A DNA stretch of 39,069 nucleotides from a virus (Duplodnaviria; Caudoviricetes): positions 1-39,069 of the IMG/VR virus record IMGVR_UViG_3300017766_002297; one strand, 5' to 3'. Every line of letters starts with the position of its first letter. Within the stretch, counting starts at the first letter, position 1. Under the pieces are notes generated by a model. That model saw nothing but the letters and a program-made list of their open reading frames with translations. It had not been told where the DNA came from and did no database searches. The position numbers and the translations under genes were made by a program. Below, piece after piece: positions 1-39,069 of this stretch.

Positions 1-123
1 AACTTAAAACAATAATTATGAAAACACCAACAATTGAAGAAGTAATCGAGCATTTTAAAGATGCTGAAATAGTATCAGGTTTGATTAATAATTTCGATAT
101 ATCTAAATGTTTACATACGTTAG
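1..123. repeat. Terminal direct repeat, copy 1 (123 bp)
   Basis: 1-123 is identical to 38947-39069 (aacttaaaac...atacgttag); indicates a circular or permuted assembly with unit length 38,946 bp. Confidence 0.97.
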
Positions 124-779
124 ATTATAGCGATAAACAATACTGGGTAAACGACGATGGAAGTTATAGAGTTGTTTGGAATAAGCAGTTAGGGTATTGT
201 AAAATTATTTCCTATAAAAAATACGACCTATCAAAACTTACCCAAGAACACATCCAAGAACTAATCAAAGAACCAAACATACACGAAATGTTTGTGCGGA
301 TTGGGGTGGTTAAGAATGAAATACCTTACGGAGTGTGGGTTTTAGATGATAACTTTCCAAAATGGATGTTATTATGTAATAAAGAAAATGCTTACGGATT
401 TAATGGTGAGGGAGATTGGATTAATATTAATAGCCATATCAATCCGAACTTATGCAATAGACATCGCATAGCCACCCCCGAAGAAGTTACCAAACGATTG
501 ATTGAGTATGCTAAGGAAACGTACAAAGGTAAAACTGCTAAATGTTTGCATAGATGTTTAGATTTTGATTATGAAAAGCATTATAAGTCTTTTAGGTATG
601 ATGGTTTTGCATTAAGATACGAAGATAATTCTGGTGTCGGTTGTTTATTTGAGGCTAATAGTGGCAAGTGGTCAGAACCTATCCAACCCGAAACCTACAT
701 AAAAATCCCTCTTTCAGAAATTAAAGCAACTCCGAACTATTATTCACTCGGTGCGCTTGTGGTTAAAAAAATGGATTAG
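18..779 (+). CDS. Hypothetical early protein
   Basis: 253-aa ORF with A-rich leader AATAATTATG; no motif recognised. Confidence 0.8.
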   Translation: MKTPTIEEVIEHFKDAEIVSGLINNFDISKCLHTLDYSDKQYWVNDDGSYRVVWNKQLGYCKIISYKKYDLSKLTQEHIQELIKEPNIHEMFVRIGVVKNEIPYGVWVLDDNFPKWMLLCNKENAYGFNGEGDWININSHINPNLCNRHRIATPEEVTKRLIEYAKETYKGKTAKCLHRCLDFDYEKHYKSFRYDGFALRYEDNSGVGCLFEANSGKWSEPIQPETYIKIPLSEIKATPNYYSLGALVVKKMD

Positions 780-784
780 CAGTT

Positions 785-1105
785 ATGAAGCTATACACGA
801 CCTTAGAAATAGCAAACGAAATAGGAATAACACCGCAATCAGTTTTAAAACGGGCAAAGCGTTTGAATATTGAACCAATCGAAAAAGTTTTAAATAAGTA
901 TTTTTTATTCAATTTTGACCAAAAGATGGAACTTGTTTTCTTTGGCAGTAAAGTAGTTCGAGTAGAGAAACACCCCGAAATAACAATTATTAAAACTCAT
1001 TCAGAATATTGGATTGCTCAAAGTTTAATCAGTCAAATACCATACCCGATAGAGTATGCGAAAACATTAACCAATCCACCACACTCAAACGTGGTGGATA
1101 ATTGA
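785..1105 (+). CDS. HTH DNA-binding protein
   Basis: N-terminal YTTLEIANEIGITPQSVLKRAKRL has a helix-turn-helix pattern. Confidence 0.7.
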   Translation: MKLYTTLEIANEIGITPQSVLKRAKRLNIEPIEKVLNKYFLFNFDQKMELVFFGSKVVRVEKHPEITIIKTHSEYWIAQSLISQIPYPIEYAKTLTNPPHSNVVDN

Positions 1106-1123
1106 AAGTAAAATTAATTATTT

Positions 1124-2029
1124 ATGAAAACCGTAAATACTATTAGTGGTGGCAAAAGTTCAGCAACTAATTCAATATTGCACCCCGCTGATTACAATGT
1201 TTTTTCTTTAGTTAGGATTGAAAGACCGCCAATTACAGAAACTCGTTTTGATTGTAGTTGGATGAATGGAAAAGATGAGCCAACTCGAAAATTAATTGAA
1301 GATAGAATAGGAAAAGAGTTTTACGGAACCGCAGAAGACGATACTATTATTTATACAATACTTGATTTAGAACAAGTATTAGGGCAAGAGATTAAAATAA
1401 TTAGCGGTGAAACATTCGACCACGTTATTAAAAATGCGGGTCGTTGTTTACCCGACCCATTACGTAGATTTTGTACCGAAGAAATGAAAATGAAACCAAT
1501 GTTTAATTGGTGGAAAGAAACTATAAATGAACCCGCAGAATTTAGAATAGGTTACAGAAAAGGAGAAGAAAAAAGAGCCGTTAAACTTATTAAAAAGCTA
1601 AATCCTAATGGTTTTTTAGATATGAAAACTATTGTTGGAAAGTCTAAAAACGGAAAAAGAAATAAATGGGGTAATATTGAATGGCAAAAACCCGTTTTCA
1701 AACTTATTGATGCTTTAATTACAAGGGATTTTGTAGAGAATTTTGTATTAAACTATAATATTCGTTTTTCAGACAAAAATAATTGTGGAAATTGCTTTCA
1801 CGCAGACCCTTTATTTATGGCTCATAGAGCAAGACTAAACGAAAATATAAGACAAGTTTTATTGTGGGCTGGAACTAAAGAAAGAATAAAACATAAAAAG
1901 GATGTTTGGTTTAAAGATAGGCAAATAACAATGGAAGATATTTTAAAACTTGCAGAACAATACACTTTTTTAGACGAGTTGACCGAATCAGACTTTAATG
2001 ATTGTGATAGCGGTTATTGCGGTTATTGA
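1124..2029 (+). CDS. PAPS reductase-like / adenine-nucleotide alpha-hydrolase (PP-loop) protein
   Basis: ISGGKSS PP-loop, RRFCTEEMKMKP, IGYRKGE, NCGNCF and C-terminal CDSGYCG. Confidence 0.75.
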   Translation: MKTVNTISGGKSSATNSILHPADYNVFSLVRIERPPITETRFDCSWMNGKDEPTRKLIEDRIGKEFYGTAEDDTIIYTILDLEQVLGQEIKIISGETFDHVIKNAGRCLPDPLRRFCTEEMKMKPMFNWWKETINEPAEFRIGYRKGEEKRAVKLIKKLNPNGFLDMKTIVGKSKNGKRNKWGNIEWQKPVFKLIDALITRDFVENFVLNYNIRFSDKNNCGNCFHADPLFMAHRARLNENIRQVLLWAGTKERIKHKKDVWFKDRQITMEDILKLAEQYTFLDELTESDFNDCDSGYCGY

Positions 2030-2105
2030 TAACCATTCCAAACAACGCCCACCCATTGCGGAAATGGGAAATAATTAATAAATTTAATAACTAAAAAGTA
2101 GAATT

Positions 2106-2390
2106 ATGGAAAAATATCAATACGGGGCAATGTCTTCGAAATATCAAATTATAGCAGACAATAAACTTACTGCATACGCTACAATGGTTTTACACTACAA
2201 TAGGTCAGCACATTTAATTGCAATTTACGAGCCGATTGAATGTAAAGAGGATAGTTGGCTTAATATTACGGGGCAAATTTCAGAACGGTTAGATGAAATA
2301 TTTGGTGGTGTAGATTCGTTTGATAAATACGTTGATGAAAATATTGAACAAATTAAGGAATGTTATAAAAGTTTAACGCAAATAATTTAA
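2106..2390 (+). CDS. Hypothetical protein
   Basis: 94-aa ORF with leader AACTAAAAAGTAGAATTATG. Confidence 0.8.
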   Translation: MEKYQYGAMSSKYQIIADNKLTAYATMVLHYNRSAHLIAIYEPIECKEDSWLNITGQISERLDEIFGGVDSFDKYVDENIEQIKECYKSLTQII

Positions 2391-2392
2391 CC

Positions 2393-2560
2393 ATGAAAAA
2401 CTTTCACGAATTTTGCAACTACTACCGAGGTATTGACTTTTACACGAAAAAAGGTAGACGATTATGGAAATTTGAGGTTTATTGGTCAAAACTTACAATA
2501 CCTCAAATAGACAAAGAATTAGTACAAAGGGAACGACCCGAGAATATTATAAATTATTAA
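2393..2560 (+). CDS. Small hypothetical protein (55 aa, not in ORF track)
   Basis: MKNFHEFCNYYRGIDFYTKKGRRLWKFEVYWSK...; fills the gap between neighbouring genes. Confidence 0.6.
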   Translation: MKNFHEFCNYYRGIDFYTKKGRRLWKFEVYWSKLTIPQIDKELVQRERPENIINY

Positions 2561-2570
2561 AACTGAAATT

Positions 2571-3062
2571 ATGGCAAATTACAGAAAGGTTTACAAATCA
2601 GACCACTTAGGAGTAGTAGATTTAGAGGAAATGTTAGAGGACGGAAAACCTTTAATATTCACAATTAAGCACGTTAAACAAGAGTACGGAGCAGTTGTAG
2701 CTGGAAACAAAGGCGATTTTAATATCGCTTACTTTGTTGAACCAATTAAACCAATGGTATTGAATGCGGGTAACGCCTCAATTATAAGAGGTTTTTCAGA
2801 GGGTAAAAGCACCGATACTGACAAATGGGTAAACATACCTATTGAATTATACATTGATGCAAATGTAAAAATGAAAGGTCAAATAGTTGGCGGTATGAGA
2901 ATAAAACCTATTCAACCATCTTTAACTCCAAAAGAAAAACCATTGTTTACCGAAGCAAATTTTGAGGCGGCCAAAAAAGCAAAGGCAACCATTGACCAAA
3001 TAAAAGAACGTTATACTATAACCGCAGAAATTGAAGCATTATGGAACAAGTACAACGTTTAG
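2571..3062 (+). CDS. Hypothetical protein, candidate ssDNA-annealing partner of the exonuclease
   Basis: Overlaps the YqaJ gene and occupies the usual recombinase position; function inferred from synteny only. Confidence 0.5.
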   Translation: MANYRKVYKSDHLGVVDLEEMLEDGKPLIFTIKHVKQEYGAVVAGNKGDFNIAYFVEPIKPMVLNAGNASIIRGFSEGKSTDTDKWVNIPIELYIDANVKMKGQIVGGMRIKPIQPSLTPKEKPLFTEANFEAAKKAKATIDQIKERYTITAEIEALWNKYNV

Positions 3063-3658
3063 ATAGTTGGTATAAGGATAGATTAGGAAAGTTTACTGCG
3101 TCTGAAATACATCGTTTAATGGGTGTGCAAGGATTAGGGGAAACGGGAAAAACCTACGCTATTGAAAAAGCTATCGAGGAATTATTCGGTCAAGTTGAGG
3201 AAAACTATGTTAGTTACGACATGCAAAAAGGGATTGATTTAGAGCCTTTAGCATTAGCAAAAATAACCGAATTAAAATCAATGTTATTTTTAGACGTTTC
3301 TACTTGCGGTTTTATTTCAAAAGATAAAAATAGCGGTAGCAGTCCCGATGGTAAAGTTTCTGACAACTCAGTAATTGAAATTAAATGCCCGAAAGTAGAA
3401 ACATTTATGAAATTAGTAGTTTCTAATATTATAGATAAAAAATACTATTTTCAGATGCAAAAACAAATTGATGATACCGATAGTGACAAAGCGTATTTTT
3501 TCAACTATTGTGTTATCGATGGTGTTGAATATTATCACGAGATAGTAGTTCAGCGTGACCAAAAAACGATTGATTTAATCAACGAAAGAATTAAAGAAGC
3601 GGTTGAAATTAAAAACGAATTTATTAAACAATTAAATAAAAATAAACAATGGAAGTAG
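3041..3658 (+). CDS. YqaJ / lambda-exonuclease family protein
   Basis: W..RLGKFTASE, G..LEP.A, SSPDG, IEIKCP and YYFQMQ motifs. Confidence 0.92.
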   Translation: MEQVQRLDSWYKDRLGKFTASEIHRLMGVQGLGETGKTYAIEKAIEELFGQVEENYVSYDMQKGIDLEPLALAKITELKSMLFLDVSTCGFISKDKNSGSSPDGKVSDNSVIEIKCPKVETFMKLVVSNIIDKKYYFQMQKQIDDTDSDKAYFFNYCVIDGVEYYHEIVVQRDQKTIDLINERIKEAVEIKNEFIKQLNKNKQWK

Positions 3659-3933
3659 TAGGAAAAGTAAAGGCAATTAATCCAGTTCAACAAGTATCGG
3701 ATTCATTCAAAAAACAAGAATTAGTAGTTACAACAGATGAACAATATCCGCAACACATTTTAATTGAGTTCAATCAGGATAAATGTAGTAAATTAGATTC
3801 GGTTGGTGTAGGAGATGAAGTGAAAGTAAGTATCAATTTACGTGGTCGTGAGTGGGTAAATCCGCAAGGAGAAACTAAATATTTCAATCAGATTCAAGGA
3901 TGGAATATTGAGGTTACTAAAAAGAATTTTTAA
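3649..3933 (+). CDS. Single-stranded DNA-binding protein, DUF3127 type
   Basis: FKKQELVV, YPQ.I..EF, V.INLRGREW, YFNQIQGW; OB-fold family typical of Bacteroidota. Confidence 0.88.
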   Translation: MEVVGKVKAINPVQQVSDSFKKQELVVTTDEQYPQHILIEFNQDKCSKLDSVGVGDEVKVSINLRGREWVNPQGETKYFNQIQGWNIEVTKKNF

Positions 3934-3940
3934 CTAAATT

Positions 3941-3975
3941 AAATCCGAATTATTACAATGGTTCGGATTTTTTTT
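3941..3975 (+). terminator. Intrinsic terminator after the SSB gene
   Basis: AAATCCGAA...TTCGGATTT stem followed by a T run. Confidence 0.85.
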
Positions 3976-3976
3976 G

Positions 3977-4089
3977 TATGTTTGTATAGTCGAAGCACTA
4001 CCGACACTCAAAGTATAACGTTGTGAAAGCAATGTAACCGAGAAAGCCAATAGATAGTAGTGCATCTGTTGGCTTTTCTCTTTTTATTT
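3977..4089 (+). promoter_or_regulatory. Promoter (TATGTTTG) plus three-hairpin leader/attenuator of the helicase operon
   Basis: -7 box 3977-3984; hairpins 3989-4005, 4018-4035 (GAAA loop) and 4041-4077 with T tail; loops GCACTAC and GTAGTGC are complementary. Confidence 0.7.
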
Positions 4090-5730
4090 ATGAAACCATT
4101 CCCTGACCAAGAAAAATCCATTAACGAAATAATGGAAGCATTTGAAACTAACGACCGTCTATTTTTCTGTTTAGCAACTGGAGGCGGTAAAACCGCTTGT
4201 TTCTCATTTATTGCAAAACGATTTATAAAAAAATACGGTGGTAAAGTTTTAGCCTTAATGCACCGTGAGGAATTAATAAACCAAACTTTATCTACACTCC
4301 GAAAAATAGATGTTACTTGTGAAAGTGTAATTTCATCAAAAAAGAAAATGCACCATAATTCAAGCGTGTACGTTGCGATGGTGCAAACACTTAAAAACCG
4401 ACTAAGAAACGATATAAATTTCTTAAAAGATGTAGGGTTGATTATTTGCGATGAGGCGCATTTATTACAATATGATGAAGTGTTACAAAATTACCCAAAC
4501 ACAAAAGTATTAGCAGTATCGGCCACGCCTACAACGATGAAAAAAATATACTTTACAATGTGTAATGTATGTCAAAAGCAATATGATAATATTGAAACGT
4601 GTTGTGGTTTTGAAACCTACGAGTATACACGAAAATTTACTTTGTCAGAAATATACGGGGAATTGATAATTGGAACATCAATAACTGAATTAATTTCCGA
4701 TGATAGATTAGTACGTGAATTGGTTTATTGTACTGGAAATATTGACCGAAGCGCATTAAAAATTGACAATAAAACTGGAGATTTTGATAATAAAAGTACA
4801 GATGAATATTACGGTAATCATTCGTTTGATGTGGTAAAAAACTATGAAGAGATTGCAAAGGGTAAAAAAACTATTATTTTTAACTCCAGTTCAAAAATAA
4901 ATGCGTTGGTACTTGATGCGTTTCTTGAAAAAGGATACGCAAACGTAAAATTATTTGATAGCGTAAACGAAACCGAAAACAGAAAAAAAGTACTTGAATG
5001 GTTTAAAAAAACGCCCGACGCTATTTTATTAAACGTAAATTGTTTTACTACTGGTTTTGACGAGCCAACGTTAGAATGTGTAATATTAAATCGTTCGACT
5101 AAATCATTGTCGTTATACCATCAAATGGTAGGCCGTGGAGGCCGAAAATGCACCGAAATATATAAACCATACTTTATACTTATTGATGGAGGTGGAAACG
5201 TTGAGGAGTTCGGTAAATGGTCGGATGAAGTAGATTGGAAAAGTCATTTTTACAATACTGAAAAACCAAAACCAAAAAAGGAAGCATTAGACCAAACTAA
5301 ACAATGTCCCGAATGCGGAATGATACACGCAAAAAACGAGGTTCAATGTCCCGAGTGTAATTTTTTATACGTTGACCAGCAGAAAGAAATAAAAACGAGT
5401 GGTGAGGTTGCAAAATTAATCGACGAAATACCAAAACCATCGGGGCACAAAATAGTAAAATACGTTTCAAAAATTGGTAGAGATAAAAATTTTGCGTGGA
5501 CTATTTTAATAAATCAAATTTTAGATTTATTTATATTTCATTCGGTAACTTTTGGCAGTTACTTACAAGCTGAAAAAAACGGAAAATTTGATTTGTCGAT
5601 GCGTGGACTTATAAAAGAACCATACCAAACAATCCAAAACTCAACACTTGAAAGCGGAACAATGAGAACCAAAGCATATATTATTAACAAAATAAAAAAG
5701 AAACTCGATGACTATTACACCCGAAAGTAA
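4090..5730 (+). CDS. SF2 DEAD/DEAH-box helicase with Zn ribbons
   Basis: ATGGGKT Walker A, DEAH, SATP, TTGFD.P, QMVGRGGR, CPEC x2; ATG 4090 preferred over GTG 4060, which lies inside the leader hairpin. Confidence 0.93.
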   Translation: MKPFPDQEKSINEIMEAFETNDRLFFCLATGGGKTACFSFIAKRFIKKYGGKVLALMHREELINQTLSTLRKIDVTCESVISSKKKMHHNSSVYVAMVQTLKNRLRNDINFLKDVGLIICDEAHLLQYDEVLQNYPNTKVLAVSATPTTMKKIYFTMCNVCQKQYDNIETCCGFETYEYTRKFTLSEIYGELIIGTSITELISDDRLVRELVYCTGNIDRSALKIDNKTGDFDNKSTDEYYGNHSFDVVKNYEEIAKGKKTIIFNSSSKINALVLDAFLEKGYANVKLFDSVNETENRKKVLEWFKKTPDAILLNVNCFTTGFDEPTLECVILNRSTKSLSLYHQMVGRGGRKCTEIYKPYFILIDGGGNVEEFGKWSDEVDWKSHFYNTEKPKPKKEALDQTKQCPECGMIHAKNEVQCPECNFLYVDQQKEIKTSGEVAKLIDEIPKPSGHKIVKYVSKIGRDKNFAWTILINQILDLFIFHSVTFGSYLQAEKNGKFDLSMRGLIKEPYQTIQNSTLESGTMRTKAYIINKIKKKLDDYYTRK

Positions 5731-6079
5731 GATACAACAAGAAGCATACAATTGGTTTAACAATACCTATTGTTTAAAACATCACAAACCATCATACATT
5801 ATTCATTCAGTACCGAACGGAATACCAATACCTATACCGAAAAAAGAACGTGCAAGGGCATTGGATTTGCTTAAAAAAACTGGAATGGTTAACGGAGTAT
5901 CAGACTTAATAATTCACATTGAAAACGGCAAATGTATAATGGCCGAATGCAAAACCGATACTGGATTACAATCAGAAGAACAAAAAGAAATTGAAAGAAA
6001 AATAAAAGCATTAGGTGGAGATTATTTTGTCTTTCGTTCACTTGCTGAATTTCAAACTAAAATAAAACTATACTTATGA
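5708..6079 (+). CDS. VRR-NUC domain nuclease
   Basis: ESKIQ, HSVPNG, GMVNGVSDL, ECKT..G.QS.EQ motifs. Confidence 0.88.
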   Translation: MTITPESKIQQEAYNWFNNTYCLKHHKPSYIIHSVPNGIPIPIPKKERARALDLLKKTGMVNGVSDLIIHIENGKCIMAECKTDTGLQSEEQKEIERKIKALGGDYFVFRSLAEFQTKIKLYL

Positions 6080-6585
6080 AAACAAAAGAAGCAATACAAC
6101 GATTGACTTACACAATATCGAAAAGCAATAAACCTAACGAAACGGATAAAGTCGCTCTTAATTCAGTAATAAAATATATTAATAATTTTGAGAAAGAAAC
6201 TATAAAAGATAACCTTTTATTTGCTAAATTGTACACCCTTGTTTTATCTGATTTTCTACTTCACTACAAAGATATTGATTTCGCAAACATTCAATTAAAT
6301 AAGGAATTATCAGCACCGCTTGAATCGCATATATTACTATTACAATCTCGTTTAAAAACTTTTGAGTTAGATACTTTTTTTAAACAAAACGGAATAGTTG
6401 ACCCGTTTATTATCGGAAAACCAGTTGCAGAAGCGGTTAAAAGATATAACGATAATAAAGAGATATTCCCAAAAATAAATACAAAGGAGCTTTTAGAAGT
6501 TATTGATTTATGGGATTATGATAATGTATGTTCACACCTTAACAGAAATATTAATGAATCAATAAATACTTATAAAAATGTTTGA
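6076..6585 (+). CDS. Hypothetical protein in the replication module
   Basis: 169-aa ORF overlapping both neighbours. Confidence 0.8.
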   Translation: MKTKEAIQRLTYTISKSNKPNETDKVALNSVIKYINNFEKETIKDNLLFAKLYTLVLSDFLLHYKDIDFANIQLNKELSAPLESHILLLQSRLKTFELDTFFKQNGIVDPFIIGKPVAEAVKRYNDNKEIFPKINTKELLEVIDLWDYDNVCSHLNRNINESINTYKNV

Positions 6586-7624
6586 TGAAATACCAATAGG
6601 AGATAAACCAGTCGAAAAAAAGTTAACATACGAGCAGATTTTAAAACTCCGTATTTTACCGACTGACGATATACCAAAACCTGAATCAGTTTTATTTTTC
6701 TACGATCAAATGGTAATGAGTAGGAAAAATATTTCGTGTATTACTGGTAAGGCAAAAGTTGGTAAAACATTTTTAATGACTTTATTAAATATTTCCGTAC
6801 TTAAAAAAGGTGAATTTGGTACTTTGCGTTCTTACTTGCCAAAAGGGAAAGATAAAATAATTTACATTGATACAGAACAATCGGACTATCATATATTATT
6901 GATATTGCAACGTATTCAAAAAGAAGTAGGAGTAGAAAAATTATTGATGTTTAATTTTGATGCAAAGAGCGTAGAAGAACGAAAAGATTTTACCCGTGAA
7001 TTAATATACAACACACGAGATTGTGGATTACTTGTAATAGATGGAATCGCAGACCTTATTTACGACCCGAACGATATACGGGAATCCTCTCAAATGGTAT
7101 CAGAATTACGCAAATGGGCGACTGATTGCGATATTCATATTTGTAATGTAATACATCAAAACCCGTCTGAAAACACAAAAATGCGTGGACACTTGGGAAC
7201 TATACTCACAAACAAATCCGAAACCGTTATACAAATCACATCGTCAAAAGAAAACGAATCTATAAAATTAGTTGAAACGTTGGCGACCCGAAACCGTAAG
7301 CCAGAAAACTGGAGTTTTGAAATTATAGAAGGACAACCCGTTATAATGGATGAATGTTACGAAGTACAAAAAGCGGGGCGTGTAGCCAAAAAACAACTAA
7401 CAGACCCCGAACGTATCGAAATACTCCGAACCGTTTACGCAGACGTTAGAAAAGATTTAGGATTAGGCTACACGGTTTTATGTGAAAAGGTAATTGAATC
7501 ATCAAAACTTGGAATAACTGGAGGCAAAGATTTTGTGAAATATGCCAAAGAAATGAATTGGATTTTAAATGATGGACCACGTACAAACTACTTTTTATCA
7601 GTAAATTCTGACCCATCGGTATAA
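6578..7624 (+). CDS. AAA_25 / RepA-like replicative helicase-ATPase with probable C-terminal winged helix
   Basis: GKAKVGKT Walker A, YIDTEQ, LLVIDGIADL Walker B, VIHQN, MRGHLG. Confidence 0.85.
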   Translation: MFDEIPIGDKPVEKKLTYEQILKLRILPTDDIPKPESVLFFYDQMVMSRKNISCITGKAKVGKTFLMTLLNISVLKKGEFGTLRSYLPKGKDKIIYIDTEQSDYHILLILQRIQKEVGVEKLLMFNFDAKSVEERKDFTRELIYNTRDCGLLVIDGIADLIYDPNDIRESSQMVSELRKWATDCDIHICNVIHQNPSENTKMRGHLGTILTNKSETVIQITSSKENESIKLVETLATRNRKPENWSFEIIEGQPVIMDECYEVQKAGRVAKKQLTDPERIEILRTVYADVRKDLGLGYTVLCEKVIESSKLGITGGKDFVKYAKEMNWILNDGPRTNYFLSVNSDPSV

Positions 7625-7873
7625 GGTATAAAAATACAATATGTTAAAATCATACCGATAAATGTAAGAAAAGTTCTTCGGTTTTATCGGTATAAAAATT
7701 AAATTTACAATTTCATACCGACTTTTAATAAATATAATTCAATAAAAATGTTAAAAATATTATCATTTAATAACAGAAATAATTTTTATACCGATAAATT
7801 CGTAATTATGTATCGGTATAATAACCCCCTATAAGGGGGGTTATACCTATACTTATAAATTTATACCGATAAA
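7615..7873. other. Putative replication origin with ATACCGA(TA) iterons
   Basis: Seven copies of ATACCGA/TCGGTAT in both orientations, an 18-bp inverted pair (7683-7700 / 7781-7798), an AT-rich core and a GC hairpin at 7821-7844. Confidence 0.75.
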
Positions 7874-7875
7874 CT

Positions 7876-8115
7876 ATGAAACTACAAATAAACAACGAAA
7901 CCCTAAACGTTACAATACTAAAAGAACCACAACTTTATAAAGGGCGGAGTATATTGTTATCAGGCATCGCAAAAAACGCAACACTACCACCAAAGTGGGT
8001 AGATGGTTGGAAGTACCATTGGATTTATACATTCCGTTACATCGGCACAGATGAATTTATTTCGTTTGAGTACGGATATTCGGATGAATTTGTTGGGGTT
8101 GTGAAAAATAAATGA
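7876..8115 (+). CDS. Hypothetical protein
   Basis: 79-aa ORF directly after the origin. Confidence 0.65.
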   Translation: MKLQINNETLNVTILKEPQLYKGRSILLSGIAKNATLPPKWVDGWKYHWIYTFRYIGTDEFISFEYGYSDEFVGVVKNK

Positions 8116-8123
8116 AAAAAAGT

Positions 8124-8153
8124 TTTGTAATTCAAAATATAGTATTATATTTG
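8124..8153 (+). promoter_or_regulatory. Bacteroidota primary-sigma promoter
   Basis: TTTG-N18-TATATTTG; the -33 element sits in the palindrome TTTTG-TAATT-CAAAA. Confidence 0.75.
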
Positions 8154-8185
8154 TATCAGAATTAACAACTAAAAAAATAGAAATT

Positions 8186-8356
8186 ATGACAACTCAAGAC
8201 TACACAAACAAAGTAAACGAATTAAATTCAAAATATCCAAACTTAAAAGCTGAATTAGTAAGTGGTTGGAATAATAGATTAGAAATAAAAGTTATAAATT
8301 CAGATAAAGCAAAAACATTAACAGAAATGTTTAGAAGTTTTAATTTTACTTTCTAA
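8186..8356 (+). CDS. Small hypothetical protein (56 aa, not in ORF track)
   Basis: MTTQDYTNKVNELNSKYPNLK...; consensus leader AACTAAAAAAATAGAAATTATG; TAATG coupling to the next gene. Confidence 0.8.
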   Translation: MTTQDYTNKVNELNSKYPNLKAELVSGWNNRLEIKVINSDKAKTLTEMFRSFNFTF

Positions 8357-8619
8357 TGACTTACAAACAAATACTAAAAGAATTAAATGAGGTAGATTTA
8401 AAAAAAGAATTTACCTCTGAATTTGAAAGTTTCATAAGTGCTGAATTATTATCAATGATTAAGCAAAGTGATAAAATACATTCAGTCGGTTCTTTAATTA
8501 GAATGCTATTAAAGAAATACGAAATTGAAAGCGATATTTGGCTTAGGTGGCAAAAAGTATTATTTTATTTTATGATGCCTAATTTTGAAAAACCTAAATT
8601 TATACACTATGTCAGATAA
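8356..8619 (+). CDS. Hypothetical protein
   Basis: 87-aa ORF, translationally coupled to the upstream gene. Confidence 0.75.
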   Translation: MTYKQILKELNEVDLKKEFTSEFESFISAELLSMIKQSDKIHSVGSLIRMLLKKYEIESDIWLRWQKVLFYFMMPNFEKPKFIHYVR

Positions 8620-8791
8620 AAGAGGCGGTCAACGCCCAAACGCAGGCCGACCAACCGCAACCGAACCGATGCTAAAAATATCGGTTACGGATTTAAAAGG
8701 CAAAACACAATCAAAACAATTCCGCACAACCGCTAAATTTGAAAACGTGGTTGAGGTGGTTGAGGAGTATTTGAAAAACTTAAAATTATAG
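8609..8791 (+). CDS. Small DNA-binding protein (GGxRxxAGRP motif)
   Basis: MSDKRGGQRPNAGRP N-terminus; ATG 8609 preferred over TTG 8585. Confidence 0.65.
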   Translation: MSDKRGGQRPNAGRPTATEPMLKISVTDLKGKTQSKQFRTTAKFENVVEVVEEYLKNLKL

Positions 8792-8794
8792 ATT

Positions 8795-9001
8795 ATGAGA
8801 AAAATTGGAAAAATTGGAAACTATTACGGTGGTTTATTTATTAAAAAGCACAAAGGAAAATATTATTGGATTATTGAGAACTATGATACTGATTTTAAAG
8901 ATATATCAGAGTGGGAAGAAATATCAGAAGCAGTCTACAATCAATTAAATTTAATAGAATATAACCCTTTAAAACTAACCCAATGGAAAACAGAAATTTA
9001 A
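8795..9001 (+). CDS. Hypothetical protein
   Basis: 68-aa ORF containing IGNYYGGL. Confidence 0.7.
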   Translation: MRKIGKIGNYYGGLFIKKHKGKYYWIIENYDTDFKDISEWEEISEAVYNQLNLIEYNPLKLTQWKTEI

Positions 9002-9032
9002 TTTTATCATTTGACCAAGTAAAGCCGTTGTT

Positions 9033-9239
9033 ATGACAGATATCCAAATAAAAGCAAGGGAAATTGTTATTAAAATGCAATTTCAACAAGTACCGATAAC
9101 GTTTGAACAAGCTAAACATTGTTCTTTAGTTGCAATAGAATTAATAATAAATAACATTGCTGATTTATTAGGCGGTATCGAATACCATCAAGAATTGAAT
9201 CATTGGGAGGAAATAAAAACAGAAATTGAAAATTTATAA
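9033..9239 (+). CDS. Hypothetical protein, paralogous to 33063-33311
   Basis: Shares the pattern IKA.EI..KM...F..AK.C......LI...W..I. Confidence 0.75.
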   Translation: MTDIQIKAREIVIKMQFQQVPITFEQAKHCSLVAIELIINNIADLLGGIEYHQELNHWEEIKTEIENL

Positions 9240-9276
9240 TTTCACCACCAAAACAACGTATATTAAAAAATAATTG

Positions 9277-9284
9277 TATATTTG
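9277..9284 (+). promoter_or_regulatory. -7 promoter box giving a near-leaderless transcript
   Basis: TATATTTG 5 nt before ATG 9290. Confidence 0.6.
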
Positions 9285-9289
9285 AACTT

Positions 9290-9523
9290 ATGAAAAAAAT
9301 AATCCCAATATTATTAATCCTAACAAGTTGCAACCCCGAACCAGTAGCAAACAAAGACTGCGGATGTTTTAAATTTATTTACAAAGAACATCAAGGACGC
9401 CCAAAACAATTTCTATTTAAAGAGAAAGCAAGTCAGGACAATTGCGATAATTGGAATTTAGGAGACGATACAAAGACCGATGAAAATGGTTATGTTTTTA
9501 ATTTTAAAGAAGTTTGTCAATAA
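9290..9523 (+). CDS. Small Cys-rich lipoprotein
   Basis: MKKIIPILLILTSC signal peptide with lipobox; four further Cys in the mature part. Confidence 0.75.
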   Translation: MKKIIPILLILTSCNPEPVANKDCGCFKFIYKEHQGRPKQFLFKEKASQDNCDNWNLGDDTKTDENGYVFNFKEVCQ

Positions 9524-10063
9524 ATGGATAATGTATTAACCGATAAGCAAGAGCAGTATTGCCAAAATTACGTTGTTTGTATGAATCAATCAACGGCTTA
9601 TCGTATTGCGTATGATGCCGAAGCTATGAACGCAAATAGCGTTGCAAGAGAGGCTTGTTTGCTTCATTCTAACCCCAATATAACCCAAAGAATAAAAGAA
9701 CTACAAGCAGAGGCTTACGAACGTAATAAAGCTACTATTGATGAACTTGTAAACGTTCTTTCTGGTATGGTTCGTTTTGATATTGCAGACCTTTACGATG
9801 ATAACGGAAACCTATTGCCAATTAAAGAAATGCCGTTAATAGCAAGGCAAATGATTTCGGAGTTGTCAAGCGATGAAATTAAAATGGGCGGTGCTTCAAT
9901 TGGCGAAACAAAAAAAGTGAAAACAATAGCTAAACTTGATGCAGTTGAAAAATTAATGAAGCACTTAGGCGGTTATGAAAAAGACAATTTTCAGAAAAGT
10001 AAAGAATCACTTTCCCCTAACATAAAAGTTACCATCGTTAAATCTAATTCCGACGATGAGTAA
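9524..10063 (+). CDS. terS: Terminase small subunit
   Basis: LTDKQE.YC..Y...NQSTAYR.AY HTH and KLDAVEKL.KHLG; lies upstream of TerL. Confidence 0.9.
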   Translation: MDNVLTDKQEQYCQNYVVCMNQSTAYRIAYDAEAMNANSVAREACLLHSNPNITQRIKELQAEAYERNKATIDELVNVLSGMVRFDIADLYDDNGNLLPIKEMPLIARQMISELSSDEIKMGGASIGETKKVKTIAKLDAVEKLMKHLGGYEKDNFQKSKESLSPNIKVTIVKSNSDDE

Positions 10064-11459
10064 TGAAATTAATTTCTTAGCTACTAAAGTTTTTGAAGAT
10101 ACGTGGGAAGCTACTCAAAGTGGAACGTATAAACTTATTGAGCAAAAAGGAAGTTCAAGGAGTTCAAAAACGTGGTCAGATTTTCAAGTTATATTTTTAG
10201 ACCTTTACGAAAACCCAATGACAACGTGTACTATTTTACGAGATACTCAAAAGAGTTGCCGTGAGATTATAGAAGTTGATTGGGTTAAATGGTTAAGTGA
10301 CCCAATGGGGCGCAAAAAACAACTTGAAAAAAAAGAAATATCAGTACAAGAGTTTGACCAATTCATTAAAAAAGAATCACTAATAAAATATTTTATAAGG
10401 AACAAAACTAACCATACGTGGACTTTCTTACATAATAACTCTTTTATTCGATTTACGGGATTGGATGATGAAGATGATGCAATGGGTATGACCCAAGATA
10501 TTTGTTGGATAAACGAGCCTTATAATTTCAGTCACGAGGTTTATAAACAATTATCCCAAAGAACATCTAAATATATTATTTTCGATTGGAATCCAAAACA
10601 AAACCATTGGATTGATATTGAGCGTAAAAAAGATAATACAATCACACTTCATTCAACTTACAAAGACAATCCGTTTTGTCCTATTGAAAGTAAAATCCAA
10701 ATTGAAAGCTATCAACCATTAGAACAATGCGAAGTAGTTTTGAATGGTCAAATATTACTATCGGAACTTTATAACTACAATTTAGAAACTAATAATTTAG
10801 AATTCACTAATAGACAAATAAAAGAAATTAAGCGATGTTTGTATAATGAACAAACAGAAAGCGCAAGTTTGTACCATTATTTAGTTTATGGCAAAGGGGA
10901 GAAGTCAGAAAAGCCAAACCGAATATTTAAAGGTTGGCGAACAATGACTGAAAGAGAATTTTTTGATTTACCGTATCAAAGTTATTACGCAACCGATTTT
11001 GGACTTTCAGCACCGACTGCTAATATTGAATTTAAATTCGACGGAGATAAAACATTTTTCTTTCATCAAAGATTATATAAACCAATGAATTTAATGCAAG
11101 GTAGTTTGTCTACTGAATTTGATAATTTAGGAACTATTAAATCTAAGGAAAATATTTGTGATAGTGGTAACGAATTGAATAAAGCAGAGGGCACAAAACT
11201 ACGAAACAACGGTTATAATGTTATTTTTGCACAAAAAGGACACGGGAGTATTAATGCTGGTATTGAAACACTACAAAAGTGTAATATATACTATACTGCA
11301 ACCTCAACCGATTTAGAACAAGAGTATGATAATTATAGTTGGAAGATTTATCAGGGCATTCAATTAGATGTACCCGAAGATAATTGCAACGACCACGCTT
11401 TAGATTGTTGTCGTATGGGAGTAAGTTGGTACGTTAAAACTCGTAGATTGTCGATATAA
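10056..11459 (+). CDS. terL: Terminase large subunit (PBSX/SPP1-like)
   Basis: GSSRSSKT Walker A, WINE Walker B, DWNP, STYKDNPF, DFG and NDHALD nuclease motifs. Confidence 0.93.
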   Translation: MSNEINFLATKVFEDTWEATQSGTYKLIEQKGSSRSSKTWSDFQVIFLDLYENPMTTCTILRDTQKSCREIIEVDWVKWLSDPMGRKKQLEKKEISVQEFDQFIKKESLIKYFIRNKTNHTWTFLHNNSFIRFTGLDDEDDAMGMTQDICWINEPYNFSHEVYKQLSQRTSKYIIFDWNPKQNHWIDIERKKDNTITLHSTYKDNPFCPIESKIQIESYQPLEQCEVVLNGQILLSELYNYNLETNNLEFTNRQIKEIKRCLYNEQTESASLYHYLVYGKGEKSEKPNRIFKGWRTMTEREFFDLPYQSYYATDFGLSAPTANIEFKFDGDKTFFFHQRLYKPMNLMQGSLSTEFDNLGTIKSKENICDSGNELNKAEGTKLRNNGYNVIFAQKGHGSINAGIETLQKCNIYYTATSTDLEQEYDNYSWKIYQGIQLDVPEDNCNDHALDCCRMGVSWYVKTRRLSI

Positions 11460-11493
11460 ATTGTATATTTGTTTAACTAAAAAATAATTGATT

Positions 11494-11685
11494 ATGAAAC
11501 CATTATCAAACAACCCTAAAGATTGGATAAAAGCATTTAGTTATATTTTAGTGTTTTTATTTGGTTTCTGTTCGTTCGGATATAAAGAGTCTTTTTATGG
11601 ATTATCATTAATTTTATTAATAGCTTGTGTGTTCGGTTATATGGTATTTGACGTTATTAATAAAATAATCCATTATTTTAATTAA
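11494..11685 (+). CDS. Small 2-TM membrane protein (moron-like)
   Basis: Own promoter TATATTTG at 11464-11471; two hydrophobic segments; ATG 11494 preferred. Confidence 0.7.
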   Translation: MKPLSNNPKDWIKAFSYILVFLFGFCSFGYKESFYGLSLILLIACVFGYMVFDVINKIIHYFN

Positions 11686-11702
11686 ATCTAAATAATAATT
11701 TA

Positions 11703-11815
11703 TATATTTGTTGCAATTAATCAATGTGAAGATGCATTGGACTAAGCAAATGAACGTAAACACACAATTTAAAATCAAAGTCTTAACTTATTAATTTAGG
11801 TTAGGACTTTTTTTG
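11703..11815 (+). promoter_or_regulatory. Promoter plus structured leader ending in a terminator, before the portal gene
   Basis: TATATTTG 11703-11710; hairpin CAATG-TGAAGATG-CATTG; terminator AAAGTCTTAACTTA..TAGGTTAGGACTTT followed by a T run. Confidence 0.7.
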
Positions 11816-11819
11816 TTAT

Positions 11820-13022
11820 ATGGTAATAAAATTATTTAATAGACCAGTATTTAGTGTTGAGCGCAATAGAGCGGGTCAATTTACCTATACTTTTTTAGAT
11901 GGGGGTAATGATTTTGTAAACTCCGATAAGTATTTAGCAATGTCGTTGGATAACCCAGTGTTAATGACTATTTGCGCTATTAGGTCAATAGTTTACGCTC
12001 AAATGGAAATTAAACACGTCGATAGTAAAGGCAAGGTAATTGAAAATAGTCCGATTGTAAAACTATTAAAAACGCCTAATTACTTTCAAAGCCAAAACGA
12101 CTTCTTTTACCAGCAAATGTGGTTTTTATCAACGAGCGGAACAAATTTAATATACCAACAAAAAGCGTTTCAAAATGAGTTACCCAAATCAATTTACAAT
12201 CTTATACCGAGTGAAATAGATTTAAACAACGCTTATAAGATTAATAAATTTATTACCACGTTAGCAGAGAAAAAAGCATTTGGAGAAAGAACAATTAAGT
12301 ATAAATTAGACAATACAGAGTACAATTTAAAACTATCTGAGATTATTCCGCTTTATGATTTATCAAACGGATTGACTAATAATAGTTTTTTTACATCACC
12401 GAGCCGTGTTAAAGGAATTTCAAAAGTGTTGCAAAATATTGATGAGAATTTAAGTTCTAAAAACATGAACTTAAAAATGTCTCGTAAATATTTAATTCAG
12501 AATAAAAGCGATGGCAACGAGGCGCAATTACAAGACCCCGACCGAAAAGATATTTATAGTAAAATAGAACGCAATAGCGCAATCATAACAAACAATAACA
12601 TCGATGCACGTCATTTAGTTGCTGATATGAAGAAATTGTTTTTGGATGAGCAATTTGCTGATGATGCTAACAAGTGTCTTTTAGCGTTTGAAATGAATAA
12701 AAACATACTTAACTACTTTGCAAAGGATTCAACGTTTGAGAATCAGAATCAAGGGTTAATTAGTTGGGTACAAAATTCAATTCAAACAACGGCCACAAAC
12801 ACAATGAACTCACTTAGCCAACAATGGGGATTATTTGAGAAAGGCGAAAAGTTAATAGCAAGTTATGATCATTTGGCGTTTATGCAACCCGTGTTAAATC
12901 AAAAGTTAACATCATTCAAAGAGTTGCAAGAGGTTATCAAGTTGGGTAAAGAGAATTTAACTATTACTAATGAAGAAGCGGTTAAAATGAGTAATGAATT
13001 TAAAATGAAGATAGGATTATGA
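11820..13022 (+). CDS. Portal protein
   Basis: 400 aa after TerL; LLKTPNYFQS..DF and G....Y patterns of HK97-like portals. Confidence 0.88.
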   Translation: MVIKLFNRPVFSVERNRAGQFTYTFLDGGNDFVNSDKYLAMSLDNPVLMTICAIRSIVYAQMEIKHVDSKGKVIENSPIVKLLKTPNYFQSQNDFFYQQMWFLSTSGTNLIYQQKAFQNELPKSIYNLIPSEIDLNNAYKINKFITTLAEKKAFGERTIKYKLDNTEYNLKLSEIIPLYDLSNGLTNNSFFTSPSRVKGISKVLQNIDENLSSKNMNLKMSRKYLIQNKSDGNEAQLQDPDRKDIYSKIERNSAIITNNNIDARHLVADMKKLFLDEQFADDANKCLLAFEMNKNILNYFAKDSTFENQNQGLISWVQNSIQTTATNTMNSLSQQWGLFEKGEKLIASYDHLAFMQPVLNQKLTSFKELQEVIKLGKENLTITNEEAVKMSNEFKMKIGL

Positions 13023-13147
13023 GTACTAAACTTACATTAAACGAAATAAATAAACAACTTGAGAAAAAGGATTTAAACCCTAAACTTAAAGAAAGTTTAT
13101 TGAGCAAAAAAGAAATATTGTCGAAGGATAAAACCGTAAACAAATGA
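13019..13147 (+). CDS. Small basic protein (42 aa, not in ORF track)
   Basis: MSTKLTLNEINKQLEKK...; ATGA overlaps at both ends. Confidence 0.7.
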   Translation: MSTKLTLNEINKQLEKKDLNPKLKESLLSKKEILSKDKTVNK

Positions 13148-13974
13148 TACAAGTAGCAGAATTTCCAAATCAAGAGTTCGCAGATAAATCCGAACTATTC
13201 AAGGCATTAACCGACCATAAAAAAGAACTTATTTCTTTAAAGAAGTCAGTTACTAAAAATGCAGATGCGGTTAGTTATGGTTATGTCGAAACGGTATCAA
13301 AAAACAACGTTGACAAAGCAATTGCATCATCGGAATTACCCGATACATTAGATGTAAAAGTTGTTATTAATACTACTAACTTTTTAGATTCTCACGGCGA
13401 TCTACATATTAACGGGATTTGGAATAAATCAGTAAGCGATAACAAAACATTTTTACACCTACAAGAACACAACAGAGATTTCGGACACGTTATAACTGAT
13501 AACGCAAAAGGTAGTGTTGAGGTAATGACGTGGAAAAAATTAGGTTTACCATACGAGGGCAAAACCGAAGCGTTAATTTTTGAAAGTACTATTGATCGTT
13601 TACGTAATGGTTTTATGTTAAAGCAATACGCTAATGGATGGGTTAAAAATCATTCAGTCGGGATGCGTTACGTTAATATTGAATTAGCGATTAATTCAGA
13701 GGCCGATTACGATAGAGAATACAAAGAGTTATGGGATAAATATTACCCCGTTGTAGCTAACAAAGAATTAGCTGATGAACGTGGTTATATGTGGATTGTA
13801 ACCGAAGCAAAGATAATTGAGGGTAGTGCAGTAGTAATGGGAAGTAATTCCGCTACGCCTACATTAGAAAATAAAGAAGAGCCGTTGGATAACACTCTTG
13901 AAAACGAAGCCGATAAATCACTTCAAACGGAGAAACAAAAAGAAATGTTACAGAAATTATTAAACAAATTTTAA
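13144..13974 (+). CDS. Prohead protease (HK97-like)
   Basis: DSHGD, HLQEH, NHSVGM and EGSAV..GSN..TP motifs; between portal and capsid genes. Confidence 0.85.
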   Translation: MIQVAEFPNQEFADKSELFKALTDHKKELISLKKSVTKNADAVSYGYVETVSKNNVDKAIASSELPDTLDVKVVINTTNFLDSHGDLHINGIWNKSVSDNKTFLHLQEHNRDFGHVITDNAKGSVEVMTWKKLGLPYEGKTEALIFESTIDRLRNGFMLKQYANGWVKNHSVGMRYVNIELAINSEADYDREYKELWDKYYPVVANKELADERGYMWIVTEAKIIEGSAVVMGSNSATPTLENKEEPLDNTLENEADKSLQTEKQKEMLQKLLNKF

Positions 13975-13977
13975 AAA

Positions 13978-15159
13978 ATGGATGATTTAATCAAACAATT
14001 AGGCGAAAAAATAGACCTAATGAAAACAGAATCAGTTTCAAAAGCAGAACTTATTGAAATTATGTCAAAAGTTCAGCAGTTAGAAACCGACGGAGCAGAG
14101 GTTAAAACCTTAAAAGAAAACATCGAAGAAGTGGCTTTGAAAGTTTTACAATTGGAAACAAAAGGAATTCCAAGCGATACTCCCGAAAATCTACAAACGT
14201 TATTAACTGAAAAAGCAGACGAACTTAAGGCAATGAAAGAGAAATCGGGCGCAAGCGTTCAGATTACTTTGAAAGCAGCGGGAACAATGGCTTTATCAAC
14301 AAACACAACGGGACAGATACCACAAGCGGAAAGAGAAGCGGGTATTACTCGAATTGTAAGACGTAATCCCTTCATTCTTGAATTAGTTAACGTTGGCACA
14401 ATTATGTCAAACGTTTGGGAGTGGGTTGAACAAAAAAATGCAGATGGTGGAGCAGCAATGACCGCAGAGGGCGCAGCAAAATCACAAGCCGATTTCGATT
14501 TAGTAGTTGCAAGTGCTAACGTTAAAAAAGTAACCGCTTATATTAAAGTTACAAAAGAAATGTTAGACGATGTTCAATTGATGCGTTCGGAAATTGACCA
14601 AGAGTTGACCGAATTAATAAACTTGAAAATTGATGACCAATTATTGAATGGTACGGGTTTAACAGTTAATTTAACGGGTATCGTTACAAACGCTACGGCA
14701 TGGGCTGCGGGTGCATTTGCATTAGCTATTCCAACACCTACAAAATGGGACGTTTTAAGAACTGCAATTAACCAAGTACGTGTTAATTTGTTTGAACCTA
14801 CTTATATTGTTATGCACCCAACCGATGTTACAAGTATGGAGTTATCAAAAGATAGCACGGGACAATACATTATGCCGCCATTCGCAGCGGTTGATGGTTC
14901 GATCGTAAGTGGTATTCGTGTTGTTGCAAACACGGGGGTAACTATTGATAAATTCTTAGTTGGCGACTTCTCAAAAGCAGGTGTTCGATTCAAAGAGGGA
15001 TTGACTATCAATGTAGGTTACGAAAACGACGATTTTACTAAAAACTTAGTAACTATCTTAGCTGAGGCAAGATTAGTACAAAGAGTAAAATCTAACCATT
15101 ACGGTGCGTTTGTTTATGGAGATTTTAGCGACGCTATTACTGCATTAACCAAAGCATAA
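13978..15159 (+). CDS. Major capsid protein, HK97 fold
   Basis: Coiled-coil delta domain, AEGAAK, VTKEMLDD, LLNGTG, MHPTD, GDF, FTKNLVTILAEAR. Confidence 0.95.
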   Translation: MDDLIKQLGEKIDLMKTESVSKAELIEIMSKVQQLETDGAEVKTLKENIEEVALKVLQLETKGIPSDTPENLQTLLTEKADELKAMKEKSGASVQITLKAAGTMALSTNTTGQIPQAEREAGITRIVRRNPFILELVNVGTIMSNVWEWVEQKNADGGAAMTAEGAAKSQADFDLVVASANVKKVTAYIKVTKEMLDDVQLMRSEIDQELTELINLKIDDQLLNGTGLTVNLTGIVTNATAWAAGAFALAIPTPTKWDVLRTAINQVRVNLFEPTYIVMHPTDVTSMELSKDSTGQYIMPPFAAVDGSIVSGIRVVANTGVTIDKFLVGDFSKAGVRFKEGLTINVGYENDDFTKNLVTILAEARLVQRVKSNHYGAFVYGDFSDAITALTKA

Positions 15160-15163
15160 TTTT

Positions 15164-15289
15164 ATGGGACATTGGGAAGATACAACCGTTGAGATTGAAT
15201 ACAACGGGAAGAAAACAAGAGTAGCGAGAGAAGACGCTCACTTGTACGAAAGTAAAAAACCAAAAAAAGAAGCTAAAACCGAAAAATAA
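15164..15289 (+). CDS. Small protein after the capsid gene (41 aa, not in ORF track)
   Basis: MGHWEDTTVEIEYNGKKTRV...; TAATG coupling to the next gene. Confidence 0.7.
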   Translation: MGHWEDTTVEIEYNGKKTRVAREDAHLYESKKPKKEAKTEK

Positions 15290-15930
15290 TGCCAAACATA
15301 ACAACGATAACGCAGTTTCAAAAAGCAAATGAGTTAAACATTCCTTTGAGTACACCCGTACCGAATTCGAGTGCAACAATAGCAACACCGAATAATTCAA
15401 GTGCTTTAACTTTGCTTATTACCAAAACTGAAAAATCGGTGTTACTTAATGCATTAGGTTTAGCAACTTATAACACACTTCAATTAGCGTTAGCGGATAT
15501 AGATAATCCGCTATACGCTTCTTATAAAAAATTAGTTCAAGGTGATGAGTACGATGGTAAAGTTTGGAATGGTTTAGATTACGATTACGGCCTATTACAA
15601 AACAGAGTATTTGAGATATTCGTTACTGAAACTAACAGCAGATTGTCAGCAGTTGGCGATGCAAAAGTTAATCCACAAGGCGCAAATTTACATACACCCG
15701 CTTATAAAATAGCGAATGCAAATGCTGGCTTTATCAAACAATATCAAGACGGTTATTTAACCTCTCCAATAGTTTACAACGATGGAGAATTTATAGATTG
15801 GTTTGGTTGTAATGATGAAGTTGAAGTTTCGCTATATCGGTATTTAATCGATAAAAAAGCGGATTTTGTAGATTGGTCAGAGGAAAACTTTAAGGCGTTG
15901 TATGACACTAAAAACTCATTTGGAATATGA
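15289..15930 (+). CDS. Head-tail connector/adaptor (putative)
   Basis: Position after the capsid gene and size. Confidence 0.6.
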   Translation: MPNITTITQFQKANELNIPLSTPVPNSSATIATPNNSSALTLLITKTEKSVLLNALGLATYNTLQLALADIDNPLYASYKKLVQGDEYDGKVWNGLDYDYGLLQNRVFEIFVTETNSRLSAVGDAKVNPQGANLHTPAYKIANANAGFIKQYQDGYLTSPIVYNDGEFIDWFGCNDEVEVSLYRYLIDKKADFVDWSEENFKALYDTKNSFGI

Positions 15931-16460
15931 TAGTTTTTGAGGAGCAATTAGAAAGAATAGTTAATATTTTACCATCGATTACCGATGCAACTTCGGTTGT
16001 GTTTCCAATGAATTATAATTGGGGTACGATTGAAGTATTAAACAAATTCTTACTATTACCATCAGAGCAGTCAAAATACCCGTTAATTTGGTTAGTCACG
16101 GGATCGGATAGAAACGATAAACGAGAGCCGAGCGTAACACGAAAATCAAGGATTATAATTGCAACACGCTCGTTAAACGTTAATGAGTTAAACCCGTTCC
16201 AATACCAAAATGATTTTAAGGTTATTTTACAACCAATAGCAGACAATCTACTCAAAGCATTACAATTAAGCGGAATCAGTCGTTATGATGATAGAGATTT
16301 TACAAGCGAAAGAGTACCGAATTATTCGGTAACTTATCGTGAAAACCAAGACGATAAAACAAAAACGAACCAGATTGATATTTGGAACGCAATTGTTTTA
16401 GATATTGATTTAACTTTCTACAATATAACGAACTGCATCCAAACAAACATTTTTAATTAA
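15927..16460 (+). CDS. Neck / tail terminator protein (putative)
   Basis: YPLIWL motif; directly before the tail tube gene. Confidence 0.6.
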   Translation: MIVFEEQLERIVNILPSITDATSVVFPMNYNWGTIEVLNKFLLLPSEQSKYPLIWLVTGSDRNDKREPSVTRKSRIIIATRSLNVNELNPFQYQNDFKVILQPIADNLLKALQLSGISRYDDRDFTSERVPNYSVTYRENQDDKTKTNQIDIWNAIVLDIDLTFYNITNCIQTNIFN

Positions 16461-16477
16461 ATAAAAAAAAAGAAAAT

Positions 16478-17401
16478 ATGGCAGTTTTAATAAATCAGAA
16501 AGATTGCACTACTTTGATTAAGAACTTAGGTGTTCCCGATTGTTTAGTAGAAAACGGCAGAATTACGGGTATGATTGCGGTTGACCCATCATGGAGCATC
16601 GATATTACAACCGATACATTCGACCAAACGGTTGTAAATGGATTAATCCAAGACGGTACTTTTGTGCCCGTTATGGGAGCGGTTGAGGTTGTGAACGGAA
16701 CACCCGAAGCAACAACAGAGGAGTATCAAGGCGGTATTATGTCAGTTGTACGCAACGGACTTGTAATGCTAACCTATAAATTCCTTAAAGGATGGGCGTA
16801 TGCACGTGCATTGTACTCAATGAATAGTTTTCAACAATATAGCATTTTGCTTGTGTTTGAAGATGGTAGTATTTCGGGCGCAATTGACGGAAATACTTTC
16901 AGCGGGTATTCAACTGGAATGTTCAACACGGGTACATTCATGCACACGGATGGTGCAGTAAGCGGATATTCAAATACGGTTATCCAACTTACAAGCCAAA
17001 CCGAATACAACCTTAACACGGCAGTTTTAGACCGTTCAACTATTGGCTTTGATGCAAACAAATTGCAACCTATTACCGATATTGTAATGACAGGTAGAGC
17101 GGATGTATCAGAGGCAAAAGTTTACTTCAAAGCAAAATTTGCTATGAATCAATCAAGTAATTTGTTAGGGATTGCTATTGCAAACCTACGATTTACTATT
17201 GATGGAGTAGTTGACACTATTACGACTTTATCTTTAGCGTACAACACAACCACAGAGGAGTGGAGTTTTACACCAACAACGGCAATTACTACAGGTGATG
17301 CGTTGGTTGTTTCTCTTACAAGTGTAGCGGTTGCAGATGTAGCTCAAATAGGTAACAGATACTACAAAGGAACTACGAGCGCAATTACACCTGTAGCGTA
17401 G
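16478..17401 (+). CDS. Major tail (tube) protein
   Basis: 307-aa Thr/Gly-rich beta protein with Ig-like C-terminus, followed by a strong terminator. Confidence 0.75.
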   Translation: MAVLINQKDCTTLIKNLGVPDCLVENGRITGMIAVDPSWSIDITTDTFDQTVVNGLIQDGTFVPVMGAVEVVNGTPEATTEEYQGGIMSVVRNGLVMLTYKFLKGWAYARALYSMNSFQQYSILLVFEDGSISGAIDGNTFSGYSTGMFNTGTFMHTDGAVSGYSNTVIQLTSQTEYNLNTAVLDRSTIGFDANKLQPITDIVMTGRADVSEAKVYFKAKFAMNQSSNLLGIAIANLRFTIDGVVDTITTLSLAYNTTTEEWSFTPTTAITTGDALVVSLTSVAVADVAQIGNRYYKGTTSAITPVA

Positions 17402-17423
17402 TTATTTAGAATCATTAAAAATT

Positions 17424-17453
17424 AATCCTTATTAGAAATAGTAAGGATTTTTT
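17424..17453 (+). terminator. Intrinsic terminator after the tail tube gene
   Basis: AATCCTTATT...AGTAAGGATT followed by a T run. Confidence 0.85.
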
Positions 17454-17467
17454 GTTTAATTTTGGGT

Positions 17468-17680
17468 ATGACAGAACGAGAAAAAATATTACATTATTTA
17501 CATATTAATTTTAAATGGCATAATAACGAGTATATTCACTCAACAAGTATTAGTGTATTTATTGATTGTGAAGAACCTTATATTATTGAATCTAATAAAA
17601 ATGAATCAGCTACTTTTAAAACTTTATTAGGATTGAAAAGGCATTTTAATAGATTTATATTAAAATACTATAATAATTAA
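17468..17680 (+). CDS. Hypothetical moron protein
   Basis: Very AT-rich; -7 box TAATTTTG at 17457-17464 just before ATG 17468. Confidence 0.6.
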   Translation: MTEREKILHYLHINFKWHNNEYIHSTSISVFIDCEEPYIIESNKNESATFKTLLGLKRHFNRFILKYYNN

Positions 17681-17690
17681 ATTAATTCAC

Positions 17691-17746
17691 TATATTTGTC
17701 ACTAACAAGGATGTAATGCAACTCTAACACAAGGGTTGCATTTTTT
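17691..17746 (+). promoter_or_regulatory. Promoter plus short leader with terminator hairpin
   Basis: TATATTTG 17691-17698; AATGCAACTC-loop-GGGTTGCATT followed by Ts. Confidence 0.65.
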
Positions 17747-17759
17747 AATTTATAGTAGT

Positions 17760-18068
17760 ATGGAAATATTCGGACGGCACATATACGGAGCAGATGCGGA
17801 GCAATTTCGCAACCTGTCAAAAGAGGCTAAAAAAAAATGGATTTTAAAATACACGACACAACGTAACGAAGTTATTATTGAGGACTTTGTTAGCAATCCA
17901 ATAAATAAAAAAGATTGCGGATGCGGTTGTGGTGGTAATAAGCAAGTAAATGAGAGTATCAGCAAAACAATATCAAAAGAACCTACAATCAGTAATGAAA
18001 ATATCGTTTCTAAGGGAGTTAGTAAACGAAGAACTAATAAAGGACGAAGCAACCCTAAAAAATCTTAA
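17760..18068 (+). CDS. Hypothetical tail-region protein with CGCGCGG motif
   Basis: ATG 17760 after the leader; last 119 nt overlap the next gene. Confidence 0.6.
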   Translation: MEIFGRHIYGADAEQFRNLSKEAKKKWILKYTTQRNEVIIEDFVSNPINKKDCGCGCGGNKQVNESISKTISKEPTISNENIVSKGVSKRRTNKGRSNPKKS

Positions 18069-18405
18069 AGAGCAAGATTTTTTGGAAGGTGATATATACG
18101 GCGATGGTACAAGGCAAGTTTATGAAAATAGGGATTATTCCTTATTTAAAGAGCGTTTAAATCCTTTGGCGGGTGGTTCAGTCGATTTAATTGTAACGGG
18201 CGCCTTTGTTGATGCAATGTACTTATTAAAACCAAGAGGTAATAAATACAGATTTGGAAACCGTGACAAGAAACGTAATATTTTGAAATTAATGTACGGG
18301 GATAATATTTTCGGTTTAAATCAAGCCGTATTCGCTAAATACCAAAAGGAAATAATCGCACCGAGATTTATTAGAAAGTTAAAAAGTTATGCCAAAATTT
18401 CATAG
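17950..18405 (+). CDS. Tail completion / virion morphogenesis protein (putative)
   Basis: VDLIVTGAF resembles the L..TG motif of HK97 gp10-like neck proteins. Confidence 0.55.
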   Translation: MRVSAKQYQKNLQSVMKISFLRELVNEELIKDEATLKNLKEQDFLEGDIYGDGTRQVYENRDYSLFKERLNPLAGGSVDLIVTGAFVDAMYLLKPRGNKYRFGNRDKKRNILKLMYGDNIFGLNQAVFAKYQKEIIAPRFIRKLKSYAKIS

Positions 18406-18988
18406 TTTAGACACAATTCCCGCCAAATTTTTCTTTCAAATACTTGAAACGAAAAACTATCAATTACTAAAACCTAAACCAAGCGAAAAGGATTTAGAAG
18501 CGGTTTTTATTGGTATTTATGATGAGTTCTTTTTAAAGTCGGATAATTTTGAGGCTAAACGATATTTAGAAGTAACAAAGGAAATAGCGTTTATTAACTA
18601 TAAAATATCATCGTTAAAGCAAAGTTTGCATTTCTACTTTTACAATCAGACCACAAAAGAAATGCGTGACGATTTTACAAAGGCGTTATTCGATGGTTAC
18701 GGGATTACAATTGATCCAAACTTACCTTTCATCGACGAAGTGCTACGAGTATTAAATATTGAAATAGGTATTTTGCAAAATGATTTATCTTTTTTGGAAT
18801 CAGAATTTAAACTAATGATTTCTAAAAGTAAAAAACAAGCGTTCGACTATGAAGAAAATGTAGTAGCTATGGAAGGTGTAATAGGTCGTTCAATTTCGGA
18901 CGGAATAATGCTAGATAAATATATTGCCTACGCTAAACAAAGCCAAAAAATAATTAGCAAACAAGAAGAAAATAAACGTAAGAAATAA
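18389..18988 (+). CDS. Tail assembly chaperone (putative)
   Basis: Helical protein upstream of the tape measure; synteny only. Confidence 0.45.
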   Translation: MPKFHSLDTIPAKFFFQILETKNYQLLKPKPSEKDLEAVFIGIYDEFFLKSDNFEAKRYLEVTKEIAFINYKISSLKQSLHFYFYNQTTKEMRDDFTKALFDGYGITIDPNLPFIDEVLRVLNIEIGILQNDLSFLESEFKLMISKSKKQAFDYEENVVAMEGVIGRSISDGIMLDKYIAYAKQSQKIISKQEENKRKK

Positions 18989-19701
18989 TGACAGGAATAT
19001 ATAAAATCACTAATCCATCGGGTAAAGTATACATAGGTCAAAGTATTAATATTGAAAAAAGATTTACTTCTTATAAAAAATTAAACTGCAAAAAACAACG
19101 TAGATTGTATAATTCTTTTTTAAAACATGGGGTTGAAAATCATTTATTTGAAGTTATCGAAATATGCGATATAAAGGACTTAAATATAAAAGAAAGAAAG
19201 TATCAGTTAATTTATGATACCATATCAAGAAGTGGTTTAAATTGTAAGCTCACAAACGAAAACGATTCAAACGGGATTTATTGCGAATCAACAAAAACAA
19301 AAATGAGTGAATCAGCTAAAGTAAAAGTATTTTCAGAAGCACATAGACAAAATATGTCTAAAAACAGAAAAGGCGACAAGAACGGAATGTTTGGTAAAAA
19401 ACAAAGTCAAGAAGCTAAAAATAAAATGTCAAAAGCCAAAGAAAATATGAGTGATGAAGTTATAAAAAAATATTCTGATTATGCTAAAAATAGAAGTCAA
19501 GAACATAGAGAAAAACTAAGTGAATCACATAAAGGTAAAGTTCCAGCAAATTCAAAAATAATTCTAAATGTAGAAACTGGCATTTATTACAATAGCATAA
19601 CAGAAGCATCAAAAACATTTCATAAGGGGCAAGGTTCAAGAACATTGTCTTGTAAGTTATTAGGAAAAAGAAAAAATAATACTAATTTTATTTATGCGTA
19701 A
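18988..19701 (+). CDS. GIY-YIG homing endonuclease with NUMOD3-type repeats
   Basis: MTGIYKITNPSGKVYIGQS; repeated S.E.K.KMS, N.MFGKK.S and HREKLSESHKGK. Confidence 0.93.
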   Translation: MTGIYKITNPSGKVYIGQSINIEKRFTSYKKLNCKKQRRLYNSFLKHGVENHLFEVIEICDIKDLNIKERKYQLIYDTISRSGLNCKLTNENDSNGIYCESTKTKMSESAKVKVFSEAHRQNMSKNRKGDKNGMFGKKQSQEAKNKMSKAKENMSDEVIKKYSDYAKNRSQEHREKLSESHKGKVPANSKIILNVETGIYYNSITEASKTFHKGQGSRTLSCKLLGKRKNNTNFIYA

Positions 19702-19703
19702 TT

Positions 19704-22391
19704 ATGGCAAATGAGTTCATTGAGTTCCTTTCCGATAGTGCTTTAGCCGAACTAAAAAAAGCCAACGCTGAGTTAGTTACAATGGTAGCTAACGTTGACA
19801 ATGTAGGTAAGAAAATGAAAAATATTTCTACTCCTAGCGGTTCGGATAGTGCTATTAAGTCATTAACGGAGCAGTATAAGCAACAAGAGGCGGTTATAGT
19901 TAAACTACAAACTCAAATACAAAAGTTAGTTGAAAAAAAGAATGTAGAAAATAACGCAATCGCTAAAACTATGCGTGCGTTAGAGAATGAAACCAAAAGC
20001 CGTCAAAGTTTAGACGCTCAAAGACAAAAAGCATTGACCGCACTTGATAAGGAAAACGCTAAATTAAAAGCATCAGAAAACGTATATAACAAAGTTCAAG
20101 CTAAATTAAATGCATTATCGAATGAGTACAAAGCACTTGCAACACGTAAAGAATTAGGCGCAAATTTAACCGATAAAGAAGCTAAAAGATACGATTTTCT
20201 ACAAGGCAAAATAACTAAATATGATGCTACTTTAAAAGCGGTTGATGCTACAATGGGTAAATATCAGCGTAATGTAGGTAATTATTCAAGTGCTTTCAAT
20301 CCGTTATCAAATTCTATTAATCAATTAACCCGTGAAATGCCAGCGTTTGCAAATAGCGTTCAAACGGGATTTATGGCAATATCTAACAACTTACCTATAT
20401 TTTTTGATGCTATACAAAGCGCAAATACAGAAATAAAGTTATTACGTGCAAACGGAGAAGCCACACCATCTTTATTTCAAAAATTAACTTCGTCGGTTCT
20501 TAGTTGGGGGACGGCTTTGAGTGTTGGCGTTACATTATTGACTGTATTTGGTGATGAAATTATAGACGCTATTTTTAATACAAAAGCAAAAGCAAAAGCC
20601 GATGAGGAAGCTAAAAAGAAAATAGAAGAAAAAAATAACGCTGAAAAAGAATACATTGAAACGATGCGTAATAGTGCGAGTGAAGAAATTTCACGCTCTC
20701 AAATATTATTTGCAAATGCCAAAAATGTAAATATGTCGATGGCTGACAGATTGAAAGCTATTAAGGAATTAAAAGAACGATACCCCGACTATTTAAAAGA
20801 ATTATCGAATGAGGCTATTTTAGCGGGAGAAACTGCCGACGCTGAAAATAAACTTAACGAGGCTTTAATGAAAAGGGGTATTGCCATCGCTTTACAAGGT
20901 AAGTTGACGGAAAAGTACAATGAATTAACCGCAGTGTTATTAGCGATTAACGAAACGCAAAATAAAGCCAATACTTTAACTAAAGAAGAAATGGCTTTAG
21001 CAAGTAAATTAGGCGTTTCAAATAAACAATTGATTAAAGACAAGGAAATGATTAATAATTTAGTTATTTCCAATGCAAACCGATCTAAAAAAGCAATTGA
21101 GGAAGAAATAGCTAAAATATTTGACCTTTATAATCAATACGCACCTTATTTGTCAGCAGTTAATGAAAGCACAGACGCAACCGATAAAAGCACTAAAAAA
21201 GACCGTGAGAAAATCGAAGCACTCGAACTACAAAAAGCAAAAGTAGATTCGTTAATCCGTTCCTTAGAGGAAGAAAAAGCATTGATTGAGGAGTTGCAAG
21301 TTGCTAACTCTAACAATTTGGAACAATGGAATATGTATCAAAAAGCTATTGACCAAGTTCAAACAAGCATTGATAATATTAAAAACGGCTACAAAGATTT
21401 ACACGATTCCGCTATGCTTGCTACTGATGCGTTTTTAGCAAATGAAAAAGCAATTGAAAGCGGGAAAGAAAAAGTTGAGGCATACAATCAAGCGGTTAGG
21501 GATTCGTTAGAGATATTTCAAAGTGAGTTTTTTAGCGATGCTGGTTTTCCTACATTATTCAAAGCATTAAACGACGATATATTAGGATTTGGAGAAAAAT
21601 TTGCAGTAACATTTAATACTATTACCGAAATTGCACAAGAAGCGTTCAACTACATTGCCGAACTATCAAACCAACGTTTTCAAGCGCAATATGATAATTT
21701 AGCAAAAGAAAAAGAAGTTGCTTTACAATTTGCGGGAGAAAGCGCAAGTGCAAGAGAAGAAGTAGAAAGACAATTTGAACAAAAACAAAAGGAAATCCGT
21801 AAGCGTGAATTTAAAGCTCAGAAACAAATGGCGTTATTCAATATTGCTATTAATGGAGCGCAAGCAATTATAGCGACTTTAGCACGTACACCATTACCAT
21901 TAGGGTTGCCGTTATTATTAGCTACAAGTGCGTTAACTGCAGTGCAATTAGGCGTAGTTGCAAGTCAAAAAGTCCCCGAATTTTGGAAAGGTACAGATAA
22001 TGCACCCGAAGGATTAGCGTTAACACAAGAGCGAGGCCGTGAAATTATCGCAGATAGTAAAGGAAATATAAAAAGTTTAGGTAGTGATAAAGGAGCAGAA
22101 CTAACGTACTTAAATAAAGGCGATAAGGTTTTTAACGCTGATAAAACAATGGAAATGCTTATGTTTGACAATTCATTGAATAATATGTTAAACAATAGCG
22201 GAATATCCATGCCAAATATCGAAGTTAACACGCCTAAAATAGATTTACAACCGCTAATAGATGCGATTAATAAAAAGGAAAGCGCAATATTAAACATTGA
22301 TAAAAGCGGTTTTAAAACATACCTACAAAACGGAAACGTTAAGAAAGAAATTGAAAACAAAAGATTTACATTCACGGGTACAAACGTATAA
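19704..22391 (+). CDS. Tape measure protein
   Basis: 895-aa Ala/Lys/Glu-rich coiled coil with QRNVGNY, hydrophobic segments and F.KGT...ERGRE C-terminus. Confidence 0.92.
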   Translation: MANEFIEFLSDSALAELKKANAELVTMVANVDNVGKKMKNISTPSGSDSAIKSLTEQYKQQEAVIVKLQTQIQKLVEKKNVENNAIAKTMRALENETKSRQSLDAQRQKALTALDKENAKLKASENVYNKVQAKLNALSNEYKALATRKELGANLTDKEAKRYDFLQGKITKYDATLKAVDATMGKYQRNVGNYSSAFNPLSNSINQLTREMPAFANSVQTGFMAISNNLPIFFDAIQSANTEIKLLRANGEATPSLFQKLTSSVLSWGTALSVGVTLLTVFGDEIIDAIFNTKAKAKADEEAKKKIEEKNNAEKEYIETMRNSASEEISRSQILFANAKNVNMSMADRLKAIKELKERYPDYLKELSNEAILAGETADAENKLNEALMKRGIAIALQGKLTEKYNELTAVLLAINETQNKANTLTKEEMALASKLGVSNKQLIKDKEMINNLVISNANRSKKAIEEEIAKIFDLYNQYAPYLSAVNESTDATDKSTKKDREKIEALELQKAKVDSLIRSLEEEKALIEELQVANSNNLEQWNMYQKAIDQVQTSIDNIKNGYKDLHDSAMLATDAFLANEKAIESGKEKVEAYNQAVRDSLEIFQSEFFSDAGFPTLFKALNDDILGFGEKFAVTFNTITEIAQEAFNYIAELSNQRFQAQYDNLAKEKEVALQFAGESASAREEVERQFEQKQKEIRKREFKAQKQMALFNIAINGAQAIIATLARTPLPLGLPLLLATSALTAVQLGVVASQKVPEFWKGTDNAPEGLALTQERGREIIADSKGNIKSLGSDKGAELTYLNKGDKVFNADKTMEMLMFDNSLNNMLNNSGISMPNIEVNTPKIDLQPLIDAINKKESAILNIDKSGFKTYLQNGNVKKEIENKRFTFTGTNV

Positions 22392-22393
22392 AT

Positions 22394-25072
22394 ATGAGTA
22401 ATCCATTAGATACAAATTCAATAAAACACGAAATACAAATACTTGACTTCAATGATGTTTGGTATCAAATAGCCGAACCCGTTGGTTTTGATGGTGCTGA
22501 ATTTGTTTTACTACAAAACTCACAAAGGTATTCCCGTGATATTGTAAAGTTCGCAGTTGATAAATTAAAATTTGTCGATGCTATTGGAATTGATACGGGA
22601 TTAACTCAACAAATAAACCCTTTTGGCGACACGTCAAACCGCTTAGATTATGGTTTAGGATGGTTGTTGCCTGTAATAAAAGAAAAAGGTTTTGAGGCAA
22701 AAGTATATTATAGAATTTCAGTAGATGGTTTAGTATTTAGAACTTTTCAGTTAGACTTTACAGATGATCCATTAACAGACGGCAAAACCTATGTAGAATG
22801 TAAACTAATCGACAATGAAAAGGTCGCAAACTTTAAACGTACTTTCGATTCAAAATTTAATGCATTTGCTGATAAAAATTGGAATGAGGAAACAATTACA
22901 CCAATAGAAACGTTTGATTATTTAAAACGCGCTTCAGTATTCAATGAAGAGGGCGAAATGAATCAGTTAAGTTATTTTAATAAGACCGTTGCGCAATGGG
23001 GTGGAGATGCGCACGTATTTCAACCGTGTTTAAATATCGTGAAAGCTGGTATTGAAAACGCCTTAACTTCTTTTTTAGATATTGAATACTTACCTGATAC
23101 TGCTGATGTCACATTGTCAAAACAATTGATTAATGATAGAACGGTAATAAAAGCAAAGAAACGTATTGTCAACTTGAAAATTAAAATTAGCGGTTTAATG
23201 GGGTCGTTTTTAACTACGGGATTTTTTACACGTAATCGTTTAAGAATTGCATACGGGAATATACCTATTGACGATTGGACAACTTTTGATTTATTTGAAA
23301 GCACTAATACAAGTTTTACATTTAATAATCTTACATACGAAGTAACCGTACCATTTTTAGAAGTCGGGCAACGTGTGTGGATTTTCTTTTCGTCTACAAA
23401 CGGAAACCCAACACAAGCAAGTACCCCAATTAGTAGTGTATCGCTAAATATTGCCGACACTATGAAAATTGAAATGACTGCAAACACACAAGGTTTTGAC
23501 CAAGTTATTAAGGCGTTTAGATGGATAGACTTAATAAAACAAGCTAGTAAATTCAATCAAAATATAAATGTAAATGCTGGTTTATTAGATGTTGGTGGTG
23601 TTCATTATAATAACGCTATTTTCAACAAACGAATGATGACGAGCCGAGTAGATAATTTCTTTATAACTCCAAAAGATGTATTTGAAAGTGTTTACGAGGT
23701 TAACAATGATTTTGAAGTATCTGAAAACGAAATATTTATAAACCATCAAAAAGAATTTTATCAAAATATTCAAATAGGCAGTTTTTTAGAAGTGCCGTCA
23801 ATCGAATACTCCGAGCCGTTAAATAAACGGGCGCAAGTAAATAGAATGAATTACGGATATAAAGTATTCGAGCAAGACCGAACGACTACTGGAACAAGTT
23901 TAAGCGTTCATACTGATATGGAGTTACGCATCAGGAACGAACAAGTTGAAAACGTAATTGATAGAAAAATATTGTTTAGCCGTGATGCGATGGCCTCACA
24001 AAAAGCTATTGAATTAGAAGTTACAAACCCAACTACAAATACAGAAGACGATAATAATTACTATATCGAAAATATGGTAGCATTACCGCCATCATCATTC
24101 GGGTTAATTACTGCTATTTTAGCGATGAGAGTAATTAACGGGCGTTTAGAAATACTAAACATTGATAGCGATGGGGATTTTACAAATATTGCTTTTACGT
24201 GGACAAATAGAGGTATTGGAGTTGGCCAAACCGTTTCTATTATTGTCGGGGCAAATTTAGGTAATTATACCGTTTTTGCAATCGAACCTAATAAAATAAC
24301 ATTAACGCCAATTGGATTTACACCATCGTTTAGCGGTGATGCATTCATACAATTAAGATTCTTTTATAGCGGTGTGGCTTTTCAAACAAGAACAGACCAA
24401 GGATTTTCATTGATTGAAAATATCAGTAATACTTTTTCAAACTTGTTTTACACAATCAAAAGAAACATTCAAAACTATTTTAGCGAACATTTAGCGATGG
24501 TATTGTTTTATTCTAAAAAAGATATAATAGTAGCAAAGCCACCGATTAACGCAGATTGTACAACACAATTAACAAGCGAAAGCGCACCCGTAATTGAAAG
24601 CGCACCTATTTTATATAGCGGTTTACTAAATCCATTAATAACACCCGTTACTTATAACGGTAATCTAATAGGTGAGTATAGCGATGTTGTGGCTTATTTG
24701 AACGCCTACAAAGTTAATAGAGGGTTTTTATTGGCAATAACACCTGAAAACGATGTTAGACGTGTTTACCCTCAAGAGTTCAAGTACAATATTTCGACAA
24801 ATGAAATAGAAATATTGCGGGGAGAGGTGCAATTTGAAACCGAAAACTTAATAATAACAGGCACTATCAGTAACCTATTTGTCAACGATGCACCTTATAA
24901 TTTATCAGGTGTAGCGGATTGGTGGAGATTCCAAAATGACTATTTACAGTTGTTTGATGAAAAAAGCCGACCATTAAGCGGAAAGTATAAATATAATTTA
25001 GTAATTTTGAACGGGGTAACATATTCGACTAAAGAAGAATTGGTTGCGCAATTAGTACTATTAAATGAATAA
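22394..25072 (+). CDS. Tail tip / hub protein
   Basis: 892-aa beta-rich protein right after the tape measure. Confidence 0.7.
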   Translation: MSNPLDTNSIKHEIQILDFNDVWYQIAEPVGFDGAEFVLLQNSQRYSRDIVKFAVDKLKFVDAIGIDTGLTQQINPFGDTSNRLDYGLGWLLPVIKEKGFEAKVYYRISVDGLVFRTFQLDFTDDPLTDGKTYVECKLIDNEKVANFKRTFDSKFNAFADKNWNEETITPIETFDYLKRASVFNEEGEMNQLSYFNKTVAQWGGDAHVFQPCLNIVKAGIENALTSFLDIEYLPDTADVTLSKQLINDRTVIKAKKRIVNLKIKISGLMGSFLTTGFFTRNRLRIAYGNIPIDDWTTFDLFESTNTSFTFNNLTYEVTVPFLEVGQRVWIFFSSTNGNPTQASTPISSVSLNIADTMKIEMTANTQGFDQVIKAFRWIDLIKQASKFNQNINVNAGLLDVGGVHYNNAIFNKRMMTSRVDNFFITPKDVFESVYEVNNDFEVSENEIFINHQKEFYQNIQIGSFLEVPSIEYSEPLNKRAQVNRMNYGYKVFEQDRTTTGTSLSVHTDMELRIRNEQVENVIDRKILFSRDAMASQKAIELEVTNPTTNTEDDNNYYIENMVALPPSSFGLITAILAMRVINGRLEILNIDSDGDFTNIAFTWTNRGIGVGQTVSIIVGANLGNYTVFAIEPNKITLTPIGFTPSFSGDAFIQLRFFYSGVAFQTRTDQGFSLIENISNTFSNLFYTIKRNIQNYFSEHLAMVLFYSKKDIIVAKPPINADCTTQLTSESAPVIESAPILYSGLLNPLITPVTYNGNLIGEYSDVVAYLNAYKVNRGFLLAITPENDVRRVYPQEFKYNISTNEIEILRGEVQFETENLIITGTISNLFVNDAPYNLSGVADWWRFQNDYLQLFDEKSRPLSGKYKYNLVILNGVTYSTKEELVAQLVLLNE

Positions 25073-26216
25073 CGACGTATCTTTTATAAAACTTTACAAA
25101 TCATTATCTGAAGCGGTTGCATCGGAAAATCCACTTGTTAGCGAAATAAACTATACGGGTTTCGTTCAACAATTACCAAACGAAACATTCTTACAGATCA
25201 GTTCAAGCGATGAAAGTATTTCATTTGTTGATGAATTTACAACCGATTTAGTAGATGGTTGTAATAATCTAATTGCAAATATTAATTATAACTTTTACGC
25301 TGAATTTCGAGTTGATAGTAATGGAATTACACAAATAGCGTTTGAATTTGGAATGATAGGTGTAGATTACGGTAGTACGGTTTTACATTTACGTTTAACC
25401 GATTCTACAAATGGTAATGTTTGGTTTTCAAGTCCGTTTTTAATCGCTAACAACAACAAAAAAATATCTACTCGTTTTGATTATTGGAGCGAAAGCAAAT
25501 TTAATAATATTTCTTACGATTTATTTGAGCGCAAACAAAGTGTACGCTTAAGTAATTGTTATGATAACACCGCAGTAAATAAACGGGACTTAAAGCAGTA
25601 TTTACAATCAAACGGTATGCAAGTAAGTTATAGAAGTGTAACGACTTATTTACGCCAATTCATACTTAATGCAATTGATTATTTTGTAAACGACAGATTA
25701 GAGGTATTATTTTCGCACCCGATTGTTTATGTTAACCGAGAGCGTTCAGATGTATCGGATTTTAAAGTTGATGAGCGAAAAGGCGATACAAATTGGTTTA
25801 GTGGCGAATTTGTAATTAATCCAAAACGTCAATATTTATTACCCGAATATCAAATATTTCAAGGATTAGAAATACTCACTTACATACCCGCAATAGATTC
25901 AATCCAAACAAGCGTTCCAACAATACAAGGATTTTTTAATAAACCCGTTACATTAGGAACGGGAACGATACAAATATTTAAAGATGGTGTTTTACTTGAA
26001 ACTTTTACCGAAGCGGATGTAGATTTAGTTACACCGTTAAACTTTAAAATTACAACCGCATACACCGACACGGGATTATATTCAGTCGTTATCAGTAGCG
26101 GTTTATTTTTAAGCGGGATTGAAACTATTGAAGTGGTTAATCCTAATTGGCAGTTTACGATTTCAACGGGTGAGTTTGACCCAGCAGATTTTGATAGTAC
26201 AGAATTTTTAACATAA
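25065..26216 (+). CDS. Minor tail protein with C-terminal Ig-like (Big_5-like) domain
   Basis: FNKPVTLGTGTIQI...YSVVISSG.F...WQFT pattern. Confidence 0.65.
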   Translation: MNNDVSFIKLYKSLSEAVASENPLVSEINYTGFVQQLPNETFLQISSSDESISFVDEFTTDLVDGCNNLIANINYNFYAEFRVDSNGITQIAFEFGMIGVDYGSTVLHLRLTDSTNGNVWFSSPFLIANNNKKISTRFDYWSESKFNNISYDLFERKQSVRLSNCYDNTAVNKRDLKQYLQSNGMQVSYRSVTTYLRQFILNAIDYFVNDRLEVLFSHPIVYVNRERSDVSDFKVDERKGDTNWFSGEFVINPKRQYLLPEYQIFQGLEILTYIPAIDSIQTSVPTIQGFFNKPVTLGTGTIQIFKDGVLLETFTEADVDLVTPLNFKITTAYTDTGLYSVVISSGLFLSGIETIEVVNPNWQFTISTGEFDPADFDSTEFLT

Positions 26217-26223
26217 CAATAAT

Positions 26224-26643
26224 ATGGCAACAAAAACAAATTTGATAAGTGCAGTAAATGGGTTTTTAACCGCAATAATTACGCAGTTGAAAGTACGTAA
26301 CGCACAATTGGAAGTAATAAACGAACTTTACTCAACACCCGTTACAGACGATTCAACAACGGAAACCTACACAACGCAAACAACGCCAACGGTAACCTAC
26401 GCAATACAAATCACAAAGCAAGGGCGTAGTGTACGTATAAATGGAAGTTTTAGCAATACTACGGGCGTAGCATTGCCAGCGGGAACGGAAATATTTGCTT
26501 TTAAAAATAACGAATATAAAGGAAGCACATCCGAATTTATAGGCGAAAACGTTATTTATACACCTTATAAATTAAATTCAAGAGGAAGTATACCGCCTTT
26601 TATTGCTACTAAATTTCAAATAATTATTAACGCTAACGACTAA
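26224..26643 (+). CDS. Minor tail / fibre-associated protein
   Basis: Thr-rich; KQGRSVRING beta pattern. Confidence 0.55.
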   Translation: MATKTNLISAVNGFLTAIITQLKVRNAQLEVINELYSTPVTDDSTTETYTTQTTPTVTYAIQITKQGRSVRINGSFSNTTGVALPAGTEIFAFKNNEYKGSTSEFIGENVIYTPYKLNSRGSIPPFIATKFQIIINAND

Positions 26644-26647
26644 TAAA

Positions 26648-27478
26648 ATGGCAAACGGAGTATTAGAAAATAATAGAATACCACAATATTGTAAAAATTT
26701 AGTTACTAAGTTTTGGCAGTTCAACGATAATTTTAGTTACAACACAGTAAGTGGCGGAAGTAACGGAGTAGCAAATAATAACCAAGAACGCGCCTACGAG
26801 GGCGACAAATCACTTTTAGTAACCTTTACGGGTGCTGGAGAGTATATTTTTAACACGGGCGGAACAGAAACAAATTTCGAAATTCCCCGTGATGGATGGT
26901 ATTTATTTAGCTTTGCTTTTTGGAAAGAAAATGTAAACGCAAGTGTTGATTATACAATACAAGTTTATGCAAACGGAGTAGCTGACGATGATAAATCGAT
27001 TGTACAAACTTTGCATAACACAAATGGTTTTGTTGACGGACAATGGAATACGTATTTTCAATTCATTTATTTTAACGAGGGCGATATTGTATCGGCAGAT
27101 TTTACTGTACAGACAAGTAATTGGAGCGGTACAAAAGTATATTTAGATGGTGTTATGGTAAATCTAAACGACCGAAATTTAACAATACCGCCTATTTATC
27201 AGAAACCCGAACCGACAATAATCGAAGTTGAAGCGATAATTGACTTAGGTAGTATTTCCGCTAATGGTTCGGTTGAATACGAAGTTACAATGCAAGGGGT
27301 TTTAGAGGGCGATTTTATTTGGCCGTCATACCCAATTGAATTAATCGATTTAGGATTAGTAGTAGCCGTTCCAACAGTAAGCGAGCCTAATAAAATTAAA
27401 TTCTTAGTACATAATAAATCGGGCGGTGCAATTAACCCAGCAAGTGGAAGTTATAAATTTTTAGCTTATAGACAATAA
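26648..27478 (+). CDS. Tail protein with carbohydrate-binding-like jelly roll
   Basis: AYEGDKSL...W...VYLDGV pattern typical of CBM-like domains. Confidence 0.55.
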   Translation: MANGVLENNRIPQYCKNLVTKFWQFNDNFSYNTVSGGSNGVANNNQERAYEGDKSLLVTFTGAGEYIFNTGGTETNFEIPRDGWYLFSFAFWKENVNASVDYTIQVYANGVADDDKSIVQTLHNTNGFVDGQWNTYFQFIYFNEGDIVSADFTVQTSNWSGTKVYLDGVMVNLNDRNLTIPPIYQKPEPTIIEVEAIIDLGSISANGSVEYEVTMQGVLEGDFIWPSYPIELIDLGLVVAVPTVSEPNKIKFLVHNKSGGAINPASGSYKFLAYRQ

Positions 27479-28737
27479 TGGGAATATTTAGAATACATAA
27501 ACAAGGCACACGCAATTTTTGGCACACTTTCGACACGAAAACAGACCAAGAATTTAGCGATTGGAATATTAACATTAACCATCAAGCGCAAACGATTATT
27601 TTAACAATGCCTAACGGTGCTACATTTCCACGTTTGGAAGTAGAAATAACCGATGTTAGAGTTAAAGTACTCACGGGATCGGATGAAACATTTGCAACTA
27701 CTGAATTATTACGTGCAAGGTTGGTTGAGATTGGGTATAATCCATTGGTCGCTACAAGTATTAGCGGTTCACAGAATTTGCAAGAGGTTTTGACTATTGG
27801 AGGACGTGGAATAAAAGAGATTGACACAACACTCGGGAATTACACCTTAGAAACAGAAGATAAAGCATTAGCACTTATTTTGGTAGGCGATACCGAGATT
27901 GATATAATTGTACCTACAACGGGGTTTGTTGATGGTGATACAATACCGATATACAATCCTAACGGAACTGCAAACGCTAATTTTGATATTACGGCCGTTG
28001 ATACATTTTCAGAGTTCAACCCTATTTTACCATCTTATAAAGCAGAATTAATTTGCGCTACGGTTGAATCAGTTATTGCGTGGGGTATAAGTTATGAGAG
28101 TAATGGGTTAGAGGGGGGTGGCGGTATTCCTGACGCTCCAAACGATGTAAACGCATACGTTAGAAGTGCTTTATCATGGGTTATTGGTTACACAAAATCA
28201 GCTATTGATACTTTATTGAATTTAAAAGCTAATTCAATATCCCCAACATTCACGGGAACACCACAAGCACCAACACCATCAGCAAACGATAATAGTACTA
28301 AAATTGCTACTACGGCTTATGTAGATGCTAAAAAAGACTACGCAAGCGTAACGTGTTGGCATTTAGCAAATACTTTTTCAGATAGTACAAGTTACTTTTT
28401 TGGAGTAATTAATCAAGTGGCCACAACCACAAGCGATTTAAGACGTAGATTTTACGCTCCTTTTACGGGACAAATTGTTACCGTTCACGCAATTACAAAT
28501 GCAACAACGCCAACAAGCGCACAAGACGTATCTTTGAAAATAAATAATTTAACGGCAGTTACAAGCGTAACGGTTGGAGCGATAAGATTTGATAATTCAG
28601 CGTTTGTTTTTAATTTTACGGGGTTATCTTTTGCAGTTTCTGAAAACGATGCTTTAGAATTTGAATTAGTAGTACCCGCATTAACAACTAACGGGACGGC
28701 CTGTACAACAACGTGCCAAGTAACATTTAAAAAATAA
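27478..28737 (+). CDS. Tail fibre / receptor-binding protein
   Basis: SPTFTGTPQAPTPSANDNSTKIATTAYV fibre motif, QNLQEVL..G, GGGG linker and DAP.D..AYVR. Confidence 0.8.
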   Translation: MGIFRIHKQGTRNFWHTFDTKTDQEFSDWNININHQAQTIILTMPNGATFPRLEVEITDVRVKVLTGSDETFATTELLRARLVEIGYNPLVATSISGSQNLQEVLTIGGRGIKEIDTTLGNYTLETEDKALALILVGDTEIDIIVPTTGFVDGDTIPIYNPNGTANANFDITAVDTFSEFNPILPSYKAELICATVESVIAWGISYESNGLEGGGGIPDAPNDVNAYVRSALSWVIGYTKSAIDTLLNLKANSISPTFTGTPQAPTPSANDNSTKIATTAYVDAKKDYASVTCWHLANTFSDSTSYFFGVINQVATTTSDLRRRFYAPFTGQIVTVHAITNATTPTSAQDVSLKINNLTAVTSVTVGAIRFDNSAFVFNFTGLSFAVSENDALEFELVVPALTTNGTACTTTCQVTFKK

Positions 28738-29540
28738 TGGAAATTCAACTAAACAATTTATCAGGTGCTTTTTACGGACTTGTAAACGAACCGACAACCG
28801 AAAACATAACCTTAGATTTAAGTAATTCCCAAATCGGGGGCTTGTCTTGTGTTTATCATAATCATTCAGTAGAACCAATTATAAGCGGTGCAAACGTTTT
28901 AAAAAGCGGAAAGTATAAAACTAATACTTTAAATCTTATTTGGTTAACCAAGTTAGATGGTAATAATGTTTTAGCAAGCTATCAAACTGCTACTTTATAC
29001 GTTCCACCAATTGAGCTAACTCCAATAACTTTTGTAAACGGCCCGAATAACCTTTTAACTAATCCGCAAAGCGGTCAATACTCTACTTCAACGGGTACAA
29101 CTTACAGTGCATACGGAAATTCGGATTTTAAAATACCAGCTAATCAACTATCTTATATTGAAGTTGATGTACCAAACGTAAATTTAAATAATGTAATGTT
29201 AGGTTTAGCGACTTCAAATGTGGCGGGTAATTGGACTCAAACGAAATTCAATTTTACAATATTTAGAAGTACTTCAGCTCCGAAATTTATCACTCATCAA
29301 AACGGGGTTTTAGTAAATTCAAATGCGGGGTCTTACTATTATGGTGGAAATTCAAAAGTAAGGTTTCAACGTGATGCGGATGGAACTTGTAAAATATTTA
29401 AATCCTTAAACGGGATTAATTTTGAATTAGCATATACTTATTCGGAGCAATATGCTGGCGAAATGTATTTCGTTATTTCCATCAATAACAATCAGGCTAT
29501 TTTAATCAATCCGAAAGGTTTTAATATTGTACCGAAATGA
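28737..29540 (+). CDS. Fibre-associated beta-sandwich protein
   Basis: Asn-rich beta protein coupled to the fibre gene. Confidence 0.5.
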   Translation: MEIQLNNLSGAFYGLVNEPTTENITLDLSNSQIGGLSCVYHNHSVEPIISGANVLKSGKYKTNTLNLIWLTKLDGNNVLASYQTATLYVPPIELTPITFVNGPNNLLTNPQSGQYSTSTGTTYSAYGNSDFKIPANQLSYIEVDVPNVNLNNVMLGLATSNVAGNWTQTKFNFTIFRSTSAPKFITHQNGVLVNSNAGSYYYGGNSKVRFQRDADGTCKIFKSLNGINFELAYTYSEQYAGEMYFVISINNNQAILINPKGFNIVPK

Positions 29541-30175
29541 AGTTAAACATTCAAATACCTAATACAAATATGTTAAATGTGGTTTTCGATGGAAACTCTT
29601 TAACGTGGTATCATAATCAAATATTAAGTATTAAATTACGAGATTATTTGACTATGCAAGGGTACGATGTTTTGGTTTCTTCTTTTGGTGTTAGTGGTCA
29701 ACGTTTACTTCAAATGCTAAACAATGCACCAAGTAAGATTTTACCGTTAGTAAAAACCGAAAGAATTAATATTTTGGTGTTGAATGAGGATGCAAACGGA
29801 ATACTTCAAGATGGGTACACCGCACAATATAATTTGGATTTAATGAATCAATACGTTAATTTAGCTAAAAATAACGGGTATGATTACGTAATTAGTTGGA
29901 ACGGATGGAATTTAAGAACGCCTTATGATATATTTATCCCAACACAAACGGCAGTTAATCATCAAATATCATATTTTGATTTAGCAAATACAACCGCTTT
30001 AACATCGGATTTAAATATTGATATGCGTAATGCTTTATATGTAGGTGGTGGCGTTGGATTACCTAAAAACCCTACTTATGATATTGATTACATTCATAGA
30101 ACATTATTAGCTTATGAATTAGGAATAGCACCTTATTTTATAGAACAATTTAATCAAACATTCACTTTTAATTAA
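29537..30175 (+). CDS. SGNH/GDSL hydrolase (putative esterase)
   Basis: Blocks FDGNSLT, GVSG, EDAN and DYIH. Confidence 0.8.
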   Translation: MKLNIQIPNTNMLNVVFDGNSLTWYHNQILSIKLRDYLTMQGYDVLVSSFGVSGQRLLQMLNNAPSKILPLVKTERINILVLNEDANGILQDGYTAQYNLDLMNQYVNLAKNNGYDYVISWNGWNLRTPYDIFIPTQTAVNHQISYFDLANTTALTSDLNIDMRNALYVGGGVGLPKNPTYDIDYIHRTLLAYELGIAPYFIEQFNQTFTFN

Positions 30176-30182
30176 ATAAACA

Positions 30183-30332
30183 ATGGAACCAAAAGAATAC
30201 GACATCGTAGTAACATCTACAAAGGAATTAGACCCATCAGCACTAAGAGAAATCCAAGCGTTATTAACTGCGTTAGATTTGAATTTTCAAATGAAAGGGA
30301 CGATTATTGTTCCAAGGCCACCAAGAACATAA
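30183..30332 (+). CDS. 49-aa peptide with Pro/Arg-rich C-terminus (not in ORF track)
   Basis: MEPKEYDIVVTSTKELDPSALREIQALLTALDLNFQMKGTIIVPRPPRT; A-rich leader; TAATG coupling to 30332. Confidence 0.75.
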   Translation: MEPKEYDIVVTSTKELDPSALREIQALLTALDLNFQMKGTIIVPRPPRT

Positions 30333-30691
30333 TGAGTATTAAAGATTACATAATGCAAAGTATATCGGTATTAGCAATGATATCCGCTTTACTTTGCGTT
30401 GTGTTTTTTGGTAGCGACTTTTTAATAAAACATCAAAAAGTTTTAACTTTAATAGATATCAGCTTGTTTGCTATATGTTTTATAGATTTGATATTTGTTT
30501 TACTTAGTGGGAAAAAATATTACAAGTTTTCTATAAATTGCTTTATAGGATGGTGTTTATTTATTTGGTGGGAGCGTACCGATATCGTATTTGAGTTATC
30601 AGATTTTTATTTTAAAAGCGGATATTACGCTATACTATTATTTGTTATAGTTAAATCAATCTTAGATAATAGAAATGAAAATACTTACTGA
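30332..30691 (+). CDS. 4-TM membrane protein
   Basis: Four hydrophobic segments in 119 aa. Confidence 0.75.
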   Translation: MSIKDYIMQSISVLAMISALLCVVFFGSDFLIKHQKVLTLIDISLFAICFIDLIFVLLSGKKYYKFSINCFIGWCLFIWWERTDIVFELSDFYFKSGYYAILLFVIVKSILDNRNENTY

Positions 30692-30896
30692 TACTTTAAA
30701 GGTAAACGGCAAATGGTCACAAAAACGATTAATGACATTTAGTAGTTTTTTTGTAGCTACTATTTACGCTTTTTTACCCGTACTGTACCCTAACTTTGAT
30801 GTAAAGGAATTTGTATTTTTAGGATTCTTAGGAGTAGGCGGATTTACTTTGTATCGTATCCAAAAAAAGAATGAAAATATTAACCAAGTAGAATAA
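30675..30896 (+). CDS. Holin-like 2-TM protein
   Basis: KWSQKRL followed by two TM helices and a basic C-terminus. Confidence 0.6.
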   Translation: MKILTDTLKVNGKWSQKRLMTFSSFFVATIYAFLPVLYPNFDVKEFVFLGFLGVGGFTLYRIQKKNENINQVE

Positions 30897-31207
30897 TGGC
30901 ACCAACACAAGAACAAAAAGATATAAAAGATATAAAAGAGGACATCGTTAGTATTCGCTCACATTTAAAATCGTTAAAAGAAAACCAAGAAGTTAACGCC
31001 CTTAATCGAGAAGCCGAAAGTAAAAAGTTAGATTTAATCTACAACACTTTAACCAATAACGAATTTAACGGAGGTAACGGATGGGTAACACGTTTAAACA
31101 ATATTGAAAAAACCGTGCAGTTACACGATACCTATTGGAAAGCATTTTTTACAATCTTTGGTAGTGGTGTTGTTATTGGAATAATCGTTAAATTAGTAGT
31201 GAAATAA
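30896..31207 (+). CDS. Coiled-coil protein with C-terminal TM (holin or antiholin-like)
   Basis: Soluble coiled coil then FFTIFGSGVVIGIIVKLVV. Confidence 0.55.
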   Translation: MAPTQEQKDIKDIKEDIVSIRSHLKSLKENQEVNALNREAESKKLDLIYNTLTNNEFNGGNGWVTRLNNIEKTVQLHDTYWKAFFTIFGSGVVIGIIVKLVVK

Positions 31208-31236
31208 AAAAACCACCTTAATAGATGGGTTTAATT

Positions 31237-31602
31237 TTATAATGTTATTTGTAGTTCGTGTCCGTCCATTATATTAACGAAATTTTGCCACTCGTGTAAA
31301 AATTCTATTTTAGTCATATATACATTAGTAGTAGAATCAACCACGTACCAATAATTATAAGATTTTTTCCAAAACAATCTAAAACGGCTATAAAGTAAAC
31401 TTTCTTTAACCGAATTTGATTTAGTTGCCCCACACTTCAACAAAAGTTCTTCTGTTAGTGGCATGCCAGAGAAGTCGTTAAAAGCTATATCCTCGTCTGA
31501 AAATATCCTAGCCATTAACTCTAGTGTCATTTCGCAATCAGTAAAACCTTTTCCGTGCGTTCTTCTATACCATTTTCCTATTATAATTTCCGTTGCTTCC
31601 AT
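31237..31602 (-). CDS. Hypothetical protein, the only substantial minus-strand gene
   Basis: Consensus leader AACTAAAAAATATAAAATTATG on the minus strand; PLTEELLLKCG and LHEWQN motifs; own promoter at 31625-31656. Confidence 0.85.
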   Translation of the reverse strand: MEATEIIIGKWYRRTHGKGFTDCEMTLELMARIFSDEDIAFNDFSGMPLTEELLLKCGATKSNSVKESLLYSRFRLFWKKSYNYWYVVDSTTNVYMTKIEFLHEWQNFVNIMDGHELQITL

Positions 31603-31624
31603 AATTTTATATTTTTTAGTTAGT

Positions 31625-31673
31625 GCAATATACGAATAAATATTTGTTTATTCAAATTAATTCCCTACATTTA
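31625..31673. promoter_or_regulatory. Overlapping divergent promoters
   Basis: Plus strand TTTG(31643)-N19-TACATTTA; minus strand TTTG(31656)-N20-TATATTGC; each has a mismatched -7 box. Confidence 0.55.
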
Positions 31674-31675
31674 CA

Positions 31676-31737
31676 CTTCATAATTTATCGATTTAATTTT
31701 TTAGTTTTAACCGCTTGTGCAAATGAGCGGTTTTTTT
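31676..31737 (+). ncRNA. Putative ~60-nt sRNA complementary to phage translation-start leaders
   Basis: Bounded by a promoter and the terminator AACCGCT..AGCGGTT+T; body has TTCATAATTT and TTTTTTAGTT; no plus-strand ORF. Confidence 0.5.
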
Positions 31738-31738
31738 A

Positions 31739-31840
31739 TTTGGTAGTTTGGGAATAATTACTATCTTTGTTTTTCGCTACAAGAAAAATATATAACAATC
31801 CCCTTTCATTTGTAGCGAGTGATTGGGGATTTTTAATTTA
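31739..31840 (+). promoter_or_regulatory. Promoter plus two-hairpin leader/attenuator
   Basis: TTTG-N19-TATCTTTG; TCGCTACAA (31774-31782) is complementary to TTGTAGCGA (31810-31818) in the terminator-like hairpin. Confidence 0.7.
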
Positions 31841-31847
31841 TTAGATT

Positions 31848-32273
31848 ATGAAAGTAAAAGTAAAAAAAGAAGTTGAAGTTGAAATTACAACGCTTTATGT
31901 ACGTGCTGGAGTACGTTATTGGGAAGATGGAAAAGTCAACGGAGTGGAAGACGAAAACGGAGATTTAATTCCGTGCCGTGTTGAAGATGATTGGTGTTTG
32001 ACTATTGATTTAGAAAACGGAAAAGTAATGAATTGGAAGCATGGCATAACCGCTGACGTACATTATAAAGTTTGCGATGATGGTACTTATATTTTAGCAG
32101 ACGAAAACAACGAACAAGTTTTATGTAAAGAGGGATATGTTCCGAGTTGTTTAGCTATCGATAGTCAAGGATATGGCGATTACATTATTATTAAAATCGA
32201 CGAATTAGGTTTTATTAATAATTGGGAATTCACAGAAAATGATTTAGAAGATTTTATAGAAGATGAAGATTAA
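31848..32273 (+). CDS. Acidic phage hypothetical protein
   Basis: VRYWED, HYKVCDDG, GYVP and GYGDYI motifs; stand-alone transcription unit. Confidence 0.85.
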   Translation: MKVKVKKEVEVEITTLYVRAGVRYWEDGKVNGVEDENGDLIPCRVEDDWCLTIDLENGKVMNWKHGITADVHYKVCDDGTYILADENNEQVLCKEGYVPSCLAIDSQGYGDYIIIKIDELGFINNWEFTENDLEDFIEDED

Positions 32274-32277
32274 TTTA

Positions 32278-32306
32278 TAAACCGCTATTAACGTAGCGGT
32301 TTTTTT
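32278..32306 (+). terminator. Intrinsic terminator
   Basis: AACCGCTA-TTAACG-TAGCGGTT followed by a T run. Confidence 0.88.
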
Positions 32307-32330
32307 ATTATATTTGAAATAAAAAACAAA

Positions 32331-32795
32331 ATGATAACAACACAACAAGCAATTACAAAATACGGCAAACCAAATCAAAATGGAACGTATTTAACAACTA
32401 TCAAACTACCTTACCCAATGCGTTTAGCGTGGGATAAAAACACAATCGTAAAAACTATGCGTTGTCATAAATTAGTTGCTGATAAATTCACTGCAATATT
32501 TAACGATATTTTAGCGCATTACGGACACGATAAAATAAAAGAGTTAGGAATAGACCTTTTTGGCGGTTGCTTCAATTTCAGGGCAATGCGTGGCGGTTCT
32601 GATTACTCTCGTCATAGTTGGGGAATTGCTATTGATTTAGACCCTGAAAGAAATCTATTAAAAGAAACATCTAAAACGGCAAGATTTGCACGTGCTGAAT
32701 ACAAGCCGATGATTGATATTTTCTACAAACACGGATTCGTTAGTTTAGGGCGTGAGAAAAATTATGATTGGATGCACTTTGAAATTAAAGAATAA
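32331..32795 (+). CDS. Endolysin, M15-family peptidase
   Basis: [19 protein letters not shown] and DWMHFE zinc-peptidase motifs; own -7 box at 32309-32316. Confidence 0.92.
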
Positions 32796-32815
32796 AAATA
32801 TCCTCATATAATAAC

Positions 32816-32847
32816 AAAACCCACTTCTTAGGTGGGTTTGTTTGTTT
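32816..32847. terminator. Probably bidirectional terminator
   Basis: AAACCCAC-TTCTTAG-GTGGGTTT with T-rich flanks on both strands. Confidence 0.8.
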
Positions 32848-32912
32848 AATTTTTAACCGATAATAACATTTTTCATAGGCCTTATGTTTTAATTATTTCA
32901 ATATGCAGACAC

Positions 32913-32944
32913 CAAACCTACAACCTTTTCCCCACACTACCAAA
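32913..32944 (-). promoter_or_regulatory. Consensus Bacteroidota promoter on the minus strand
   Basis: Minus strand reads TTTG-N20-TAGGTTTG. Confidence 0.65.
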
Positions 32945-33062
32945 TTATTTTCTTATTTATAATGGGTTTAAATTAGGTTATTAAAGTAAATTAAATTAAT
33001 TTAAATTAGTTTATTTAAAAAATGGTTGTATATTTGTACTAAACAATTAAATAATAGAAATT

Positions 33063-33311
33063 ATGGAAATTACAATCGAACAAAAGATTAAAGCTAAGGA
33101 AATTTTTTTAAAAATGTACGATGTAAAAGACCCGTTAAATAAATACCCTATGTGTTTTGATACGGCTAAAAGATGCGCTATTATATCGGTAAACTTATTG
33201 ATTGAAAGTTTAGGGACTAAATATTTAGGCGGCAATCAAAACGCTTTTGAGTATTGGTTTCAAATCAGAGATTATTTAGTTTATTTAACAAAGGAAAATT
33301 TAGAATCTTAA
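33063..33311 (+). CDS. Hypothetical protein, paralogous to 9033-9239
   Basis: Promoter TATATTTG 33029-33036; leader ATAGAAATTATG. Confidence 0.8.
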   Translation: MEITIEQKIKAKEIFLKMYDVKDPLNKYPMCFDTAKRCAIISVNLLIESLGTKYLGGNQNAFEYWFQIRDYLVYLTKENLES

Positions 33312-33323
33312 TTTTAAATATAA

Positions 33324-33473
33324 ATGAAAAACGAAAGAAACGCAGGCGCACCAAAAAAGTACAAAACCGATGTAAAAACTAAAACTATACATTGGTTAAT
33401 CCCTATCGAAATTGAAAACGATTTAAGGGAATTTGTAGACAAAAAAAGTAAGAAGTATAAAGCCACCTCATAG
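33324..33473 (+). CDS. Small putative DNA-binding protein (49 aa, not in ORF track)
   Basis: MKNERNAGAPKKY..TKTIHWLIP..: basic arm followed by a strand-helix pattern. Confidence 0.65.
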   Translation: MKNERNAGAPKKYKTDVKTKTIHWLIPIEIENDLREFVDKKSKKYKATS

Positions 33474-33507
33474 ATGGGAAATTATTAACTAAAAAAATGT
33501 AGATGTT

Positions 33508-33732
33508 ATGAACTTAAAAGAAAAAATTTTAGAATTTACATCAGATGATGGTGTTCTATACCAAAGTGAGGAATTATCAGAGTTTATTAAAGATACTTTA
33601 AACGAAAGTATAAATAATTCAATTAAAAAAATAGAAAGCGAAACATTTGCTTACTATTCATCAGAAGAAGTGATTGAAATGTTAGAAGATTTAAAAGCAA
33701 CATTTAACCCCGCACCCGACGGAATCGGGTAA
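33508..33732 (+). CDS. Acidic hypothetical protein
   Basis: 74 aa with AACTAAAAAA leader. Confidence 0.75.
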   Translation: MNLKEKILEFTSDDGVLYQSEELSEFIKDTLNESINNSIKKIESETFAYYSSEEVIEMLEDLKATFNPAPDGIG

Positions 33733-33747
33733 TTAAAAAAGTGAATT

Positions 33748-33996
33748 ATGACCTTAGAATTAAAAATAAACGAAAGCGGTTCTTACCGATGGAATACAGA
33801 ATACTATCATCACGACAATACGTATACAATGCAAGATTTTATAGAAAATCATTTACCTATTGAATTTGCAATAATACACGACGATGGTAGTTATGTAGAA
33901 GTTCAGCATCAAGTAACTGATGCTATATTTTCATTGGATGCAAAAGGAGATGGAGATTGTTATAATCACATTGTTGAATGGAATTTTTTAAGATAA
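33748..33996 (+). CDS. Hypothetical protein
   Basis: 82 aa with GAATTATG leader. Confidence 0.75.
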   Translation: MTLELKINESGSYRWNTEYYHHDNTYTMQDFIENHLPIEFAIIHDDGSYVEVQHQVTDAIFSLDAKGDGDCYNHIVEWNFLR

Positions 33997-34013
33997 CTTA
34001 TAACCTCAATAAA

Positions 34014-34280
34014 ATGAACCAAAAAATATACAAAATTCAAATCCAAATGACGTGTCAAGCGGATTGCAATCGGGTAAAAAAGATTTGTGTTGATTATGGT
34101 TTGCCGATTTGGAGCAGTAAAGTAGCCTTTATCTTTAATCCAGATGATGAAAAGTATTTCGCCTATTCTGACAACTTTAATTGCTTTTTCGTTTATCCGA
34201 CAAGAGGATTGAAAGCTAATAAATCGGTATTTAAACCAATCACAATCGAACAATTTTTAGAACTATTAAACGAGAAATAA
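34014..34280 (+). CDS. Hypothetical protein
   Basis: ATG 34014 preferred over the overlapping start at 33978. Confidence 0.7.
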   Translation: MNQKIYKIQIQMTCQADCNRVKKICVDYGLPIWSSKVAFIFNPDDEKYFAYSDNFNCFFVYPTRGLKANKSVFKPITIEQFLELLNEK

Positions 34281-34282
34281 AG

Positions 34283-34579
34283 ATGGAAAATAGAACCAAC
34301 GAAATTAGAGAAATAGACGATTTGATAAGAGATAAAATTTACAAATTGCCTATGCACGACAAACTAACTATTGAGACATACTACGAGAAAAAAGAACGTT
34401 TTTCAAAACTAGAAGACTTTCTTATGAATCAGATTGCCGACACCGGAAACGAAAAACTAATGCACACTTTTTCAAGATGGCAAGAAGCAAGAAACGAATT
34501 GAATCAGATGTACGTTGATGAAATTTCAAAGTTAGTAAATACGGAAAATCAATTTAATACTAATTGGAATGAAAAATAA
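34283..34579 (+). CDS. Hypothetical helical protein
   Basis: 98-aa ORF. Confidence 0.75.
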   Translation: MENRTNEIREIDDLIRDKIYKLPMHDKLTIETYYEKKERFSKLEDFLMNQIADTGNEKLMHTFSRWQEARNELNQMYVDEISKLVNTENQFNTNWNEK

Positions 34580-34673
34580 ATACGATAAGGCTTGTTGGAA
34601 TTTCCGCAAAAACCTACTCCGTGAACAAAGCACGGAGTTGATAGATAGTTTGTTTAATTTAATTGAGGAGTAA
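34569..34673 (+). CDS. Small hypothetical protein (34 aa, not in ORF track)
   Basis: MKNKYDKACWNFRKNLLREQSTELIDSLFNLIEE; fills the gap before ATG 34675. Confidence 0.5.
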   Translation: MKNKYDKACWNFRKNLLREQSTELIDSLFNLIEE

Positions 34674-34674
34674 T

Positions 34675-35025
34675 ATGGGATGTTATATGTATATTAACGA
34701 AAATGACCAAAAAAACTACAGAATTGTAGAAGACAAAGAAATTAACGATTTACTTCAAGAAGCATTAAAATATGATAAGTCTTTAATGATTTCCTCACAT
34801 TCATATTATCAAAGAAAATCGATATTTCATAAAAAGAAACAAATAAAATGGTATTCTGTATATCACGAATGTTTTGGTAAAAATGGAAATTCACATTTTG
34901 AAGCAAGAGAACAAATGTCCGCTTGTGGTAAAAAAGAAATTGTACTTGCTTACTTGTACGGAATAATAAACGGATTTCACGTTGACAAAGAAGATAGTTT
35001 AACCGAATTAATACCTAAAAGATGA
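34675..35025 (+). CDS. Hypothetical protein
   Basis: ATG 34675 preferred; C-terminal AYLYGIING. Confidence 0.75.
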   Translation: MGCYMYINENDQKNYRIVEDKEINDLLQEALKYDKSLMISSHSYYQRKSIFHKKKQIKWYSVYHECFGKNGNSHFEAREQMSACGKKEIVLAYLYGIINGFHVDKEDSLTELIPKR

Positions 35026-35339
35026 TACTAACAGATAAAGCGAAAGAGAAGTTTTTAGAATGGAGAAAACAAAACGGCTACGAATTGGCGTTATCGCAAT
35101 CAAGCGGTCAAGGAACTGCTGAAAGTTTTGATAAAGTTTATCAGATTTATGAACACGCATTAATTATTGATTGGTTTTCTACCTTAACACACAGAGGTAA
35201 AAACTTTTGGTTTAATATTTTTGATTATTACTATCAAATGAGAATTGAAAGTCAAACGATAAGTGATGTAAATAAACAAACCATTGAAAAGTGCAATGAA
35301 ATATTTAATAACTTAACAATAATATCAATAACAAAATGA
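35022..35339 (+). CDS. Hypothetical protein
   Basis: ATGA overlaps at both ends. Confidence 0.75.
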   Translation: MILTDKAKEKFLEWRKQNGYELALSQSSGQGTAESFDKVYQIYEHALIIDWFSTLTHRGKNFWFNIFDYYYQMRIESQTISDVNKQTIEKCNEIFNNLTIISITK

Positions 35340-35884
35340 AAAAAACAATCACACTTCTATCATTCGTACTCCTAACCGCTTGCTCCACAACTAAAAACAA
35401 GCAAAGCAAGTCCGAGAAATCAGAAACGAAAACAGAAATTATCGCAACGGAAACATCAACTATTAAAACCGATGCAACTACAAACACGAAAACCACTACC
35501 GAAATTGTTACGGACACGTCAACAAACGAGGTTACAGAAACTACAACTATTGAGCCTATCGATGCAACAAAACACGCAACGTTTACAAATGAATCGGTCG
35601 CAGTTGTTAATTTGAATAATAGTAAAGTAGTAAAAAGCAAAACAACCCGTAAAAGAGACGAAAAGCAAAAAGCCAATACTAATATCGACAAAGGCGAAAA
35701 AGTAGCGCAAATCGAAGAAAACGACAAAAAGACGTCAGAAAAACGACAAATGTCGAGTAACAAAAAAGAAACTGACAAAAGCGTTGAGAGTAAATCTATA
35801 TTTTTTCAATTTCTATGGCTATGGATTTTAATTGCTATTGCTATTTATATCGGGTGGAAAAATAAATCTAAACTATTTTTATGA
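35336..35884 (+). CDS. Unimolecular spanin-like lipoprotein
   Basis: N-terminal lipobox LLTAC, Thr/Lys/Glu-rich linker and C-terminal TM FLWLWILIAIAIYIGW. Confidence 0.7.
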   Translation: MKKTITLLSFVLLTACSTTKNKQSKSEKSETKTEIIATETSTIKTDATTNTKTTTEIVTDTSTNEVTETTTIEPIDATKHATFTNESVAVVNLNNSKVVKSKTTRKRDEKQKANTNIDKGEKVAQIEENDKKTSEKRQMSSNKKETDKSVESKSIFFQFLWLWILIAIAIYIGWKNKSKLFL

Positions 35885-36903
35885 CTCAAAAAAATAATCA
35901 ATCGACTAAAACCTACAAAGGTGAAATAGCTATAAAATTAATTCAATCGATGCCTAACGCCTCAACAATGGCTTTATCAAGGCTTTTGTTAGAACAAAAT
36001 CCGCTTGACTTTAGTAACTTCGACCAAGCACGGGCAATGATTAGATTTTATAGAAACGAAAAATCAAGAGCAAGTAAAACAATAATAGTAGGAGAACGCA
36101 CACAACAAACTAAAAAACAATTTATGTCTAAAAAATTTGAGTTACCCGAAAGCGATTACGAAAAAACAACGGATTTTATTTTACCGAAAGGAAACAACAA
36201 TGTTTTGGTATTGTCCGACATTCACATTCCGTATCAAGACAACAAAGCGCTTGAATTGGCGTTGAATTATGGTTTAGAGCACAAAGTAAATGCAATCTAT
36301 TTGAACGGAGATACTATTGATATGTATCAAGGCAGTAGATTTGTAAAAGATAGACGTTTGAGAGATTTGGCGGGCGAATTAGAATTAACACGTCAGTTTC
36401 TTAAAACCCTACAAAAAACTTTTAAATGCCCTATTTACTTTAAAATTGGCAACCACGAAAAGCGTTGGGAAGATTATTTAAAACTCAAAGCACCAGAATT
36501 ATTAGGAATTGACGATTTTAAATTAGAGCAGATTTTACGTTTTCGTGAGTACGGAGTTACATTGGTAAAAGATAGACAAATTGCATATTTGGGTAAGTTA
36601 CCCGTATTACACGGACACGAATGGTTTGCGGGTTTTGCACCGCCAGTTAATCCCGCACGTGGATTGTTTTTAAAAGCAAAAGAAAGTAGTTTAATCGGAC
36701 ACCATCATACAACTTCAGAGCATACAGAAAAATCGTTAGGTGGTAAAATTACAACGTGTTGGAGTACGGGTTGTTTAAGTGGATTAGAACCCGAATACAA
36801 TCCTTTTAACAAATACAATCATGGTTTTGCACACGTTAAATTTGATAAAAACGGAGATTATCACGTTAAAAATATGCGTATTATTGATTATAAAATTGTT
36901 TAA
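35881..36903 (+). CDS. Calcineurin-like metallophosphoesterase
   Basis: SDIH, NGDTID, GNHE, HGHE and GHHH motifs. Confidence 0.9.
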   Translation: MTQKNNQSTKTYKGEIAIKLIQSMPNASTMALSRLLLEQNPLDFSNFDQARAMIRFYRNEKSRASKTIIVGERTQQTKKQFMSKKFELPESDYEKTTDFILPKGNNNVLVLSDIHIPYQDNKALELALNYGLEHKVNAIYLNGDTIDMYQGSRFVKDRRLRDLAGELELTRQFLKTLQKTFKCPIYFKIGNHEKRWEDYLKLKAPELLGIDDFKLEQILRFREYGVTLVKDRQIAYLGKLPVLHGHEWFAGFAPPVNPARGLFLKAKESSLIGHHHTTSEHTEKSLGGKITTCWSTGCLSGLEPEYNPFNKYNHGFAHVKFDKNGDYHVKNMRIIDYKIV

Positions 36904-36904
36904 A

Positions 36905-37024
36905 ATGACAAACTTACAACGCATAAAACGAATACTTAATTTTTACTATAAGCGTGGTATTAATTCGGAAAGGTCTAATAAAGTTTACCGAAACATATTA
37001 AAGCAGAAATTCAACCGCCCCTAA
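36905..37024 (+). CDS. Small basic protein (39 aa)
   Basis: MTNLQRIKRILNFYYKRGINSE...; ATG 36905 right after the upstream stop. Confidence 0.6.
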   Translation: MTNLQRIKRILNFYYKRGINSERSNKVYRNILKQKFNRP

Positions 37025-37039
37025 AAGGCGGTTATTTTT
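37013..37039 (+). terminator. Intrinsic terminator
   Basis: AACCGCC-CCTAAAA-GGCGGTT followed by ATTTTT. Confidence 0.8.
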
Positions 37040-37058
37040 ATTCATTCTAAATTACTAA

Positions 37059-37094
37059 TGTATGTATTTTGTATGTATATTGTGTGTATATTTG
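37059..37094 (+). promoter_or_regulatory. Promoter overlapped by three phased TGTRTGTAT repeats
   Basis: Repeats at 37059, 37070 and 37081; -7 box TATATTTG at 37087-37094. Confidence 0.7.
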
Positions 37095-37126
37095 CATATG
37101 TTTAATTATTAAAAAATAGAAAAATT

Positions 37127-37360
37127 ATGAAAAACAATATTTTAAATGAAATAAAAGAGCAACTAGGTATAGAATTACAACTGTGCGATTATTTTAAAGG
37201 GTTGAAAGAATTAAACGGAAAAAAATATTTCAACGTTTTATTAAAAGATAGAATAAGCGAGTCACTAGAATATGCGAAATTAAAACAATATTCTAAAAAA
37301 CACAATACAATTAAATTAGAGGCTAACGGATTAAATAGATTAGCAATTTTTATAAACTAA
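37127..37360 (+). CDS. Hypothetical protein
   Basis: 77 aa with consensus leader. Confidence 0.75.
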   Translation: MKNNILNEIKEQLGIELQLCDYFKGLKELNGKKYFNVLLKDRISESLEYAKLKQYSKKHNTIKLEANGLNRLAIFIN

Positions 37361-37395
37361 CTTAATCAGGGATGCGACTGTAACGCATAATTTTT

Positions 37396-37542
37396 ATGCA
37401 AAACCTAAAAATCAAAAAGCAAACATTATGGACGGCTGAGCAATTAGAATCAGCCGTTGAATTAGCAAACAAACATTACGAGGGTAATTTTTGTCGAATG
37501 GTAAGAGAAGCAGTAAAACATTTAAAAAATCAGAAATTATGA
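37396..37542 (+). CDS. Ribbon-helix-helix-like protein (48 aa, not in ORF track)
   Basis: MQNLKIKKQTLWTAEQLESAVELANKHYEGNFCRMVREAVKHL; strand-helix-G-helix pattern; ATGA overlap with the next gene. Confidence 0.7.
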   Translation: MQNLKIKKQTLWTAEQLESAVELANKHYEGNFCRMVREAVKHLKNQKL

Positions 37543-37835
37543 GCGAGTTTAAAGGAACTAAAGGAGAGTGGAGAAATAACGATTTGTCAATTCTTAGCGA
37601 CGCAAATAAAATGATCGCGGGTTGTTATTTAATGAATTTTGACCATGACGTAAGAGGTAGTAGAATACCTGATTTAGAAGGGGTTGCCAACGCCAAACTA
37701 ATTTCATGTGCACCCGAATACCATACCGAATTAGTAGATTTAGTTTGGTTAATTGAAAGCGGTGCAACTATTGAAGAACTGCAAGAGCGCATAGTACAAA
37801 GTAAACAACTAATCAAAAAAGCAACAGAATTATGA
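37539..37835 (+). CDS. Hypothetical protein (FKGTKGEW...ANAKLISCAPE family)
   Basis: Common phage motif; true start is probably ATG 37539. Confidence 0.8.
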   Translation: MSEFKGTKGEWRNNDLSILSDANKMIAGCYLMNFDHDVRGSRIPDLEGVANAKLISCAPEYHTELVDLVWLIESGATIEELQERIVQSKQLIKKATEL

Positions 37836-38197
37836 CACAATCAGACGACAGATTATGGCAATCAACTAGCCCAACACAACAACAAGACCAACCAAACAAC
37901 TACGTTTATCGTTTACGGTTTGACGGGGATGTATGGTATACAGATTTAGCAACCTATGAAGATGCAGTTATTGTCCTTAAAAAAATAATTAAAGCTAACG
38001 AGGGTTTCGACATTTGCAAAATCGAACAATACGAAATAGACCTATTCACAACCGACGTATTTTACACTTTGGATAAAAACGAGTACATTACGAAAGTTGG
38101 TAGATACCTACAACTCGAAGCATCACAATTCACGTTAACAAGCGATGAAGTAGTAGAGAAAAATCAATTACGAACTTATTTAAATTTTAATTTATGA
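37832..38197 (+). CDS. Hypothetical protein
   Basis: ATGA-coupled 121-aa ORF. Confidence 0.75.
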   Translation: MTQSDDRLWQSTSPTQQQDQPNNYVYRLRFDGDVWYTDLATYEDAVIVLKKIIKANEGFDICKIEQYEIDLFTTDVFYTLDKNEYITKVGRYLQLEASQFTLTSDEVVEKNQLRTYLNFNL

Positions 38198-38466
38198 GCA
38201 ATTTTAGAGTAGGAGAAAAAGTGGTTTGTGTAAACCCAATTAAAGAACTTATTAAAGATAAAGAATATACTATATCCAAAATTTACGAGGGTTTCGTCGA
38301 AACGGGAGTACACGTATTAGAAATTGAACCTAGACAAACAAACATGGGTGGTTACTACTATTATAATATTAATCGTTTTAGAAAGAAACAAGACATTTCA
38401 GAAACCACATACGACGAGGTTATGCAATGGATTGAAAGCGGTAAACCAATAGAAATATTAAACTAA
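38194..38466 (+). CDS. Hypothetical SH3-like small protein
   Basis: FRVGEKVVCV...YTI...RFRK pattern. Confidence 0.75.
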   Translation: MSNFRVGEKVVCVNPIKELIKDKEYTISKIYEGFVETGVHVLEIEPRQTNMGGYYYYNINRFRKKQDISETTYDEVMQWIESGKPIEILN

Positions 38467-38477
38467 ATTAATTAATT

Positions 38478-38777
38478 ATGAAAAACGAACACATTTTACC
38501 AAACACAGAAGTGCCGATTGAACTACGTAAAGAAGTTTATAAAGAGGCATTGGAATACTATTCTGTAAACGAGGCTTTTCAATGTAGCGGTTTGTGTCTT
38601 GTTTTACCTATTCTTTTATATGGTGCTACTATTGGAAAAAGTTGTTATAATTAGACAAAAGTTGAATTTACAAGAACTCATAAAATGTTTCCCGAATTGG
38701 AAGAATTTTTAGACAGGCCATACAATCAAAGAGACGCCAACCAAGAACGAATCGAATTTTTAAAATCAGTAATATGA
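38478..38777 (+). pseudogene. 99-codon gene interrupted by an in-frame TAG
   Basis: Frame stays open after TAG 38652-38654 to TGA 38777, which overlaps the next ATG. Confidence 0.6.
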
Positions 38778-38953
38778 GCGAATTATACACCATCGACAAA
38801 ACTCCACAAACAGAGTTAGAAAAATTCCAAGCGTTACGAATTGAAGCGTTGGAACGTGAACTTGAAAAAACACGAATGTTTCTTTTAGAGATAAAAGTAG
38901 CAATGGAAAACTATACTAATAGCATTGAAGTAGATGCTGAAATATTAACTTAA
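38774..38953 (+). CDS. Small coiled-coil protein (59 aa, not in ORF track)
   Basis: MSELYTIDKTPQTELEKFQALRIEALERELEK...; ends just before the leader of gene 1. Confidence 0.75.
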   Translation: MSELYTIDKTPQTELEKFQALRIEALERELEKTRMFLLEIKVAMENYTNSIEVDAEILT

Positions 38954-39069
38954 AACAATAATTATGAAAACACCAACAATTGAAGAAGTAATCGAGCATT
39001 TTAAAGATGCTGAAATAGTATCAGGTTTGATTAATAATTTCGATATATCTAAATGTTTACATACGTTAG
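38947..39069. repeat. Terminal direct repeat, copy 2
   Basis: Identical to 1-123. Confidence 0.97.

Follow-up and report, generated by a model that had tools for sequence, protein, structure and literature searches.

The closest described counterparts of the locus analysed here are the FopS RNAs, a paralogous small RNA (sRNA) family of Bacteroides thetaiotaomicron (Rfam RF04319), which are reported to pair at start codons and to block translation in vitro, with targets enriched in susC, and to bind RbpB (PMC11697453). The authors of that report had already noted a FopS sequence in one Caudovirales phage (PMC11697453). Phage-encoded sRNAs acting on host mRNAs are described elsewhere: svsR of prophage NC-SV represses host lamB, a receptor gene (PMC12803456), and PreS/LPR1 of lambda are phage sRNAs acting on host mRNAs (bioRxiv 10.1101/2024.10.31.621285). 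Here we analyse a candidate sRNA unit at 31643-31738 of a phage genome, the window, by which we mean the whole stretch of DNA studied (39,069 bases). An earlier note had read this unit as an anti-leader sRNA; sequence comparison supports an autonomous plus-strand unit, found as a module in relatives, with a bias towards early and accessory starts, while repression remains predicted.

The phage genome and its presumed host

The window is a complete virus record flanked by direct terminal repeats, with a G+C content of 28-39% and matches to terminase, portal, capsid, helicase, exonuclease and endolysin families. The phage, from a lake, probably infects a Flavobacterium-like host, judging by its Bacteroidota-type promoters and its A-rich leaders devoid of a Shine-Dalgarno (SD) sequence. 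Integrase and repressor families matched none of the 65 window proteins (Pfam; 26 also against PHROGs) and none of the 103 proteins of two other complete carrier genomes (G007 and G009), so that a lysogenic switch is without any sign in the window phage and the proposal that the RNA stands in for a protein repressor is unsupported. Scans of the window returned no tRNA or tmRNA, nor did any Rfam family reach its gathering score there; BLAST of 31200-32350 against annotated phages gave no match and the 106-base unit chance matches only. The unit is present in a single copy.

Several other features of the window were recorded. A gene resembling a GIY-YIG/NUMOD3 homing endonuclease lies inside the tail region (18988-19701), and HTH matches at 785-1105 are weak (E 0.013). 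The AT-rich gap after an AAA/primase-like gene (~7650-7870) holds at least six direct and inverted ATACCGATAAA-like repeats, a possible replication origin. Two short proteins of 48-49 aa (encoded at 33324-33473 and 37396-37542), with no Pfam match at E 1, are ones that we take to resemble ribbon-helix-helix DNA binders. TATATTTG promoters in the late region (17690-17760 and 11700-11760) precede short leaders containing palindromic hairpins, possibly more small RNAs or attenuators.

Anatomy of the predicted sRNA unit

Reading of the sequence confirmed the promoter, body blocks and terminator that had been named for the candidate, as listed here together with their state in relatives (the X contigs and L164, introduced below).

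31643 to 31646, plus strand: -33-like TTTG of the sRNA promoter; not kept (missing in X8 and L164, deleted in X9)
31666 to 31673, plus strand: -7 box TACATTTA (consensus TAHHTTTG, here with A at -5); same in 5/5 relative contigs, TATATTTA in L164
31677 to 31686, plus strand: 5' block TTCATAATTT, complement of AAATT-ATG-AA start regions; extreme 5' end in the window allele
31678 to 31738, plus strand: predicted 61-base sRNA with an inferred +1; 31 unpaired bases, then the terminator
31687 to 31696, plus strand: variable middle; ATCGAT in the window, the family core (T-run and CAT) in relatives
31697 to 31706, plus strand: 3' block TTTTTTAGTT, complement of the AACTAAAAAA leader tag; kept in relatives
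31709 to 31737, plus strand only: intrinsic terminator (on the minus strand an A-run trails the hairpin); identical in 5/5 relative contigs

With a 19-base spacer between TTTG and TACATTTA, the promoter (TTTG-N19-TACATTTA) agrees with the canonical sigma-ABfr -7 box at 7/8 positions, carrying A instead of the nearly invariant G-5. Promoters of F. johnsoniae are reported to have an almost invariant G at -5, and their +1 sits 4-5 bases past the -7 box (PMC6847099). The TA(T/C)ATTTA-CA form of the box occurs at the corresponding position in L164, L338, L442 and L468 as well, which suggests that it is a usable -7 variant; against this reading, TAYATTTAC is not clearly enriched across 824 leaders (7 sense vs 3 antisense).

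The unstructured body followed by a plus-oriented terminator was borne out by the predicted fold, in which 31 unpaired bases precede a 10-bp hairpin (stem 31709-31732, T7 at 31731-31737; a matching 20-base core is found in L164) and the stability has a z of -2.8, equalled by 2/200 shuffles. The predicted RNA strand contains no ATG ORF, and the CAT of the window allele falls at +2. Mimicry of a tRNA anticodon loop (UUCAUAA) was considered and rejected, as the flanking stem is absent.

Opposite strand and adjoining genes

31652 to 31681, minus strand: 9-codon mini-ORF (MKCKCRELI); frame differs among relatives, judged non-coding
31237 to 31602, minus strand: divergent 121-aa gene (phrog_10066, unknown function); not adjoining the unit in L164, X6 record 2 or X8
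31634 to 31653, no strand assigned: inverted repeat of 8 bp, flanked by the divergent promoters; lost in X8, X9 and L164, possibly an operator

That the segment might be only the leader of this mini-ORF, or a gene remnant, had been raised as a counter-explanation, and is weakened by a comparison of six alleles (by hand from alignment tables), which place the mini-ORF in three frames (window, X6/X8 and X9; X7 and L164; X2) and thereby remove a conserved-peptide reading. TAHHTTTG does not occur on the minus strand across 29361-32919. The leader of gene 31602 (31603-31622) resembles a direct repeat of the sRNA body and is a predicted target (-12.6), and the 5' block of the window allele resembles the antisense of the gene 31602 start, 80 bases off; by this resemblance, copying of the adjacent start is a possible origin of the new 5' block.

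Downstream of the unit, 31739-31847 comprises a full TTTG-N19-TATCTTTG promoter and, upstream of gene 31848, an attenuator-like leader for which two mutually exclusive structures are predicted, one pairing the 5' arm (z -4.0) and the other a long hairpin resembling a terminator (z -4.5). The hairpin of this leader precedes other genes in X6, and the cassette 31741-32300 is missing from X6, X7 and L164.

The unit as a module in relatives

The search of relatives suggested by the earlier note found the unit, next to other neighbours, in five contigs (X2 record 3, X6 record 2, X7 record 6, X8 record 9 and X9 record 16) and in the stored viral contig L164. The five contigs were drawn from 8 lake or freshwater runs, with X3-X5 left out of the counts, and may lack independence, the runs spanning five studies of which four share year and habitat. 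Allele differences are confined to 31676-31697, except for X7 (1 base) and X9 (1 base and a 12-base deletion), and the -7 box and 31698-31740 are unaltered in 5/5 contigs. On the left, X6 aligns from 31638, just past a tRNA-like end, X8 aligns from 31647, and in X7 and X9 the similarity sets in where another divergent gene starts; on the right, similarity ends at 31740 or 31770, where other cassettes follow. The unit of L164 lies between a holin-like gene and an endolysin promoter, and the divergent gene is absent. Judged from these alignments, promoter box, body and terminator are a module that travels together beside varied neighbours.

A T-run+CAT block (by hand from alignment tables) and the TTTTTAGTT block are present in 6/6 relatives, and the window allele occurs in none of the five resolved relative contigs. 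The two-seed description applies to an atypical allele, whose relatives instead carry a single FopS-like core. Other searches gave nothing comparable: the unit does not lie alongside homologs of the two flanking genes (L001, L002 and 19 more viewed), two viral pattern scans gave zero or chance matches only, a metagenome pattern scan (117 loci) contained no homolog of the unit among the matches listed, and none of the 120 loci of a genome pattern scan had the full layout.

Complementarity to early and accessory starts

Duplex energies were computed against positions -35 to +15 of each start. The two best predicted targets are:

33028 to 33077, plus strand: region around the start of gene 33063 (promoter-proximal), -17.3 kcal/mol
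11459 to 11508, plus strand: region around the start of gene 11494 (promoter-proximal), -16.1 kcal/mol

All seven starts named previously as pairing sites rank within the top 15 of 64 (duplex energy -17.3 to -12.2), with duplexes that are all-AU, at -12 to -17 kcal/mol, and energies that ignore target structure. The exact recurrence of the two blocks in these seven leaders held in part: AAATTATGAA is exact only at 37127 and AACTAAAAAA at 8186, 11494, 33508 and 31602, while the leader of 2106 matches at 9/10 positions and that of 33063 has AAATTATG only; AACTAAAAAA additionally occurs at two intragenic places. No shuffled body out of 30 matched the mean pairing to 69 predicted starts, and 2/30 matched the best-five mean.

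The pairing is unevenly distributed over gene classes. With early and late labels assigned in this analysis from gene order and family matches, early/accessory starts (n=35) average -10.5 kcal/mol vs -7.9 kcal/mol for late/lysis starts (n=28; p 5e-4, 0/100 shuffles), and ATT-ATG is found at 14/35 early/accessory vs 2/28 late starts. This bias is kept with +1 at 31678 or 31679 (0/40 shuffles each); with +1 at 31680 or later it is weaker (2/40 and 5/40 shuffles), which goes against our main reading. With the longer body, 300 general host starts taken from a 400-kb sample of G030 average -7.7. Gene 7876, whose start matches the body in register at 13/14 positions, was discarded as a special target, since 2/762 other phage starts do equally well, the post hoc shuffle p is 0.007-0.085 and the letters are part of the repeats upstream of 7876.

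A wider class in Flavobacterium-type phages

Another dozen phage contigs of Flavobacterium type have the same layout, with unrelated terminators. Scanning for a -7 box, 15-65 bases and a terminator over 1.42 Mb in 124 loci, among them the window and L164, yielded 40 units, 10 of them with a CAT block, of which 8 are anti-start-like and have unrelated terminators; the same scan in phages returned ~30 more short promoter-terminator units whose bodies are not anti-start. Phage loci held 6 units (1.36 Mb), 5 of them anti-start-like, and host loci none (0.98 Mb). When the pattern was freed of the terminator, a terminator followed 11/17 of the viral matches lacking an opposite gene vs 0/15 of those with one (32 matches, including duplicates and three known members, with 'no opposite gene' defined as an opposite ORF <30 aa). 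The filter overlooked a hairpin in L442 and in L449, which have 35-aa opposite ORFs and were subsequently counted as members. Host matches of the terminator-free pattern (30/47 examined) showed a terminator in 0/30, and 27/30 were real genes with long ORFs. A looser viral pattern (112 unique matches, mostly chance) gave no enrichment (terminators at 2/72 vs 2/40); members L466, L468 and L485 were chosen from its matches, two of them by eye.

From these we chose a set of 14 phages, excluding L426 and L468, whose contigs are too short. Opposite ORFs measure 3-35 aa in the 14, and TAHHTTTG is absent within 220 bases on the opposite strand in 13/14. The window allele fits the class layout in its -7 box, anti-start body, terminator and absent opposite gene. 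Bodies slightly favour starts of their own genome (-0.28 kcal/mol, permutation p 0.004, 14 phages); on a subsample the bias was -0.24 vs -0.18 to +0.40 for six shuffles, which goes against our main reading. No cognate target emerged, the best single partner lying in another phage for 14/14 bodies, and this together with the slightness of the own-genome bias indicates that targeting is generic.

A profile of 12 other members ranked L164 top (21.9 bits, E 9e-6) and scored the window unit at 3.8 bits (E 3.8), both being missed at default filters; its top matches within the window are antisense to the early starts 38964, 6076, 37127, 38478 and 2106. Profile R1 gave weak matches only in 61 host genomes, and the full layout of promoter, core and terminator was found in 0/25 fetched profile-R1 loci and 0/20 FopS-model loci. 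As observations in their own right, L342 12556-12720 (G009) has tandem promoter-to-terminator micro-units, an anti-start RNA and an unrelated second one, and a unit of like layout near ~9919 of L356, with a T-rich body free of CAT, is possibly another altered allele.

FopS likeness and SusC starts

Two traits of the FopS family are present in the window unit: a single-stranded 5' part with one terminator hairpin, as seen in the fold, and the absence of a small ORF from the locus, the frame of the opposite mini-ORF not being conserved. Compared by eye with the consensus printed in PMC11697453, the FopS R1/R1' core appears as T-run+CATAA in relatives and as TTCATA in the window. RF04319 itself gave no match to the window or L164 units at E up to 10, none to 11 member loci, and none above the cut-off of 56 bits in 61 genomes from the genus presumed to be the host; the best-scoring member, that of G009, reached 14.6 bits. 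By analogy, the window unit would act in a FopS-like manner; it is no formal RF04319 member.

SusC starts (n=60) were taken as first-ATG calls in ten genomes belonging to the same genus as G001 (the presumed host); in pairing, 13/14 phage bodies favour them over 299 other host starts (p <=6e-4; L164, p 1e-5). The window allele is the exception (p 0.11, a bias reached by 1/25 shuffles), and the L164 bias was reached by 2/25 shuffles in a modest control limited to the window and L164 bodies. For the window allele, early starts average -9.9 vs -7.4 for SusC starts, yet on own early starts it is the weakest of 14 bodies (-9.9; the others -10.1 to -14.8). An ACTAA tag is found in 30/60 host SusC leaders (L616-L675) vs 25/300 general leaders (L405-L424), and in 8/35 early vs 3/28 late phage leaders. 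An RRM_1 protein is encoded once in each of 5/5 presumed-host genomes. The family form of the RNA suits host SusC starts too, and the window allele has drifted away from that form. The SusC-start preference of phage bodies is new, whereas a FopS copy in a phage was already known (PMC11697453). FopS-like RNAs acting on phage early genes were not found in the published literature as covered here, which included few of the subscription journals.

Proposed mechanism and alternatives

We postulate, with a probability of roughly 0.5, that a 61-base RNA pairs class-wide over early starts and serves as a delayed brake that acts also on related phages. A stand-alone gene would give the predicted RNA, with +1 at 31678/9, and the host housekeeping sigma factor would transcribe it right from phage entry, its -7 box being of the same kind as that of early promoters. 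In many mRNAs presumed to be early or accessory, the RNA would base-pair over the A-rich leader and the start codon and would keep ribosomes from loading on this class as a whole, with most late genes unaffected; as the RNA accumulates, it would become a delayed brake on early translation. Translation initiation in Flavobacterium is driven by A-3, A-6, A-12 and A-13, and it is from this, and by analogy with FopS and GibS, that we infer repression. Because the leader tag is shared, related co-infecting phages would be affected equally.

SusC-type outer-membrane transporters are possible phage receptors, and the RNA could instead serve chiefly to silence them, limiting superinfection or redirecting envelope synthesis, its fit to early genes being a by-product of the shared tag. 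We consider this rather unlikely, even though 13/14 bodies, L164 included, favour SusC starts, ACTAA is enriched in SusC leaders, SusC is over-represented among FopS targets (PMC11697453) and a prophage sRNA, svsR, represses lamB (PMC12803456): the window allele itself has no significant SusC bias, that of L164 is reached by 2/25 shuffles, the SusC starts are first-ATG calls from a presumed-host genus, the L164 body is unmatched at <=3 mismatches in 5 host genomes and, with no integrase found, long residence is not evident. It is also rather unlikely that the sRNA gene is real in relatives and decaying in the window, where leftover complementarity would be partly copied from the adjoining gene start. 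The replaced family core (3.8 bits vs 21.9 for L164), the lost SusC bias, pairing that is the weakest of 14 bodies, the absence of this allele from all five resolved contigs and a 5' block resembling the antisense of the 31602 start all speak for decay; however, the lost block gave way to a new TCAT-AATTT beside an intact -7 box and terminator, the early bias persists, and CAT stands at +2 or +3 in 6/13 other members and L468. Re-targeting and decay of the window allele both fit the data.

We think it decidedly unlikely that there is no sRNA at all, the body being the leader or start of a minus-strand remnant or minigene and the hairpin ending read-through from the lysis region. A perfect gene start is readable on the minus strand, the first codons of host genes can spell an antisense -7 box (27/30 host matches being long ORFs), and a same-strand gene lies upstream in 12/14 members, often within 15-50 bases, which would allow the body to be a 3' UTR. 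Such a remnant is hard to square with three reading frames in six alleles, the lack of a minus-strand TAHHTTTG over 29361-32919, modules in X6 record 2 and X8 that begin at the promoter with the minus gene missing, terminators solely where the opposite gene is absent, and a left neighbour that is divergent in the window. A U-rich single strand might also titrate a host RRM protein (RbpB-like) or bS1 as a decoy rather than pair with mRNA, in keeping with the binding of RbpB by FopS RNAs (PMC11697453) and with the RRM_1 protein of all five presumed-host genomes; a decoy would leave unexplained both CAT and TAGTT at start-region spacing in unrelated members and their regain in the window allele, and we regard it as very improbable.

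Beyond the class-wide brake, a broader scheme, rather unlikely as a whole, would have early genes of Flavobacterium-type phages share the strong leader tag of host SusC genes (ACTAA...ATT-ATG), so that one anti-tag RNA times the early phase, damps relatives and lowers receptor synthesis, with the window allele re-targeted from SusC to early starts by copying a neighbour start. If the brake is real, a non-integrating phage would control a whole temporal gene class with one 61-base RNA, which would read a Bacteroidota start-region code in place of Shine-Dalgarno and possibly regulate rival phages and host receptors too. The window and L164 alleles, alike in terminator and unlike in seed, offer a natural pair for studying host/phage target switching.

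Comparison with known systems

C4 antisense RNA of phages P1/P7 is likewise phage-encoded and trans-acting, with two blocks occluding ribosome loading; as described, it has three stem-loops, is processed by RNase P and controls one operon in lysogeny (PMC5320573). The window RNA has a single hairpin, an unstructured body and generic pairing in a genome with no integrase match; no Rfam match to C4 occurs in the window, and neither the C4 stem-loops nor a lysogeny region were found. svsR and PreS/LPR1, according to their reports, belong to enterobacterial temperate phages and have particular targets, unlike the window RNA. Rfp18 of Flavobacterium psychrophilum has, as here, a single pairing region predicted for several mRNAs; it is described as strongly structured, host-encoded and required for higher protease mRNA levels (PMC9723704). 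GibS of B. thetaiotaomicron also has a long, AT-rich seed that is single-stranded and pairs around SD-less starts through two blocks, but is reported as a 145-nt, host-encoded RNA with two metabolic targets and extra hairpins (PMC7366714), and has no Rfam match in the window.

FopS, as described, has a housekeeping-sigma promoter, of whose -7 box the window unit shows 7/8 positions; it resembles the window unit in its 5' single-stranded part and terminator hairpin, and its printed consensus has GTGTTTTTCATA in common with L426 and L430, of which the window keeps only TTCATA. It is multicopy in Bacteroidaceae chromosomes, whereas the phage units are single-copy in non-integrating Flavobacterium-type phages and differ further in their unrelated terminators and computed bias to phage early starts. 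If our main reading is correct, FopS-type control, described for metabolism in gut Bacteroides, would extend to timing and competition in phages.
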